Shown here in pieces: positions 1 to 64,000 of a stretch of 64,000 bases of DNA. Below the pieces are notes generated by a model. The model saw only the letters and a list, made by a program, of their open reading frames with translations, was not told the DNA's origin and searched no databases. The stretch's first letter is position 1, and each line of letters begins with the position of its first letter. The DNA is taken from the NCBI GenBank assembly GCA_963700275.1, contig CAVOWZ010000011.1:452144-516143 (forward strand), written 5' to 3'. Made by a program: the position numbers and the translations under genes. Source of the DNA: an uncultured Bacteroidales bacterium (lineage in GTDB: Bacteria > Bacteroidota > Bacteroidia > Bacteroidales > VadinHA17).

Positions 1-651
1 ACTTGTATTGTTTGTTTCCGGAAGTAAAATTGAGGAGGAAGCCATCCGGGGGTGATAGTTGACATTTCACCGGATGCTCCCAGTTCAAAAAGGCGTATAT
101 CGCGACTTATTCCCAGCCAGATGGGACAGACCTGGTCCCTGGTATGGAAAGCTGCCGAATCAAATGATTCTTCCGGTTCATTCCCAATCTTTTCAAGCTT
201 TGTCCGGGAACCGCGGTTCCGGATATCTTCTGCAGTCTGAAGGTACGACCGTTTATCATCTGACCCGGAAACCACAACATTATATTCGGGAATATATACC
301 GGATATTCATTTGTTACATCGCGGAGGAAAAAAGAAAAGGAATGTGGGCCATTATAAACAGAGACTACTGTAGCACCACTTCCATAATCTGTGTGTGTAT
401 TTTTCAGAGATACTTCAATTATTTCAGATCCGGCTGAACTGAAATCGAATTTATTTCCCTTGATTTTAGCTCTTCCCCCGAGAAGTGAAATCTTTTCCAG
501 TTCTCCGTTAGATACTTCAATATGCCCGGCAGGTTTTTCATTCAGCCATTTGACAGCTATTTTCTGATTATAATTTTCCTGACCTGATGTTTTTATTGTG
601 AAAACGCCTGAAAAACATAAAATCAGAAAGAGCCATTTTATCATTTTCATT
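1..651 (-). pseudogene. N-terminal part of a secreted protein of unknown function that runs off the left edge; the signal peptide and mature part are in different frames
   Basis: The ATG at 651 gives MKMIKWLFLILCFSGVF and stops after 27 codons. The adjacent frame is open from about 600 to position 1 (TIKTSGQENYNQKIAVKWLNEKPAGHIEV...) but has no start codon of its own. The frame switch is near the T-run at about 596-603. It is absent from the ORF track because no stop lies inside the window. Confidence 0.45.
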
Positions 652-792
652 TTCCCGGTTTTTATAAATCAGTACCTGTAATTTCAAAGCTGAACGTGCA
701 CTATAAGCTTCCATTTAAAAAGATCCAAATACTGTTCAGCGATTTGTCTGGTTATCCGATAATCTGAAAATCCCGGGTTCAAACATGATGAA

Positions 793-2172
793 TCAAGGGA
801 TATATCCATCCGAGAGGGTTTTCATGAAGCCGACAATTGCAGATTCCTCTTCCGCTGTCAGTCCCAGATTGCCCAGTTCGGTCCTGTTCATATTCCTTGT
901 TACCTCAGGTTCCGGCCAGCAGTTAATACCAGGTTTCGGATCTGATACTTTTGAAGGGTATGGAAGGACATCACGCGTATTATAGAAATGTACTATTGCT
1001 TCAAGGCTTTTGAAATAACCATTATGGCCGTAACATTTAATAAAACCCGGTGAAGGCCTTTTATCAACGTTCCTCAGGGTAGGGACCTGGTGTTTTCCGT
1101 AGTTTTCTTCGGCATATTTCGCAAACTTCGGCATTTCCATAAGAGCTTCTGCCAGGCCCGGATCTATCCAGTTCTTTCCGTCTTTATTAATTGTTGCGTC
1201 CATTGAATACCACGGATTCTGTGGGTTTTTAGGCATACCCAGGTTATCGAAAGTGAAATCGGTAAACAGCGGATGAGTCCCGTCTTTCCCTTTTTCCAGG
1301 CTGTGGCACTCAGCGCATTTTGCCTTACCCCTGAATAATTCAAGTCCCTTCTGCTCTGTGGCCGATAACTTCACTTTACCTCTGAGGTACTGGTCAAATT
1401 TTGAAGAGAATTCATTTACCTTTCCGGAATGCTCGAAGGCTGCGATAGCTATTCCTATTATGTCGAATTGAAGATCAACCTCTTTAACTGCGCAAATATC
1501 TTTTATCTTCCAGATATCATTTCCAACTTTTTTAAACATGTCTGAATATTCTGACCGGCATACCTTTTCAACCAGAGTTTTAGCATCGGCAATATTTTGT
1601 TCAACAGGATTCAGGAAAGGTCCCTGTGCCTGATCTGCTGCAGGATTCCCAAGTTTTTCGCCTGTTGCGCGTCCATCCCAGAAGTTACCGCCGACAAACA
1701 CAGTTTTCCCGTCTTCATTGACTGCATGGAAGACCGGACTCAGTGATGCGTAGGCAGAGCTATTTGGTTTACGGTTTCCATAACGCTCATGAACAGCTCC
1801 CGGGTAAACACCTCCGGTTTTGTTAACCGGTTCATCCGGACCGGTCCATCCGACTTCAGGACCATGACATGCTGCACATGACTGTCCTTCGGGTGTTGAA
1901 AGATTTGTATCGAAAAAGAGTTTTTCTCCAAGGATCTGAAGATCTTTATTGTCCAGAAGCCGATCGATTTCCATTGGTAACTTCTTCTGGCTCCCGGGTG
2001 TCTCACTGAATTTTGCAGAAAGAAGAAGTATTATAATTCCTGCAAAAGTGATGTAAAGAATGTATAATCCGGATCGTTTCTTATCCGGGTAATATGGTTT
2101 AACATTTTGCTCAATATGAGCACTCTGTCCTTTTAATTGTCCAGACCGGCCAAATTTTTTCGAGGATTTCAT
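793..2172 (-). CDS. Di-haem cytochrome c peroxidase / MauG family, N-terminal membrane anchor
   Basis: 459-aa ORF with two CxxCH haem motifs (CAACHGPEVGWTGP and CAECHS), a GNFWDGRA motif and an N-terminal TM helix. Confidence 0.85.
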   Translation of the reverse strand: MKSSKKFGRSGQLKGQSAHIEQNVKPYYPDKKRSGLYILYITFAGIIILLLSAKFSETPGSQKKLPMEIDRLLDNKDLQILGEKLFFDTNLSTPEGQSCAACHGPEVGWTGPDEPVNKTGGVYPGAVHERYGNRKPNSSAYASLSPVFHAVNEDGKTVFVGGNFWDGRATGEKLGNPAADQAQGPFLNPVEQNIADAKTLVEKVCRSEYSDMFKKVGNDIWKIKDICAVKEVDLQFDIIGIAIAAFEHSGKVNEFSSKFDQYLRGKVKLSATEQKGLELFRGKAKCAECHSLEKGKDGTHPLFTDFTFDNLGMPKNPQNPWYSMDATINKDGKNWIDPGLAEALMEMPKFAKYAEENYGKHQVPTLRNVDKRPSPGFIKCYGHNGYFKSLEAIVHFYNTRDVLPYPSKVSDPKPGINCWPEPEVTRNMNRTELGNLGLTAEEESAIVGFMKTLSDGYIP

Positions 2173-2410
2173 AAGATAAAAATTATGGAAACAGCATTTT
2201 AATTAATTCAGGAACTTATATGTCCTTATAAGCATATCCGTAATATATTGATAATTAATATTATATCGAAAAGATACTTATTTAGTATAGAGCTGTAGAT
2301 ATAAAGGTACAAAAAATAAATAATACGTTGTGCAGTTAAAATTTAAATAAGGATCATCAAATCAGAATATAAATATCAGCTGCCAGAAAATGCAAATTAT
2401 AACTTTTTCT

Positions 2411-2530
2411 TCATGACAAGATTATATGAATGATCAATCCATGATAATATTCATTATCATGGATCGAACCATCTGAATGTATCGTATTCCAGTGTTTTTT
2501 ATTCATATGGTTTTTAATTATACTGTCAAG
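2411..2530 (-). repeat. Decayed copy D of the mmcQ/yjbR 3' end plus cassette junction
   Basis: The minus strand reads CTTGACAGTATAATTAAAAACC-ATATGAATAAAAAACACTGGAAT... and translates as HMNKKHWNTIHSDGSIHDNEYYHGLIIHIILS*. It is near-identical to yjbR at 4961-4980 over ATGAATAAAAAACAYTGGAA. Confidence 0.8.
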
Positions 2531-2553
2531 AAATTGAAAATGGATATATAAAA

Positions 2554-3189
2554 CTATTTCTTATATATTTTTGGCGTAAACCCATCTGGAACGTTTATCG
2601 TCTCTGGTAGATGATTCATATTAGGCATTGAAAAATTTGGAGCAGGTTCTTTCATAAAACCTACAATAGACAATTCAATCTTTGATGGACTTTCATAATT
2701 ACCGCCATTAATTTTAATAAGACATTGAATTGAAGATACTGCGTCAATTACTGGTAATTGGGATGTAAAATATTTGGGTTGCCAAATCCCAGGGTTGAGA
2801 GGTAGAAATAAGAAGTCTTTTGAAAGATCCAGATTTCCATCTTTTACTTTAATTTCAAGTATTACCAAAAAAACAGGATAAGGATTATTATTTCTTATAA
2901 TAATAGGTAATTCTCGGTCTGCTTTAGCAGGGATAATGATTTCTGATGGGGTGACAAAAATTCCTTTATATTTCGCTTCGTTACTCTTATCAATACTTTC
3001 TTTAATGCCAATATATGCACCTAAAATCATTAAAACAATTGAAAATAAATTCATTGAATTATTAATCCATTTAAGAGTCTTTTTGAATTTAATTCTTTCC
3101 TCTATTTTCTTTTTAAGGATTAAATTATAAATACCTAACAAAGCACCTCCACTGAAAAAAAATATACCTGCCAATAAAAGGATATTCAT
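2554..3189 (-). CDS. Hypothetical membrane-anchored protein (cassette 3 ORF)
   Basis: 211-aa ORF with two N-terminal hydrophobic helices followed by a soluble domain. It is AT-rich and I recognise no family. Confidence 0.5.
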   Translation of the reverse strand: MNILLLAGIFFFSGGALLGIYNLILKKKIEERIKFKKTLKWINNSMNLFSIVLMILGAYIGIKESIDKSNEAKYKGIFVTPSEIIIPAKADRELPIIIRNNNPYPVFLVILEIKVKDGNLDLSKDFLFLPLNPGIWQPKYFTSQLPVIDAVSSIQCLIKINGGNYESPSKIELSIVGFMKEPAPNFSMPNMNHLPETINVPDGFTPKIYKK

Positions 3190-3287
3190 AACAATATTAT
3201 ATTTATTCGAATTTCAAAAGAGTCTATTAATAATCAAATTTAATATGTAAATAGACAGGAATCAGTGTTATAAGGTCTTAGTCGGCT

Positions 3288-3412
3288 TATTTCCAATAAT
3301 CAGAGGAATGATCTATCTACTCAAATATCTCTTTATCAGGAATAGATCCATCTAAAAATATTGAATTCCAGAGTTTCTTGAATAGTATGATTTTTAATTA
3401 TAATACTATGTC
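3288..3412 (-). repeat. Decayed copy C of the mmcQ/yjbR 3' end plus cassette junction
   Basis: The minus strand reads GACATAGTATTATAATTAAAAATC-ATACTATTCAAGAAACTCTGGAAT... and translates as KKLWNSIFLDGSIPDKEIFE*IDHSSDYWK. It is the same unit as copies B and D. Confidence 0.7.
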
Positions 3413-3448
3413 ATTGGATTTGAATAATTTAGATTGTGTAAATATATT

Positions 3449-3757
3449 TTATTCCTTTGCAAATCCAAATACGAAAACTGGATTTGTAATATCATCACTC
3501 AATATAGCTATGTATTGTTTCCATCCTACAGCAGTTGAAATTGGATTAGCTTTATACAGTTTACCAATTTCATAGTTTTTAATATCAACGCTTATCGCAA
3601 AATAGCTTAAAGAATTTTGAGTTTCAACAAAATAAAGATTTTTTATACCAATTGTTACTAAACAATTATTTCCTTGAAAATTGATAGTGCCTTCAACATT
3701 ACCTTTAATATATTTACTATTAAAATTACCAGGATTATAAATAGTATTGTCTCTCAC
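3449..3757 (-). CDS. Hypothetical protein (cassette 2, distal ORF), in frame with the upstream ORF across a TAG
   Basis: 102-aa ORF with a GTG start. It is in the same reading frame as 3806-4111, separated by a single TAG (3806-3808) and 16 sense codons. Confidence 0.35.
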   Translation of the reverse strand: MRDNTIYNPGNFNSKYIKGNVEGTINFQGNNCLVTIGIKNLYFVETQNSLSYFAISVDIKNYEIGKLYKANPISTAVGWKQYIAILSDDITNPVFVFGFAKE

Positions 3758-3805
3758 TCCAAAAGTTGTATATCCTCCAGGGAATGATTTTTCTAATAAG
3801 TTTTT

Positions 3806-4111
3806 CTATAATAGTTGATAAATTTCAAGATACTTTTTATAATCATTATTTAGTAAGAAATCCTGTCTCAATTGAGAAACATTTTGTTCAATTCGAACAA
3901 CTCCCTTGTTAATTGGCTCAATGTCTTTTTTACTGACCCCTAGTTTAAAAAAAAAGTATCCGATTAAAATACCGATAATACCTGAGATAAGATGTGGATA
4001 TAAAAAATTCATAATTTTTTTTAATTTACCTTCTCGTGCCTTACTAGGAATTTTTGTATCTTTTTTTATTTGTTTAGGCCTAAGATATTTAGAAACAGGT
4101 TTTTTATTCAT
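3806..4111 (-). CDS. Hypothetical small membrane protein (cassette 2, proximal ORF)
   Basis: 101-aa ORF with a basic N-terminus followed by one TM helix (LISGIIGILIGYFFFKLGV). Confidence 0.4.
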   Translation of the reverse strand: MNKKPVSKYLRPKQIKKDTKIPSKAREGKLKKIMNFLYPHLISGIIGILIGYFFFKLGVSKKDIEPINKGVVRIEQNVSQLRQDFLLNNDYKKYLEIYQLL

Positions 4112-4221
4112 ATAGAAGACAAAAAAATATTAACCAATGTATTATGTAGTTTGCTTGATTTACAAAGAATCCATTAAAAATACAAATATATTATATAAAT
4201 GGAAGGAAATTAGTACAATAA

Positions 4222-4360
4222 TTACTTAAATAAATTTTCCCTAATAACCAAATTATAGGAGTTATCAATCCACACAAGTATCTCATCAACAGGGATATAT
4301 TTATCAAGTATAATAGTGATCCAATGTTATTTAATCATAATGTTTTTGATTATACTATCC
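4222..4360 (-). repeat. Decayed copy B of the mmcQ/yjbR 3' end plus cassette junction
   Basis: The minus strand reads GGATAGTATAATCAAAAAC-ATTATGATTAAATAACATTGGATC... and translates as HWITIILDKYIPVDEILVWIDNSYNLVIRENLFK*. Confidence 0.75.
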
Positions 4361-4370
4361 TAAAATAAAT

Positions 4371-4835
4371 TCAATTTTTCTTTTTCTTTCCTTTCTTATC
4401 ATTGTCATTCAAAATCACTAATTTCCAGTTTACAATACCAATAAGGATTTGTTGTCGGAAAACAATTTTCCTTCCCGCTTGTCGACCAGCAGTCCATTTC
4501 ATATTTGAATGAATAGTCTTAAATAATTTTTCCTTAAGCGTACGGTCAACGGGTTGGAATGTTCTGTAATTAAAATCTTCCCCTTCACAATTGATAATAA
4601 AGTTTATCCTAATAATATCGCCGAAATTTATATGTTCAAATTTAATATCTATCGAATTATTAAGTATTTCTTCAAGCTGGCTAAATGAAATATTTGGAAT
4701 AGGTGGTTCTTCACAAACTACAAAGACACCAGCTGTGGTATCGCAAAAAGGTTGCCCATACAAATCCTCCCTTGTTAATAAGATAATGATTGTATTGATC
4801 GTTAACAATGAAATGAGTATTCTTTTATGACACAT
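4371..4835 (-). CDS. Hypothetical secreted protein (cassette 1 ORF)
   Basis: 154-aa ORF with an N-terminal signal-like hydrophobic segment and a Lys-rich C-terminus. It has a weak resemblance to TonB-C-like folds (EEPPIPN...), which I cannot confirm. Confidence 0.5.
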   Translation of the reverse strand: MCHKRILISLLTINTIIILLTREDLYGQPFCDTTAGVFVVCEEPPIPNISFSQLEEILNNSIDIKFEHINFGDIIRINFIINCEGEDFNYRTFQPVDRTLKEKLFKTIHSNMKWTAGRQAGRKIVFRQQILIGIVNWKLVILNDNDKKGKKKKN

Positions 4836-4869
4836 TGCTGTCAGTACTTTAAGTTTAATTTATTTAAAT

Positions 4870-5191
4870 TTATTTTTTCATTCTAACTAAATCATATGAG
4901 TGGTCAATCCATTTAAGTATTTCATTATCAGATATTGTACCGTCAAGTACTAAAAGTGTTCCAATGTTTTTTATTCATGTGATATCCCGGGATGACTGCA
5001 GAATATCTTTCCCTCAGTTCAAGTGCAAGAGAAGGGTCACATTTCAGATTGATGCTCAGATCGCCGTCGAGATTTGCCAAAACGAATATTTTTCCTTTTG
5101 CTTTGAAAACCAGAGTATCATCGCCAAAGGGAAGGCTTTCGGTAACATCATCCTTTGAAATACAATATTGTCTCAGGATCTCTATATTCAT
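4870..5191 (-). pseudogene. yjbR: MmcQ/YjbR-family DNA-binding protein with a 1-nt frameshift near codon 78
   Basis: ORF 4943-5191 (MNIEILRQYCISKDDVTESLPFGDDTLVFKAKGKIFVLANL...GYHMNKKHWNTFST*) has YjbR-type sequence. The family C-terminus (LLVLDGTISDNEILKWIDHSYDLVRMKK*) continues in the +1 frame to 4870. The total span is 322 nt, which is 3n+1. Confidence 0.7.
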
Positions 5192-5213
5192 ACACTTAAA
5201 ATTTTAAAGATTC

Positions 5214-5358
5214 ATATTCTGTGTATACCCTTTGTGAAATCCTTAGTGCTCTTTGTGCCTGCCTGCCGTCAGGCAGGGTTAAACAAAAATGCTTACTTAA
5301 CCACAAAGGGCACAAAGGTTTACACAAAGGACACAAAGGAATGCAATATACAGAATAT
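5214..5358. repeat. About 145-bp palindromic intergenic element built from CACAAAGG-type octamers around a central GC hairpin
   Basis: The left arm cctttgtgaaatccttagtgctctttgtgcc is the inverse of the right arm ccacaaagggcacaaaggtttacacaaaggacacaaagg. The centre is cctgccgtcaggcagg. The outer flanks atattctgtgtata and tatacagaatat are also inverted. Confidence 0.75.
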
Positions 5359-5465
5359 TCTCCAACGGAATCCCGGCTTTTCAGAATCAGAGATGCATAT
5401 TTCCCGGAGCGGGAACAATAAAGAAGAAAATATTACATTTACAGAAACCAAAAACCTCAGATGAT

Positions 5466-5873
5466 ATGAAAACCAGAATCCTTGTTACATCATTAGTACT
5501 TTTAATAATGGTTGCATGTAAACCTAAAACTCCTGAGCAGACTGAACAACCAACAGCTGCTGTCCAGACAGCTGAATATCAGAAAATGATAACGGCCAGG
5601 GTGTTTATCAAGGCGGGCAAAGAGGCTGATTTTATTTCAGCAGCAAAAATGATGATTGAAAATTCAAATAAGGAAGAAGGTTGTCTGGGATATATGCTGT
5701 ACCAGGACCCTTATGAAAAAACCAATTTCATATTTGTTGAGAAATATGTAAACCAGGCTGCAATTGATTTTCATTTCGGCACATCATATTTTAAGGAATT
5801 CGGGACGCTGATTTCCGATATGACAAGCAATCCGATGGAGATCAAAATTTATGATATAGCAGCGGAAAAGTAA
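5466..5873 (+). CDS. Lipoprotein with antibiotic-biosynthesis-monooxygenase (ABM) domain
   Basis: 135-aa ORF with a lipobox LIMVAC. The ABM-like core is ARVFIKAGKEADF...GCLGYMLYQDPYEKTNFIFVEKYVNQAAIDFH. Confidence 0.7.
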   Translation: MKTRILVTSLVLLIMVACKPKTPEQTEQPTAAVQTAEYQKMITARVFIKAGKEADFISAAKMMIENSNKEEGCLGYMLYQDPYEKTNFIFVEKYVNQAAIDFHFGTSYFKEFGTLISDMTSNPMEIKIYDIAAEK

Positions 5874-5956
5874 TAATACTTTATTTCCTATTTCTGCAAG
5901 ATCTCCGCTGAGGGGTAATGAGCATAGCCGTATAGTCCACTTCTGATGAATCCGTT

Positions 5957-6112
5957 TCAACCACCCCGGCCGGGAAAGCAGAATTGTAAACATTATAAAA
6001 TCAGCAATCCCGGCCACCTCCCGCCTAAAGCGGGAGGAAACTTATTTGTTTATAAACCAGATAATTACAGTAGTTTTCATTATCAAAATATTCATTAAGT
6101 TGACGGCTATGA
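5957..6112 (+). repeat. MITE-like intergenic repeat, copy 1
   Basis: The sequence tcaaccaccccggccgggaaagcagaattgtaaaca...atcagcaatcccggccac-[hairpin]-aaacttattt...ccagataattac...gttgacggctatg aligns over its full length with 11140-11295. Confidence 0.8.
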
Positions 6113-6130
6113 GGTAATGAGTCCTGGAAT

Positions 6131-7015
6131 TTAAAGTTCCTGAGGCTTATCGTGTCTTATGAATGTATTGTTGTCCAGATCCCTGAATGCTTCTTCAAGT
6201 TCTTCCTGGGTGTTCATAACAATGGGTCCGCCCCAGGCAACAGGTTCCCTGAGCGGTCTGGCCGCTATAAGGAAGAATCTTGCTCCGGCGGGACCGGCTT
6301 TGACTCTCACTTCATCAAAATCAGAACTTTCTAATGATGAAGCTGACATCAGCATGGCACAGGCTTTTTCCTCAAACTGCGATAATTCTTCATCAGCAGC
6401 CAGGGTTCCGTCGATAAGATAAAGGAACAATGTCTGGTCATTTGAAGTTTCGTTATATGTCCAGATGCTGTCCGGTTTCAGATCAACATCGAGATACTGA
6501 ACCTTCACATATTCTCCTTTAACTGCACCAGTCTTGTTTTTGTATCTGCCCGATAAAACCCTGACAGTTGCATTTTCTTCCTCAACTTCCTGAACATCAT
6601 GCTTCTGAATATCGCGGTATGCAGGTTGTGTCATTTTATCCTGTTTCGGCAGATTGACCCACAGCTGGCTGCCAAGCATTCTTTCCGATGCCATTGGCAT
6701 CTCCTGATGAATGATCCCTGATCCTGCAGTCATCCACTGACACTGAAGATCACGGATAAATCCTTTATTCCCGAGACTGTCGCCATGCTCAATATCTCCC
6801 TTTAGAAGGTAAGTGACAGTTTCAATACCACGATGGGGATGCCATGGGAATCCTTTTATATAATCCTGCGGATTTAAAGAATCAAATCCATCAAGCATCA
6901 GGAAAGGATCAAAATCCTTTACTGTTCTTAATCCAAGAACTCTTCTTAAACGAACTCCTGCTCCGTCAATTGCATGTTGACCTCTGACAACCTGTGTACA
7001 TTTTCTTACAGTCAT
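6131..7015 (-). CDS. Pirin-family protein
   Basis: 294-aa ORF with the motif HPHRGIETVTYLLKGDIEHGDSLGN and a bicupin layout typical of pirins. Confidence 0.85.
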   Translation of the reverse strand: MTVRKCTQVVRGQHAIDGAGVRLRRVLGLRTVKDFDPFLMLDGFDSLNPQDYIKGFPWHPHRGIETVTYLLKGDIEHGDSLGNKGFIRDLQCQWMTAGSGIIHQEMPMASERMLGSQLWVNLPKQDKMTQPAYRDIQKHDVQEVEEENATVRVLSGRYKNKTGAVKGEYVKVQYLDVDLKPDSIWTYNETSNDQTLFLYLIDGTLAADEELSQFEEKACAMLMSASSLESSDFDEVRVKAGPAGARFFLIAARPLREPVAWGGPIVMNTQEELEEAFRDLDNNTFIRHDKPQEL

Positions 7016-7078
7016 ATTTTTTATTTCAGTAATACCTTATTGATCTTTTATATTCTTCGCGAAGTACAAATAAACTGA

Positions 7079-8515
7079 TCAGACCTCTTTTGGCATGTTA
7101 TATGGTTTTCTCCCGCCGTCGGGCCGCGAGAGGTAAGAATCTGCGTCAGGATCATTGACAAACTTCTCAGTTTTTCCGTCAAATACCAGTTTCCTTCCGG
7201 TACGGTATGCGATATTACCCAGATGCATCATAGCTGTTGAAAGATATCCTTCTTCAATTTCGGCGATAAGGTCTTTATTATTCCTGCTTTTAACGCAATC
7301 GACAAAATTCTGGAAATGGAAATCAATACCTGCCTTTGTAATTTCATCATATCTGGGATCGGGTTCAAGATCTGCCTGTGTGACTGTTATCGTAGCTTTA
7401 TTCGACCTGTCCTGCTGAGCGCCTGTGCTGAATGCTGCAGTTCCTGTCTGCCCGGCGACAGCCGCTTTCTCACTTCCGGTCTGGAATACCTGGAAGGTGT
7501 TGCCAACGGTACATGCATAGCCTTTGGTACCTAGCCACAAAATACCCCATGGATCATTCGGTGTGGGGAGGCTTCTGACTTCAAGTTCAAGTATTGCGCC
7601 GTTTGCATATTCAAATGTTGCGACCTGCAGGTTGGGAACATCCTGGTCCGACTCATCCGCAAACGCGTAAAAGCCTCCGCAGCATGCAATTTTTGACGGG
7701 TGTTCATTTAAATTCATTGATAATCTGATAAAATCCATGTAATGAGTCCCGTTATTTCCGAATTCGCTTGTACTTGTATCCCAGTACCAGTGCCAGTTGT
7801 AAAGGAAGTGGTTTTCATTGAACGGCATAATCGGTGCCGGTCCCCGGTAAAGATCCCAGTTAACACCCTGAGGAACAGGACCATCAGGCTTTTTGCCAAT
7901 GCTCGGACGTGAACGGTAAACAGTTCCCCTGCCCATATAGATATCTCCGATCACTCCTTCGCGAAGAAGCTGAACAGCTTTTTTGTTAACCCTGTTTGCC
8001 CTTCGCTGCGTTCCGGCCTGCACTATTTTGTTGTATTTCCTTGCAGCCTGAACCATTTTCCTGCCTTCATCGATATTATATGAAATTGGTTTTTCTACAT
8101 ACACATCCTTCCCTGCCTGGCAGGCATTTACTGTCATAATTGCATGCCAGTAATCAGGCGTAGCTATTGTAATAATATCCAGGTCCTTGTTCTCAATCAT
8201 TTTCCGGTAATCGTTATATGTCGATGGTTTTGCACCACCCAGCTTTTCGATATCCGTCACCGCCTTCGGTAAAAGATAATCCACACAGTCACAAATTGCT
8301 GTTACCCTCGTTTCCTTTATTTTAGTAAAGTTAGCCGTATGTCCTCCTCCTCCGTAAAACCCTCCGCGGTCATTTATTCCAATAACCCCGACATTAAGAA
8401 TATCACTCGGATTAATCCTGGCATATCCTTCTATAAATGCCGGGGCTCCCAGTGCTATTCCTGCTGAAGCCATCACAGACTTCTTAATGAAAGTGCGCCT
8501 TTTCTCTGTTTTCAT
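7079..8515 (-). CDS. TAT-exported Gfo/Idh/MocA-family oxidoreductase
   Basis: 478-aa ORF with a twin-arginine signal (KRRTFIKKSVMASAGIALGAPA). It has an N-terminal Rossmann segment (NVGVIGINDRGG) and an EKP motif (VYVEKPISY). Confidence 0.8.
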   Translation of the reverse strand: MKTEKRRTFIKKSVMASAGIALGAPAFIEGYARINPSDILNVGVIGINDRGGFYGGGGHTANFTKIKETRVTAICDCVDYLLPKAVTDIEKLGGAKPSTYNDYRKMIENKDLDIITIATPDYWHAIMTVNACQAGKDVYVEKPISYNIDEGRKMVQAARKYNKIVQAGTQRRANRVNKKAVQLLREGVIGDIYMGRGTVYRSRPSIGKKPDGPVPQGVNWDLYRGPAPIMPFNENHFLYNWHWYWDTSTSEFGNNGTHYMDFIRLSMNLNEHPSKIACCGGFYAFADESDQDVPNLQVATFEYANGAILELEVRSLPTPNDPWGILWLGTKGYACTVGNTFQVFQTGSEKAAVAGQTGTAAFSTGAQQDRSNKATITVTQADLEPDPRYDEITKAGIDFHFQNFVDCVKSRNNKDLIAEIEEGYLSTAMMHLGNIAYRTGRKLVFDGKTEKFVNDPDADSYLSRPDGGRKPYNMPKEV

Positions 8516-8681
8516 AATTGTGTTATTAAAACTGTTATAACTTACAAATTAACAATATTATCCGTTCGGTTATACTGATATATAGCTTTACCCGTAAAAA
8601 TAATGAATCTGTCCAACTGATTGAACTACACCCTGTTTTTTTTAACTTAGCAGGAAATAAATACTTTCAGAACAGATTTTA

Positions 8682-10895
8682 ATGGAAATATATCTGGATT
8701 ATAATGCCACCACGCCGGTTGATAAAGATGTTGTGCAGGTGATGCAACCATATCTTGACCGGTATTTTGGTAATCCCTCAAGTGCCCACAGCTTTGGTTC
8801 GGATGCAAAGGCAGCCGTTGAAAATGCCCGTAAGCAGGTCGCTGATCTGATAAACTGCCGGCCTGATGAGGTTATTTTCACCAGCGGGGGAACTGAATCA
8901 AATAATTTCGCAATAAAGGGTTATGTATACGCAAATGAGCACAGGGGAAAACATATTATAACCTCTGTAATTGAGCATCCAGCCGTAATTGAGGTATGCA
9001 GGTACCTGGAGGGGAAGGGATTTAAGGTAACCTGGCTTCCTGTTGACGGGACAGGGATGGTAAATCCTGAAGAAGTGGAGGCAGCTATTACTGCCGGCAC
9101 CATCCTTATTTCAATCATGCATGCAAATAATGAAATCGGGACTATTCAGCCTGTTGCAGAAATTGCAGAAATTGCCCGCAGGCATAAAATAGCTTTTCAT
9201 ACAGATGCAGCTCAGTCGGTCGGGAAATATCCTGTCGATGTAAAGAAAATGGGTATTGACCTGTTGTCGATAGCAGGCCATAAGCTTTATGCACCAAAAG
9301 GAGTGGGAGCACTATATATAAGGGATGGGATAATCCTTGAGAAACTTATCCATGGAGCTGATCATGAGCAGAATAAACGGGCGGGAACCGAAAATGTGCC
9401 TGAAATTGCGGGATTGGGCAAAGCATGTGAGACAGCACAGCACAGTCTGGATAATAATATCGGGCATATGCTGAAGATGAGAGATATGCTTCAGGAAACC
9501 CTTACGGAGAAACTCGAGGGGATCAGGGTTAATGGACATCCTCTGTTGCGACTTCCAAACACATTGAGTATTAGCTTCCACAGGGTTGAAGCCAATATTC
9601 TGTTAAATGAAATGGAAGCAAGGGGTATTGCTGCATCAGCAGGAGCTGCCTGTCATACAGATTCAATCGATATTTCACCTGTATTAACTGCAATCGGGCT
9701 CGACCCTGATTTTGCAATGGGAACGATCAGGTTTTCGACAGGGAGATATACTACAGAAGATGAAATAAACCGGGCATCAGAAATAATCACAGATATCGTG
9801 AACCGGTTAAGGCCTTCAGGAACCGATCTGATCAGAGAGTTGAACTTTGACAGTAAGAAAATAAAACTTACGAGTTATACCCAGGGACTCGGCTGTGCAT
9901 GTAAATTACGGCCCCAGGAACTTGAAAAAATACTGAAAGAGATACCATCAGGCACAGATCCGAATATCCTGATTGACACAAAGAATTCGGATGATGCGGC
10001 TGTGTACCGGATCAATGATGAAACAGCTATAGTCCAGACTGTCGATTTTTTTACACCTGTTGTTGATGAACCATACAATTTTGGCTCAATAGCAGCCGCC
10101 AATGCCCTGAGTGATATCTATGCGATGGGAGCAAAGCCATTGTTTGCATTGAATATAGTCGGATTCCCATCAAACAGGCTCCCAATGGAAGTTCTTAAGG
10201 AAATTCTGAAAGGAGCTGCCGATAAAGCAAGGGAAGCAGGAATATATATTCTGGGAGGTCATACAATCGATGATCCTGAACCAAAATACGGAATGGTAGT
10301 GTGCGGAAAGGTTCATCCAGATAAGTTATGGGCGAATTCAGGTGCAAAGGAAAACGATGCAATCATTCTGACTAAACCCGTCGGCACAGGAATATTAACC
10401 ACGGCATTGAAAAGAGGTCTTCTCAGTGAAAGGACAAAAGTGGAATTAATATCTATTATGTCCGAACTGAACAAAAAAGCCGCTGAGATTCTTGAAAAAT
10501 ATTCAGTCCATGCCTGTACCGACATTACCGGGTTTGGACTGATAGGACACTTAAGTGAAGTATCAGTCGCGAGCGCGGTAAATGTTGAACTGTTTGCAGG
10601 AAGGGTTCCGGTATTTGAAGAAACAGCAAATTTTGCCGCAGCCGGTATTATTCCCGGCGGATCGAAAAATAATCTCGATCACTTCTCTATACATGTAATC
10701 TGGGATGAAAACATTTCGTCCATTACAAAGAACATTCTGTGCGATGCTCAGACTTCCGGAGGATTATTGGTTACAGTTCCGGGCAATGAAAAAGAGGATA
10801 TAATAAGTGAATTAAAAAACGCAGGACTCAGTTATTCTTCCCATGTGGGTAATTGTCTTGAAACAGGTGAAGGGAAAATTTTTGTAAAAAAGTGA
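8682..10895 (+). CDS. selD: Fusion of NifS-like cysteine desulfurase/selenocysteine lyase with selenide, water dikinase (SelD)
   Basis: 737-aa ORF. The N-terminal half is a class V aminotransferase with PLP lysine (IAGHKLYAPKG) and catalytic Cys (SAGAACHT). The C-terminal half starts with the SelD motif GLGCACK (Cys-type, not Sec) and continues with AIR-synthase-like domains. Confidence 0.85.
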   Translation: MEIYLDYNATTPVDKDVVQVMQPYLDRYFGNPSSAHSFGSDAKAAVENARKQVADLINCRPDEVIFTSGGTESNNFAIKGYVYANEHRGKHIITSVIEHPAVIEVCRYLEGKGFKVTWLPVDGTGMVNPEEVEAAITAGTILISIMHANNEIGTIQPVAEIAEIARRHKIAFHTDAAQSVGKYPVDVKKMGIDLLSIAGHKLYAPKGVGALYIRDGIILEKLIHGADHEQNKRAGTENVPEIAGLGKACETAQHSLDNNIGHMLKMRDMLQETLTEKLEGIRVNGHPLLRLPNTLSISFHRVEANILLNEMEARGIAASAGAACHTDSIDISPVLTAIGLDPDFAMGTIRFSTGRYTTEDEINRASEIITDIVNRLRPSGTDLIRELNFDSKKIKLTSYTQGLGCACKLRPQELEKILKEIPSGTDPNILIDTKNSDDAAVYRINDETAIVQTVDFFTPVVDEPYNFGSIAAANALSDIYAMGAKPLFALNIVGFPSNRLPMEVLKEILKGAADKAREAGIYILGGHTIDDPEPKYGMVVCGKVHPDKLWANSGAKENDAIILTKPVGTGILTTALKRGLLSERTKVELISIMSELNKKAAEILEKYSVHACTDITGFGLIGHLSEVSVASAVNVELFAGRVPVFEETANFAAAGIIPGGSKNNLDHFSIHVIWDENISSITKNILCDAQTSGGLLVTVPGNEKEDIISELKNAGLSYSSHVGNCLETGEGKIFVKK

Positions 10896-10949
10896 TCTGG
10901 CCGTCACACAAAGTACTTCACAAAGGATACACTAAGGATTGGGGATATA

Positions 10950-11038
10950 AGTTTCCCCTCCTTTTTTTAAGGAGGGGTGGCCAGACCACAAAATCATCTA
11001 ACATGCAGAAATATGAATGGTCTGGCCGGGGTGGTTGA
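10950..11038 (-). repeat. Partial inverted copy of the MITE-like repeat
   Basis: The reverse complement reads tcaaccaccccggcc...ggccacccctccttaaaaaaaggaggggaaactt, which has the same ends and hairpin as 11140-11225. Confidence 0.65.
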
Positions 11039-11139
11039 TCCAATTCTGAGAAATGAGTCCACTTCTGCTGAATCTGTTTAATGGTTTTAATTAAAGTCAA
11101 AGAATCCTGAAGGAAGAAAATTCAGAAGACAGCAAAGTA

Positions 11140-11295
11140 TCAACCACCCCGGCCGGGAAAGCAGAATTGTAAACATATCCAGATCAGCAATCCCGGCCAC
11201 CCCTCCTTTAAAAGGAGGGGAAACTTATTTACCTATAATCCAGATAATTACTGCATTTTTCGTTATTAAAATATTTCTTAGGTTGACGGCTATGC
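11140..11295 (+). repeat. MITE-like intergenic repeat, copy 2
   Basis: It aligns over its full length with 5957-6112. The internal hairpin is cccctcctttaaaaggagggg here and cctcccgcctaaagcgggagg in copy 1. Confidence 0.8.
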
Positions 11296-11533
11296 GCCAA
11301 AGCCAGGAGCGACCTGTATTTATTCGGATTGCAGTGATAAGCTATCAAAACCAGTCAGAACAAAAATAACAATTTTGGTTAAAAATAGTTAATGTACCCA
11401 GTCTAAAAATAGAATAATCAGACTTTTAAATATATTTGGCCCGATTATTGGTTAAGTCGACAGGGGTATTTAAACTCATTACTGATTATAAAACTCATTT
11501 AATAATTCACAAAACTTAAATAAAACTTCCATA

Positions 11534-12784
11534 ATGAAATCAATTTTTACTAAACTGGTTTTTACGGTATTAATATGTATAACTTCTCTGACAAATGGCC
11601 TGAGTCAGCTATATGAATGGCGGGGGCCTGGCCGAAGCGGCATTTATAATGAATCGGGATTGCTGAAATCATGGCCCGCAAACGGGCCCGCATTACTATG
11701 GGAAGCCGGGAATATGGGCGATGGCTATTCTTCACCTACTGTTACTGATGATGCAGTTTATATCACAGGAAGAAAGGACAGTTCCGATGTACTTTTTGCT
11801 CTTTCGACCGATGGGAAAAAGAAATGGGAAACGGTGTATGGCAAAGCCTGGATGAAAAACCATACAGGATCGAGATGCACCCCTACATACTATAACGGAA
11901 ATATATTCCTTATCAGTGGAAGCGGGGATATTGTCTGTGTCGGTAAGGATGGCAGAATTAAATGGTCAAAAAATCATTACCGCCTTTATGACAGTAAACC
12001 GATACAATTCGGAATTTCGGAATCTCCGCTTGTTGTAGATAACATTGTAGTTGCATCACCCGGAGGGAAAAAGGCCTCGGTTGTCGCTTTCAATATTTCT
12101 GACGGCAGGGTTGTATGGGAGGCAGAACCAATCGACCAGGAGCCACAGTATTTAAATCCTAAGCTTATTGAGTATGCCGGGAAGAAAATGATCGTTACTG
12201 TCATGGGGACTTACATTTTTGCAGTAAATGCAAAAGATGGTAAAATCATGTGGAAATTAAACTATACGGAAATCAATGCAGCAACAGGCAGGGTAATGAA
12301 AAATCATGCAATGACACCTCTCTATAAGGATGGTCATATTCTTATTGCAAACGGCTATAACTGGGTGGCATTAAAGCTTAAACTTTCGGCCGACGGGAAT
12401 TCGGCTGATATTGTCTGGGAAAACAGGAGTTTTGACCCGCAGCTTGGAGGAACTGTCCTACTGGGGAATAATATTTACGGAACTACTCATATGTCAAAGC
12501 CGGTTGATATGTGGACCTGTGTGGACTGGACAACTGGGAAAACACTGTGGACCACAAGATGGTATGCAAGGGGATCGGTAATTTCTGCCGATGGTATGCT
12601 GTACCTGTTTGAGGAAAAGTCAGGTCATGTTGCTCTTGTAAAACCCGATGCTTCAAAACTCGATATTGTAAGTGAGTTTCAGATAACAAAAGGAGAGGGC
12701 CCGTTCTGGGCTCATCCGGTAATAAAAAACGGGAAACTCTATATCAGGCACGGAAGTGTATTAATGGTATACAAGGTAAAATAA
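11534..12784 (+). CDS. Secreted PQQ-like / BamB-like beta-propeller repeat protein
   Basis: 416-aa ORF with a signal peptide and repeated DG..VW/KW blade motifs (e.g. KDGRIKWSK, SDGRVVWEA, KDGKIMWKL, TGKTLWTT). Confidence 0.7.
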   Translation: MKSIFTKLVFTVLICITSLTNGLSQLYEWRGPGRSGIYNESGLLKSWPANGPALLWEAGNMGDGYSSPTVTDDAVYITGRKDSSDVLFALSTDGKKKWETVYGKAWMKNHTGSRCTPTYYNGNIFLISGSGDIVCVGKDGRIKWSKNHYRLYDSKPIQFGISESPLVVDNIVVASPGGKKASVVAFNISDGRVVWEAEPIDQEPQYLNPKLIEYAGKKMIVTVMGTYIFAVNAKDGKIMWKLNYTEINAATGRVMKNHAMTPLYKDGHILIANGYNWVALKLKLSADGNSADIVWENRSFDPQLGGTVLLGNNIYGTTHMSKPVDMWTCVDWTTGKTLWTTRWYARGSVISADGMLYLFEEKSGHVALVKPDASKLDIVSEFQITKGEGPFWAHPVIKNGKLYIRHGSVLMVYKVK

Positions 12785-12790
12785 AACTGA

Positions 12791-14290
12791 TTATTTTGTA
12801 GTCAGCATTGGATTATCATACATTATTTTCTGATTCAGCTCGAAGTCATACAGTGTTAAGATTCTTAACCTGTAATATGATTCCCAGTAATCCTCTATCG
12901 CAGTGATGTAATCTCTTTTAGCACTTTCGCGCTCACCAAGCGAGATATTCAGGTCTGTAATGCTGATCTCACCGCTCTGGAATTTCTTCAGGGCTATCAG
13001 GTATCCGTTTTCAGCTACATGATCAGCTTCCCGTGCTGTGTTGATCTGGTCACGTAACAGACTAAACTGTTCTACCTGAACAACAACACCTCTTTCAAAA
13101 TCCTTAATATCTTTCTCCACATCATAAACCACAAGTTCGCGTTGTGATTCAGCCAGTTTTACTGCTGAAGCTGAGCGGCCCCAATCGAGAATCGGGATGC
13201 TCATAGACAAACTGATCGTCCTCTGCTTTTCAGGTTCCCTGAAGATGCCGCCATAAGTTCCGGCACTGTTCGACAGGCCATAACTGCCAACAAGAGTACC
13301 ACTGAGTCCTGAATTTCTTTTAGCCCTTACAAGATCCCTGTCGGCTTCGATGAGCCTTCTTTGAAAATAGGGTGTTTCTTTCCGGTTATCCCTTGCCTCC
13401 TGAAGAGCTTTTTCTGTATTAATGGAAAACAGTATCATATCGAGGGGAATGACCAGCTGTATTCTCTGATTCGGATCAAGATTAATATATGATTTTAGTT
13501 CAAAATCGGCATTTTTCAGGTCCATCCTTGCTTTATTCAGGGATTTCCTGGCATTAAAAACCGAAAGCTGGATACGCGAAAAGTCATTATCGGAGATCTT
13601 ACCCAGCTGTTTCCTTACTTCAGCAATTTTAAGATTGTTTTCGCTGTTTTTCAGATTATTTTCTGCCAGTGTATAATTTGTCTGGATCTGTAAATAATTG
13701 AAAAAGTAACTGGTTGCCTGCAGGGCAATGCGTTCGGTTGATTCAATGAATTGTTTCCGGGATTCCTCATAGATCAATGGTTCAGTTTTCTGTTGCCATT
13801 TCATATAATTGTATGCAAAAACAGGCTGATACAACCCAATCTCAAAAGGACTTCCGGAGTATTCAACTGAAGTCTTAATAAAATCCTGAATACGGTAAAG
13901 GTCAGTTGCCGCATAGATTTGAGTTCCCGTAGTGGCAATGGACTGGCTCAGTGACAGCTGAGAGGATGCCTTTATTTGTGATACTTGTTTGAATTCAATA
14001 CTCCCGTCAGGCTGGGTGACCGGTGTGGTTGTATGAATATAATTTGGCAGGTCGCCTCTCAGTGTAAGCTGAGGCCTGAAGCTGGTCCTGAAATTTTTCC
14101 AGCGCCAGTAGTAGTTAACATTTGTATTCTGGACATATTTTACTGAAGCAGATTGTCTGATGGCGAGATCCACCACATTCCTCAGGCTGAGAGAAACTAA
14201 AATGCTGTCATTTGAAAGCCCCGGTAAAGAATGAACCGGGCATGTCAATAATAAAACAAGTATAAAATACCTTATTTGTTTTCTCATCAC
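12791..14290 (-). CDS. TolC-family outer-membrane efflux protein
   Basis: 499-aa ORF with a signal peptide and two long coiled repeats of the outer-membrane factor type. It lies immediately downstream of an MFP gene. Confidence 0.75.
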   Translation of the reverse strand: MMRKQIRYFILVLLLTCPVHSLPGLSNDSILVSLSLRNVVDLAIRQSASVKYVQNTNVNYYWRWKNFRTSFRPQLTLRGDLPNYIHTTTPVTQPDGSIEFKQVSQIKASSQLSLSQSIATTGTQIYAATDLYRIQDFIKTSVEYSGSPFEIGLYQPVFAYNYMKWQQKTEPLIYEESRKQFIESTERIALQATSYFFNYLQIQTNYTLAENNLKNSENNLKIAEVRKQLGKISDNDFSRIQLSVFNARKSLNKARMDLKNADFELKSYINLDPNQRIQLVIPLDMILFSINTEKALQEARDNRKETPYFQRRLIEADRDLVRAKRNSGLSGTLVGSYGLSNSAGTYGGIFREPEKQRTISLSMSIPILDWGRSASAVKLAESQRELVVYDVEKDIKDFERGVVVQVEQFSLLRDQINTAREADHVAENGYLIALKKFQSGEISITDLNISLGERESAKRDYITAIEDYWESYYRLRILTLYDFELNQKIMYDNPMLTTK

Positions 14291-14298
14291 AGGCCGGT

Positions 14299-15534
14299 TT
14301 ATAATTCCTCAAATTCAATTTCCTTCTTTCGCCGGGACCGGGAAACATCAGATATAATAATACGGTCACCCGGTGACAATCCGGCAGCGATTTCCACATA
14401 ATCCGTTCCTATAAGCCCGGTGGTCACTGTTTCTCTTACAGCCTTGCCGGTCTTTATCACAAAAAGATCCTGATACTTGTTCCTGTTGAAAACCGGACCA
14501 TATTCTACCCGTAATACACTGTCTCTCTGCTGGGTTACAATCTCGAGCACTACTTCCATATTCGGAATAAGATTCTGATAATGGTTGTAATCGAGGAATA
14601 CATCAAATTCTATTTTCTTGTCTTTCATCACTGGAGTTACACTTCCAATTTTACCCTTCAGCCGGGTATTTTCTATAACAGCATAAATTTCTCCTCCTGT
14701 CTTTACATAGTCAATATAAGAATTATCAACTGTAGCTTTGACCTTAAAACTTGAAAGATCTGACATTTTTACAAGTAATTTATCTTTTTCAACCTTTTCA
14801 CCAACGCTTGTATAAATGCCGAGAATAATTCCATCGGAGGATGCCCTGACCGTCAACCTGTTCAGTAAATCCTGTCTTAATTCAAGTTCTTTTTTTCTCA
14901 TATCCATCTGAAGCTGAAGCCCCTTTTCATCAGCTTCAAGCTGTTTCAGGCGGATTGAATTTTTCTCCAGGGTCATTTTCAGATCTTTTTCTGCTAATAT
15001 CAGTTCTTCTTTGGTTTGTTCATGAAGGGCCGGCGATATCCCTCCCACTTTGAGAAGTTGTTCCTGATCCAGGATTTCCGTTTTAAGGGAAGTGATCCTA
15101 AGGTTCTTTACTTCCACGTTAAAATCAAGATCAACGCGGATACTCCTGGAATTCAACCTGTTCTTTTGCAGATCATTTTCCATTACACCCAGTTGATCTT
15201 TCAGGTTATCTATTTCCTGAATCAGCGATTTGGGATCAAGAGTAAGGATTGTACTCCCTTTTGATACACGTCTTCCAGGAGCCTGAACAATTGAGGATAC
15301 AAGGCTTGATGCCGGACTTAACAACAATACTTCGTTTTCAGGATTAACAATCCCCGATGCAGGTACAGAGGTAAAGACAGGTCCATAATCAACTGTTGAA
15401 GTAACAAAGTCAGTCTGCTTTATTGAAGATGGTTTTAAATACCTGTCAGCCAGGAATATCGCTATCAATAAGCAGATCAGGATCAGCGCGATGGGCAAAA
15501 TCCGTTTCCTGATCATTTTATATTTGATCTTCAT
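14299..15534 (-). CDS. HlyD/MFP-family periplasmic adaptor subunit
   Basis: 411-aa ORF with an N-terminal TM anchor, a long coiled-coil hairpin (LKDQLGVMENDLQKN...LKQLEADEKGLQLQMD) and beta-barrel segments. Confidence 0.75.
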   Translation of the reverse strand: MKIKYKMIRKRILPIALILICLLIAIFLADRYLKPSSIKQTDFVTSTVDYGPVFTSVPASGIVNPENEVLLLSPASSLVSSIVQAPGRRVSKGSTILTLDPKSLIQEIDNLKDQLGVMENDLQKNRLNSRSIRVDLDFNVEVKNLRITSLKTEILDQEQLLKVGGISPALHEQTKEELILAEKDLKMTLEKNSIRLKQLEADEKGLQLQMDMRKKELELRQDLLNRLTVRASSDGIILGIYTSVGEKVEKDKLLVKMSDLSSFKVKATVDNSYIDYVKTGGEIYAVIENTRLKGKIGSVTPVMKDKKIEFDVFLDYNHYQNLIPNMEVVLEIVTQQRDSVLRVEYGPVFNRNKYQDLFVIKTGKAVRETVTTGLIGTDYVEIAAGLSPGDRIIISDVSRSRRKKEIEFEEL

Positions 15535-15634
15535 TATAAATTAAAGCAATTTATGGTTATTTTATAAAAGGACAAAGATAACAAGTCACAATTGAATAAT
15601 TTATATAATATTGAAATTCCAAAAAGCATAAATT

Positions 15635-16189
15635 ATGACAGAACAAATAAAGCAAATTGCCGGAAGAATCAAAGAGATCCGCGAGATTTCAGGTATTTCG
15701 GCCGAAACTCTGGCTGCAAAGCTGGGGCTCGAAAAAGATATTTACATAAATTATGAAAGCGGAGACACCGATATACCGGTAGGATTAGTCTTCAAAATAT
15801 CAGAGCTGTTTAATGTAGAACTGTCTGTTCTGCTTGGCGGAGATAATCCAAAACTTCATATCTACGGGCTGGTCAGGAATGGAAAGGGATTAAAACTCGA
15901 GCGGCGGCGACAGTACAAATATGAAAGTCTCGCCTTTAATTTCATCCATAAAAAAGCTGAACCATTCATGGTAACAATTGATCCCGATCCTGAAGGTAAA
16001 TCGATTGAATTCTATTCTCACCCGGGGCAGGAATTCAACTATGTATTGAAAGGAACTATGCTGACGATAATCGACGGGCATGAAATAACTTTAAATGAAG
16101 GCGATTCGATCTATTTTGATTCGGGTTATAAACATGCAATGAAAGCCTTAAATAATGAGCAGGTGAAAATCCTGGCAATTGTTTTATAA
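15635..16189 (+). CDS. XRE-family HTH regulator with C-terminal cupin domain
   Basis: 184-aa ORF with an N-terminal HTH_3-like segment (IKEIREISGISAETLAAKLGLEKDIYINYESG) and a C-terminal cupin (HPGQEFNYVLKGT...GDSIYFDSGYKHAM). Confidence 0.8.
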   Translation: MTEQIKQIAGRIKEIREISGISAETLAAKLGLEKDIYINYESGDTDIPVGLVFKISELFNVELSVLLGGDNPKLHIYGLVRNGKGLKLERRRQYKYESLAFNFIHKKAEPFMVTIDPDPEGKSIEFYSHPGQEFNYVLKGTMLTIIDGHEITLNEGDSIYFDSGYKHAMKALNNEQVKILAIVL

Positions 16190-16208
16190 GATATAAGAAT
16201 ACAGCACA

Positions 16209-17870
16209 ATGATACTCGATAAATACCTTAAACAGACTAAGTTTGACTCATACCAGGAGTTCAGGGATAAATTTGAGATTATAATTCCGGAGAATTTCAA
16301 TTTTGCCTGGGATGTTGTTGATGAAATTGCTCTCAGCACACCCGGAAAGACGGCAATGGTATGGTGTGATGATAAAGGTAATGAGGCCACTTTTACCTTC
16401 GGACAGATGAAATATTACAGTGATAAGGCTGCCAGTTTCTTCCGGGCAGCAGGTATCCGGAAAGGTGATCCGGTAATGCTGATCCTGAAAAGACACTTTA
16501 CATTCTGGTTCTGTACTCTTGCCTTAAATAAGATCGGAGCAATAACCATCCCCGCTACACATTTACTTTCTGCCAAAGACATTATTTACAGGAATAATGC
16601 AGCAGATATAAAAATGATTGTTTGTTTGCCGGATCCTTTGGTAATTCAGCATGTTGAGGAATCACTAAGCAAATCACCGTCTCTGAAATATAAAATGCTG
16701 ATTGGCGAAGACAGGGAAGGGTGGATCAATTTTTCGCGGGGGATGGAGGAGAACGCCGGTGAACTGACCAGACCGGTTTCATCTGAAGCAACAAAGAACA
16801 GTGATATTATGCTCCTGTATTTCACTTCGGGAACGACAGGAATGCCTAAGATGGTAAGCCATGATTATACTTACCCGCTCGGACATATTGTAACTGCAAA
16901 ATACTGGCAGAATGTACAGGACAATGGTCTTCATTTTACAATTGCTGATACAGGATGGGCTAAGTCGGCCTGGGGGAAAATATATGGTCAGTGGCTGTCG
17001 GGCAGTGCTGTTATGACATACGATTATGACAGGTTTGTTCCCAAAAATATCCTGGAAGTAATTGAAAGATATAAAGTTAATACCTTTTGTGCACCTCCTA
17101 CCATTTACAGGTTCCTGATAAAGGAAGATTTCACAGGTTATGATTTGAGCAATCTTAAATACTGCGTTGTAGCCGGTGAACCTTTAAATCCTGAGGTATA
17201 TAAAAGCTTTCATGACAAGACAGGGATCAGACTGATGGAAGGCTATGGCCAGACTGAATGTACTGTGGCATTGGCAACATATCCGTGGATGGATCCTAAA
17301 CCCGGGTCAATGGGAAAACCAACACCGGGTTATGATATTGAGGTTGTTGATGATGAAGGTAATCTGTGTGAGATCGGGAATGAAGGTGAGATTGTAATAC
17401 GAACGGCCCGGAGAAAACCTGTCGGGATGTTTAAAGGTTATTATCGTGATAGCGAACTGACAGAGAAAGTCTGGTCCAATGATGTTTATAGAACCGGTGA
17501 TATGGCATGGTGTGACGAAGATGGCTATTTATGGTTTGTCGGCAGGGCTGATGATATCATAAAAAGTTCAGGTTACCGTATCGGTCCTTTCGAGGTCGAA
17601 AGTGCCCTGATGGAGCATCCGGCAGTACTTGAATGTGCTGTTACGGCAGTACCTGATCCGGACAGGGGGCAAATTGTGAAAGCTACTATCATATTATCAA
17701 AGAATTATAATCCCAGCGAAGAGCTGACAAAAGAGCTGCAGGAACACGTAAAAAAAGTTACTGCTCCATACAAATATCCCAGGATAGTTGAATTTGTAAC
17801 CGAATTACCAAAAACTATCAGCGGTAAGATCCGGAGGGTACAGATACGGGATGAGACTAAAGAAAATTAA
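16209..17870 (+). CDS. AMP-forming acyl-CoA synthetase (medium-chain type)
   Basis: 553-aa ORF with the AMP-binding motif [13 protein letters not shown], plus GYGQTE, YRTGD and a terminal [10 protein letters not shown]. Confidence 0.9.
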
Positions 17871-17875
17871 AGTTC

Positions 17876-17936
17876 CCTGACAAGCCTGGTCAGGTTATAT
17901 AACCCGTTGAGGTCATATTATCTTCCGGAAGATAAT
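17876..17936 (+). terminator. Two hairpins downstream of the acyl-CoA synthetase gene
   Basis: One stem is cctgac/gtcagg (17876-17894). The other is a perfect 20-bp palindrome attatcttccggaagataat (17917-17936). There is no strong T-tract, so the terminator call is weak. Confidence 0.3.
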
Positions 17937-18019
17937 GAATATTTAATTTCTGCAATAACGAACAATTGTATAATAAGGTCAGGGATCCTCTGAATCAGGG
18001 TGATCGGTACAGTCTGTGT

Positions 18020-18037
18020 CTTTATAAAATCTTTATA
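18020..18037 (+). promoter_or_regulatory. Predicted KdpE operator upstream of kdpA (TTTATA-N5-TTTATA)
   Basis: CTTTATAAAATCTTTATA is identical to 25948-25965. In both copies GATTCCGG follows 32 nt later, then a TAnnTTTG-like -7 box. A weaker second site ends in TTTACA at 18064-18069. Confidence 0.6.
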
Positions 18038-18133
18038 ATAACGGGATAGATACTAATAAAATCTTTACAGATTCCGGCTCATTTTTGTATCGTAAAATCA
18101 GGAGAAACTTGTTAAATCCTTAAACGGTAATCA

Positions 18134-19825
18134 ATGAATTTTCAAGATATACTTCAGGTTGTATTCCTGTTTGGTATTTTGATCATACTGACACCTTTGA
18201 CGGGTAATTATATGGTCAGCGTATTTTCGGGCAGCAATCAGTTAATGCTGTCAGGACCGGGTTGGCTTGAAAAGCATGTTTATAAGTTCTTAAGAATAAA
18301 TCCTGATGAAGAAACAGACTGGAAAACCTATACATATAGTCTTTTGTATTTAAATCTGACAGGTTTTGTTTTCCTGTTCATGATACAGATTTTTCAGGCA
18401 TATCTACCCTTCAATCCTGCAGAGCTTCCAAATATATCATGGCATTCATCATTCAATACATCAATAAGTTTTGTTACAAATACCAACTGGCAGGGTTATG
18501 CCGGAGAGACAACCCTAAGTTACTTTGTGCAAATGGCCGGGCTTACTGTTCAGAATTTCCTGAGTGCAGCAACAGGAATGGCAGTCTTACTGGCAGTAAT
18601 AAGGGGATTCTCCCGGAAGACAAGCGGTAAAATTGGTAATTTCTGGGTAGACATCACACGCATCATATTATACATTTTATTACCACTATCAATTCTCACG
18701 GCTATTTTTCTGGTCAGCCAGGGTGTCATTCAGAATTTTAAGTGTTATGAGACAATCCGCACCATACAGGGTTCAGAGCAGGTAATTCCTATGGGCCCGG
18801 CAGCATCACAGATTGCAATAAAACAACTTGGCTCAAACGGAGGTGGGTTTTTCAATGCAAACAGTGCACATCCTTTCGAAAATCCTACCCCACTAAGCAA
18901 TTTCATTCAACTGCTGACAATTTTATTGATTCCGGCTGCATTAACCTTTGCCTATGGGAAAATGGTCGGTTCGATAAAGCATGGCTGGACAATATTTATA
19001 GTTATGTTTATTCTTCTTTTTACCGGATTATTGTTTTCCCTTTACGCTGAGTATTCAGCCAATCCGGTATTCGGGCACATACCGTTAATGGAAGGCAAAG
19101 AGACCCGGATTGGAATTACGAACAGTATACTTTGGTCAGTATCAACCACAGCAGTATCAAATGGTTCTGTTAATGCAATGCATGACAGTCTTTCACCGGT
19201 TGCAGGGATGATTGCTATGATAAACATATTGACAGGTGAAGTTATTTTTGGCGGTGTGGGTTCAGGATTATACGGGATGGTGATATTCATTGTCCTAACT
19301 GTATTTATTGCCGGATTGATGGTAGGCAGGACACCTGAATATCTTGGGAAAAAAATAGAATCATTTGAAATTCAGATGGCGATTCTGGCTGTACTGATCC
19401 CTAATCTGGCAGTACTTCTGTTCTCGGCATTGGCCGCGATCAGCTTTTCAGGTGTATCAGGGATAAATAATCCCGGACCACATGGTCTGTCGGAAATATT
19501 ATATGCTTATGGTTCAGCAGCCGGGAACAATGGCAGTGCTTTTGCCGGACTTGACACAAATACTGTATTTTATAATGTTACTCTTGGTGCCGGAATGCTG
19601 TTGGGCCGTTATGGAGTAATTATACCCGTATTAGCAATGGCCGGAAAAATATCTGAAAAAAAATATACACCCTATTCCGCAGGTACATTCCGTACAGATA
19701 ACTGGCTTTTCGTAGTATTGTTAATTACAATTATCCTGGTTGTTGGCGGATTAACACATTTTCCCGCATTAGCACTTGGCCCTGTTATGGAACAACTGTT
19801 ATTGATAAAGGGTGTTACATTTTAA
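18134..19825 (+). CDS. kdpA: K+-transporting ATPase subunit KdpA
   Basis: 563-aa polytopic ORF with KdpA selectivity-filter-like segments ([24 protein letters not shown]). It is the first gene of the kdp operon. Confidence 0.95.
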
Positions 19826-19835
19826 TCCGGTGTAT

Positions 19836-21914
19836 ATGGCAACAAGACAAAGTTTAAGTTTTTTGAACAGAAAGCTGATAATGCAGGCTTTAAAATGCAG
19901 TTTTATAAAGTTGAATCCCTCGTTGCTTATAAAAAATCCTGTAATATTCATAGTGGCAACAGGTTCAGCTGTTAATTCAATAATTGTAATAGCAGGTATT
20001 ATAAAGGATAATTTTTCCTCTTTTGATCTTCAGATCACACTCTGGTTATGGTTTACAGTATTATTTGCAAATTTCTCGGAAGCAATTGCCGAGGGTAGAG
20101 GTAAAGCTCAGGCTGAGAGCCTGCGTAAAAGCCGTCAACAGGTAAGAGCCAGGAAAATTGAGGGGGAAAGAGAAACAGAAGTATCTGCAACAGAACTCAG
20201 GAAGGGGGATATTGTAGTATGTGAAGCCGGGAGTCTGATCCCCGCGGATGGTGAAGTTATCGAAGGTATTGCCAGCGTTGATGAATCAGCTATAACAGGT
20301 GAATCAGCCCCTGTGATCCGTGAAAGCGGTGGTGATCGTTCAGCCGTAACGGGGGGTACCAGAGTGATAAGTGACAGGATAGTCATCCGTATAGTATCTG
20401 AACCGGGAAGGACATTTATTGACCGGATCATCACCATGGTAGAGGGAGCAAAACGACAGAAAACACCAAATGAAAAAGCCTTATCAAACCTTTTAATTGG
20501 TTTGTCAGCTATTTTCCTTCTGACAGTCATTGCTCTTCCGGCCTTTTATGAATACAGTCTGAACGCATCCGGCAGACAGATATCTCAAAACCTTTCATTT
20601 CCGGTTTTGATTGCCTTATTGGTCTGTTTAATACCAACAACAATTGGCGGTTTGTTGAGCGCTATCGGGATAAGCGGCATGGACAGGCTTATACAAAGAA
20701 ACGTTATTGCTTTAAGTGGTCATGCTGTTGAGGCAGCCGGAGATGTTGATGTTCTTTTACTGGACAAAACAGGAACTATCACTTTCGGGAACCGGATGGC
20801 TGTTAATTTTATCCCGGCAGAAGGTATTACTGTCAGCGAGCTTGCTGATGCAGCTCAGATTTCTTCACTTTCTGACGAAACACCTGAAGGACGCTCTGTT
20901 GTTATTCTTGCAAAAGAGAAATATAAAATACGCAGCCGGGACGTACAACAACTGAATGCTACATTCATTCCGTTTACGGCAAAGTCGAGGATGAGCGGAG
21001 TAGATATTAATAGTGCTGATGGTAATATTCAAAGAATCAGGAAAGGGTCATCTGAAGCCATCCGGACATTTGTTCAGAATAATAATGGATATTATTCCCG
21101 GAATATAAAAGATATTGTTACCGGGTTATCGCAACAGGGCGCTACACCTCTGTTAGTAGCCAGGGATAACAGTATATTAGGGATAATTGAGCTCAAAGAT
21201 GTTATCAAAGGCGGAATAAAGCAACGGTTTACAGAACTTCGCAAAATGGGGATCAGAACTGTTATGATCACCGGTGATAATCATTTAACTGCTGCAGCAA
21301 TTGCAGCGGAGGCGGGAGTGGACGATTTTATGGCTGAGGCAACACCTGAAGATAAGCTGCAACGTATACGTCATGAACAGGCAAATGGTCATCTGGTAGG
21401 TATGATAGGAGATGGTACAAATGATGCACCGGCACTTGCACAGGCAGATATAGGTATTGCAATGAATACAGGGACGCAGGCAGCCCGCGAAGCAGGAAAT
21501 ATGATTGACCTCGACAGCAATCCGACAAAACTTATCGAGGTGGTGGAAGTGGGGAAACAACTACTCATTACCAGGGGTTCACTTACGACATTCAGCATAG
21601 CTAATGATGTTGCAAAATATTTTGCTGTAATACCAGCCATATCTGTTTCGCTTTACCCTGATCCTTCAGGCATCGGACCTCTTGCTGCATTGAATATCAT
21701 GAATCTCGGGTCACCACAGAGCGCTATCCTCAGCGCTGTAATATTCAACGCGCTGATAATAATTTTTTTGATACCTCTTGCCCTGAAGGGTGTCAGGTAC
21801 AGGCCGGTCTCAGCCGGCGTGGCTTTAATGCGTAACCTTCTTTTCTACGGACTGGGAGGTATCCTGGCTCCTTTTGCCGGAATTAAGATCATTGATTTTC
21901 TGATAAATCTTTAA
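19836..21914 (+). CDS. kdpB: K+-transporting P-type ATPase subunit KdpB
   Basis: P-type ATPase motifs DKTGTIT, MITGDN and [10 protein letters not shown] are present. The ORF track start at 19812 overlaps kdpA. I prefer the ATG at 19836 (MATRQS...), but the start remains uncertain. Confidence 0.93.
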
Positions 21915-21926
21915 ATCTGCTGCCAC

Positions 21927-22499
21927 ATGAAGACCCTGATGATTTCAATCAAAGCATTTATCCTTTTTACCATTTTAACAGGATTTTTTTATCCAATTCT
22001 TATTACGGGAGTGGGCCAGATATTGTTTCCGGTGAAATCCAACGGGAGTATTGTAACTAAAAATGGTAAGAAAACTGGTAGTGCGCTTATAGGGCAGAAA
22101 TTTGACAGTCTGGCGTACTTCTTCACACGGCCTTCACATGTATCATATAACCCGATGCCATCAGGGGGATCTAATTTTGGGCCGACTAATCAGAAGCTAA
22201 GGGATATAGTTTTTGAACGCAGAAATATGTTCATATCTGTCAATTGTTTGGATACTCTTACCAAAGTACCATCAGAGATGATTTTCGCATCAGCTTCAGG
22301 CCTTGATCCGCATATCTCGCCGCAGGCTGCCATTTTGCAGGCAGACAGAATAGTAAAATACAGGATGTTTTCGCCGGCTCAGCAGCAAAAATTATTGAAT
22401 CTGATTAATTTTCTTACTGAAAAGCCTCAGTTTAATTTTCTGGGAGAAGAGCGGATTAATGTATTTCTCTTAAATTTAAGTCTCGATAGTATAAAATGA
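21927..22499 (+). CDS. kdpC: K+-transporting ATPase subunit KdpC
   Basis: 190-aa ORF with a single N-terminal TM helix, the motif ASGLDPHISP and the expected operon position. Confidence 0.9.
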   Translation: MKTLMISIKAFILFTILTGFFYPILITGVGQILFPVKSNGSIVTKNGKKTGSALIGQKFDSLAYFFTRPSHVSYNPMPSGGSNFGPTNQKLRDIVFERRNMFISVNCLDTLTKVPSEMIFASASGLDPHISPQAAILQADRIVKYRMFSPAQQQKLLNLINFLTEKPQFNFLGEERINVFLLNLSLDSIK

Positions 22500-25174
22500 A
22501 TGATTCAATTGAAAACCGGCCTGATCCTGACGATATTCTTGCTTCAATTAAGAAAGATGAAGAATCCGGTAAGCGGGGTAAACTGAAGATATTTTTTGGT
22601 ATGTGCGCAGGAGTCGGGAAAACATATTCAATGCTTCAATTTGCTCTGTCCGGTAAAGCAAAAAATCTTGATGTTGTGGCCGGGTATATTGAATCACATA
22701 ACAGAATAGAGATACTCGGACTGGTTGAACGATTAGAGTTGATTCCCCGGAAGGAAACGGAGTACAGGGGAATTGTCCTTCAGGAAATGGATCTGGACAG
22801 GATCCTGGAACGGAAGCCCGGGATTGTTCTGGTTGATGAGCTTGCACACACAAATATTCCCGGCTCCAGGCACCTTAAACGTTATCAGGATGTACAGGAA
22901 ATTCTGGATAACGGAATAAATGTATATACTACTTTAAATGTACAACATCTTGAAAGCCGGAGTGATATTGTGTCCCAGATTACGGGAGTACCTGTAAGGG
23001 AAACACTTCCTGATGAAGTTTTTGAAAATGCCGATGAAATAGAACTTGCAGATATAACACCTGATGAGCTTCTTGCAAGATTGGCAGAAGGGAAGATCTA
23101 TTCTCCTGAACTTTCAGCAGAAGCAGTTGATCATTTTTTCAGAAAGGGGAATATTACAGCTCTTCGGGAGATGTCTCTCAGGATTGTTGCAGACAGGGTT
23201 GATAAACAGCTGAAAGTTTATATGCAGAAGAATCGTATCCCCGGTCCATGGAAATCGGGCATGCATCTTCTTGCCCTTATCAGTCCGAGCCCTCATGCAG
23301 CGAAGCTTATCCGATGGTCAAAAAACCTGTCTTACAGTATGGGGGCAAGTCTTACTGCGTTATATGTAGAAGCCACACGGCCACTGGATGCAAGCCAGAA
23401 GGAGCAACTTTCCGGTAATCTGAACCTGGCGAGGCAGCTTGGCGCAGAAATTATTACAACATCAGGGAATGATCTTGTTGAAACAATTCTGAATGTGGCA
23501 CGCAGGGAGAACATTACTCATATAATAATCGGTAAGCCCGGGGATAGTAATATTTTTTCACTTTTTGCTCCACGTAATCTTTTAAAGAGACTTATCAGAT
23601 ATAGCGGGAATATCGATATTTATGTTTTGGGATCTGAGGTTGAAAGTGATACCCCCCGCACCAGACAACCTTTCTCATTTCCGGTTTTTACAACAGGTTT
23701 ACATCAGTATATACTGGCCACGGCAATAATATTAATTACTTCTTTAATTTGCTTCAGCTTTGCAGAATATCCCGGATATCAATCGATTTCATTTATTCTT
23801 CTCTTTGTTGTTTCCATTCTGGCAACATTTATGGGAATAGGGCCTATCCTGTTAGCTTCTGCCCTGAGCGCATTTATCTGGAACTTTTTTTTCATTCCTC
23901 CCAGATTTACAATACATATTGAAAAGACTGAAGATATACTGATGTTTTGTATGTTTTTTATTATTGCTCTGGTGAACGGAGTCCTGACATCAAGAGTAAG
24001 GCGGCAGGAGAAAATTACCCGTGATCGTGAAGAACGCACAAATGCTCTTTACCAGTTGACTAAAGAATTATCAGAAGCAGAAAATACAGATGAATTAATT
24101 AAGATCGCTACAATAAAAATCAGGAAACATTTCGGGCTCGATATCATATTTATATTGCAGGACGGATTGAATCATTTATCAGAGTATACCCTGAATAATG
24201 ATTTGAAAAAATTATCGGCAGCTGAAATGAGTGTTGCCGAATGGGTATTCAGTCATTCACGCAAAGCCGGTAAATATACCGACACCCTTCCTTCCGGCAG
24301 ATTGACATTTTTCCCGCTTACGGGTACCAGTATAAAACCAGGTGTTATTGTTGTAAGCATGGATGCCCCGGTTCATGGTGAGAAGGAGCAGTTTTGGGAT
24401 ACCTTTCTGACCCAGATTTCAAACAGTATTGAACGCAGGTTCCTGGATGACCTTGCCAGGAGGGCCAGATTCCTGGATGAATCAGATAAGCTGTATAAAA
24501 CTCTTTTTAATTCAATTTCTCATGAATTGAGAATCCCTGTTGCAACTATAATGGGGGCATCCGACTCATTGCTTTCATCAGAGCATACAAACGAAATACG
24601 TTATGAATTATCAGGTGAAATATACAAAGCATCCAAAAGACTGAACAGGCTGATTGAAAATCTCCTGAACATGTCAAGGCTCGAGAGCGGGCGGATAACA
24701 CCAAGGTTTGATTGGTATGATATTCATGATCTGATAAATACAGTATGTGACATCCTCAGTGAAGAGCTCAAACCTTTCAACCTTCACATAGTTATACCTG
24801 ATGAAATGCCACTTGTAAAAATCGACTTCGGTTTAATGGAGGAGGTACTTTATAACATTATTCATAATGCATCACAGTATGCCCCGCCGGCAACCAATAT
24901 AAGGGTCAAAGCATTTTATGACAACGGAATGCTGAACCTTCAGGTAATGGACAGAGGGCCTGGATTCCCGGAGAAAGAAATATCTCTTATATTTAATAAG
25001 TTTTACCGTGTTGAAGGATCCAAACCCGGGGGTACAGGTCTTGGCCTCTCTATTGCAAAAGGTTTTGTGGAAGCCCACAAAGGCACAATAACTGTTGAAA
25101 ACCGAAAAAACGGGGGAGCTAAGTTCTCGATTTTTATACCAACAGAGATTTTTAAGGACGATATAAATGAATAA
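22496..25174 (+). CDS. kdpD: Sensor histidine kinase KdpD
   Basis: 892-aa ORF with an N-terminal KdpD domain carrying a Walker-like GMCAGVGKT motif and a USP-like domain. These are followed by four TM helices, a GAF-like region, an H-box (SHELRIP) and an HATPase domain (GTGLGLSI). It overlaps kdpC by 4 nt. Confidence 0.93.
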   Translation: MNDSIENRPDPDDILASIKKDEESGKRGKLKIFFGMCAGVGKTYSMLQFALSGKAKNLDVVAGYIESHNRIEILGLVERLELIPRKETEYRGIVLQEMDLDRILERKPGIVLVDELAHTNIPGSRHLKRYQDVQEILDNGINVYTTLNVQHLESRSDIVSQITGVPVRETLPDEVFENADEIELADITPDELLARLAEGKIYSPELSAEAVDHFFRKGNITALREMSLRIVADRVDKQLKVYMQKNRIPGPWKSGMHLLALISPSPHAAKLIRWSKNLSYSMGASLTALYVEATRPLDASQKEQLSGNLNLARQLGAEIITTSGNDLVETILNVARRENITHIIIGKPGDSNIFSLFAPRNLLKRLIRYSGNIDIYVLGSEVESDTPRTRQPFSFPVFTTGLHQYILATAIILITSLICFSFAEYPGYQSISFILLFVVSILATFMGIGPILLASALSAFIWNFFFIPPRFTIHIEKTEDILMFCMFFIIALVNGVLTSRVRRQEKITRDREERTNALYQLTKELSEAENTDELIKIATIKIRKHFGLDIIFILQDGLNHLSEYTLNNDLKKLSAAEMSVAEWVFSHSRKAGKYTDTLPSGRLTFFPLTGTSIKPGVIVVSMDAPVHGEKEQFWDTFLTQISNSIERRFLDDLARRARFLDESDKLYKTLFNSISHELRIPVATIMGASDSLLSSEHTNEIRYELSGEIYKASKRLNRLIENLLNMSRLESGRITPRFDWYDIHDLINTVCDILSEELKPFNLHIVIPDEMPLVKIDFGLMEEVLYNIIHNASQYAPPATNIRVKAFYDNGMLNLQVMDRGPGFPEKEISLIFNKFYRVEGSKPGGTGLGLSIAKGFVEAHKGTITVENRKNGGAKFSIFIPTEIFKDDINE

Positions 25175-25185
25175 GGGATAAAACC

Positions 25186-25869
25186 ATGATTTTGTCAGAT
25201 AACATACTGATCATTGATGATGAAATACAGATCAGGAGACTTCTGGAGATAACACTCTCGGCAAATTATTATAATACCCTTTTTGCTTCTAACGGGAAAG
25301 AAGGCCTGGTTGCTGCTGCCACACATAATCCGTCATTAATCCTGCTTGATCTTGGATTACCCGATATTGACGGTATGGAACTTCTTGTTAAACTCAGGGA
25401 ATGGTTTTCCAAACCGATCATTGTTCTGACAGTGAGAAGCTCCGAAGAAGATATAATAAAGGCTCTGGACAGAGGTGCAAATGATTACCTTACGAAACCA
25501 TTCAGAAGTGGTGAGCTGATTGCAAGAATCCGTGCATCAATTAGATTGAGTAAGGAACAAGGCGATAATCCGTTACTTGAAGTTGGATCGCTGAGTATTG
25601 ATATGTTAAACCATATCGTACGTAAGAATGGTGATATTATTAAACTCACAACAACAGAATTTTCTTTATTGGTTCTGCTGGCCAAAAATCAGGGAAGGGT
25701 TCTGACTCACCAGTATATCCTCAAAGAAATCTGGGGTCACGGATATGTAGAGCAAACACAGTATCTGCGTGTTTTTATTGCACAACTCAGGAAGAAAACG
25801 GAAGATAATCCCTCAAATCCGACTCTGCTGATAACTGAATCGGGAATTGGTTACAGGTTTGGGAACTAA
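25186..25869 (+). CDS. kdpE: OmpR-family response regulator KdpE
   Basis: 227-aa ORF with a receiver domain (LILLDLGLPDIDG) and a winged-helix output domain (TTTEFSLLVLLAKNQGRVLTHQYILKEIWG). Confidence 0.92.
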   Translation: MILSDNILIIDDEIQIRRLLEITLSANYYNTLFASNGKEGLVAAATHNPSLILLDLGLPDIDGMELLVKLREWFSKPIIVLTVRSSEEDIIKALDRGANDYLTKPFRSGELIARIRASIRLSKEQGDNPLLEVGSLSIDMLNHIVRKNGDIIKLTTTEFSLLVLLAKNQGRVLTHQYILKEIWGHGYVEQTQYLRVFIAQLRKKTEDNPSNPTLLITESGIGYRFGN

Positions 25870-25947
25870 ATCTGAAGAAACATCTACAAGTGTTTCTGGT
25901 TTATAATCTGTCACGGTAAAAAAAATACTTCAGATATAGGTTGGCTT

Positions 25948-25965
25948 TCTTTATAAAATCTTTAT
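25948..25965 (+). promoter_or_regulatory. Predicted KdpE operator upstream of the trkH-like gene
   Basis: CTTTATAAAATCTTTATA is followed 32 nt later by GATTCCGG (25998-26005) and by TAGATTTG (26008-26015). The latter is an exact TAnnTTTG -7 box, 28 nt before the ATG. Confidence 0.6.
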
Positions 25966-26042
25966 ACCGGGGGGAGAAATTTTTACTTTTTGCTTATGGA
26001 TTCCGGTTTAGATTTGCGGCATGAAATACCGGACGAATCCAA

Positions 26043-27488
26043 ATGAAATTAATCCATCCGCTTATTATTCTCAGGGTCTTAAGTACCATCCTTCTGATTG
26101 AAACAATTTCATTTCTGGTATGTCTGCCGATATCGGTTCTCTACAAGGAATCTCTGTTTCCCTTTTTTGGGCCAGCTGTAATAACATTTGTTTTATACGT
26201 TGTCCTGCGTTTCCTGACCAGGAAAGTTGACACTGAAGAAATAAGCAACAGGGATTCATTTCTGACCGTCACGGCAGCCTGGATATTATACGCATTCTTT
26301 GGATCGTTCCCGTATATCTTTAGTGAAACCATTCCTTCATTTATTAATGCATTTTTTGAATCTGTATCGGGGTTCACAACAACAGGCGCTTCAATACTGA
26401 AGGATGTTGAAATATTGCCTTATTCCATACTTTTCTGGCGCAGTTTTACCCACTGGATAGGTGGATTCGGGATAATTCTGCTTGTAATTCTTATTCTTCC
26501 ATCACTGAAAGTCACCGGCTATCAGCTTTTCAGCCTTGAATCCTCTTTGAAAGAAAAGATACATCCTAAAACCACAGGTGTTGCTTTCAGAATCATGTTT
26601 ATTTACATAAGCCTTACGGTTCTGGAGACACTGTTACTTGTTTTAGGTGAAATGAATCTGTTTGACAGTATATGTCATTCCTTTGGATCAATTGCCACCG
26701 GTGGATTTTCAACTAAGAATGTAAGTCTTATGTTCTATTCACCATACAGCCAGTACATAGTGATGATCTTTATGTTCCTGGCAGGTACAAGCCAGGTCGT
26801 GTATTATTATCTGGTAAAGCGTAATTTCAGGAAGGTTAAACATAATGAGGAATTCTGGTTTTACATAGGTACTGTACTCTTTGCCGGGGCACTGGCTGGA
26901 ATAATCCTGCTGACAAATACTTCAAAACCTGCGGAAGAAGCCTTAAGAGAGGGTTATTTTCAGGTCATCTCAATAATTACGTGTACAGGGTTCGCTAATG
27001 CTGATTTTCTCCTGTGGCCTTCATCAGGATTAATTCTGATATTTTTACTGATGTTTTCCGGCGGAAGCACCGGATCAACAAGCGGAGGGATAAAAATGGC
27101 AAGACACCTTGTCGTTTTGAAAAACCTGAAGATGGTATTTGTCAGGCTTATTCATCCGAAAACTATTCCTGTAATCAGGTTGAACGGGAAAATTGTTGAT
27201 GAGAGAACCAATATTTCAATAATTTCTTTTATAATGCTTTATATCTTCATCTTTTTTCTAGGGACAATAGTTCTTACAGCATTCGGTTCAGATCCTGTCA
27301 CCTCTGCCAGTTCAGTTGCCACGTGTATGGCAGGTATAGGTCCGGGACTCGGAACAGTCGGACCGATGAGCAACTTTTCAGATATACCCGGAATAAGTAA
27401 GATTGTCCTGAGTTTCCTGATGATATTAGGACGATTGGAAATAGTGACAGTCTTTATTCTTTTTGGGAAATCTTTCCGTAGATTATAG
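26043..27488 (+). CDS. trkH: TrkH/KtrB-family potassium transporter
   Basis: 481-aa polytopic ORF with repeated pore-loop glycine motifs (SGFTTTGAS, ATGGFST, TCTGFAN, GGSTGSTSGGIK). Confidence 0.85.
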   Translation: MKLIHPLIILRVLSTILLIETISFLVCLPISVLYKESLFPFFGPAVITFVLYVVLRFLTRKVDTEEISNRDSFLTVTAAWILYAFFGSFPYIFSETIPSFINAFFESVSGFTTTGASILKDVEILPYSILFWRSFTHWIGGFGIILLVILILPSLKVTGYQLFSLESSLKEKIHPKTTGVAFRIMFIYISLTVLETLLLVLGEMNLFDSICHSFGSIATGGFSTKNVSLMFYSPYSQYIVMIFMFLAGTSQVVYYYLVKRNFRKVKHNEEFWFYIGTVLFAGALAGIILLTNTSKPAEEALREGYFQVISIITCTGFANADFLLWPSSGLILIFLLMFSGGSTGSTSGGIKMARHLVVLKNLKMVFVRLIHPKTIPVIRLNGKIVDERTNISIISFIMLYIFIFFLGTIVLTAFGSDPVTSASSVATCMAGIGPGLGTVGPMSNFSDIPGISKIVLSFLMILGRLEIVTVFILFGKSFRRL

Positions 27489-27522
27489 ATTAATCAAAAA
27501 TCAGCATCAACAGCCCCCGGTA

Positions 27523-28146
27523 TTAGCATCCACCAGACGGTTTTTTCTTTGCCTTTGCAGTCACCGGCGGTTTTAAAGCTTTAGATGCCGGAGAGGCGGC
27601 ATCAGTTGAAATGACTCCACCTCCGCCAAGAGCTGCTGCCGCACTTTTGCGGAAATCATATCTGGCAAATTCTTCGTCAGGACTGGTCTGAGAAGGCGTC
27701 ACAGGTGAGAGTATGTTTCCAAACCAGTAGTTAAGGCCCCCTTCCATTACAAAGTTATTTTCATATCCGAGCTGCCGGGTAATCATCCATGCCTGGTTGG
27801 CATAAACCGATCCATTTGAATAGAAGACATTCATATAGGCATCCTGGTTAAGTTTATCAGTATACTCATCAGACAGGAGATTGCTAAGCGGGACATTTAG
27901 TGCTCCGGGCAGGCTGTAATTTTCGAATTCCTCAGGTGTTCTTACATCTATAAGCCTCAGAGAAGGATCTTTCTGGACAAGCATATCAGCCACAACATCA
28001 GGTGAAATAAACTGTACCCCTGCACCGGCTTCCTGAAGAAGTTCATCAGGAGTAAGCCGTGACTGTTTTACCTTATCTGCCGGCATGGCGGCGATGATTA
28101 TCCCGAGTGGGATTATAATAAGTGCAAGTAATTTTAATTGTTTCAT
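27523..28146 (-). CDS. Membrane-anchored rhodanese-like protein lacking the active-site Cys, with a flexible tail ending in Cys
   Basis: 207-aa ORF with a rhodanese fold (LRLIDVRTPEEFENYSLPGALNVP). The catalytic loop reads FYSNGSVYANQAW and has no Cys. The only Cys is the last residue, after a Gly/Ala/Pro/Lys-rich tail (...KAKKKPSGGC*). Confidence 0.7.
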   Translation of the reverse strand: MKQLKLLALIIIPLGIIIAAMPADKVKQSRLTPDELLQEAGAGVQFISPDVVADMLVQKDPSLRLIDVRTPEEFENYSLPGALNVPLSNLLSDEYTDKLNQDAYMNVFYSNGSVYANQAWMITRQLGYENNFVMEGGLNYWFGNILSPVTPSQTSPDEEFARYDFRKSAAAALGGGGVISTDAASPASKALKPPVTAKAKKKPSGGC

Positions 28147-28164
28147 TATAATATTAATTTGATA

Positions 28165-28755
28165 TTAGTATTCTTCCCTTGCGAATTTCTTTTCAGCCCA
28201 CTCAGCTACAACAAACATGCCAAGCGCTGCCAGGATCATTAAAAGTCCGAAGAGACCGTCAGAGATACCGAGTTTGTCACTTATCTTTGGTTCTCCGAGG
28301 TATCTGGCAAGATAAAGTTTCTCCCACCAGCCATAAGTAAAGGCGAAGCCATATACACCGATGAAAAGTCCCCCGATGAAGACCATTGCATCAATTTTTC
28401 CTATTGCTGCCCCGCAGAAGCTTGTTCCCGGGCAGAATCCGCCCATGATAAATCCGACCCCCATTACTACACCGCCAGCGATTGCAGATGTGAGATATGT
28501 CGGGTTGACATAAACGAGATCCAGGTCTATCCATCCAAACAGGCTCATGAACAACAGGCCCAGCATGGCTGTTAATGCGGCTGTGAAAAAGACTTTCAAT
28601 ACCACAGTGTCATAGCCATAAAAGATACCCGCCAGTTTCCGGCTTGATGAGAAGCCCGAACTTTCGAGAACCCAGCCAAAAGCTATACCTATAAAGAAGG
28701 CGAGTAAAAAATTTGTGTTTTCCGATATTATTTCATTTGGTGCCAGTGGTCCCAT
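28165..28755 (-). CDS. YeeE/YedE-family sulfur/selenium-compound transporter component (second half-protein)
   Basis: 196-aa polytopic ORF with the motif GGFCPGTSFCGAAIG. Confidence 0.75.
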   Translation of the reverse strand: MGPLAPNEIISENTNFLLAFFIGIAFGWVLESSGFSSSRKLAGIFYGYDTVVLKVFFTAALTAMLGLLFMSLFGWIDLDLVYVNPTYLTSAIAGGVVMGVGFIMGGFCPGTSFCGAAIGKIDAMVFIGGLFIGVYGFAFTYGWWEKLYLARYLGEPKISDKLGISDGLFGLLMILAALGMFVVAEWAEKKFAREEY

Positions 28756-28772
28756 TGTTTCCTCCTTTTATT

Positions 28773-29309
28773 TTAGATCCAGTTTTTTCTGAAGAAATAT
28801 GCCATTGCAAAGGCGGTTCCGAAGATAGCAATCATTGTAACGAATCCTCCCAGGGAAAGAACTGCCATGCCGCTAAGGGCTGATCCGCTTGTACAACCTC
28901 TTCCCAGCTGTGAGCCGAAGCCAAAAAGCACACCACCTGCCAGTGCGAATATCAATCTTCTGCGTGATGTGATCTTTGGTGAATGTTCTACCTTAAGCTT
29001 AAGCCTGCCCGCCACAGCACCAGAAAGGAAACCACCCACGATTAAGCCGAGCATCTGGAAGACAAGCCACGACTTCATCGGGCTGCCGCTGTGTGATTCG
29101 GCATATTCGGCCATAAAAGGCATGGAACTGATGGCCTCCTTGTTAACGGTCCCGATGGTGGTCGCCACAACGCTTTTTATGGCGCCACTGGCGCCAAGAC
29201 CCCTTCCGGAGACAAAATTTGCAGCAAGCAGTACCAGTCCCAAAAGTACACCGCCAAGGTAGGGATTGAGGTAGCTCCTGCTTTTATTTATACTTATGTT
29301 ATTACTCAT
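28773..29309 (-). CDS. YeeE/YedE-family sulfur/selenium-compound transporter component (first half-protein)
   Basis: 178-aa polytopic ORF with the motif GRGCTSGSALSG. Confidence 0.75.
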   Translation of the reverse strand: MSNNISINKSRSYLNPYLGGVLLGLVLLAANFVSGRGLGASGAIKSVVATTIGTVNKEAISSMPFMAEYAESHSGSPMKSWLVFQMLGLIVGGFLSGAVAGRLKLKVEHSPKITSRRRLIFALAGGVLFGFGSQLGRGCTSGSALSGMAVLSLGGFVTMIAIFGTAFAMAYFFRKNWI

Positions 29310-29329
29310 ATACTATTTGTTTATTATTT

Positions 29330-30271
29330 TCAATAAAGCCAGCGGCTGACCTGGCCGGCAAAGACAAAGATAAAACGGAAAACAAAGCTGCCCATCAGAA
29401 CAAGTATTCCGGGTAATGCCGCAGGAATATGTCTTCCACGCAATTCCATCAGATCAAGCACACCGGGAATAATTATCCCGAGCATGACCACAAATATCCA
29501 GAAAACCATTGTGTAGGGTCCTCCCAGAAAGAGTTGTGCCGCTTCAATCTGAACCTGTGTGCTTGCCATGAATCCCATGAACATGTGCACGATGAGGAAG
29601 AGTTCCGTACCAAGAATTATAAGATCGATCTTTGTGAACAGGAGTCTTTCCTTCTTGTCCTTTGATGCCAACACAATTGCTGCAGCTCCTGCAGAAAGTC
29701 CTGAAGCAAGAAAAAGAGGGCCGAGTACAGAAGTGTTCCATAGCGGTCTGGCATTGAATGCAGAAAGCAATATCCCGGTATAAACACCGGTTATTATGGC
29801 AAATATCAGCATCACCCAGGCAAGCTGTTTCTTGTACCTGTTGAAGAACATCTCAAGATCCTTAAGCCATTTATATTTCCAGTCCCAGTTTGGGAAAAAC
29901 TCTCTGATGTGAAGGGCGCACCACACGAAAGCTGAAACAGTAACAACGAGCAGGGTCCATGCTCCCCACGACATTGGTGATTCAATCCTGATTGTAGTAT
30001 AAAGCTGCCAGAAATATGCTTTGTGATTCAGGTCGATCAAAAGGCATGTCAGCCCTATGATCAATGCAAAAGGTGCTATGAAAGGTGCTTTTCGGACGGC
30101 AGTACGGTATTCCTCCTCTTTTCCCAGAAGGTAGTAAAGGGCAGCGAAAAAGAGGACCCCTGCTGCCAGTCCCCCCAGGAATAGATAAAGGGATATAGGC
30201 CAGTGCCAGATATGTAACTGTGGATCGACCAACATGTTCTCCCTTCCGCTGATAATAAGTTCTTCTTTCAT
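29330..30271 (-). CDS. NrfD/PsrC-type membrane anchor subunit of a molybdopterin oxidoreductase
   Basis: 313-aa ORF with about 8 TM helices. It lies directly downstream of the Fe-S subunit. Confidence 0.8.
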   Translation of the reverse strand: MKEELIISGRENMLVDPQLHIWHWPISLYLFLGGLAAGVLFFAALYYLLGKEEEYRTAVRKAPFIAPFALIIGLTCLLIDLNHKAYFWQLYTTIRIESPMSWGAWTLLVVTVSAFVWCALHIREFFPNWDWKYKWLKDLEMFFNRYKKQLAWVMLIFAIITGVYTGILLSAFNARPLWNTSVLGPLFLASGLSAGAAAIVLASKDKKERLLFTKIDLIILGTELFLIVHMFMGFMASTQVQIEAAQLFLGGPYTMVFWIFVVMLGIIIPGVLDLMELRGRHIPAALPGILVLMGSFVFRFIFVFAGQVSRWLY

Positions 30272-30277
30272 TTTTTC

Positions 30278-30811
30278 TCAGATTAGGAAGTACAATTGTG
30301 GTAAGGTTCCGGCTTCAGGGATGAGGGTTTTGTGCTTGCGTCTTTTCAGCACCATGCTTACATCGCTGTTCGGATCGTCAAGATCGCCGAAATACATGCA
30401 TTTTGTCGGGCATACTGCTACGCATGACGGTTTCATCCCCTGCTTGATACGGTGAAAGCAGAAGGTGCATTTATCCACATATCCTTTCGGATGAGGGAAA
30501 CGGGCATCATAGGGACAGGAGGCAATGCAGGCGCCACAGCCGATGCATTTGTTGGGTTTGACCATTACGATCCCTCCCTCAACTATATGACTTGCTCCCG
30601 TCGGGCAGCATCTGACACAGGGTGCATTTTCACAGTGATTGCAACGTTCTGATCTGAGCTCGACCTCGAGCTGAGGATAAGTGCCGTCGATCACTTCCAC
30701 AACCCAGTCGCGGCAGAATCCTATAGGTACAGTGTTTTCTGTCTGGCATGCCACAACGCAATCGCTGCAACCCACACATTTTTTCGTATCAACAGCCATT
30801 GCGTATCTCAT
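30278..30811 (-). CDS. 4Fe-4S ferredoxin-type subunit (PsrB/PhsB/TtrB-like)
   Basis: 177-aa ORF with four Cys clusters (CVGCSDCVVAC, CNHCENAPC, CIGCGACIASC, CTFC...C). It overlaps the catalytic subunit gene by 4 nt. Confidence 0.88.
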   Translation of the reverse strand: MRYAMAVDTKKCVGCSDCVVACQTENTVPIGFCRDWVVEVIDGTYPQLEVELRSERCNHCENAPCVRCCPTGASHIVEGGIVMVKPNKCIGCGACIASCPYDARFPHPKGYVDKCTFCFHRIKQGMKPSCVAVCPTKCMYFGDLDDPNSDVSMVLKRRKHKTLIPEAGTLPQLYFLI

Positions 30812-33045
30812 GATTTCACCTCCCCTGAGTTAAGGTCAGTAATGAATGTGACAAAATTTCCCCTCATGCCTGTACCACCCATGATCGGGTCCACCAATAC
30901 TTTGGTTATGAGGTTGGTGTCACTGGCACCCTTACCGTAACATCGTCTTAGTTTTTTCTGGTCGTGGCCAAAACCATGAACCATGTAAACGGAATCCCAG
31001 CGGATACGCTCCGTCACTCTTACCTTTATCGGGAATTCTGACCGTTTGCCGTCCTGATTCTCCAGGTGAATATACTGACCGGTTGTTAATCCCCATTCTT
31101 TTGCAACTCTCGGGTTTATCCATATACTATTCTCATCCATCAGGTCGGTCAGATTGGGATTATTGGATGTACGGCTGAAAGTATGCATCGGAGCACGCCC
31201 GTAATTGAGCCGGTAGTAACCTTCCGGCGGCTCTTCATGAGGGGTATATTTTGGCATCGGGTCAAAGCCTGCTTCTTCAATGGCCAGAGAGTAAAGCTCT
31301 ATTTTACCACTTGGAGTATAAAACTCGACATTTTCATCGGGAGTAAAATAAAGGTCTTCATAAGGCCGGTCAAAGGTTTTTACACCGATCTTCCTCATCT
31401 CTTCGAGGCTGCTGCCCACCTGCTTAAGCTGCCAGTCGATCTGGTCCTCAATATTTTCAAAAGGGAAATAATCAATTACACCCAATCTCCTGGCAAGCTC
31501 TCTCGCCATCCAGTATGCAGGTTTTGTGTTGTGGGACGGTTCTGCTGCGGGTTCCCTGAGGGCTATTTGCGGTTTGCGGTGGGGCCCTACTCTTAGTTCA
31601 TCATATCTCTCGAGGTATGTGCATTCTGGAAGGACCACATCCGCCCATCCGGTTATCTCCATCGGCATGGTGTCTATAACTACAAGCAGCTTAAGAGCCT
31701 GTATTGCTTTGAGGGTATTTTCCTGATTAGGCAGTGTCTCAATAAGGTTTGTACCGTTTACGATCCATCCCTGGAACTGGCAGTGCCGGCTGGGGTCAGG
31801 AACTGTGGCATCGCACACGCCGTTAGCAAGAACGGTATCAGCCAGCTTGTACATGTCGGGGAATTCTGTCCTCCACGATCTTTTCGGAGTTGGGAAAGGA
31901 GGGTGGACAGGTTCCGGAAGTTCGTAAATCTCAGGCCGGTAAAATCCGCCCCGGCGGCCCCATGAGCCAAGCAGGGCATTTAGGATGGCAATTGCCCTCA
32001 TTCGCTGGGTATCATCACCGTACCATGTCACATGACGCCCGGGATGAACAATTACAGCGGGAGCGGCATCAGCCATCTCACGTGCAGTCTGACGAATGAT
32101 TGTGGGATCGATTGTTGTGATACCATAGGCCCATTCGGGTGTCATAGTCTTCACATGATCCCTGAGGTATTCAAGGCCGTAAGTATATTTTTCAACATAA
32201 GGTTTATCGTAAAGTTCTTCAGTAATAATAACATTTATCCATGCCAGCAGTAATGCCAGGTCGGTGGCAGGCTTAATCGGCAGCCAGTATTTTGATTTAC
32301 CGGCAGCGGTTGAGTACCGGGGATCAACAGTAATGATTGTGGCTCCTTTATCGATGGCATCTGACATCTCCTGTACCTGGCCGTTGTGCATGTTTTCGCC
32401 AATATGACTGCCTATCAGGACCAGACATTTTGTATCGCGTATATCGGTACGTTCAGGGCTCTCGATCGCTTCACCAAATGTTGTCTGGAATGCCACTTCG
32501 CGTGGACCGCGGCACTGTGCATAAGACGGGGCCGCAATGTGCGGTGAGCCAAGGGCACGAAGAAGGGTTGAAAAATACTTTCCTCCCGATCCGTGAGTAA
32601 ACAGGGCAAGACATTCCGGACCATGTTCAGCCGTTATGACCTTTATTTTTTCGGCGATATAATCGAAAGCTTCATCCCAGGTAGCCTCCCGGAAACTCTG
32701 TTTACCGCGCTCCTCAGTCCTGATGAGGGGTGTGCGCAGGCGGTCCTCATCATAATACATCCCTACCCCTCCGGTACCGCGTGGGCAGAAACGACCATTG
32801 CAGTTGAGATCTTCATTGTTTCCGATAATCTTTTTAATAGCTCCTTTCTCATCCTTATAGACCCACCCGGCGCATTTCCAGAAACAGATCTCACAGTATG
32901 TCGGGGTACGACCCGTCAATACAGCTTCTACTGTCTTCTGTACTGCATTGCGTTCATTACCAAGCAGCTTCATGCCTGCCGCTCCGGCCATGACAGCTCC
33001 CGCACCTATTGTTGTGATCCTGATGAATTGCCTGCGTGTTGCCAT
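30808..33045 (-). CDS. TAT-exported molybdopterin oxidoreductase catalytic subunit (polysulfide/thiosulfate/tetrathionate-reductase-like)
   Basis: 745-aa ORF with a twin-arginine signal (MATRRQFIRITTIGAGAVMAGAAG). It has an N-terminal Fe-S Cys cluster (CEICFWKCAGWVY...CPRG) and a probable Mo-ligand Cys (SYAQCRGP). The frame is uninterrupted with no in-frame TGA. Confidence 0.85.
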   Translation of the reverse strand: MATRRQFIRITTIGAGAVMAGAAGMKLLGNERNAVQKTVEAVLTGRTPTYCEICFWKCAGWVYKDEKGAIKKIIGNNEDLNCNGRFCPRGTGGVGMYYDEDRLRTPLIRTEERGKQSFREATWDEAFDYIAEKIKVITAEHGPECLALFTHGSGGKYFSTLLRALGSPHIAAPSYAQCRGPREVAFQTTFGEAIESPERTDIRDTKCLVLIGSHIGENMHNGQVQEMSDAIDKGATIITVDPRYSTAAGKSKYWLPIKPATDLALLLAWINVIITEELYDKPYVEKYTYGLEYLRDHVKTMTPEWAYGITTIDPTIIRQTAREMADAAPAVIVHPGRHVTWYGDDTQRMRAIAILNALLGSWGRRGGFYRPEIYELPEPVHPPFPTPKRSWRTEFPDMYKLADTVLANGVCDATVPDPSRHCQFQGWIVNGTNLIETLPNQENTLKAIQALKLLVVIDTMPMEITGWADVVLPECTYLERYDELRVGPHRKPQIALREPAAEPSHNTKPAYWMARELARRLGVIDYFPFENIEDQIDWQLKQVGSSLEEMRKIGVKTFDRPYEDLYFTPDENVEFYTPSGKIELYSLAIEEAGFDPMPKYTPHEEPPEGYYRLNYGRAPMHTFSRTSNNPNLTDLMDENSIWINPRVAKEWGLTTGQYIHLENQDGKRSEFPIKVRVTERIRWDSVYMVHGFGHDQKKLRRCYGKGASDTNLITKVLVDPIMGGTGMRGNFVTFITDLNSGEVKS

Positions 33046-33063
33046 CTGTAAAAATTAATTGTA

Positions 33064-33945
33064 TCAGTCTGATTCATGAACATAATCTTCCGGTTCAATA
33101 TGCACGGTGGCAATTATTCCGAAAAGCTCAAATACTTTATTTTCTATGTCGGTGGCTATTTTATGGCCCGACATGATAGTAATACTGTTTTCAAGTTTGA
33201 TATGAAAGGTCAGTTCCTGGTGTGAAACATAATTATGTATGTGAAAATGATGAGGCTGTATGCTTCCGTTGTATTCTTTCCCAAGGAGAGACGTAATTTT
33301 ACTGATCAATTCAGGACTTGGCTTTTCTCCAAGTAATTTACCTATAGCCTCTTTGGCAATCCTGAAAGTGGCATAGACGAGCATAACGGAAATAATTGCC
33401 CCCAAAACACTGTCGATCCACCAGAACTGACTGGCAAAAAGGATACCGATAAGTACCACTACAGAAGAGAGAGCATCGCTCCTGTGGTGCCAGCCATCGG
33501 CTTTTACGCTGACATTATCTGTAATACGGCCGATATAAAATGCATATTGTGCAAGGGCTTCCTTAACAACTATTGAGATGATTGTTACTACTATTGCCAG
33601 GGTCCCGAATTTAGTGGATTCCCTTCCGGTAAATTTGATGATGGAATCTTTCATGAATCCCCAGGCTATTACAGCAAGAATAAAAGCTATTATAAGGGCA
33701 GTAATCTGTTCCCATCTTCCGTGACCGAAAGGATGTTCCCTGTCAGGTTTTTTAGATGAAAGTTTAACGCCGATAATTACAACAACTGAACTGACGGAGT
33801 CGGAAAGAGTATGCCATGCATCGGCCGTCAGGGCAATAGAGCCGGTCACGATACCCGCCCATGATTTAAGCGCAAATAATATTGTATTTATTATTACTGA
33901 TACAACACCCTCTATATAACCTGCTTTTGCCTTGTCCATCATCAA
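33064..33945 (-). CDS. Cation diffusion facilitator (CDF) family metal efflux transporter
   Basis: 293-aa ORF with six TM helices, HTLSD and HHRSD metal-site motifs and a C-terminal cytoplasmic domain. Confidence 0.85.
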   Translation of the reverse strand: MMMDKAKAGYIEGVVSVIINTILFALKSWAGIVTGSIALTADAWHTLSDSVSSVVVIIGVKLSSKKPDREHPFGHGRWEQITALIIAFILAVIAWGFMKDSIIKFTGRESTKFGTLAIVVTIISIVVKEALAQYAFYIGRITDNVSVKADGWHHRSDALSSVVVLIGILFASQFWWIDSVLGAIISVMLVYATFRIAKEAIGKLLGEKPSPELISKITSLLGKEYNGSIQPHHFHIHNYVSHQELTFHIKLENSITIMSGHKIATDIENKVFELFGIIATVHIEPEDYVHESD

Positions 33946-34195
33946 TAATATTCAAACTATTATCCCCATTCTTTTCAACATATCAGAAAATAGTACAGTA
34001 AGCGGGGGATGAATAAAACCCCAAAATTAAAAAGAATTTGAACACTCCGGATATATTGATGGATTCATTTTGACGGGGTTTGATGATAATAACAACGTAA
34101 TTCAGATTGCGTAATTAGCAATGCGGTCTGATCCGATTTTTTATCTTTGATGAAATAAACAAGAATTAATAGTTCGATAATTCCTGAAAAAAAAG

Positions 34196-35305
34196 ATGAA
34201 ATTAATGATCAGTTTACCGTTTATTTACCTGTATGTGGGTGTTATGCTTTGCGCTTCATGTGCAAACAGTAATTCCGGTTACGGACCCGATATTTATGTG
34301 CCGGATACCACATTTAAAATTGTCGGATATCTTTCGACAGGGAATTTTGACCAGATTGATTTACTTGAGCTTGACAAGCTGACTTACCTTAATCTGGCAT
34401 TTGCCAACCCTGATGCAGAAGGGAATCTTGTCGCCGACAGGAATGCTGATATCAAACCGGTAGTTAAAAGGGGGCATGATCTGAACCTTAAGGTATTCAT
34501 ATCACTGGCAGGAGGGGGGAAACCCGATACTGTTATCTGGAAATCATTGTTACTACCTGAAAAAAGGTCAGCATTTATTAAAAAGATCCTTAATTATACA
34601 GAAGTGAATAACCTCGACGGTGTTGATGTCGATATTGAATGGAATCTTTTACCTTATCTGGGGGATACCTATAATCCGTTCGTACTTGAGCTGAGGGAAG
34701 CGCTTCATTCCAGGGGTAAAGGGATAACGTCAGCCCTCGGAGCCACAGATCTGCATAAAGCTGTTGGGCAGGAAGCCCTGGAAGCATATGATTTTATAAA
34801 TGTGATGGTTTATGATAAAACCGGAATATGGCGGCCGGATGATATTGGTCCTCATTCACCTTATTCTTACGCAGAAGAAGCAATCAGGTTCTGGACGGAA
34901 GAAAGGAAGATCCCGGCTGACCGGATAACATTGGGTGTACCGTTTTATGGATTTGACTTCACACCTCCGGCAAGGTATATTTCTTATAAATCAATAATAG
35001 AGGAAAACACCTTATTTGCTTATCAGGATTCAGTTGGCAGTAAGTATTATTATAATGGTATCCCCACAATTGTAAAGAAGACACAACTGGCAAAAAACAA
35101 GCTCGGCGGAATTATGATCTGGGAAATTGCATCAGATGCAGAAGGTGATCTTTCGTTGCTTGATGCCATTAATCAGACACTCAAAGCCGGAGATTGCCAG
35201 GTGATCACATTTTACAGGGATGAGGACGGTGACGGATACGGGGATGTGGCCAGGCCATTCCAGGCATGCAGTGCACCGCAGGGCTATGTCACAACCCTGC
35301 CTTAA
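34196..35305 (+). CDS. Glycoside hydrolase family 18 (chitinase-like) lipoprotein
   Basis: 369-aa ORF with the GH18 catalytic motif DGVDVDIEW, a signal sequence ending in Cys and a C-terminal DGDGYGD metal-binding-like motif. Confidence 0.8.
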   Translation: MKLMISLPFIYLYVGVMLCASCANSNSGYGPDIYVPDTTFKIVGYLSTGNFDQIDLLELDKLTYLNLAFANPDAEGNLVADRNADIKPVVKRGHDLNLKVFISLAGGGKPDTVIWKSLLLPEKRSAFIKKILNYTEVNNLDGVDVDIEWNLLPYLGDTYNPFVLELREALHSRGKGITSALGATDLHKAVGQEALEAYDFINVMVYDKTGIWRPDDIGPHSPYSYAEEAIRFWTEERKIPADRITLGVPFYGFDFTPPARYISYKSIIEENTLFAYQDSVGSKYYYNGIPTIVKKTQLAKNKLGGIMIWEIASDAEGDLSLLDAINQTLKAGDCQVITFYRDEDGDGYGDVARPFQACSAPQGYVTTLP

Positions 35306-35321
35306 GCATTTATTTTTAAAT

Positions 35322-36806
35322 TTACACTGACAGTACTTCAGTTGCGGATTTTCTGCCGATAGCGTCCACTGCGATAATTTTAAATTTTTTACCCGACGGG
35401 ACCTGGAAAGTGAAAGGATCTTTGGAAACCTGGGGAATATGTTTGACTGATCCGATAATTTTGCCTTCGCTTTCTATTTCATAATATGAAACCGGTTCAT
35501 TCCCTGCATAGCTGGTATTCCAGGATAATCTTATTCCATCAGATCTGGTTAGTTTTGCATTTCCTGGAGGAGTCAGACCTTTGTCAGGAAGCTGAAAATA
35601 ATTTGTTTCACCATTATGTGCACGTGCACCTATATTTTCAAGTTCACGTCTTTCATTTTCACTCAATGCATCTGGTGCAATCTGTGCAGCATAATAATTC
35701 TGTACAAGCTGACATTTCAAAGGATTATCATCTATCAGGCCGGTACCTATTATCAGAGTATGTACTCCTGGAGTTGTAAGTACATATTCGATTAGAGGCT
35801 TGCTTGGGACCGATTCGGTTCCTATAATTCTGACAACATGTTCCGGTTTGTTTGACCATGTTGGTTCTTTTGTATACATTGCCCCGTCAGAAAAGACTTT
35901 CATCCCTATAATCCCTATATTCTTTGCTTGTGCCACAGGTATCACATTGTATTGCATATTAAGGTAACGCCTGTCATTAACATTTATGGCAACCAGCATG
36001 CCTTCAAGCAGGTCCCATTTGTCGCGCTGTATCATATCGATCATTACAGGTGCACTGTAATGTCCTGAAAATCCCAGATGCCTGACCAGTTTTTCATTTT
36101 TAGGATTCAGTCCGGTAATGTTAGTCCCGTCCCTGTAGTCGCGAAGAGCAACCAGTGCACCAAAATTATCATTTACATCAAGTGGTGTTTCAAGACCTTT
36201 AAATACCACATCTACCTCTTCAGGATTGGTAATATTATGTATAAGTATCATGTTGACGTATGCACCATCGGGGTATGTCCCGTCATCGTTTCCAAACATC
36301 TGGGAAAGCGAGCGTTTCAGATCAGCCACTGCACCCTCTCCGTGATTCCCGTCAGTGCTGTTCCTGACGTTGTCCAGCTTTGGATAACCTCCTTTAGCCC
36401 AGCGAACCATTGTTTTTGTGGTGAGAAAAATGCTGTCTCTCAGTTCATTATTGTAACCTTTCTGTCCCGGGATGAGATTAAGTTTCCTGAAGGCTTTTCC
36501 ATAATTCATCTGGCTCGGACCGTATGCGTTTGAGGTGTCATAATAATTAATTCCGAGATCAAACGCTTTTAAAATGATATCAGAAGGCTCAATCCCGTCA
36601 GGTGTCCACTGAAGGGAACTTTGTCCACCGAGGCCGATTGTTGTGACATCAAAATTGATCCTTCCTAAACGCCGTTTCAAAGGCGAAGGGATCGAAGTTG
36701 AAGAACAGGAAAGGGCAGGCATCAATGAAACACCGGCAGCAGCTACTGCTGATAGTCTCATAAATTCGCGTCGCGAAAGTCTTAATTTATTTTTCCCTGG
36801 AGTCAT
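35322..36806 (-). CDS. TAT-exported aldo/keto reductase with C-terminal FN3-like domain
   Basis: 494-aa ORF with the signal SRREFMRLSAVAAAGVSLMPALSCS, an AKR N-terminal pattern (TIGLGGQSSL...INYYDTSNAYG) and a beta-rich C-terminus. Confidence 0.7.
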   Translation of the reverse strand: MTPGKNKLRLSRREFMRLSAVAAAGVSLMPALSCSSTSIPSPLKRRLGRINFDVTTIGLGGQSSLQWTPDGIEPSDIILKAFDLGINYYDTSNAYGPSQMNYGKAFRKLNLIPGQKGYNNELRDSIFLTTKTMVRWAKGGYPKLDNVRNSTDGNHGEGAVADLKRSLSQMFGNDDGTYPDGAYVNMILIHNITNPEEVDVVFKGLETPLDVNDNFGALVALRDYRDGTNITGLNPKNEKLVRHLGFSGHYSAPVMIDMIQRDKWDLLEGMLVAINVNDRRYLNMQYNVIPVAQAKNIGIIGMKVFSDGAMYTKEPTWSNKPEHVVRIIGTESVPSKPLIEYVLTTPGVHTLIIGTGLIDDNPLKCQLVQNYYAAQIAPDALSENERRELENIGARAHNGETNYFQLPDKGLTPPGNAKLTRSDGIRLSWNTSYAGNEPVSYYEIESEGKIIGSVKHIPQVSKDPFTFQVPSGKKFKIIAVDAIGRKSATEVLSV

Positions 36807-36938
36807 CTCGGTTAAATTTATATATGTTTAAGAATTGAAAACAAATATAAGAAAACCAATTAAATGTGGGTGGAATTTTATGATTATCTGTAACCACAAA
36901 ACGGCCACAATAATGATATTAAAGACAGGAGGAAGGAT

Positions 36939-38021
36939 TTATAAGCGGTCAGAATGAAAAGAGTTCTGCTTTTCTCCGGGAAAGTACAATGTTTTAAACC
37001 TCAGGGCAACATTTACAAGCAATATGAGAACAGGTACCTCAACCAACGGTCCTATCACTGTTGCAAATGCCGCCTGTGAATTAATTCCAAATACGGCGAC
37101 TGCCACAGCAATTGCCAGTTCAAAATCATTACTTCCTGCTGTGAAAGCCATTGTTGTCGACTTTTCGTAACCGCTCCCCATCCATTTAGCAATGAAGAAT
37201 GTGGAGAAGAACATAACAGCAAAATAAATTGTGTAGGGAACAGCAACCCTGAGGACATCCAGTGGTAACTTAATGATGTTTTCACCTTTAAGCGAGAACA
37301 TTACAAAGATTGTAAAAAGCAGGGCAATTGGGGTAAGCCATGATATTTTTGGGATGAACTTGCCATAATACCATTCATCACTTTTAGCTCTTCTTAAAAC
37401 AGTGTTGGTTATTAATCCTGCAAAGAAAGGTATCCCGAGGTAGATCAGAACTGTAACTGCAATTTCTGATATTGATACTTCAACTATAGAACCGCTTAAG
37501 CCGAACAGGGGTGGAAGTATTGTTATAAAAATATATGCATATACCGAGTAGAGAAATACCTGGAACAAGGCATTAAAAGCAACCAGGCCGGCAGCCAGTT
37601 CCGTGTCACCTTTTGCCAGATCGTTCCATACAAGTACCATGGCAATACACCGGGCAAGTCCGACAAGTATGACTCCGACCATTAATCCGGGATGATTGTG
37701 AAGGAACAGAATTGCAAGAAGGAACATTACGATTGGTCCGATGATCCAGTTCATCGTCAACGATAAACCCAGCAATTTGAGGTTTTTAAATACAAGCGGA
37801 AGCTTTTCATACTTCACTTTTGCCAGCGGTGGATACATCATTAGAATAAGACCAATGGCTATCGGAATATTTGTAGTGCCGGAGCTTAATGAATTCCAGA
37901 AACCAGAAATTCCTGGGATGAAATAGCCAATAATCACACCTGCAAACATTACAAGGAATATCCACAGGGTAAGATACCTGTCGAAGAAAGATAGTTGCTT
38001 TGTTGTGCCCATGGAAGTCAA
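36939..38021 (-). CDS. acr3: ACR3-family arsenite efflux transporter
   Basis: 360-aa polytopic ORF beginning [13 protein letters not shown] and containing the conserved ARCIAMV Cys region. It sits in an ars gene context. Confidence 0.88.
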
Positions 38022-38029
38022 TTTTCAAA

Positions 38030-38836
38030 TTAATTAGGTTTTTCAGCAGTTACCGTTATGCTGTAAATACCTTTTTCACCAGGATGAAGTGTATTTAACC
38101 CAAAATCATCATAATATTCTGATAGTATTGATTCCGGTAAGGCTATTTCCTTTTGTTTGTGCACTGTAAGATTTCTGAATCCGGAATTTTCAATAATTGT
38201 CAGGTATTCTGATATTTCGCTTGCCCCTGATACGCATCCCACATACATCTCGGCATTTTTCTGAAGTTTTTCGGGCAGGTTACCTTTTACTACAACATCT
38301 GAAACACAGAAATGAGCACCTGGTTTTAATACTCTAAAAATCTCCTTGAATGCTTTAGATTTATCTGGTACCAGGTTGAGTACACAATTAGAGATAACAA
38401 CGTCAAATAATTTATCTTCAAACGGCATTGCCTCAATATCTCCCAATACAAATTCAACGTTGCTGAAATTCAGCTTTGTGCAGTTTTCCCTGGCTTTCGA
38501 TACCATCTGTTCCGTCAGATCGAGACCCGTGACCTTTCCGGTTTCACCAACTATTGCCCGTGCTACAAAGCAATCATTTCCGGCACCGCTTCCAAGATCA
38601 AGAACGTGGTCTCCTTGTTTTATACCGGCATAGTCGGTTGGAATTCCACAACCAAGATTCAGATCTGCGTCAGGGTTGTAACCTTCCCTGTTTTCATAAC
38701 TATCACTGAATGCTGTATAAACAGGCCCGTAACCACAGCAGGACGTGCTGCCACAGCAACTCCCTGACTTGTCCGGCTGGTCTGCGATTTGTCCGTATTT
38801 CTCTTTTACTATTTCCTTCAGATTTTCTGGTTCCAT
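38030..38836 (-). CDS. arsM: Arsenite S-adenosylmethionine methyltransferase (ArsM)
   Basis: 268-aa ORF with an N-terminal Cys cluster (SCCGSTSCCG), the SAM motif VLDLGSGAG and downstream conserved Cys residues (GAHFCVSDV, VGCVSGA). Confidence 0.85.
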   Translation of the reverse strand: MEPENLKEIVKEKYGQIADQPDKSGSCCGSTSCCGYGPVYTAFSDSYENREGYNPDADLNLGCGIPTDYAGIKQGDHVLDLGSGAGNDCFVARAIVGETGKVTGLDLTEQMVSKARENCTKLNFSNVEFVLGDIEAMPFEDKLFDVVISNCVLNLVPDKSKAFKEIFRVLKPGAHFCVSDVVVKGNLPEKLQKNAEMYVGCVSGASEISEYLTIIENSGFRNLTVHKQKEIALPESILSEYYDDFGLNTLHPGEKGIYSITVTAEKPN

Positions 38837-38853
38837 ATATTTATTATTATTTG

Positions 38854-39294
38854 TTATTTCATGATTTTATCCAGGATAGCTACAGCATCCGATACATATT
38901 TTTCACACCTGATTTCATAATAATTCCGTTCAACGATTCTCTTATTGTCATCAGGGTTGTTCATATTTAGCCCATCCAGTAACTCAAGGCAGTTCTCCGA
39001 ACCGTTTAGTCTTTTAAATTCATCAAAAAACTCCTTTGTTAACTGGTATGTATTTCTCTTTTTATCTTCCGGATCATTCAATCCTTTACCATATTTTAAA
39101 CCAAGTACCATCAGAGCACCTGTAATGGCACCACAGATATGTTGCTGACGGCCCATTCCTCCCCCGAAGGCAGTCGCAATTTTAAGACAATCATCCTCAG
39201 ATAATCCATGATCAGGTCCAAAGGTGGCCAGAACCGACTGAGAACAGTTAAATTTATTCCTGAAATATTCTAATGCTTTTGTTGTTTTATCCAT
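38854..39294 (-). CDS. C_GCAxxG_C_C-family putative redox protein
   Basis: 146-aa ORF with FNCSQSV and the signature ICGAITGALMVLG. It overlaps arsC by 8 nt. Confidence 0.75.
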   Translation of the reverse strand: MDKTTKALEYFRNKFNCSQSVLATFGPDHGLSEDDCLKIATAFGGGMGRQQHICGAITGALMVLGLKYGKGLNDPEDKKRNTYQLTKEFFDEFKRLNGSENCLELLDGLNMNNPDDNKRIVERNYYEIRCEKYVSDAVAILDKIMK

Positions 39295-39718
39295 TTATTT
39301 CCGGTTTTATTCTTTCTATATAAAGTTTATAAAAATCATCTTTTATCTTGTCCCTGATCCTTCTGAATTCACTCAGGATATAATCCTCGGTCCCGGTCTT
39401 AAGGGATGGATCTTCATACCCCATATGTAAACGATTTTTCACTTTTCCCGTAAAAATTGGGCAGGTCTCATTTGCATCATCACAGACAGTTATCACAAAA
39501 TCCCATTTGTCATTAATAAAACAGTCAACATTTTTAGGATAGTGATAGCTTATATCAATTCCTGCTTCAGCCATTACTTTTACAGCTGTGGAATTGATCC
39601 CTGAAGCAGGAAATGTCCCTGCAGAATGCACTCCGATATTTTTATCGAAAGATTGCAGAAATCCGTGAGCCATTTGGCTGCGGCAGCTGTTACCGGTACA
39701 AAGAATCAGGATTTTCAT
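39287..39718 (-). CDS. arsC: Arsenate reductase, LMW-PTPase/thioredoxin-coupled type
   Basis: 143-aa ORF with the P-loop CTGNSCRSQMA and downstream Cys residues (VITVCDDANETCP). Confidence 0.88.
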   Translation of the reverse strand: MKILILCTGNSCRSQMAHGFLQSFDKNIGVHSAGTFPASGINSTAVKVMAEAGIDISYHYPKNVDCFINDKWDFVITVCDDANETCPIFTGKVKNRLHMGYEDPSLKTGTEDYILSEFRRIRDKIKDDFYKLYIERIKPEING

Positions 39719-39747
39719 ATGGATATTATTTTGATTTTAATGGTCAT

Positions 39748-39813
39748 ATGGAACCTCCATGTTTGTAAATTTTATTCATGCTTTTTTGTGGTTTTGATAC
39801 ATGGAGGTTTCAT
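39748..39813. repeat. Hairpin repeat family, copy 1 (15-bp arms, 36-nt loop)
   Basis: ATGGAACCTCCATGT (39748-39762) pairs with ACATGGAGGTTTCAT (39799-39813). The architecture matches 46821-46887 and 49817-49882. Confidence 0.75.
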
Positions 39814-39863
39814 GTTTCTTAAAAAATTTTCTTTCATCTGTTTGATGGAACAAATATAAAAAC

Positions 39864-39883
39864 ATTTCGTATATTTGCGAAAT
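39864..39883. promoter_or_regulatory. Candidate ArsR operator (ATTTCG-N8-CGAAAT) in the divergent arsC/arsR region
   Basis: ATTTCGTATATTTGCGAAAT has perfect 6-bp arms. Related palindromes occur at 41711-41730 and 45013-45031. Confidence 0.5.
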
Positions 39884-39907
39884 ATCAAAATAAAAATATT
39901 AATAAAA

Positions 39908-40264
39908 ATGTCAGGCAAATTGGAATTTTCACAAGAGGTACAGCAGATAGCCAGAATTTCAAAGGCTCTGAGTCACCCGGTAAGAGTATATATTCTTCAG
40001 AAACTCTCGAAGATGAACTCTTGTTGCTATAGCGGGGATCTGGTTGAAGAACTCCCGGTTGGCAGATCTACTCTTTCACAACATCTGAAGGAGTTGAAAT
40101 ATGCCGGCCTGATCCAGGGAGAAATCAACCCCCCGTATATTAAATATTGTATTAACAGAAAAAACTGGGAAGAAGCGAAACTACTAATTACTTCATTTTT
40201 TAACGAAAGTGAAACCGAAGAGGTAAGCTGTGAATTATCCGATAATTCAGTTCACCTAAAGTAG
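39908..40264 (+). CDS. arsR: ArsR/SmtB-family transcriptional repressor
   Basis: The HTH reads ISKALSHPVRVYILQKL...CCYSGDLVEELPVGRSTLSQHLKELKYAGLI. The ATG at 39908 is preferred over the TTG at 39875 given in the ORF track. Confidence 0.85.
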   Translation: MSGKLEFSQEVQQIARISKALSHPVRVYILQKLSKMNSCCYSGDLVEELPVGRSTLSQHLKELKYAGLIQGEINPPYIKYCINRKNWEEAKLLITSFFNESETEEVSCELSDNSVHLK

Positions 40265-40313
40265 AACTGCTTAATTTTCAAATTTTCAAATTAACTCATT
40301 TTCAAATTGAATC

Positions 40314-40553
40314 ATGGAAATAAAAATCTTGGGAACTGGTTGCCCGAAGTGTAAAACCCTTGAAAAGGTAACACGTGACGCTGTGAAGGAACTGGGCATT
40401 GAGGCAGATATATCAAAGGAGGAGGATATAATAAACATCATGAATTATGGTATAATGCATACTCCCGGACTGGTTATCAACGGGAAAGTTGTATTGAGCG
40501 GGCAGGTACCATCAGTGAATCAGGTAAAAGAAATACTAATTAAAAACCAATAA
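40314..40553 (+). CDS. Small thioredoxin-fold protein (redox-active disulfide protein 2 type)
   Basis: 79-aa ORF with the CxxC motif GTGCPKCK near the N-terminus. Confidence 0.8.
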   Translation: MEIKILGTGCPKCKTLEKVTRDAVKELGIEADISKEEDIINIMNYGIMHTPGLVINGKVVLSGQVPSVNQVKEILIKNQ

Positions 40554-40563
40554 ATCAGAAAAT

Positions 40564-40992
40564 ATGAAAACTTTCAGATTAATTATTGCCATTTTATTTT
40601 TTGCCCCGGTTATTGCATGCACATCACAACCATCAGATAAAAAGGCAAATGTCGCTGACAATAACTCCGATAAAATTGAAGCCTACTACTTTCACTTCAC
40701 TGCTCGCTGCACAACCTGCAAAACAATTGAAGCCAGGGCAAAAGAAAATCTTGAGTCTCTTTATCCCAACCAGTTTAAACAGGGATTAATGACCTTTCAA
40801 TCTCTTAATCTGGAAGAAGCACCCAATAAGACTCTTGCAGAGAAGCTTGGTGTTTCAGGGCAGACCCTGCTTATTGTAAAAGGAGATAAGAAGGTCAACC
40901 TCACCAACGAAGGTTTCATGTATGCAGTTGTCAAACCTGAGAAATTCAAAGAGATAATCAACGAAAAGGTGGACGGTCTCATGATCAGGTAA
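40564..40992 (+). CDS. Secreted thioredoxin-like CxxC protein (ArsF-like)
   Basis: 142-aa ORF with a signal peptide and the motif FTARCTTCK. It is paired with a CcdA/DsbD-like membrane protein, as in the arsEFG-type modules described for aromatic arsenicals. The assignment rests on resemblance only. Confidence 0.5.
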   Translation: MKTFRLIIAILFFAPVIACTSQPSDKKANVADNNSDKIEAYYFHFTARCTTCKTIEARAKENLESLYPNQFKQGLMTFQSLNLEEAPNKTLAEKLGVSGQTLLIVKGDKKVNLTNEGFMYAVVKPEKFKEIINEKVDGLMIR

Positions 40993-40996
40993 CTGT

Positions 40997-41695
40997 ATGG
41001 AATTTCTTACAAATTTACTTGAAAACAGCACAATGCCGTGGTTAACGGCATTGCTGCTGGGTTTAATGACTGCAATAAGTCCCTGTCCGCTCGCCACAAA
41101 CATTACTGCTATCGGATTTATTAGCAGAGATATAGATAACCGTAACAGAGTATTCATTAATGGCCTGATCTACACTCTTGGCAGGGCAATAACTTATACT
41201 GCAATCGCATTAATAATCTTCCTCGGAGCTGACCAGCTGAAATTTGGCGGCTTCTTTCAGCGTTATGGTGAAAAGATCATTGGTCCGTTGTTGATCCTGA
41301 TAGGGTTCTTTATGCTCGATATAATTAAAATAAATTTTCCGGCATTTAACAGATTGACTTCGGGTATGCAGGATAAGAAAAAGTGGGGATATTTTGATGC
41401 ACTCCTGCTTGGTTTGCTTTTTGCTCTTGCATTCTGCCCTTACAGTGGCGTACTTTATTTCGGGATGCTTGTTCCACTTACTGTTTCAAGTGCTTCCGGA
41501 CTTTACCTCCCGGTCATCTTTGCCGTGGCAACGGGAATTCCGGTAATAATTATTGCATGGGTTCTTGCTTATACAGTTTCCGGGATCGGTAATGTCTATA
41601 ACAGGATCAAAGCGTTTGAACTCTGGTTCAGACGGATCATTGCGGTTCTGTTTATTGCTGTCGGGTTTTATTATATAGTCAGGGCTTACCTGTAA
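40997..41695 (+). CDS. CcdA/DsbD-family membrane protein (ArsG-like)
   Basis: 232-aa ORF with six TM helices and conserved Cys-Pro motifs (AISPCPLATN, LAFCPYSG). Confidence 0.6.
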   Translation: MEFLTNLLENSTMPWLTALLLGLMTAISPCPLATNITAIGFISRDIDNRNRVFINGLIYTLGRAITYTAIALIIFLGADQLKFGGFFQRYGEKIIGPLLILIGFFMLDIIKINFPAFNRLTSGMQDKKKWGYFDALLLGLLFALAFCPYSGVLYFGMLVPLTVSSASGLYLPVIFAVATGIPVIIIAWVLAYTVSGIGNVYNRIKAFELWFRRIIAVLFIAVGFYYIVRAYL

Positions 41696-41710
41696 TTTTT
41701 TTAAGATAAT

Positions 41711-41730
41711 GTTTCGTTATTCCACGAAAT
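41711..41730. promoter_or_regulatory. Candidate ArsR operator (TTTCG-N8-CGAAA) upstream of the permease gene
   Basis: The sequence is GTTTCGTTATTCCACGAAAT. It has the same arm sequence and spacing as 39864-39883. Confidence 0.45.
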
Positions 41731-41772
41731 ACCAATTTTCAAATTGACTCATTTTCAAATTTTCAAATTAAC

Positions 41773-43116
41773 ATGGAGCTCAAAAAAGAATTAAAAATAC
41801 TGTTCTGGATTGCAGCCGTTTTTGCTTTTGCCTTTTTCTTACCAATAGAAAGTGCAAGGTTCAATACAGCCATAGCTGCAACACTTGATCTTGTAAAATG
41901 GTATGCACGTGAGCATTTCATATTATGCCTATTACCTGCATTTTTTATTGCAGGTGTAATTTCTGTCTTCGTGAGTCAGGCATCAGTATTAAAATATTTC
42001 GGCGCACAGGCAAAGAAATGGGTAGCATATACTGTTGCTGCAGTTTCAGGTACAATCCTGGCTGTATGTTCATGTACTGTACTTCCTTTGTTCTCAAGTA
42101 TTCACAAACGTGGTGCCGGACTTGGTCCGGCAATAGCATTCCTTTACTCAGGACCTGCAATCAATATCCTTGCAATTATTCTTACAGCTCGTATTTTAGG
42201 TCTTGAGATGGGAGTTGCTAGGACAGTAGGCGCAGTCTCATTCAGCGTATTAATCGGACTTGTAATGGCTTTCATCTACCGTAAGGAAGAAAAAGCCAAA
42301 AAAGAAGAACAGATGAATATTACTGCCCCGCCTGAGAAACGACCGATGTGGCAGACATCTTTACATTTTTTTACACTCGTCCTGATTCTGGTTTTTGCTA
42401 ACTGGGGTAAACCGGCTGAAGGAGATTCCTCAAGTGCCTGGTACAATCTCTGGTATTATAAATGGTATATTACAGGGTTCTTTAGTTTGGTTCTGGGTTA
42501 TTCATTGATTAAAATATTAAAGATCAGCTGGCAATGGGTCCTTGGGGCAGTCGTGGTCACAGTTGCTTCAGTAATTTTGGCCAATAATCTGATTGAAAAT
42601 GATAAAATCAGACCGCTTGTTCCAATGCTTGTCGGGATCATTTCTCTGAGTGTCATTACTCTTTTGGACAAAAATGATGAAGAAAACAAAGCCTGGACAA
42701 TCGCAACATGGGACTTTGCAAAACTAATTATTCCATTACTTGCAATTGGTGTTGTAATTGCAGGGTTCCTGTTAGGCTCAAACCATGACGATAAGACGAT
42801 TGCAGGTGTAATTCCGAATGAATGGATATCTGCTCTTGTCGGAGGAAATTCTGTCTTTTCAAATTTCTTTGCATCGATAGTTGGTGCTTTCATGTATTTC
42901 GCCACACTAACGGAGGTTCCGATTATTCAGGGACTTTTAGCAGCTGGGATGGGAAAAGGGCCTGCGTTGGCTCTTCTTCTTGCAGGACCGTCGCTATCAT
43001 TGCCAAGTATGCTTGTTATCCAAAAAGTAATGGGAACTCAAAAAACTGTTGTCTATGTAACACTTGTTGTTGTTTTTTCTACAATAGCAGGCTTGGTTTT
43101 TGGTTCAATTTTTTAA
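41773..43116 (+). CDS. UPF0718/ArsP-like permease
   Basis: 447-aa polytopic ORF with the family-typical motif AVCSCTVLP. It sits in an ars context next to thioredoxin-fold genes. Confidence 0.7.
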   Translation: MELKKELKILFWIAAVFAFAFFLPIESARFNTAIAATLDLVKWYAREHFILCLLPAFFIAGVISVFVSQASVLKYFGAQAKKWVAYTVAAVSGTILAVCSCTVLPLFSSIHKRGAGLGPAIAFLYSGPAINILAIILTARILGLEMGVARTVGAVSFSVLIGLVMAFIYRKEEKAKKEEQMNITAPPEKRPMWQTSLHFFTLVLILVFANWGKPAEGDSSSAWYNLWYYKWYITGFFSLVLGYSLIKILKISWQWVLGAVVVTVASVILANNLIENDKIRPLVPMLVGIISLSVITLLDKNDEENKAWTIATWDFAKLIIPLLAIGVVIAGFLLGSNHDDKTIAGVIPNEWISALVGGNSVFSNFFASIVGAFMYFATLTEVPIIQGLLAAGMGKGPALALLLAGPSLSLPSMLVIQKVMGTQKTVVYVTLVVVFSTIAGLVFGSIF

Positions 43117-43258
43117 TCAGTCAGCACAATTAATCATCAGATGGAAACACTAAAAAAATCGTTACTTCTTTTAATAATCCTGACAGCAAGTTTGATAAAC
43201 ACAGACTGTTCAGGTCAGAAATCAAACGCCGGAGATAAATCAAATTTGGAATCCGGAG

Positions 43259-43549
43259 ATGAGAAAGTATACGGTTACTTTTATTGAGCTGGGTTCTGTT
43301 CGCTGTATTCCCTGTCAGCAAATGCAGCCCATAATGAAATCAATAGAAGCGAAATACGGTAAAGATGTAAAGGTTGTTTTCCATGATGTTTGGACCGAGG
43401 CAGGACAGCCTTATGCAAAACAATATGGTATTGAGGCTATTCCCACTCAGGTTTTTCTTGATAAGGATGGGAAAGAATTTTACAGGCATGTAGGATTCTT
43501 CCCGGAAGAAGAACTTGTTAAGGTGCTTCAGCAGAAAGGAGTAAAATAA
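43259..43549 (+). CDS. Thioredoxin-family protein
   Basis: 96-aa ORF with the CxxC motif VRCIPCQ. A 50-codon lipoprotein-signal ORF (43141-43293, METLKKSLLLLIILTASLINTDCSG...) overlaps its start in another frame. Confidence 0.75.
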   Translation: MRKYTVTFIELGSVRCIPCQQMQPIMKSIEAKYGKDVKVVFHDVWTEAGQPYAKQYGIEAIPTQVFLDKDGKEFYRHVGFFPEEELVKVLQQKGVK

Positions 43550-43745
43550 AAAAGTTGCTCGTTACGGGTAGCTTGTTTATAATATTAGAAATTAGTGAAA
43601 CTTCTTAGTGTATTTACAGGAATATGCCTGATCGTCTCACTGGTTGTTAACCGTCAGAAGACCTGGGCAGGAGTTAAGAAAGGAGCGATTATGTTTCTCA
43701 GGCTTCTTCCCACTGCCAACTGCCAATTGCCAACTAATATTAAAT

Positions 43746-44516
43746 TCAGGGTTTAATCTTTTCAAACAAACCAATGAGTTTCGTTTTGTAGATCTCAGCA
43801 ATCTGCTGTTCATGTTCCCCGATCGGTTTTACCGGGATCAGATCAATCACTTCGGTAGCTGATAAATCCGATTTGTACATCAGGTCGAGTGATGCAATAA
43901 TTGTCTCATAGATTGATTTTTTGCTTTCTTCTTCCGAAAGACCGATTTTCTCTCCTATTTCAGCGAGTTCTCTCCACTGGAACCAGAAATATGTGGGAAG
44001 CATGGCAGACATTATTGCATAGCTTTCAAGCTTTTCTTCGGAAACTTCAAAGGTGGTTCCAAGGGGACTCAACATATCCATAATTTCTTTCTTCCCCGAT
44101 GGATCAAATCCTGCTGAAAATGTCACCGGATTATACCCCTCGTTAATATATGAAGTAGCGTTGGGGATCAATCTGGCCAGGTTCTTAACATGAGCTAATT
44201 TCATTGATAACTTAGGCAGATTAATCTTTGGAGCCAGAGAGATCACAATTGCATCTGCTTTTACTTCATTTTTAATAAGCTCCAGCGTATCCATTACTAC
44301 CGGCGGATGAAGCGCGATAAAAACAACATCCTGGCTGGCAGCAATTTTTGCATCGGAAAATTCAACCTCCGGGAACAGTTTTTTCAGATTTGTCAATACT
44401 TCCGGGTTGGTGTCGGTAACAACAATCTTACCGAATTTCACATTTTTATTATTAAATCCCTGCAGAAGGATCTTTGTTACCCTTCCGCCACCGATAAAAC
44501 CAATTGACTTCTTCAT
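43746..44516 (-). CDS. Pyrroline-5-carboxylate-reductase-like NADP oxidoreductase
   Basis: 256-aa ORF with an N-terminal dinucleotide fold (IGFIGGGRVTKILLQG) and a ProC-like C-terminal dimerisation region. Confidence 0.65.
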   Translation of the reverse strand: MKKSIGFIGGGRVTKILLQGFNNKNVKFGKIVVTDTNPEVLTNLKKLFPEVEFSDAKIAASQDVVFIALHPPVVMDTLELIKNEVKADAIVISLAPKINLPKLSMKLAHVKNLARLIPNATSYINEGYNPVTFSAGFDPSGKKEIMDMLSPLGTTFEVSEEKLESYAIMSAMLPTYFWFQWRELAEIGEKIGLSEEESKKSIYETIIASLDLMYKSDLSATEVIDLIPVKPIGEHEQQIAEIYKTKLIGLFEKIKP

Positions 44517-44637
44517 AGTGTTATTTTTAATTATTTAAATTTCAATGAAACAGGCTTATTGCTGTTCTTCGGCATTTAAAATACTGAACTGATCGTTTCA
44601 GCAATCCAATGAACAGGATAAAAACAGAAATCCCAGG

Positions 44638-44967
44638 TTACTTTTTCTCATATTTAACAATCTTAATTTCTGCGAATTCCTTAAAGTGTTTTCTGAGTAA
44701 TTTCCAGTTTTCGAAGTTTATGCAATACTGAAATTTAGGGGGGTCAATGCTACCCTGTATCAATCCGGCCTTCTTAAGTTCGGCCAGATGTTGGGAAACA
44801 GTAGAGTTTGCAAGGTGAAATTCGTTCGATATCTCAGTGAACCGGCATGATTCAAGTGAAGCAAGATGACGCAGGATTACTATACGAACAGGATGCCCAA
44901 GGGCTTTGGCAAAGCGAGCAATCTTTATATCCTCATCCGTATAATGGCTTTTATTCCTGATAGTCAC
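44638..44967 (-). CDS. ArsR/SmtB-family transcriptional regulator (second copy)
   Basis: 109-aa ORF reading FAKALGHPVRIVILRHL...CRFTEISNEFHLANSTVSQHLAELKKAGLI. Confidence 0.85.
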   Translation of the reverse strand: MTIRNKSHYTDEDIKIARFAKALGHPVRIVILRHLASLESCRFTEISNEFHLANSTVSQHLAELKKAGLIQGSIDPPKFQYCINFENWKLLRKHFKEFAEIKIVKYEKK

Positions 44968-45012
44968 GGCATTTTATGTTATAATAAGGCGATTATGGAG
45001 CATAACCAATCC

Positions 45013-45031
45013 ATTCGTAAATTTACGAAAA
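45013..45031. promoter_or_regulatory. Candidate ArsR operator upstream of the second arsR
   Basis: TTCGTAAATTTACGAA (45014-45029) is a perfect 16-bp palindrome with the same TTCG-N8-CGAA layout as the other two sites. Confidence 0.5.
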
Positions 45032-45068
45032 CTTTCATATACAAATTCTCTTCTTTTCATTTTATCCA

Positions 45069-46613
45069 CTAACCAATGGTGTCATCTTTGTATTTTTTCT
45101 TTAACGCTGAAAGCTTTTCCCTCAATTTTTTCAATTGTTTTCTGTACTCTTCCGCTCCAATAAGGTTTTTCATCTCTGACGGATCCTTTTCCAGATCATA
45201 CAATTCCCATGCATCAATTTCATCGTAAAAATGAATTAATTTATATCGTTCAGTTCTGATTCCATAATGAGGAGTTGCTCCAAAAGATTTTTCATAATAG
45301 TGGTAATAAATGGCATCGCGCCATTCGGTTGGGTTTCCTTTCCAGGTTTTACGCAGCGATTCACCCTGCATATCATCAGGAATTTGAACGCCTGCAATGT
45401 CGAGTAACGTGGGTGCAATATCAATATTTTGAACCATCAGGTTGCTTTTTGATCCGCTCTTGATTTCGTCAGGATATTTTATCACCAGCGGGGTACGCAA
45501 TGCTTCCTCGTACATAAACCGTTTATCGAACAATCCATGTTCGCCAAGATAGAATCCCTGATCGGAGGTATAAATAACAATTGTGTTTTTGTCGAGGCCG
45601 TTCTCTTTCAGGAAATCCATAACTTCTCCCACACTTTCATCCACTGATGCTATGCTCCGCAGATAATCTTCCATGTAACGCCGGAATTTCCAACGGTCAA
45701 ATTTTTTCTCGTCGTCTCTCACATTATAGAATTCCGTTTCTTCCTTTTTATAGGCTTCATCCCACACGCGGCGCTCATCCGGTGTAAGCCTTTCCATTTC
45801 TGCGTTATATTCCCGCGGTGCCCATTGGTTGACCGGAACTGTATCGCAAGTGTAGCATGGCACCTTAAAATCCATACGGATGTCCATGTGATCTTTCACG
45901 GTTAACATTTGTCGCTGAAGCGCTTTGCGTCCTTCATAATTGTCGTAAAAATTTTCAGGAAGGGGAAATTCCTTGTCTTCAAATAATTCCAGGTTTTTAA
46001 GAGCGGGCATCCAATTCCGATGCGGAGCTTTATGGTGCATCATTAAAAAGAATGGCTTGTCTTTCTTCCTGTTCTTTAACCAGTTAACAGACAGGTCGGT
46101 AATGATTTCGGTTACATACCCTTTATAAACCGTATCTTTTCCGTTTTTGATAAACGCAGGATTATGATAATTCCCTTGCCCAGGCAATACATTCCAGTAA
46201 TCGAAACCGACTGGAGCACTTTTTAAATGCCATTTTCCGATCATGGCAGTTTGATAACCATTTTTATTAAGAATATTTGACACAGTTTGCTGGCTTCCAT
46301 CGAAAACCTCACTATTTCCTAATACCCCATTCAGGTGTGAAAATTTACCGGTAAGAATAACAGCCCGGCTGGGTGCACTAATTGAGTTGGTAACAAAAGC
46401 CTTGTAGTAAATAATCCCCTGATGTGCAATTTTATCTATATTGGGAGTGTTTATCAGCTTATCGCTATATGCACTGATTGCCTGAAAAGCATGGTCGTCA
46501 GACATGATGAACACAATATTAGGCTTCTGAGTTTTTTGAATTTCCGGAGCACAACTATAAGTCCCTGAAACTGCAGTTAAAATAGCAATGTATTTTAATT
46601 GAAATTTGTTCAT
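45069..46613 (-). CDS. Ser-type sulfatase (N-acetylglucosamine-6-sulfatase-like)
   Basis: 514-aa ORF with a signal peptide and MSDDHA. The formylglycine motif is SAPSRAVILTG (Ser in place of Cys). GKWHL is also present. Confidence 0.88.
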   Translation of the reverse strand: MNKFQLKYIAILTAVSGTYSCAPEIQKTQKPNIVFIMSDDHAFQAISAYSDKLINTPNIDKIAHQGIIYYKAFVTNSISAPSRAVILTGKFSHLNGVLGNSEVFDGSQQTVSNILNKNGYQTAMIGKWHLKSAPVGFDYWNVLPGQGNYHNPAFIKNGKDTVYKGYVTEIITDLSVNWLKNRKKDKPFFLMMHHKAPHRNWMPALKNLELFEDKEFPLPENFYDNYEGRKALQRQMLTVKDHMDIRMDFKVPCYTCDTVPVNQWAPREYNAEMERLTPDERRVWDEAYKKEETEFYNVRDDEKKFDRWKFRRYMEDYLRSIASVDESVGEVMDFLKENGLDKNTIVIYTSDQGFYLGEHGLFDKRFMYEEALRTPLVIKYPDEIKSGSKSNLMVQNIDIAPTLLDIAGVQIPDDMQGESLRKTWKGNPTEWRDAIYYHYYEKSFGATPHYGIRTERYKLIHFYDEIDAWELYDLEKDPSEMKNLIGAEEYRKQLKKLREKLSALKKKYKDDTIG

Positions 46614-46820
46614 AATAATAATCGATATTAAATGAATTAATCAGTGCCTGGAGTGCCTAAATTTCCTGGAATGCCTAAAGTTAATATTTATAGATTGAAT
46701 CAGTATGTTTATTAATCGGAAATGACACTCAATGTATATAACACCTTTCGATGCCAGCCGGTAAAAAATGTTGTACATTTGTTATCAGAAAACTCATTAA
46801 AAACCAAAAAAAGAGATGCC

Positions 46821-46887
46821 CATGAAACCCACATGTTATACCAAAAGAAACACTGATAATTTTGACATTATCAACATGTGGGTTCCA
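46821..46887. repeat. Hairpin repeat family, copy 2
   Basis: ATGAAACCCACATGT (46821-46835) pairs with ACATGTGGGTTCCAT (46873-46887), separated by a 37-nt loop. Confidence 0.75.
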
Positions 46888-46914
46888 TCATCCCATTAAA
46901 ATCAAAATTATACT

Positions 46915-47976
46915 ATGATGAAACCCATTAATCGCAGAACCTTTTTGGGAACCGGAGTAGCTGCTACAGCCATGGTAGCTGCAGGAAAATCATTTTCCGC
47001 CGGAACGGACGAAAAACTTGTTCCGTTAAAGAAAAATAATGAAGATCCCTTCAATCCTGTTACATATAATGCCATGCCCACGAGGTCGTTTGGAAAAACA
47101 GGATATAAGGTGGGTGTTTTAAGCCTTGGCGGTCAGGCCACCCTTGAAATAAAAGGCAGGGAAGAAGAATCTGAAAAGATCATAAACCGGGCCATTGATC
47201 TGGGGATTAATTATATCGACACAGCTGCATCGTATGGCGGGGGTGTAAGCCAGCTGAATATCGGTCGGGTAATGAAAACCCGCAGAGGAGAAGTGTGGTT
47301 GTCTACAAAAACTCACGACCGGACATATGACGGATCGATGCGTCTTCTTGAAGAAAGCCTCAGGAATCTGCAGACAGATCATCTTGACTTATGGCAGCTT
47401 CATAATGTACAGAGGCAGGATCAGGTAGACCAGATCTTTGGTTCGAATGGTGCTATCAAAGCTCTGGAAAAAGCAAAATCCGAAGGAATTGTCAGGAATC
47501 TCGGTATAACGGGGCATTTTGAGCCACTGGTGTTGCTCGAAGCCATAAAACGTTATCCTTTCGATTCAATACTATTGGCAGTGAATGCAGCAGATGTTCA
47601 CTATCTGAGCTTTAAGAATTACCTTCTTCCGGAAGTACAGAAAAGGGGAATTGCAATTGTAGGGATGAAGGTTACTACCCGCAGCCGTATTCTTTCCTCC
47701 TGGACACCACCACCGGCGGAACAGCAAACAGATGAACGCTTACGTACGACGAAACCGGGAACCATTTCGATAAAAGAAGCACTTACATATAATATGAGCC
47801 TCCCTGTAAGCACCACAATCATTGGAGTTGACTCAATTGCTCAGATTGAGGAAAATGTGAAAATAGCTTCCGGGTTCACACCACTGAGCCAGTCGCAGAT
47901 GGATGAAATAGAATTAAAGACTTTGCCGGTTGTAAGGCAGGCTCTTTATTTCAGAAGGTGGGATCTTGGTGCGTAA
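46915..47976 (+). CDS. TAT-exported aldo/keto reductase
   Basis: 353-aa ORF with the signal NRRTFLGTGVAATAMVAAG and AKR motifs (INYIDTAASYG, LDLWQLHN). Confidence 0.8.
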   Translation: MMKPINRRTFLGTGVAATAMVAAGKSFSAGTDEKLVPLKKNNEDPFNPVTYNAMPTRSFGKTGYKVGVLSLGGQATLEIKGREEESEKIINRAIDLGINYIDTAASYGGGVSQLNIGRVMKTRRGEVWLSTKTHDRTYDGSMRLLEESLRNLQTDHLDLWQLHNVQRQDQVDQIFGSNGAIKALEKAKSEGIVRNLGITGHFEPLVLLEAIKRYPFDSILLAVNAADVHYLSFKNYLLPEVQKRGIAIVGMKVTTRSRILSSWTPPPAEQQTDERLRTTKPGTISIKEALTYNMSLPVSTTIIGVDSIAQIEENVKIASGFTPLSQSQMDEIELKTLPVVRQALYFRRWDLGA

Positions 47977-48007
47977 TAAGCGTACTCAGGATCAGATTGT
48001 TTTTAAT

Positions 48008-49354
48008 TCATTCACCCAGGTATGCACAGATCAGTTGTTTGTCGCTTCTGACAAAAACACAGCGATATGCGAAAGCCGGGTGACTCCAGGTTACGCCAGT
48101 TCCATTACGGTTCAGCTGACCGGTAGTCGGCTCAATCAGTCTGGCGCGGCTTATTATTTTTATTCCTTGCGGTGAAAGGTCAGTTATGAGAAGTTCTCCG
48201 TGTTCATTGAACATCCAGGTTTGTTGTTCATGACCGATAAAATGGATATTAGCCCACCTGTTTTTAGTTACTGCTGATAAATCCTCCCATAGCCGGTCTC
48301 CGGTTTCGAGCTTCAGACAACGTAACTCTCCATAACTGTCAACGCCATAAATGCAGTCATCTTTAATTAGCGGAGTATTGATTACACAATGTAGTGCGTC
48401 AGTTTTATACTCACTTTCTCCAGCACGTAACCAAATCTTCTCCGCGGTGAGGGTTTGCTTTCCTAGTTTTACAAGCAGAGAGCCACTATAGAAACAGCTT
48501 ACAAACAGGTAATCTTTATACTGAACCGGTGTGGCAATTCCCATGGCCATTTTAATCTGGAAAGGAACCTTCCAGTATACTCTTCCCGTTTCAGGATCCA
48601 ATCCGTTGAGATTATCTGCTGTCCAGATCACAACGACAGGTTTTCCGGCCTGTTGTATAAGTATTGGTGCAGAATAGGAAATCTTATCATCCATAGCCCG
48701 CCAGAGTTCTTTCCCGGAGTTTTTATCCAGTGCAAGAACTGATGCCCCTTTGCTTCCCCCGATCTGGAGTATTATTTTATTCTTATATATCAGTGGAGTG
48801 GACGCTATTCCCCAGATGGGCATTCTGATCTGGTATTCACTGTCAAGGTCACGCTGCCATAAAACAGTACCCTTCTGAGCGTCGAAGCAGAATAAATGAC
48901 CCATTGTCCCAAGGGAGTAGGCTTTACCTTCGCTGATAACCACTGAAGCCCTCGGGCCGTTTGGATATCCAACATTTCCGTAACGGGAAACATAACTGTA
49001 AGTCCAGATTGTTTTCCCGTTATTGGCATCAACACATAATACCCGTTCAGATGTTTCCGGTTTCTCTGTAAGGTCAGTCAGATAGACTTTACCCCCGGCC
49101 ACTGTGGGACCACTGTAACCCGGCCCGCAGGGAATGCTCCATTTCAGAGGGATCGTGGAATATTTGAATTTTTTTATGATTCCGGTTTCCTCCCAAATCC
49201 CGTCGCGGTTTTTCCCGCGCCAGTCAGGCCATTCCAGGAATTCCGGATTTCGGACCTGAAATATTCCCGTGAAGATCAGGATTAATATTTGAAGGCTCAG
49301 ATATGATGGATTCAAAATAGATGGTTTAATTAAGGATTTTGGCTGAAGCTTCAT
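48008..49354 (-). CDS. PQQ-like / BamB-like beta-propeller repeat protein
   Basis: 448-aa ORF with repeated blades (NNGKTIWTY, QKGTVLWQR, NSGKELWRA, ETGRVYWKV, ETGDRLWED). Confidence 0.7.
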   Translation of the reverse strand: MKLQPKSLIKPSILNPSYLSLQILILIFTGIFQVRNPEFLEWPDWRGKNRDGIWEETGIIKKFKYSTIPLKWSIPCGPGYSGPTVAGGKVYLTDLTEKPETSERVLCVDANNGKTIWTYSYVSRYGNVGYPNGPRASVVISEGKAYSLGTMGHLFCFDAQKGTVLWQRDLDSEYQIRMPIWGIASTPLIYKNKIILQIGGSKGASVLALDKNSGKELWRAMDDKISYSAPILIQQAGKPVVVIWTADNLNGLDPETGRVYWKVPFQIKMAMGIATPVQYKDYLFVSCFYSGSLLVKLGKQTLTAEKIWLRAGESEYKTDALHCVINTPLIKDDCIYGVDSYGELRCLKLETGDRLWEDLSAVTKNRWANIHFIGHEQQTWMFNEHGELLITDLSPQGIKIISRARLIEPTTGQLNRNGTGVTWSHPAFAYRCVFVRSDKQLICAYLGE

Positions 49355-49787
49355 TGGCCCAATTTAACAATGCTGAAATCTCTTCAGAATTCAACTTTGC
49401 ATCCTTGTGGAGCAGCAGATAAGATTTCAGCGGCATTTTACCTGATCTCACTTCATCCTTAATTTCTTCGAGCAGTCCTATTTTTTCACGATTACCGTAA
49501 TTTTCCCATTCGGAAAAGTTAAGGTATGATTTTCCATCACGGATATGAGCTGCAAGCAGCCATGATGAAGGTGCCAGCTTTGAATACCAGGGAAATTGAA
49601 CCTGATTTGAATGGCAGTCGAAACAGGATTTTCTCAGCTGGTCCAAAACAGGTACTGTTACCAGGTTGCTGTTAACAATGCTGTTTTTATCCTCAGACTT
49701 ATTTTCAGGAATTCCGGATGGTACGAATTGTATGGCAATTAACACCACCGCCACTGCGATTAGTATTATTTTAATTGCTTTTTTCAT
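49326..49787 (-). CDS. Haem-binding-domain protein (single CxxCH)
   Basis: 153-aa ORF with a signal anchor, the motif CFDCHSN and WYSKLAPSSW, typical of the small haem-binding domain family. Confidence 0.65.
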   Translation of the reverse strand: MKKAIKIILIAVAVVLIAIQFVPSGIPENKSEDKNSIVNSNLVTVPVLDQLRKSCFDCHSNQVQFPWYSKLAPSSWLLAAHIRDGKSYLNFSEWENYGNREKIGLLEEIKDEVRSGKMPLKSYLLLHKDAKLNSEEISALLNWANEASAKILN

Positions 49788-49816
49788 CAGTATATAATTT
49801 TTATTTTAATGGCCTG

Positions 49817-49882
49817 ATGGAACCCACATGTCTGAAAATTATATACATACGTGTTTGTGTTTGCAATACATGTGGGTTTCAT
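49817..49882. repeat. Hairpin repeat family, copy 3
   Basis: ATGGAACCCACATGT (49817-49831) pairs with ACATGTGGGTTTCAT (49868-49882), separated by a 36-nt loop. Confidence 0.75.
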
Positions 49883-49912
49883 CTGGTAATTTGGAAAGGA
49901 TACATTAAAACC

Positions 49913-50299
49913 CTATTTCAGCAAGCTGTCAGCCCTGGCTTCGGCCCATGATTGGAAAATCTTTTTTTCCAGGGGTAACAACTTCATTTCCGGATACTTC
50001 TTAATGACATCCTCAGGTGGCATTTGGTTTTCTTTCAGTACCTTTATGATGTCATCAAGGGATGCTATGAGCCTGCTTTTTTGAAGATTGGACAAGCTAT
50101 CCCACATAAGAGCATCTTTTGCATCCTGCGATTTGCCATTTACACTATGGCATCCGTAGCATTTTTTATCAATTACCTTTTTAACTTCAGCCGAGTAAAT
50201 CGATCTGCTCTGCTGTTCGCTTTGGTTAACAGGTGAACTCTGAATAAAGAGAAAACCAATAATTATCACCAGAACAAAAATAGAGATTGAAATTTTCAT
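49913..50299 (-). CDS. Haem-binding-domain protein (single CxxCH)
   Basis: 128-aa ORF with a signal anchor and the motif CYGCHS. Confidence 0.6.
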   Translation of the reverse strand: MKISISIFVLVIIIGFLFIQSSPVNQSEQQSRSIYSAEVKKVIDKKCYGCHSVNGKSQDAKDALMWDSLSNLQKSRLIASLDDIIKVLKENQMPPEDVIKKYPEMKLLPLEKKIFQSWAEARADSLLK

Positions 50300-50489
50300 G
50301 ATTTTTTAAATTTATACAAATATAAATAAAATGAATCTTACTACTCCTTTTGCATAAGATCGCTGCAATTTGAATTTTGAGTTCGTTGTTCAGGAAAAAG
50401 TTCCGATGCAATGCGTTACATTATGCGGGCCGGGGGAAATTGCGCTGGCATTTTATGTGGTTGGCTCAACAATAGAAGGAATATCGCCT

Positions 50490-52097
50490 TTAAAGGCCGG
50501 TGATCCTGAAGCTTTCAGAGGTTTTATGAAAACAGACTGAAGGATATGTATCCTGCATTATTTTAATCATCCATTCACTATCGGCAAGAAAGACGGGAGC
50601 ATTTTCTTTATCATAAGCTATAAAAGCTGCTTTACGGCTAAGGAATCCATTTAATTCTTTTGGATCATCAAAGGTAAACCATAGTGCTTTCACAAAAGGA
50701 AGTGGACGGAGATCGCAGGCAGCGCCGTATTCATGTTCAAGTCTGAATTTTATAACATCAAACTGTAGCTCTCCCACTGTTCCGATTATTTTTCTGTTTC
50801 CGGGTTGTTGAAGGAACAATTGGGCAAGCCCTTCATCCGTAAGTTGTCTGACACCCTTTTCAAGCTGTTTGCTTTTTGAATGGTCAAGATTTATGACTTC
50901 TCTTAATAACTCAGGTGCGAAGTTGGGGACTCCCTTAAAATGAAGAATCTCACCTTCGGTAAGGGTATCCCCGATTTTCAGAGATCCTGTATCATACACA
51001 CCGATTACATCACCGGGGAATGCCTCGTCTATAGTGTTTTTTGTATTAGCGATAAATGCTGCAGAGGAAGAAAAACGCATTTTCCTTTTTAACCGGGTAT
51101 GGTAATATAGTTTATTCCTTTCGAACGTACCGGAACATATTCTCATAAATGCTATCCGGTTACGATGGTTGGGATCGAGATTCGCATGGATCTTAAAAAT
51201 GTATCCCGTAAAATCAGGATCATAGGGCTTGACTACACGTTCATATGATTCTGAACGGGTTGGTGGCGGAGCTATTTCAATAAAAGTTTCAAGTAACTCC
51301 AGTACCCCGGTATTATTAAGGGCACTCCCGAAGAAAACAGGAGCAAGGTAACCTTCAAGATAGAGGTTTTTCTGAAATGACTCGTACAGACCTGTAGCAA
51401 GATCGATTTCTTCCCACAGGCGGCTTAATATTTCCTGTCCGACATATTCTTTAAGCACAGGATCTGAAATATCACCGGTTTCCATGAGAAGTTCCGATAA
51501 ATTACTCTTTTCAGGAGTGTAAAGTTGTATGTTGTCTTTGAAAATATTGTAAACCCCCTTGAAATTACTACCCCTGCCTGCAGGCCAGGTAAATGGAGTT
51601 ACTGCAATGTTTAATTCCTCTTCCAGCTCTTCCAGAAGTTCGAAAGGTTCTTTGCCATCCCTGTCCATCTTATTGATAAAGATCATTACCGGGGTTGCTC
51701 TCATACGGCATACCTCCATTAATCTGCGGGTTTGTTCTTCCACCCCTTTAGCGCTGTCAACCACAAGTATTACACTGTCGACAGCTGTCAGGGTACGGTA
51801 TGTATCCTCGGCAAAGTCCTTATGCCCCGGAGTATCAAGTATGTTGATCTTTATTCCCTTATAATCAAAACTCATTACGGAGGTGGTAACCGAAATACCC
51901 CTTTGTTTTTCTATCTCAAGGAAATCAGATGTAGCAGTTTTTCTGATCTTATTATTTCTTACTGCTCCTGCAACATGTATGGCACCACCAAAAAGGAGTA
52001 ACTTTTCGGTAAGGGTTGTTTTACCAGCATCAGGATGCGAAATGATGGCAAATGTCCGTCTTCTTCTTATCTCATCAATTAAACCCACAAGCAACAT
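50490..52097 (-). CDS. prfC: Peptide chain release factor 3
   Basis: 535-aa ORF with GTPase motifs ([40 protein letters not shown]) and an EF-G-like C-terminus. Confidence 0.95.
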
Positions 52098-52515
52098 TTT
52101 TGTGAATACCTGAAGGGTATTCTTGTTAATAATTTTACAGTGATTTGGCAGTAACGGTTAAAATTATCCGGCTTCTGCCTGGCGTTATCCGACAGGTGAA
52201 TCAGGGTGGAGTATTAGAGCAATATTTCGGGAACCGTTTTTTCATTTGACGGCGCAAAATTAATCTTTTGATATCGAATTAACAATACAAATCCTAAATT
52301 TACGCTGGAATAAGTTAATGTTATACAGAAAGGTTACTGAACCATTCATTGACGGGTTTACATATCGGGGATCCCTGGTTAAAATGGGTTATCATGAGCC
52401 ACCGGCAGAGTGTGATCAGGGGCGTCCGGCTTATGCAATCAATACTTCATTTTTATTAAATTGCGGACTAATTAGCAGGTTAAGAATTTGATTATTGAAT
52501 TTCGTAGGTGAACAT

Positions 52516-54525
52516 ATGAACATCTTTACAAAGTTGCCTGTAAATGATCCTGTTCTGGTCTTTGCAATAATACTTCTTACAATACTTATATCACCTGTGA
52601 TATTGAGAAAATTCAGGATCCCGGGTATCATTGGACTGATAATTTCAGGCATCATAATCGGGCCGGCAGGATTTAATATAATTGAGAAAAATCAAGCCAT
52701 AGATCTGTTTGCAACAATTGGTATGCTTTTCCTGATGTTTATTGCAGGTCTGGATCTCGACCAGCAGCAATTCCACCGGACAAAATATAAAAGCATACTC
52801 TTTGGGTTTCTTACATACACCATCCCATTTGGAATAGGGCTCCCGGTTTGCTATTATCTCCTTGATTATAATCTTATTCCAAGCCTGATGATTTCCAACA
52901 TGTTTGCCACACACACGATGGTTTCATACCCTATTGTCTCGAGACTGGGATTGACAAAAAATGAAGCTGTTGCAGTGGCTACCGGTGGTACAGTCATTAC
53001 TGACACACTTGTGCTGTTGGTTCTGGCAGCCATCACCGGAACGGTAACAGAAGGGAGCAGGGTTGGCCTTTATTTCATTTTATTCTTCTCTTTCATCCTT
53101 TTCCTTCTTTTTATGGTTTATGTAATTCATCCTGTTTCACGATGGGCATTCCGTCGTCTTGAGGATGATAACTATTCCCAATTTGTTTTTGCCGCTTTTG
53201 TTGTATTCATCTGTGCAATTCTGGCCATGGCAGCAGGTCTTGAACCAATTATTGGTGCATTTGCTGCAGGTTTTGTACTCAACAGGCTAATCCCGGCAGA
53301 ATCAATCCTCAGAAACAGGATCGATTTTACGGGAAACGCTTTATTTATCCCATTCTTTTTAATAAGTGTCGGGATGATTGTGGATCTCCGTATCATCTTG
53401 AACAGTCCGATGGCAACTATAATCGCGATTGTTCTCACCACGGTGGCACTCGCAGGCAAATATGCTGCATCTGAAATAGCTTCACGCCTACTCGGATTTA
53501 CAAAAGATCAACGCAGACTCCTTTTCGGGCTTACCAGTTCACATGCTGCTGCAATACTGGCGGTGATAATGGTTGGTTACAGGATAGGAATCGTTGATGA
53601 GAATATTATAAACGGAACAATAATTCTTATACTCATTACTTGTCTTGTATCTTCTTTTGTAACAGAATCTGCCGGAAGAAAAATTGCTCTTAGCGGTACT
53701 GAAAGCAGAAATCTATCTAATGATCAGATACACGAAACCATAATTGTGTCACTTTCAAATCCTCAGAGCATGGAGAGGCTGCTAGACCTGGCCTTCGCCC
53801 TTAAAAAGAAAAATCATTCTAATCCCCTGTACGGTCTTTTTGTTGTTGATGACGATGAAACTGCTAATGAGAGGCTGGCTCTGGCAAGATCAACTCTTGA
53901 CCGCGCTGGTATCAGAGCATTGGCGGCAGAAAGGAAAATAGAGACCCTTGTTACAATTGATAATAATGTATCGGTGGGAATTAAACGCGTCGCACGGGAA
54001 AAAAGTGCAACAGATATAATTGTAGGCATATCAGGCAAACCAAAACTTGCCGACTTACTTTTTGGCCGGTCTCTTGAGCAGATGACTACAAATTCTTTAC
54101 AGAACATCTATGTTTTTAATCCGGTCAATCCACTGAATTTGTATAAAAAGGTACATCTTCTTCTGCCTCCGAACATTGAGAAAGAGCTGAGCTTCATACA
54201 TATTCTTAATAAAGTCTTTGATCTTTCAGAAGGCAATACGATCCCACTGGAATCTTATTCTTTTTTTCGTTCCGCATTCCCGATAGAAAAACATCTCAAA
54301 AAGGTAAGAAGCCGGGTCGTTTATAAGTCAAACCCATATACCAGTGAAAAAGAATTGTCTGAGGTAAAATTGATAATCGGGAGCGATGATCTTCTGGTTA
54401 TTGTATCTCCTCAGAGAGGAAGTATCTCATACAGTCCAGCCTATGATACTTTTTTGAAGAGGATAATAAAGGACAATGAAGAGAATGGGTACATTATTAT
54501 CTATCCCGGAATGGTCAGTGTCTGA
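52516..54525 (+). CDS. Cation:proton antiporter (CPA2/Kef-type) with C-terminal USP-like domains
   Basis: It has about 12 TM helices followed by about 270 aa of soluble USP-like region. The ATG at 52516 is preferred over the TTG at 52495 in the ORF track. Confidence 0.8.
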   Translation: MNIFTKLPVNDPVLVFAIILLTILISPVILRKFRIPGIIGLIISGIIIGPAGFNIIEKNQAIDLFATIGMLFLMFIAGLDLDQQQFHRTKYKSILFGFLTYTIPFGIGLPVCYYLLDYNLIPSLMISNMFATHTMVSYPIVSRLGLTKNEAVAVATGGTVITDTLVLLVLAAITGTVTEGSRVGLYFILFFSFILFLLFMVYVIHPVSRWAFRRLEDDNYSQFVFAAFVVFICAILAMAAGLEPIIGAFAAGFVLNRLIPAESILRNRIDFTGNALFIPFFLISVGMIVDLRIILNSPMATIIAIVLTTVALAGKYAASEIASRLLGFTKDQRRLLFGLTSSHAAAILAVIMVGYRIGIVDENIINGTIILILITCLVSSFVTESAGRKIALSGTESRNLSNDQIHETIIVSLSNPQSMERLLDLAFALKKKNHSNPLYGLFVVDDDETANERLALARSTLDRAGIRALAAERKIETLVTIDNNVSVGIKRVAREKSATDIIVGISGKPKLADLLFGRSLEQMTTNSLQNIYVFNPVNPLNLYKKVHLLLPPNIEKELSFIHILNKVFDLSEGNTIPLESYSFFRSAFPIEKHLKKVRSRVVYKSNPYTSEKELSEVKLIIGSDDLLVIVSPQRGSISYSPAYDTFLKRIIKDNEENGYIIIYPGMVSV

Positions 54526-54626
54526 GCTATCGAAGTATGAGAATGATGTAAATCTGTCAGGAAATTGTGTAAGGATTCCAGGGACATATGGACATAACTG
54601 GATAATAATAGTCTGTTTAAGATGAT

Positions 54627-54660
54627 AAAAAAAAAGCGGGTTTCTTACCCGCTTTTTTTA
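54627..54660. terminator. Bidirectional rho-independent terminator
   Basis: The sequence is A-run, GCGGGT, ttctt, ACCCGC, T-run. It lies between convergent genes ending at 54525 (+) and 54676 (-). Confidence 0.85.
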
Positions 54661-54675
54661 ATCTGGTTTTATCGT

Positions 54676-55143
54676 TTACTTTTTGTTGTCAACCGTTAAG
54701 TCCTTCAATGCTTGTCCAATTTCATCCATGTCATGATTAAATTCGCGCTTAAATGATTCCCAATTGCTTTGGTTATTCTCATATGCTGTCAACCTTGCCC
54801 TCATCTCCTTGTTTTGCTGTTCCAGATTAATAATCTTTTTTTCGTAAATTGCATCAAATATTTCTCCGGGTTTTTTCATTTTTACATTCAGTTCAGTAAT
54901 CCTGACTTCATTAGCCTTGATTTTCAGTTCAGAATCGTTCCTGAATGCTTCCCACTCTTCAGCGGTTGCTACTACCTGAGCTGCAACATTTGCATCCTTC
55001 TGAGCTGCATTCAATTCTTTTTTGGCATCCTGCACTTTAGCCTGGGCAGCTTCCTGCTTTTGGACCGCTGACTGACAACTTGTGAAGATTGTTCCTGCCA
55101 TAAGAATTATTGTTACAGCAAGGGTAGAAATTTTTTTATTCAT
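54676..55143 (-). CDS. Coiled-coil lipoprotein of unknown function
   Basis: 155-aa ORF with the lipobox IFTSC and a Gln/Ala/Lys-rich heptad-like sequence. Confidence 0.6.
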   Translation of the reverse strand: MNKKISTLAVTIILMAGTIFTSCQSAVQKQEAAQAKVQDAKKELNAAQKDANVAAQVVATAEEWEAFRNDSELKIKANEVRITELNVKMKKPGEIFDAIYEKKIINLEQQNKEMRARLTAYENNQSNWESFKREFNHDMDEIGQALKDLTVDNKK

Positions 55144-55207
55144 TTTCTTAATATTAAGTGTGAAAGAATTTTCACGCTGTAAAGATCGCTACCTCTGACC
55201 GGATTAA

Positions 55208-55244
55208 TGTTACAATACTTTTTTAAAAAGTTATATCATTCACA
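55208..55244 (-). promoter_or_regulatory. TGTGAAT-N23-TGTAACA motif, copy b (upstream of 54676-55143)
   Basis: The minus strand reads GAAATGTGTGAATGATATAACTTTTTAAAAAAGTATTGTAACATT, and the TGTAACA box ends 64 nt before the start codon. Confidence 0.6.
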
Positions 55245-55301
55245 CATTTCCCAAAGTAAAGCCATACTGATCTTAAAATTTTTGAAGCGAGTTTGAAACT
55301 A

Positions 55302-55338
55302 TGTGAATAATGTAAATCTTTTATTAAGTTATGTAACA
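55302..55338 (+). promoter_or_regulatory. TGTGAAT-N23-TGTAACA motif, copy c (upstream of 55479-55838)
   Basis: The plus strand reads CTATGTGAATAATGTAAATCTTTTATTAAGTTATGTAACAGT. Confidence 0.55.
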
Positions 55339-55478
55339 GTTTCCAGATTACCAGTGCATAAATTTGTTATTCAAATCAACTAATACCTGTTCACGAAAGA
55401 GGCAATTATAAGAACCTGCCTTACTGACAGAAACTAGAACAATCAAATATAATCACTTCTAAAAAATACATAAGGCAA

Positions 55479-55838
55479 ATGAAAAAAGTTCTGAATACCA
55501 ATCCAGTGAGACCAGCCCAGGACAAGGATATGGAAGACAATCTCCCGGAATACTCTATTTATCCGGACAGTGAAGATATCTACAATAAATTTAAGAAGGA
55601 GAAAAACATGGATCCTGAGGACATTTCCAAAGTAAAAAAATCAGATCTTAGTGATATAGCCCGGGTAAATATTGAGGAAGAATTTACTGATGATATTTCT
55701 GGCAGAGACCTGGATATTCCTGGTTCAGAGTTGGATGATGAGCAGGAAAATGTCGGTAATGAAGATGAGGAGAATAACTATTACAGTATAGGAGGAGATA
55801 ATCACAACAATCTGGATGAAGATAAGGATGAATTATAA
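55479..55838 (+). CDS. Highly acidic, probably disordered protein of unknown function
   Basis: 119-aa ORF rich in Asp/Glu/Asn (…DDEQENVGNEDEENNYYSIGGDNHNNLDEDKDEL). Confidence 0.5.
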   Translation: MKKVLNTNPVRPAQDKDMEDNLPEYSIYPDSEDIYNKFKKEKNMDPEDISKVKKSDLSDIARVNIEEEFTDDISGRDLDIPGSELDDEQENVGNEDEENNYYSIGGDNHNNLDEDKDEL

Positions 55839-55901
55839 GGGTATTATTAACATCGCCTGACCAGCTGAGTGAGGTCAGCGTGGTCGGCTTCATAAAATTG
55901 A

Positions 55902-56174
55902 TCAGATTTTCCCTTTTCTTTTCCAATAAGCCCTTGCTTCAGTTTCTAATTTTGCTAATCTTGTAAAATAATCAGGAAACTCCTTTAAATGTGCCCAGGC
56001 AATTTTTCCCGTCAAATTTTTGTCATTATTTGTAACATTAGTTTCCGGATATTTTGTCCCATGTTCTAACTCAACATTTATACCTTTTGTGAATTCCTCC
56101 AGTTTTATTTCATTCCAATCGATACCCAGATCATCACCGATCACTTTTGCATCCTTTGAATTTATTTTTTCCAT
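55902..56174 (-). CDS. Conserved hypothetical protein (ELEHG motif)
   Basis: 90-aa ORF (…FTKGINVELEHGTKYPETNVTNND…IAWAHLKEFPDYFTRL). It is tightly packed, 1 nt after the HPF gene. Confidence 0.55.
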   Translation of the reverse strand: MEKINSKDAKVIGDDLGIDWNEIKLEEFTKGINVELEHGTKYPETNVTNNDKNLTGKIAWAHLKEFPDYFTRLAKLETEARAYWKRKGKI

Positions 56175-56175
56175 C

Positions 56176-56490
56176 TTAATAATCTTTCAAACGTCCGGTT
56201 ATTTTTTCCAAAGAAGTTTTCAATTTGTCTATGGCGCCAAAAAGAGACTGTTCATGGGTATTTGCATGGTTGGTAACTGCGATTGGTTTCATACCTGCAA
56301 GTCTGGCTTCCACTATGCAGCGTTTATCTTTGTCCCCGTCTTTATTGCCATCTTCATCGGAGAAATGAACTTCCAACCTGGTTATCTGTTGACTGTACCG
56401 GCTTAGTTCTTCCGATATTAAAGATGTTGACGAAGCTATAAGACCTTCGCTCCCAGTTACATTTTTATCTGTATTAAATTGTATTTGCAT
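56176..56490 (-). CDS. HPF/RaiA-family ribosome-associated (hibernation) factor, short form
   Basis: 104-aa ORF (MQIQFNTDKNVTGSEGL...ITRLEVHFSDEDG...CIVEARLAGMKPIAVTNHANTHEQSLFGAIDKLKTSLEK), matching the family beta-alpha-beta-beta-beta-alpha pattern. Confidence 0.7.
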   Translation of the reverse strand: MQIQFNTDKNVTGSEGLIASSTSLISEELSRYSQQITRLEVHFSDEDGNKDGDKDKRCIVEARLAGMKPIAVTNHANTHEQSLFGAIDKLKTSLEKITGRLKDY

Positions 56491-56504
56491 TTTTCCCCAT
56501 TTAA

Positions 56505-57665
56505 TTAATAACGAAATATTGCTGCCAGCCCTGTTTCTGAAGGCATCTTACCGGTTGGAAGAACCATCACCTTTCCACCCATCTTCATTACCAATTCTCC
56601 CATATCGTCGAGCAGGTCATCTACTTTCGGATTTATCAAATCCTTTTTCTGTGTATTACCCGTCACCAGATTTGTAATCCTGACAGGAATTATCCGGTCG
56701 GCTTCAACAATGAGCGTATCAACCCGTCCCTCAACTGCGGCCACAGCAACTTCCTTGTAATCATCACTCCCTTTGCCATTTGCCCTTGCCTGCTCAAACG
56801 TGGCAACCAGTTTGTCAAGTTTCAGGTTATATTCGGGTTCCATTATTTCCCAGGCCATAATTGCCAGTTTATCTGGTGAAACTGATGAAGGGTTAATTGC
56901 AATACCATCGGGTAGCAATAATGGATTTTTATTTACCTTACGAAAAAGGCTGTGATGTTCGGTCAAAGCAGCAAGAATGAGTGGCCAGCCTGAAGGTTTC
57001 GTATATTGTTCATAAATCATATTCGCAACGACACGAAAAAACCGTTCAGTGTCTTTTTCAGTTTCTTCTTTTCTTCCTCCATGACCATGGTGCATGGGCG
57101 AACTTTCTCCTCCTGAACCACCATAAGAGGCAACAGTTGTATGCTTGTCTGTCAATTCATCACCAAGCGCTTCATTTATGGTTTTTGGAGTATCAGCAGT
57201 GAGTTCAACTTCAGTAAGTGAGTGACGGTTGCCTTCAAAAAGCCGGATATCACGAAGTGTTAAGCCCAAAACGTGGAAATGGTCAGGAGATTGTAAATAT
57301 TGCCGCAGCGGTTTGGTATGGAAGCTGTCGGCCACTATTGCCAATTCCTCAAACGATCTATGTACACCGACAACTTTAAACAAACCGGTTGCACTAAAAA
57401 CGGCCAGACCGTCAAATGTGTGATTCCAGGTATTATTATCGTCAGCAAGAGTTTCGAAAGGTTCAAGATGTTTTTGTACCTCGCCGGGTGAATATTTTTG
57501 CAACAGTGATTCTTTCATTTGCCGGACAAGATTTTTAAAAAGGATGACATCCTGAAGATTTTCAGGATGTTTTTGATGTGTAGGCATATATAGGGAAAGA
57601 CAAGGCGCCTGATCTGCTGTCAGAAGCTCCTGAACCAATTCTTCTGTAAGTAATTCCATTATCAT
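56505..57665 (-). CDS. eRF1/Pelota-like (bacterial archaeo-eukaryotic release-factor, baeRF-type) protein
   Basis: The 386-aa ORF has an N-terminus (APCLSLYMPTHQKHPENLQDVILFKNLV) that resembles what I recall of baeRF-family proteins. This is recognition from memory only. Confidence 0.45.
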   Translation of the reverse strand: MIMELLTEELVQELLTADQAPCLSLYMPTHQKHPENLQDVILFKNLVRQMKESLLQKYSPGEVQKHLEPFETLADDNNTWNHTFDGLAVFSATGLFKVVGVHRSFEELAIVADSFHTKPLRQYLQSPDHFHVLGLTLRDIRLFEGNRHSLTEVELTADTPKTINEALGDELTDKHTTVASYGGSGGESSPMHHGHGGRKEETEKDTERFFRVVANMIYEQYTKPSGWPLILAALTEHHSLFRKVNKNPLLLPDGIAINPSSVSPDKLAIMAWEIMEPEYNLKLDKLVATFEQARANGKGSDDYKEVAVAAVEGRVDTLIVEADRIIPVRITNLVTGNTQKKDLINPKVDDLLDDMGELVMKMGGKVMVLPTGKMPSETGLAAIFRY

Positions 57666-57669
57666 TTAT

Positions 57670-58452
57670 TTACTTTTTGCTCAGTGATTTTAAAGCAGTT
57701 TCATATCTCCTTGTTACCTCTTCCCAGTTAACAACGTTCCAGAAGGCATCTATATAATCTGGTCTTTTGTTCTGATATTTTAAATAATAAGCATGTTCCC
57801 AAACATCCATTACGAGCAAAGGAATTCCCTTTTTTTCAGCAATATCCATCAAAGGGTTATCCTGATTTGGAGTAGAACAAATAAACAGGTTACCTTTATC
57901 ATCAAGACATAGCCATGCCCAGCCACTTCCAAATCTTGTTTTGCCGGAATCTGAAAATTGCTTTTTGAACTCATCAAAGGAGGTAAATGATTTAGTAATT
58001 GCTTCTGATAATTTTCCGGTTGGCAAACCGCCTCCACGGGCTTTCATGCCTTCCCAATAAAATGTGTGATTGAAATAACCACCGCCATTGTTTCTGGCAG
58101 CCATAGGGTATTTACTTATATTCCTGAAAATATCAAGTATATCCATTGATTCCATATCGGTGCCTTTTATGGCATTAATGAAATTGTCATAATATGCTTT
58201 GTGATGTTTGCTGTAATGGATTTCTACTGTCAGCTTATCGATTGACGGTTCAAGAGCATCATAAGCATAGGGCAATGGTTTAAATTCGAATTTGTTTGTT
58301 TGGTTCATGGCAATTAGCTTTTTAGATTGATTGTTTGTTTGATACATTTGCATTTGACCTTTTAGTGTATCCTGAGTTTGTGCGATCGAGTAAGGTTGCA
58401 AACCAAGAACCCCAAAAATCATTAATGCAACAAATGCTTTAAGTTTATTCAT
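57670..58452 (-). CDS. Fe/Mn superoxide dismutase with N-terminal signal peptide
   Basis: 260-aa ORF with LPYAYDALEPSIDKLTVEIHYSKHHKAYYDN and DVWEHAYYLKYQNKRPDY. A secretion-type leader of about 50 aa precedes the domain. Confidence 0.92.
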   Translation of the reverse strand: MNKLKAFVALMIFGVLGLQPYSIAQTQDTLKGQMQMYQTNNQSKKLIAMNQTNKFEFKPLPYAYDALEPSIDKLTVEIHYSKHHKAYYDNFINAIKGTDMESMDILDIFRNISKYPMAARNNGGGYFNHTFYWEGMKARGGGLPTGKLSEAITKSFTSFDEFKKQFSDSGKTRFGSGWAWLCLDDKGNLFICSTPNQDNPLMDIAEKKGIPLLVMDVWEHAYYLKYQNKRPDYIDAFWNVVNWEEVTRRYETALKSLSKK

Positions 58453-58515
58453 AATATGTCCTCCTGATTATTACCCGGAAATTTGCATAAATTTAAGCAC
58501 ATGCTTACAGACAAA

Positions 58516-58552
58516 TGTTACATATCTATATAATAGATTTACATAATTCACA
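58516..58552 (-). promoter_or_regulatory. TGTGAAT-N23-TGTAACA motif, copy a (upstream of the SOD operon)
   Basis: The minus strand reads AAAATGTGTGAATTATGTAAATCTATTATATAGATATGTAACATT, and the TGTAACA box ends 63 nt before the SOD start codon. Confidence 0.6.
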
Positions 58553-58670
58553 CATTTTCAATAATGTTGCATTTATTAATCAGAGTCTGATACTATCAAA
58601 TGTGTTTAGTGATTCTCAAAAGCCTGGAATATCAACTTTATGCCTGATTTTTTGATTTTTGGAGAAAAAA

Positions 58671-58838
58671 CTACTTTTCATCAGGAGTATCCTCAGGAGT
58701 TTCAAGGTGTGTATCAATCTCCCGGATAATATCATCAATATCGATGTTCTCCTGAGCATTATCATCCGATAAACCCTTATCTTTTTCCGGGTCATTTTTT
58801 GGCTCCAAATCCTTTTTCTGCCTGAAACGCCGTTTCAT
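58671..58838 (-). CDS. 55-aa disordered basic/acidic protein with a Pup-like acidic helix, translationally coupled to the AAA+ ATPase
   Basis: Hand translation gives MKRRFRQKKDLEPKNDPEKDKGLSDDNAQENIDIDDIIREIDTHLETPEDTPDEK*. Its ATG overlaps the ATPase TGA (ATGA at 58838-58835). It is below the 60-aa cut-off of the ORF track. Confidence 0.55.
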   Translation of the reverse strand: MKRRFRQKKDLEPKNDPEKDKGLSDDNAQENIDIDDIIREIDTHLETPEDTPDEK

Positions 58839-60622
58839 GTCAATCCCGATTTCAAGGTAACAGACTTATCCATACCAACAACCTCTATACCCTCATTCTC
58901 GATAAACTCGCTCAAAGGCTCCTCATGATCTAAACCAATATTTTGCCTGAACACGACATCAATGGCATCAATCAAATCCTGTTCCTGAATGCCACCAGGA
59001 TTCTTATCAGGATGATCAGCGTCACGGCGGATAGCAATGGTTGTCGCCTTTTCCACAACGCCGGCAATCAAAGCGCCATTGATTATATGCTTAAGCATAA
59101 AATGCCTTGGTGTCTTAGTATCCTTGCGATCAAAAACAGCATAATACTTGTACTCATCAGAGAACAACCGTTTCGCAGCAGAAGCAGCAAGGTCTTCCTT
59201 CTTCAAACCATTAGCAAGCGGCACTCCTTTCAGATGAATATTGAATATTTCCCCGGCACTTTCTAACGTCGGCCGGCTAACATACACCTTAACATCAACT
59301 CTGCCATCACGAACTACTGCAGGATCAAGAATATCTGCCCTGTTAGTCGCCAGTAAAACAAGGGCGCCCGATTCCTCCATACCTCCCATCTCCGACAGAA
59401 ACGTTGGCACAGTTGTACTCTCAATATCAGAACTGATACCAGAACCGCGCTTCCGAAGCAACGCTTCTGCCTCATCAATGAAAACAATTGCAGGAAAGCC
59501 ATACTTTTTTTTGTGCGTTTTAGCTCTCGAAAACAGACTTCTGATAGCCTCCTCTGACTTACCAAGCCACATTTCCAAAAGTTCCGGCCCCTTGACATAG
59601 ATAAATCCTGACTGCATGGCTTCCTTAGCATGTATACCATACATCTTAGCTAACGACGTGACGACAGCCATTGCAAGGAGAGTCTTCCCGCATCCGGGAG
59701 GACCGAAAAGCAATGCGCCTTTTACCGGCTTCTTACGATAGAACTCATAGTACTTCTTTAACTGGTGAGGCCATTCGATGATTTCACGCATGATACGCTT
59801 TGCCTCTGACAAACCACCAACGTCGTCCCAGGATACCTCTCTCCAGTCGGTTAAAGTGTAACTTGTCTCAATATTCCCAATATTCCTGATGATAATAGTA
59901 TTAAATAGATCAAGCACAACGCGGTCCCCTTTCTTCACATCAGCAGAACGACCCTTATAAGCGACCGATTTGCCACTGCCGATTGCCACTTCACAACTTT
60001 CATCATCTACGATTTCAGTTATGATACCTATATTCCCGGCTATGATACCTTCAGTCTTGTCTACAATTTGCTTCGTAGAAGGAGATAGTCTGACCATGTC
60101 GCCCGGTAACAATTTCCCGTGAAGGTGCTTAGGGAAGATGACTTCCACGAGTCGTCCTTCAAAGTGCAGGACCGCTGTGCCGTAACGATCACGATCCATT
60201 GCATCACGATCTTTCAGGAGCAGATCATCAGTATTGTAATCACCTTTCTTACCATCAGCAAACTCAACCGTTACCCACCCATGCTTCTGTTTGGTTTTGA
60301 TCTCACCTTCTGCAATGGATTCATTCGATCGTTCGCTCTCAGGCTTAATACGTACGATAAGTCCTATTTTATATTCATTATGACCTGCATTGTCCTTGAA
60401 ATAATTGCCGTGATCAGCCCACACACCAGGATCATTCATATACGTCTTAATAACAGTAGCCAAAGGGAGCGGTTCCCTGGTGAGGGCTTCGAGCATGTCG
60501 CGTTGTTCAAACAGTTTCTCTTTGGCTTTCGCAAGAGTAATCGTCATCTCATCGACTTTGGTATGGAGACGAATGATTTGTTGTTTAAGCTCATCAGATT
60601 TATTATTTCCTTCCATAACCAT
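58835..60622 (-). CDS. PAN/ARC/Mpa-type proteasomal AAA+ ATPase (coiled coil + OB domains + AAA module)
   Basis: 595-aa ORF with an N-terminal coiled coil (DELKQQIIRLHTKVDEMTITLAKAKEKLFEQRDMLEALTREPLP) and two OB-like segments. The AAA module has Walker A GPPGCGKT, pore loop MWLG, Walker B VFIDEAE and GSGISSDIESTTVPTFLSEMGG...ATNRADILDPAVVRDGRVD. This block is very close to the actinobacterial Mpa/ARC sequence as I recall it. The C-terminus (…LKSGLT) lacks an HbYX or GQYL docking motif. Confidence 0.8.
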   Translation of the reverse strand: MVMEGNNKSDELKQQIIRLHTKVDEMTITLAKAKEKLFEQRDMLEALTREPLPLATVIKTYMNDPGVWADHGNYFKDNAGHNEYKIGLIVRIKPESERSNESIAEGEIKTKQKHGWVTVEFADGKKGDYNTDDLLLKDRDAMDRDRYGTAVLHFEGRLVEVIFPKHLHGKLLPGDMVRLSPSTKQIVDKTEGIIAGNIGIITEIVDDESCEVAIGSGKSVAYKGRSADVKKGDRVVLDLFNTIIIRNIGNIETSYTLTDWREVSWDDVGGLSEAKRIMREIIEWPHQLKKYYEFYRKKPVKGALLFGPPGCGKTLLAMAVVTSLAKMYGIHAKEAMQSGFIYVKGPELLEMWLGKSEEAIRSLFSRAKTHKKKYGFPAIVFIDEAEALLRKRGSGISSDIESTTVPTFLSEMGGMEESGALVLLATNRADILDPAVVRDGRVDVKVYVSRPTLESAGEIFNIHLKGVPLANGLKKEDLAASAAKRLFSDEYKYYAVFDRKDTKTPRHFMLKHIINGALIAGVVEKATTIAIRRDADHPDKNPGGIQEQDLIDAIDVVFRQNIGLDHEEPLSEFIENEGIEVVGMDKSVTLKSGLT

Positions 60623-60640
60623 AACGGTGTCTTAAGCGAA

Positions 60641-61564
60641 TTACTTTTCTCCAAATTTTCTTACAGAGCACAAAGCGTCCTCATGTTGGATATTAAACTC
60701 CTTAATATCATGAAGTTGAGTAGGATCAAGCCCTGTATGACGAATGCCCTCCATGATGTCATTGAATTCCTTAGTGTGTTTAACAGTTGTAGGTCGTGGC
60801 TGTGGCCAGGGAATCTTTATATCCTGTACTATTTTCGACCCATCCTGTCCACCATTCTTATAGTACTGTGACAGCACGATAAGTCTAGTGCCCATAAAGA
60901 TAGCCTCTTCCAGGTCATGGGTAATGAACAGGATGGTCTGCTCCGTCTGAGCCCATAGTCCCTGTATGAATATCTGCATAGCTTCCCGGGTCCCTACGTC
61001 TAACGCACCCAAAGGCTCGTCCATAAGAAGGATTTGCGGTTTCATGATCATTGCCTGAGCAATAGCAACACGTTGCCGTTGACCTCCTGATAACTGGTGA
61101 GGGAATTTGTATGCGTGCTCAAGCAATCCAACTTTCTCCAAAAATAGATCAGCTTCTTCACGAAATTTCTTCACTTTAGTCCGATAGAAGAAGGGAAGCA
61201 TTTTCCTGAGGTAATTATCCGCCAGGTTAAAGTGCTCCAGCTCCAGACCGAACATCACATTATCCCGAACGTTCATGAAATCGAATAAGGAATACTTCTG
61301 GAAGACGATGCCACGACTGCGATCCGGACGTTTAATGAGATTTTCTTCCATAGCAGCTATGCCCTTACTGGGTCTTTCTGATCCCAGGACCATGCGCATC
61401 AATGTTGATTTACCGCATCCGGTGGGACCCACAATGGCGACAAATTCTCCTTTACGGATACGCAGGCTTATATCATTAAGGATGACTCGCCCACCATACT
61501 CCTGGTAAGTGTTGAACAATTCTATAACATACTTCCTGTCAATGTATTTTTCCATTAAATACAA
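60641..61564 (-). CDS. ABC transporter ATP-binding protein (NitT/TauT-like)
   Basis: 307-aa ORF with Walker A GPTGCGKST, signature LSGGQRQRV and Walker B LLMDEP, plus an extra C-terminal segment of about 60 aa. Confidence 0.88.
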   Translation of the reverse strand: MYLMEKYIDRKYVIELFNTYQEYGGRVILNDISLRIRKGEFVAIVGPTGCGKSTLMRMVLGSERPSKGIAAMEENLIKRPDRSRGIVFQKYSLFDFMNVRDNVMFGLELEHFNLADNYLRKMLPFFYRTKVKKFREEADLFLEKVGLLEHAYKFPHQLSGGQRQRVAIAQAMIMKPQILLMDEPLGALDVGTREAMQIFIQGLWAQTEQTILFITHDLEEAIFMGTRLIVLSQYYKNGGQDGSKIVQDIKIPWPQPRPTTVKHTKEFNDIMEGIRHTGLDPTQLHDIKEFNIQHEDALCSVRKFGEK

Positions 61565-61567
61565 CTA

Positions 61568-62698
61568 TTACTTGTTCAACCACTGATAATGTTTTTTAAT
61601 CCAGGCGCGAAATGCCATGTCGACCATGAAAGCCAGCATACTAATCCAGACAACATAAGGGAAAATTGTGGCCATATCCATATACCTTCGGACGACGAAG
61701 ATACGATAGCCGATGCCTGCTTCCGCTGCCAGCGCCTCTCCGGCGATAAGAAACAGGATGACTGCTTTGAAATTCAGACGCACGGTATCAAGCACTTTAG
61801 GGATTATTTGGGGAAATATAATCCTGAAAACAATCTCCGATTGGCTTGCACCCAGAGTCATGCCCTTGACGAGTTGCTCATCATGCACCTCTTTCACCTT
61901 GAGATAGGTATCAAGAATTACAGTAGGAGCAACACCGATAACTATTAACGCAATCTTCGCAGTCTCTCCAAGACCGAAGATGATGAACAGTATTGGCAAG
62001 ACCGCCAATGCCGGGATCTTATCAAAGAACAATACGAACCTGTATAATATCTTCTCCGCATAGGGGAATGCACCCATAAATAATCCGATATAGATGCCTG
62101 CGAAAATGAACACCATGGCAATAAGAATACGTTTGCCACTTGCCATGGTATCCTGCCAGAGGAGCGATTCACCCTGCTTCAGATACTCACGGGTAGCACC
62201 GTTTTTCCACATTTCCCGCTTGTTCCGGAACTTCCCGTCCGCGAAAGCTTGTTTGTCGCGGTTACGGGCCTCCTGAAATGTTTTGGGTATATCATTTTTG
62301 ATGACTTCACCATTAGCATCATACTCCTCTTTGACCCTAACCTCAAAAACAGTTTTTTTGAAACCGTGCCACAACTGTTCGCCGGTAGGAACAAGCTTAT
62401 CCTGCGGGTTCTCTGAATGCCTCTCAACGGCAGTATTATAATACAGCTTAATGCAGACGAGAAAGATAACTAATGATAGCAAGAGTGAGATGCGCTTGCC
62501 AGGTGTGGTTCTGAGCCTGTAGAAATTCTTAATCATTTCCAGGAACTCTTTTCCCAGACCGGCAAGCTCTAAAGCAATGAAACGGGGTAAGCGTTTCATT
62601 GCCTCCAGTATTTTTCGTGGGAATCCCTTCAGCCACTGCACCATGTCAATGAATTTAATTTTCAAACGCAAGAGAAACATATTTTGATTTGTTCGCAT
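61568..62698 (-). CDS. ABC transporter permease (NitT/TauT-like) with a long N-terminal extension
   Basis: 376-aa ORF whose C-terminal 200 aa form a BPD-type permease core. The N-terminal 170 aa carry one TM helix and a charged soluble region. Confidence 0.8.
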   Translation of the reverse strand: MRTNQNMFLLRLKIKFIDMVQWLKGFPRKILEAMKRLPRFIALELAGLGKEFLEMIKNFYRLRTTPGKRISLLLSLVIFLVCIKLYYNTAVERHSENPQDKLVPTGEQLWHGFKKTVFEVRVKEEYDANGEVIKNDIPKTFQEARNRDKQAFADGKFRNKREMWKNGATREYLKQGESLLWQDTMASGKRILIAMVFIFAGIYIGLFMGAFPYAEKILYRFVLFFDKIPALAVLPILFIIFGLGETAKIALIVIGVAPTVILDTYLKVKEVHDEQLVKGMTLGASQSEIVFRIIFPQIIPKVLDTVRLNFKAVILFLIAGEALAAEAGIGYRIFVVRRYMDMATIFPYVVWISMLAFMVDMAFRAWIKKHYQWLNK

Positions 62699-62735
62699 TA
62701 ATCAAACTGGCTTTACGGGATTTAAGTTGAAAGTG

Positions 62736-63827
62736 TTACTTAGACACTTCCTGCATGTAGCTGGCATCGTAGATGAACAGGACTTTGTTCTGGTTTCCGA
62801 TGACTGTACCGTCGGAGAACCTGATGCCTAAGTCATCAGCTTTTACACCTGCGCCGAGCAACTCGTATTTGGAGCAAAAGTTGCGTACCCGGCGCATGTT
62901 AGTCTTTATTTCCTCGCTGTTCGTGTAGTTGACAGCATCGGTTGCCTTATAAAACATGGCTGTTGTCTTCAGCTGGTTCTGATACTCTATTAAGCTCGAA
63001 CCGCCAGCCTTAGCCATATCTTCCAGTGCACCCTTCCCTTTATCAGTCCTTGAGGACATGATATCCATCACTTCAAACCAGGCACCAGCAAGAGCTTTAC
63101 CCAGCCCGGGATTAGTTTGCAATACTTTGGTTTTTACAACCATCAGGTCGAGTATTTCACCGGGGATTTGCGAGGAATCAAATATTTTCTTGACACCAGG
63201 GGTTTTCATGATTTCCATCACTAAAGGATTCCATGTCACAACCGCTTCCTGATCTTTATTCGCGATGAATGCCGGACCGATGTCGCTGTCGCTTACATTG
63301 ACGATTTTTACGTCGTCATCAGTCATACTATTCATGTCTAATGCACGGGACAACATGTAATGAGAGACTGAGAACTGAACAAGGTTTACCTTCTTCCCTT
63401 TGAGTTGCGGGATGGTTAAGTTGTTCCTCACTATCAGGGCATCGTTACCGTTGGAATAGTCACCTACGATAATTGCGGAGCATGGTATGCCACCGGCGAC
63501 CGGAATAGTCAGGCAATCCATGTTTGTCATTACGCAGGCATCTACTGAGGGTGTGGTAAACGCTTCAATTGAAGGCATATAATCCATCCGGACAAGCTTA
63601 ATCTTAATGCCATACCTGGCAGCCCATTTGTCCATAATGCCTGAGGTGTTAGCATACGACCAGGGGTTCCATCCAGCATATATGGACCAGACAACGGTGA
63701 ACTCCTTTTGTGCGGGAGAAGCTGCTTCCTTTCCAGTAGTGTGGGAGGTAAAGGAACTCATGGCCAGCCCGGAAATGATAAGCGAAACGGTGATTATTAC
63801 TGTGAGTGGATTAATTAATTTTTTCAT
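62736..63827 (-). CDS. ABC transporter substrate-binding protein (NitT/TauT-like)
   Basis: 363-aa ORF with a signal peptide and a periplasmic-binding-protein pattern. It is the first gene of the ABC set. Confidence 0.75.
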   Translation of the reverse strand: MKKLINPLTVIITVSLIISGLAMSSFTSHTTGKEAASPAQKEFTVVWSIYAGWNPWSYANTSGIMDKWAARYGIKIKLVRMDYMPSIEAFTTPSVDACVMTNMDCLTIPVAGGIPCSAIIVGDYSNGNDALIVRNNLTIPQLKGKKVNLVQFSVSHYMLSRALDMNSMTDDDVKIVNVSDSDIGPAFIANKDQEAVVTWNPLVMEIMKTPGVKKIFDSSQIPGEILDLMVVKTKVLQTNPGLGKALAGAWFEVMDIMSSRTDKGKGALEDMAKAGGSSLIEYQNQLKTTAMFYKATDAVNYTNSEEIKTNMRRVRNFCSKYELLGAGVKADDLGIRFSDGTVIGNQNKVLFIYDASYMQEVSK

Positions 63828-63875
63828 GTTAATGTTGAATTTTCTGTTTGTTTATAACGAAAAGGTTTTTTACTG

Positions 63876-64000
63876 TTAGATTTCATCATCAGCGGTGATG
63901 TCCATGAAAGCTTTCTTTCTTACGGCTTCACCTTTCTCCATTCTTTCGATGGTATCACGGCCTTTCCTGGTCAGCACTTCCAGTTTGCCGATAGATTCCT
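63876..64000 (-). CDS. C-terminal end of an unidentified gene running off the right edge
   Basis: Hand translation gives ...ESIGKLEVLTRKGRDTIERMEKGEAVRKKAFMDITADDEI* with a TAA stop at 63876-63878. It lies 48 nt upstream of the ABC operon on the same strand. Confidence 0.4.
   Translation of the reverse strand, partial: ESIGKLEVLTRKGRDTIERMEKGEAVRKKAFMDITADDEI

Follow-up and report, generated by a model that had tools for sequence, protein, structure and literature searches.

We analyzed a window of 64,000 nucleotides from an uncultured Bacteroidales bacterium; all positions are those of this whole stretch. On its minus strand, the last ~110 nt of yjbR, a gene of the MmcQ/YjbR family, are present four times. 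The 5′ part of the resident gene (4979..5191, minus strand, codons 1-71) has a host-like composition, and the ORF 4943..5191 was identified as a Pfam YjbR match (E = 1.5e-22). An additional T in a run of Ts near 4953 shifts the frame, and the ORF stops at 82 aa; the frameshift-corrected protein shows 70-80% identity to YjbR proteins of Bacteroidales MAGs. The four copies share a core whose ATG lies at 4978 in the resident copy (c1), 4338 (c2), 3386 (c3) and 2506 (c4). Using an nhmmer profile of the junction and the tail, we detected c4, c3 and c2 with E-values of 2e-35, 3.5e-30 and 1.2e-29, respectively, and c1 over the tail only (E = 4e-18), with no further match in the 64-kb window. A conserved junction, the J-box (AGTATAATTAAAAAC...CAT), stands directly before c2, c3 and c4 and is missing before c1, and a 36-nt pattern of junction and core had two matches in the window against 0 expected from 100 shuffles. 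The first-pass annotation of this DNA had described blocks that each end in a junction followed by a copy of the yjbR 3′ end, and we recovered three such J-box and tail units. By contrast, the progressive decay that it read into the copies was not observed, since c4 is the best-preserved orphan copy and c2 and c3 are the most decayed, and its view that the newest element lies closest to the gene was not supported.

The GC content is 0.41 both in the 5′ part of yjbR and in the whole window. It is lower in the resident tail (0.26) and in the three cassettes (0.25-0.29), in line with the AT-richer ORF blocks noted earlier, and the step from 0.41 to 0.26 coincides exactly with the shared core. Between the tail copies lie three ORF blocks which are mutually unrelated (BLASTP between the cassette ORFs, E = 0.15 and 61). 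Measured from core to core, they are 640, 952 and 880 nt long, which slightly corrects the previous estimate of about 0.6-0.9 kb. Cassette 1 (4339..4978, minus strand, GC 0.29) comprises the resident tail c1 (4870-4978, with the 1-nt frameshift near 4953), an ORF of 154 aa (4371..4835, minus strand) with a signal peptide and a TonB_C-like domain, and a J-box at ~4339-4378. Cassette 2 (3387..4338, minus strand, GC 0.25) contains the decayed tail c2 (~4228-4338), a J-box at ~3387-3425 and one gene of ~220 codons, visible as the ORFs 3806..4111 and 3449..3757 (minus strand) and interrupted by an in-frame stop at 3806-3808. As these two ORFs share their frame (4111 and 3757 are 354 nt, or 118 × 3, apart) and are split by this single stop, there are three cassette genes and not the four ORFs counted initially. 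Cassette 3 (2507..3386, minus strand, GC 0.28) carries the decayed tail c3 (~3288-3386), a J-box at ~2507-2545 and an ORF of 211 aa (2554..3189, minus strand) with N-terminal segments that appear hydrophobic by eye, for which only 3 homologues were found among 5.8 billion proteins.

The array ends with the orphan tail c4 (2397..2506, minus strand, GC 0.27), which reads HMNKKHWNTIHSDGSIHDNE / ILSWIDHSYNLVMKKK with one frameshift and has its closest match, at 78%, in the orphan tail of another locus (L084). Given its GC content, c4 is probably not the original tail of the host. Between c4 and a cytochrome c peroxidase gene, an AT-rich non-coding stretch (2173..2396, minus strand, GC 0.24) contains no ORF of at least 40 aa; this stretch could be what is left of an earlier cassette. 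Neither Pfam nor PADLOC matched the cargo of the window, including the cassette 2 ORFs, and PADLOC returned no matches for the cargo proteins; cassette 1 is nonetheless TonB_C-like through its family profile, which matches TonB_C proteins. The AlphaFold2 model of the cassette 1 protein was too poor for use (pLDDT 41), a PDB sequence search was empty, and promoter and terminator scans performed no better than shuffles.

Four direct repeats of one tail could also arise if the yjbR 3′ region had been duplicated in tandem locally and had then decayed, or if the assembly were at fault. However, the intervening ORFs are mutually unrelated and, as described below, homologous cassettes occupy this site in other genomes. 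In addition, an independent assembly (the Logan contig L087) matches window positions 2490-4816 at 99.9% identity, so the array is not a misassembly. Both explanations are refuted by these observations, and we give them practically no weight. Exact-protein look-ups of the neighbouring ABM protein and cytochrome c peroxidase returned no record, and the strain-level comparison of the exact locus was made with L087.

Core site and J-box

The core of copy 1 (4956..4981, minus strand, CACATGAATAAAAAACATTGGAACAC) corresponds to the codons HMNKKHWNT of yjbR (CAY ATG AAY AAR AAR CAY TGG AAY AC) and would be the attachment site inside the gene. Its DNA is almost invariant in 30 of the yjbR loci that we fetched. 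The insertion point is fixed: the homology of yjbR genes to the junction and tail units begins at profile position 56-57, i.e. CAY|ATG, in the four copies of the window as well as in 11 other loci or populations. The J-box is ~37 nt long, with the consensus AGTATRRTYAAA, and is conserved beside unrelated cargo in ~12 lineages, in contrast to the neighbouring orphan tails, which decay; that of cassette 1 is identical in the window and in L088-L097. We rejected the possibility that it is a general intergenic motif. In an alignment of 12 J-box and core units, RNAalifold predicted 0 pairs, Rfam gave only sub-threshold chance matches, and CATATG was the only dyad symmetry seen by eye.

The yjbR site in other genomes

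The first-pass annotation had proposed to search other genomes for yjbR followed by the junction. When metagenomes were searched with the J-box and core pattern, five contigs were retrieved, all of them with a J-box and an orphan yjbR tail, and three of the five have an intact yjbR 1.1-3.2 kb upstream. Further loci with the cassette family are L009, L086, L088-L097, L098-L100, L104, L105-L107 and L108; judged by sequence comparison, about a dozen further genomes of environmental Bacteroidales have this cassette family at the yjbR site. The canonical order of the locus is HisKA_3, response regulator, YraN, yjbR, the cassette where there is one, in some cases a peptidase C1 gene, and LuxE. The window differs in having the ABM monooxygenase gene upstream of yjbR, where canonical loci have YraN. 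At all other occupied loci whose contig includes yjbR, the gene is intact (106-110 aa).

Occupancy of the site is variable. It is empty in L001, L003, L005, L011 and L013, where yjbR is directly followed by the peptidase C1 gene. Elsewhere, the cargo consists of the TonB_C-like protein, the 211-aa protein, BlaI with BlaR1, MNT with HepT, an IS200-like Y1 transposase or a 155-aa protein, and L108 has a cassette-sized interval without a called gene. Within one population, the unit of tail, ORF and J-box is present twice in L089 and L090 and once in L091-L097. The site varies between relatives; an invariant array had been named beforehand as an outcome that would speak against integration. The polymorphism between L089 and L091 points to recent activity, as the sole observation to do so. 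The common orientation of the cargo, described earlier for the array, was observed in the three window cassettes and in L086, L098, L101, L104 and L105, but the cargo is on the opposite strand in L084, L009 and L085.

Cassettes are shared between genomes as whole blocks. Cassette 1, with its tail, ORF, J-box and the next core (window 4983-4312), aligns with L088 3194-3874 at 82.6% identity, and this block homology extends to L089 as well. Cassette 3 (window 3370-2489) aligns as one block with L086 3372-4270 at 76.8% identity, and in L086 this relative lies directly behind an intact yjbR in a canonical YraN-yjbR locus. In the comparisons with L088, L089 and L086, the shared blocks start at the core on the left and extend on the right to ~26 nt beyond the next core, and these limits define the boundaries of the unit, in which tail and J-box are linked to the cargo. 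The tails upstream of ORFs of the cassette 1 family cluster together at 76-90% identity in four genomic contexts, c1 with the tails upstream of the homologous ORFs in L089, L098 and L101, indicating that a tail and the cassette following it move together. L081 has an orphan tail that shares 90-91% identity with the resident tails of the relatives L010 and L008, against only 74-75% for the resident tail of L081 itself; the orphan is therefore the old tail of the host. Taken together, block homology, tail clustering, L081 and the variable sites support the earlier proposal that replacement 3′ ends were inserted repeatedly at one yjbR site. The arrangement proposed with it, i.e. gene plus new tail on one side and junction plus old tail on the other, holds for the cassette 1 family and L081 and is blurred for the BlaI/BlaR and RAYT cassettes, where the relationships of the cargo are reflected in neither its upstream nor its downstream tail. 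The tails are mosaic in the BlaI/BlaR loci, the two tails within each of the genomes L084 and L009 are near-identical, and L010 has BlaI/BlaR behind yjbR without a J-box or orphan tail. The discordant and the near-identical tails imply that gene conversion or homologous exchange is needed additionally. Genomes of hosts with the same cassette type differ by 15% or more.

These tail relationships also bear on the main rival to integration, namely that cassettes are swapped between related genomes by homologous recombination, with the yjbR 5′ part plus core and the tail copy serving as homology arms. No dedicated recombinase or circle would then exist, and the J-box would be a passenger or have another role. 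The near-identical tail pairs are what gene conversion gives, the mosaic tails of the BlaI/BlaR loci fit equally, and the doubled unit in L089 and L090 could result from unequal crossing-over between tails. However, tails between cassettes are only 70-85% identical over ~110 nt, a poor substrate for such exchange, which moreover leaves the unrelated genes between tail and J-box unexplained. Neither the conservation of the J-box beside unrelated cargo, despite decaying orphan tails, nor the start of the homology at always the same base is expected from it. The absence of a recombinase near the array (see below) is in its favour. Overall, we consider homologous exchange an unlikely explanation of the whole pattern, although one that deserves more weight than the other alternatives.

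Search for a recombinase and excised forms

The first-pass annotation reported no integrase in the window. In agreement with this, Pfam scans of 42 of the 47 ORFs of at least 150 aa gave no recombinase; the other five are 19812-21914 and 22496-25174 (kdp operon) and three ORFs overlapping scanned genes. No recombinase was called within ±10 kb of the L098, L104 and L105 loci, and none of the ~15 cassettes in ~12 loci contains an integrase or an integrase fragment. For excised circles or an attP-bearing helper, we queried IMG/VR with two junction patterns and the 476-aa protein of L089, and plasmid and phage collections with the junction and tail unit and the same protein; no match was obtained. 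YraN was rejected as the cassette recombinase, as it lies in synteny with yjbR where the site is empty too and is missing from the window. Single-strand transposition of the IS200 type was rejected as well: the Y1 transposase is cargo in L084 and L009, end hairpins are lacking and a duplicated 110-nt tail does not fit this mechanism.

Alternatively, the blocks could be decayed remnants of larger, integrase-bearing islands targeting the yjbR 3′ end, comparable to CIMEs and produced by deletion after tandem accretion. Tandem accretion followed by decay to integrase-less attL/attR elements is documented (PMC5704250), the stretch 2173-2396 resembles a cargo-less remnant, and the interval without a called gene in L108 could be read likewise. 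Against this stand the absence of integrase sequence from the ~15 cassettes and the constant, compact boundaries of homologous cassettes from one genome to another (0.64-1.1 kb in the cassette 1 family), indicating that they spread as small units rather than by independent decay. We therefore regard an origin by decay of islands as improbable.

Discussion

In this work, we describe what we interpret, with a probability of about 0.6, as a tandem array of three non-autonomous cassettes at one yjbR site, integrated by a presumed recombinase acting in trans. The mobile unit would consist of the core, a replacement yjbR tail of ~110 nt, a short leader, the cargo gene or genes and the ~37-nt J-box. 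We infer a circular intermediate, in which the J-box would abut the core to form an attP-like site, and recombination that is site-specific rather than homologous. Recombination at the yjbR core would provide the gene with the tail that the cassette carries, so that yjbR stays whole, and would displace the old tail downstream, now with the J-box in front; repeated integration would build the array. The likely position of the crossover is ~20-27 nt downstream of the core ATG. Since the cassettes encode no recombinase, the enzyme, putative in identity and class, would be supplied from elsewhere in the genome or by a helper element.

Several known systems share parts of this organization. As in integrons, small, mostly single-gene, mostly co-oriented and recombinase-less cassettes form arrays at one chromosomal site, the cargo consists largely of orphan genes and toxin-antitoxin modules, and the content varies between relatives. 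In contrast, no IntI-type tyrosine recombinase was found adjacent to the array, RNAalifold gave no attC-like hairpin, the J-box AGTATRRTYAAA does not consistently fit GTTRRRY, and coding sequence, the 3′ end of a gene that each cassette restores, serves as the platform. The array is not an integron, and the integron-like logic suggested initially stands only as an analogy, without the adjacent integrase and attC hairpin that define integrons. IMEX and the pdif modules of Acinetobacter plasmids exploit host Xer recombinases, and they resemble the yjbR units as small recombinase-less modules, often of one or two genes, possibly in tandem, which use a recombinase supplied by the cell. A dif-like site has 28 bp, with two ~11-bp arms of dyad symmetry and a 6-bp centre. 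No such dyad was evident by eye when compared with this consensus, which is not that of Bacteroidales, and the yjbR target is protein-coding; given the lack of evident dyad symmetry, we regard a Xer/dif mechanism as unlikely. In rhs/cdiA orphan modules, the 3′ fragments displaced by homologous recombination encode variable toxin tips and have the cognate immunity gene downstream, whereas the yjbR tails encode the same conserved ~35 residues and their cargo is unrelated, including regulators and a transposase.

The rAID-1 arrays of gut Bacteroidales are defined by a conserved XerD-family recombinase at the array head (bioRxiv 10.1101/471110). They belong to the same bacterial order and share with the yjbR array the low GC content (0.25-0.29 vs 0.41 here), the small genes and the repetitive intergenic sequence. 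The likeness to immunity-gene arrays pointed out earlier covers these features. No XerD-family recombinase was found at the head of the array, its repeat is a yjbR fragment plus J-box, and no cargo at the yjbR site was identifiable as an immunity gene by Pfam or PADLOC.

Islands in tandem are a further parallel. At tmRNA and tRNA genes, such islands are marked by successive 3′ gene fragments, and "hitcher" islands without an integrase borrow that of another island. Integrative elements targeting 3′ ends form tandem arrays by accretion, and CIMEs keep attL and attR without an integrase (PMC5704250). At the yjbR site, too, the units lie between direct repeats of the 3′ end of the target gene that begin at one fixed position, the tail of the element completes the gene while the old tail is displaced (less clearly for BlaI/BlaR and RAYT), unoccupied sites exist in the five empty loci, and recombinase-less units forming arrays at one site would depend on an enzyme in trans. 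However, the yjbR units are far smaller (0.6-3.5 kb, mostly one gene), neither an integrase-bearing relative nor a helper was detected for them, a ~37-nt J-box lies at the distal end of every unit whatever its cargo, and they show no sign of origin by decay of larger elements.

In Streptococcus and Actinobacillus, MmcQ/YjbR-EVE fusion genes border variable regions, for which a transposon-type mechanism was suggested (PMC7641849). There also, a gene of this family borders a hotspot of mobile and defence-type genes including toxin-antitoxin modules, but in other taxa and with another architecture, and no tail duplication, fixed intragenic site or J-box was described (PMC7641849). In the literature searched, we met no report of yjbR serving as an attachment site in Bacteroidota, and the yjbR site with its cassettes looks like an undescribed gene-capture hotspot. 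More tentatively, and at somewhat less than even odds, it could be a dedicated and undescribed platform, in which single-gene cassettes with a J-box and a portable yjbR tail enter and leave the 26-bp yjbR site through a recombinase encoded elsewhere. The DNA-binding YjbR protein might be an accessory factor in such a platform, which may be a functional parallel to integrons, yet with a linear sequence site and a restored gene 3′ end.

If plain homologous exchange or island decay were at work, the site would be an ordinary integration hotspot. Such sites are simple to look for, and the J-box beside a fragment of a conserved gene could be used to mine metagenomes for orphan genes, toxin-antitoxin modules and regulators, and co-occurrence with J-box sites could lead to the missing recombinase. 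In other phyla, genes of the MmcQ/YjbR family had been noted next to variable regions (PMC7641849), and the proposed integration supplies a testable mechanism for this as well. Provided that the cassettes are active, they would represent a second route, besides integrons, by which bacteria accumulate and exchange single genes at one set position of the chromosome, and they would do so in a phylum in which classical integrons are seldom found.

Tail copies of yjbR bound an array of unrelated cassettes

The yjbR gene of the window was found as an ORF on the minus strand at 4943..5191 (82 aa, Pfam YjbR, E = 1.5e-22), shortened by a surplus T in a run of Ts near 4953; once this T is removed, the reading frame continues to HMNKKHWNTLVLDGTISDNEILKWIDHSYDLVRMKK and a stop, ending at 4870. 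The run itself (4950-4956, minus strand, within AACACTTTTAGTAC) holds one T more than the tail copies c2 and c4 and all relatives, which truncates the protein at 82 aa; either yjbR is truly a pseudogene here or the homopolymer was misread in sequencing. The window array was reproduced at 99.9% identity over 2490-4816 by an independently assembled Logan contig (L087), a span that ends short of the T-run.

As the first-pass annotation had reported, copies of the yjbR tail bound a cassette array: downstream and in the same orientation, the final ~110 nt of the gene recur three times. Copy c1, the resident one (core ATG at 4978, minus strand), is preceded by yjbR coding sequence and not by a junction; the orphan copies c2, c3 and c4 (core ATGs at 4338, 3386 and 2506, minus strand) are each preceded by the junction AGTATAATTAAAAAC/CAT, hereafter the J-box. 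Over the whole 64-kb window, a profile of junction and tail matched c1-c4 only (E from 2e-35 to 4e-18), and a 36-nt pattern of junction and core occurred twice, against 0 expected by chance. The GC content, 0.41 in the 5' part of yjbR, falls to 0.26 for the resident tail and is 0.25-0.29 for the cassettes; the compositional break thus coincides exactly with the shared core, and by composition the resident tail groups with the foreign DNA. The progressive decay previously ascribed to the copies did not hold in the window, c4 being the best preserved orphan copy. This copy is AT-rich and is followed by 224 nt of AT-rich non-coding DNA; we infer that the original host tail is probably not represented by c4, which may have served an older, now cargo-less unit as its tail.

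Protein comparison bore out that the three ORF blocks between the tail copies are mutually unrelated. On the minus strand, cassette 1 (4339..4978) encodes 154 aa at 4371..4835 and cassette 3 (2507..3386) encodes 211 aa at 2554..3189. Cassette 2 (3387..4338) holds two minus-strand ORFs (3806..4111 and 3449..3757) in the same frame and one stop apart, which indicates that they were formerly one gene of ~220 codons; the in-frame stop lies at 3806-3808, and an identical split is called in L087 (genes 706-1011 and 1060-1368). The cassette-1 family shows conserved residues across 8 homologues, and its profile matched 274 clusters among 1.8 billion proteins. Among these are multi-domain proteins in which the profile matched TonB_C domains, as also seen with hhalign, so that the cassette-1 product is predicted to be a small TonB_C-like protein, probably secreted. 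For the 211-aa protein of cassette 3, we found only 3 homologues in 5.8 billion proteins.

Junction-bounded cassettes in other genomes

Our yjbR search with one genome per GTDB species returned 80 loci, and a second tail was present in L009 only. With the junction and core pattern, we obtained five JGI metagenome contigs, all five carrying the junction followed by an orphan yjbR tail, with an intact yjbR 1.1-3.2 kb upstream of that tail in three. Cases were added through homologues of the window cassette proteins and through short YjbR-fragment 'proteins' (L086, L088-L097, L098-L100, L101-L102, L104, L105-L107 and L108). Judged from these sequences, junction-bounded yjbR cassettes are a family and not a one-off.

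At most loci, the neighbourhood is conserved and runs from a HisKA_3 kinase through a response regulator, YraN, yjbR and a variable segment to a peptidase C1 and/or LuxE-like gene and PGK; the site is empty, with yjbR directly before the peptidase gene, in the relatives L001, L003, L005, L011 and L013. The cargo comprised members of the cassette-1 family (L098-L102) and the cassette-3 family (L086), BlaI with BlaR1 (M56/TonB_C; L081-L083 and L104), an IS200-like Y1 transposase with REP-like repeats on its flanks (L009 and L084), an uncharacterised 155-aa protein (L085) and an MNT-HepT toxin-antitoxin pair (L105-L107). For the window cargo, no immunity or defence identity was found with Pfam or PADLOC. 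The core-to-core size ranged from 0.63 to 3.5 kb, and no recombinase gene was detected inside the cassettes in any cargo set examined. The common orientation of the cargo noticed earlier stands for the window cassettes but is not uniform elsewhere (L084, L009 and L085). In all other occupied loci having yjbR on the contig, the gene is intact (106-110 aa), which fits a replacement tail that preserves it.

The arrays of L088-L097 (e.g., L089, 1-3300; L088, 90-400) start without an intact yjbR. There, a block encoding a divergent ParB_N protein and a 476-aa protein for which no family match was found gives way to a degenerate junction (AGTATAAACTATAATCAT/ATTAAT), and six GGTCA/TGACC repeats are clustered at most 300 nt upstream; the block itself may be a cassette of larger size, or an element resembling a plasmid, with a terminal J-box. 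In L109 (1938-6060) and L110, a BNR/Sortilin-like gene precedes a gene of the cassette-1 family (69% identity) that has no yjbR tail upstream and is followed by no more than the initial ~25 nt of its junction (ATTTATTTTAGGATAGTATGGTTA); genes for a tyrosine integrase and an HTH_17 protein lie 2.3 kb upstream in L109. This arrangement could be the pre-cassette context of the cassette-1-family gene or a lead to a recombinase.

Boundaries of the unit, core and J-box

Cassette 1 aligned with L088 and L089 as a single block at 82.6% identity, which starts at the core (4983), takes in the tail, ORF and junction, and stops 26 nt beyond the next core (4312). The alignment of cassette 3 with L086 (76.8%) starts 16 nt into the tail and reaches the contig end. 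Tails just upstream of cassette-1-family ORFs (c1, L089, L098 and L101) were mutual best matches at 76-90% despite differing contexts, and the window and L088-L097 have the same junction behind the cassette-1 ORF. Block homology, tail clustering and the common junction thus define the unit as core, tail, leader, ORF and junction, in line with the earlier proposal that each element brings its own tail.

In L081, the orphan tail shares 90-91% identity with the resident tails found in the closest relatives, L010 and L008, against only 74-75% for the resident tail of L081; on this comparison, the displaced copy is the old host tail. Within resident tails, the first ~27-35 nt follow the host and the remainder follows the cassette (as in L098), a switch that puts the likely crossover ~20-27 nt 3' of the core ATG. 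The core, CAYATGAAYAARAARCAYTGGAAYAC (codons HMNKKHWNT), is nearly invariant in the DNA of Bacteroidota yjbR genes and so makes a good landing site. The J-box spans ~37 nt (TGTATTTCAATTATTTAnAnAGTATRGTYAAAAnCAT), in which AGTAT, AAA and CAT vary little or not at all among cassettes whose cargo is unrelated; our test showed that the J-box is no general motif of intergenic DNA. J-box and core together showed no conserved secondary structure (0 pairs), no Rfam match above threshold and no evident dif-like dyad.

Cassette turnover and proposed mechanism

Hosts with 80-82% identical upstream DNA hold different cassettes, of the cassette-3 type in L086 and of the cassette-1 type in L098 and L101. 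Within one peat/wood population, sampled in JGI 3300038477, 3300050025 and 3300024238, the unit of tail, ORF and junction is present as two identical tandem copies in L089 and L090 and once in L091-L097, and L108 carries two consecutive orphan tails. The window organism belongs to sample ERR11561443. A fixed boundary, a segment of identity between element and target, and an arm conserved solely on the side of the element are the anatomy of site-specific integration. We estimate a probability of roughly 0.6 that the cassettes were inserted in this way, by an enzyme that would act in trans at the yjbR core. Pfam scans of 42 of the 47 window ORFs of at least 150 aa revealed no recombinase gene, as the first-pass annotation had stated for integrases, and none was found in the 10 kb on either side of the site in L098, L104 or L105. 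Searches of IMG/VR, phage and plasmid collections returned no attP-bearing phage or plasmid. The earlier interpretation is supported in its core, with the recombinase and the circular intermediate as putative components.

Set against this anatomy, homologous exchange through the yjbR flanks is the main rival, which we regard as rather unlikely. In L084 and L009, both tails within a genome are near-identical over the first 58-84 nt yet differ between genomes, which implies that tail copies have undergone gene conversion or homologous exchange with one another; homologous exchange probably contributes to tail homogenisation whichever mechanism inserts the cassettes. The cargo of the BlaI/BlaR cassettes is tracked by neither tail. 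That the cassettes are decay products of larger integrase-bearing islands appears more doubtful still, since homologous cassettes retain the same compact boundaries in different genomes. In L010 (8001-12250), BlaI and a BlaR1-like gene lie between yjbR and a downstream porin-like gene, with neither junction nor orphan tail; in its close relative L081, a related pair occupies the same place as a junction-bounded cassette.

Surroundings of the array

The window yjbR sits outside the canonical YraN neighbourhood. The closest yjbR, that of L001 (80%), belongs to a YraN-yjbR-peptidase locus, which the window lacks. L002 (8001-8757) is the only fetched locus with the ABM and GFO-like neighbours of the window; there, yjbR and ABM converge with 26 nt between them, and in the window (4870-5873) they diverge and yjbR lies on the opposite side of the ABM gene. 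The altered ABM side and the locus of the closest yjbR suggest that the window yjbR and its array may have been relocated.

Between yjbR and the ABM gene (5216-5340), we observed a hairpin-forming repeat rich in CACAAAGG/CTTTGTG (29-nt arms, 86% complementary), with a related inverted copy at 10907-10939 and a similar motif after the array of L089 (~4655-4700); in appearance, it is a REP- or MITE-type element belonging to these genomes. Two intergenic regions (5954-6111 and 11137-11294) share a direct repeat of 158 nt (83% identity), which holds CCCCGGCCGG-type palindromes and resembles the REP-like repeats flanking the IS200-like gene in L009. Further along, at 56505-57665 and 58835-60622, a baeRF family 3 protein (bacterial archaeo-eukaryotic release-factor-like, E = 5e-44) and an AAA ATPase are encoded on either side of a superoxide dismutase gene.

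Relation to known systems

In Streptococcus and Actinobacillus, MmcQ/YjbR-EVE genes were noted in a 2020 survey to border variable regions rich in mobile elements, without the survey settling on a mechanism (PMC7641849). Besides this survey, we found no precedent tying the MmcQ/YjbR family to a hotspot, and no description of the yjbR cassette family in a literature coverage that was incomplete and makes 'undescribed' provisional. IntI and attC, which define integrons, are both absent from the yjbR array, as is the XerD-like recombinase that defines rAID-1 (10.1101/471110). Integrative elements at gene 3' ends show tandem accretion and include integrase-less members (PMC5704250); the yjbR cassettes are like these elements in logic, scaled down to the size of integron cassettes.
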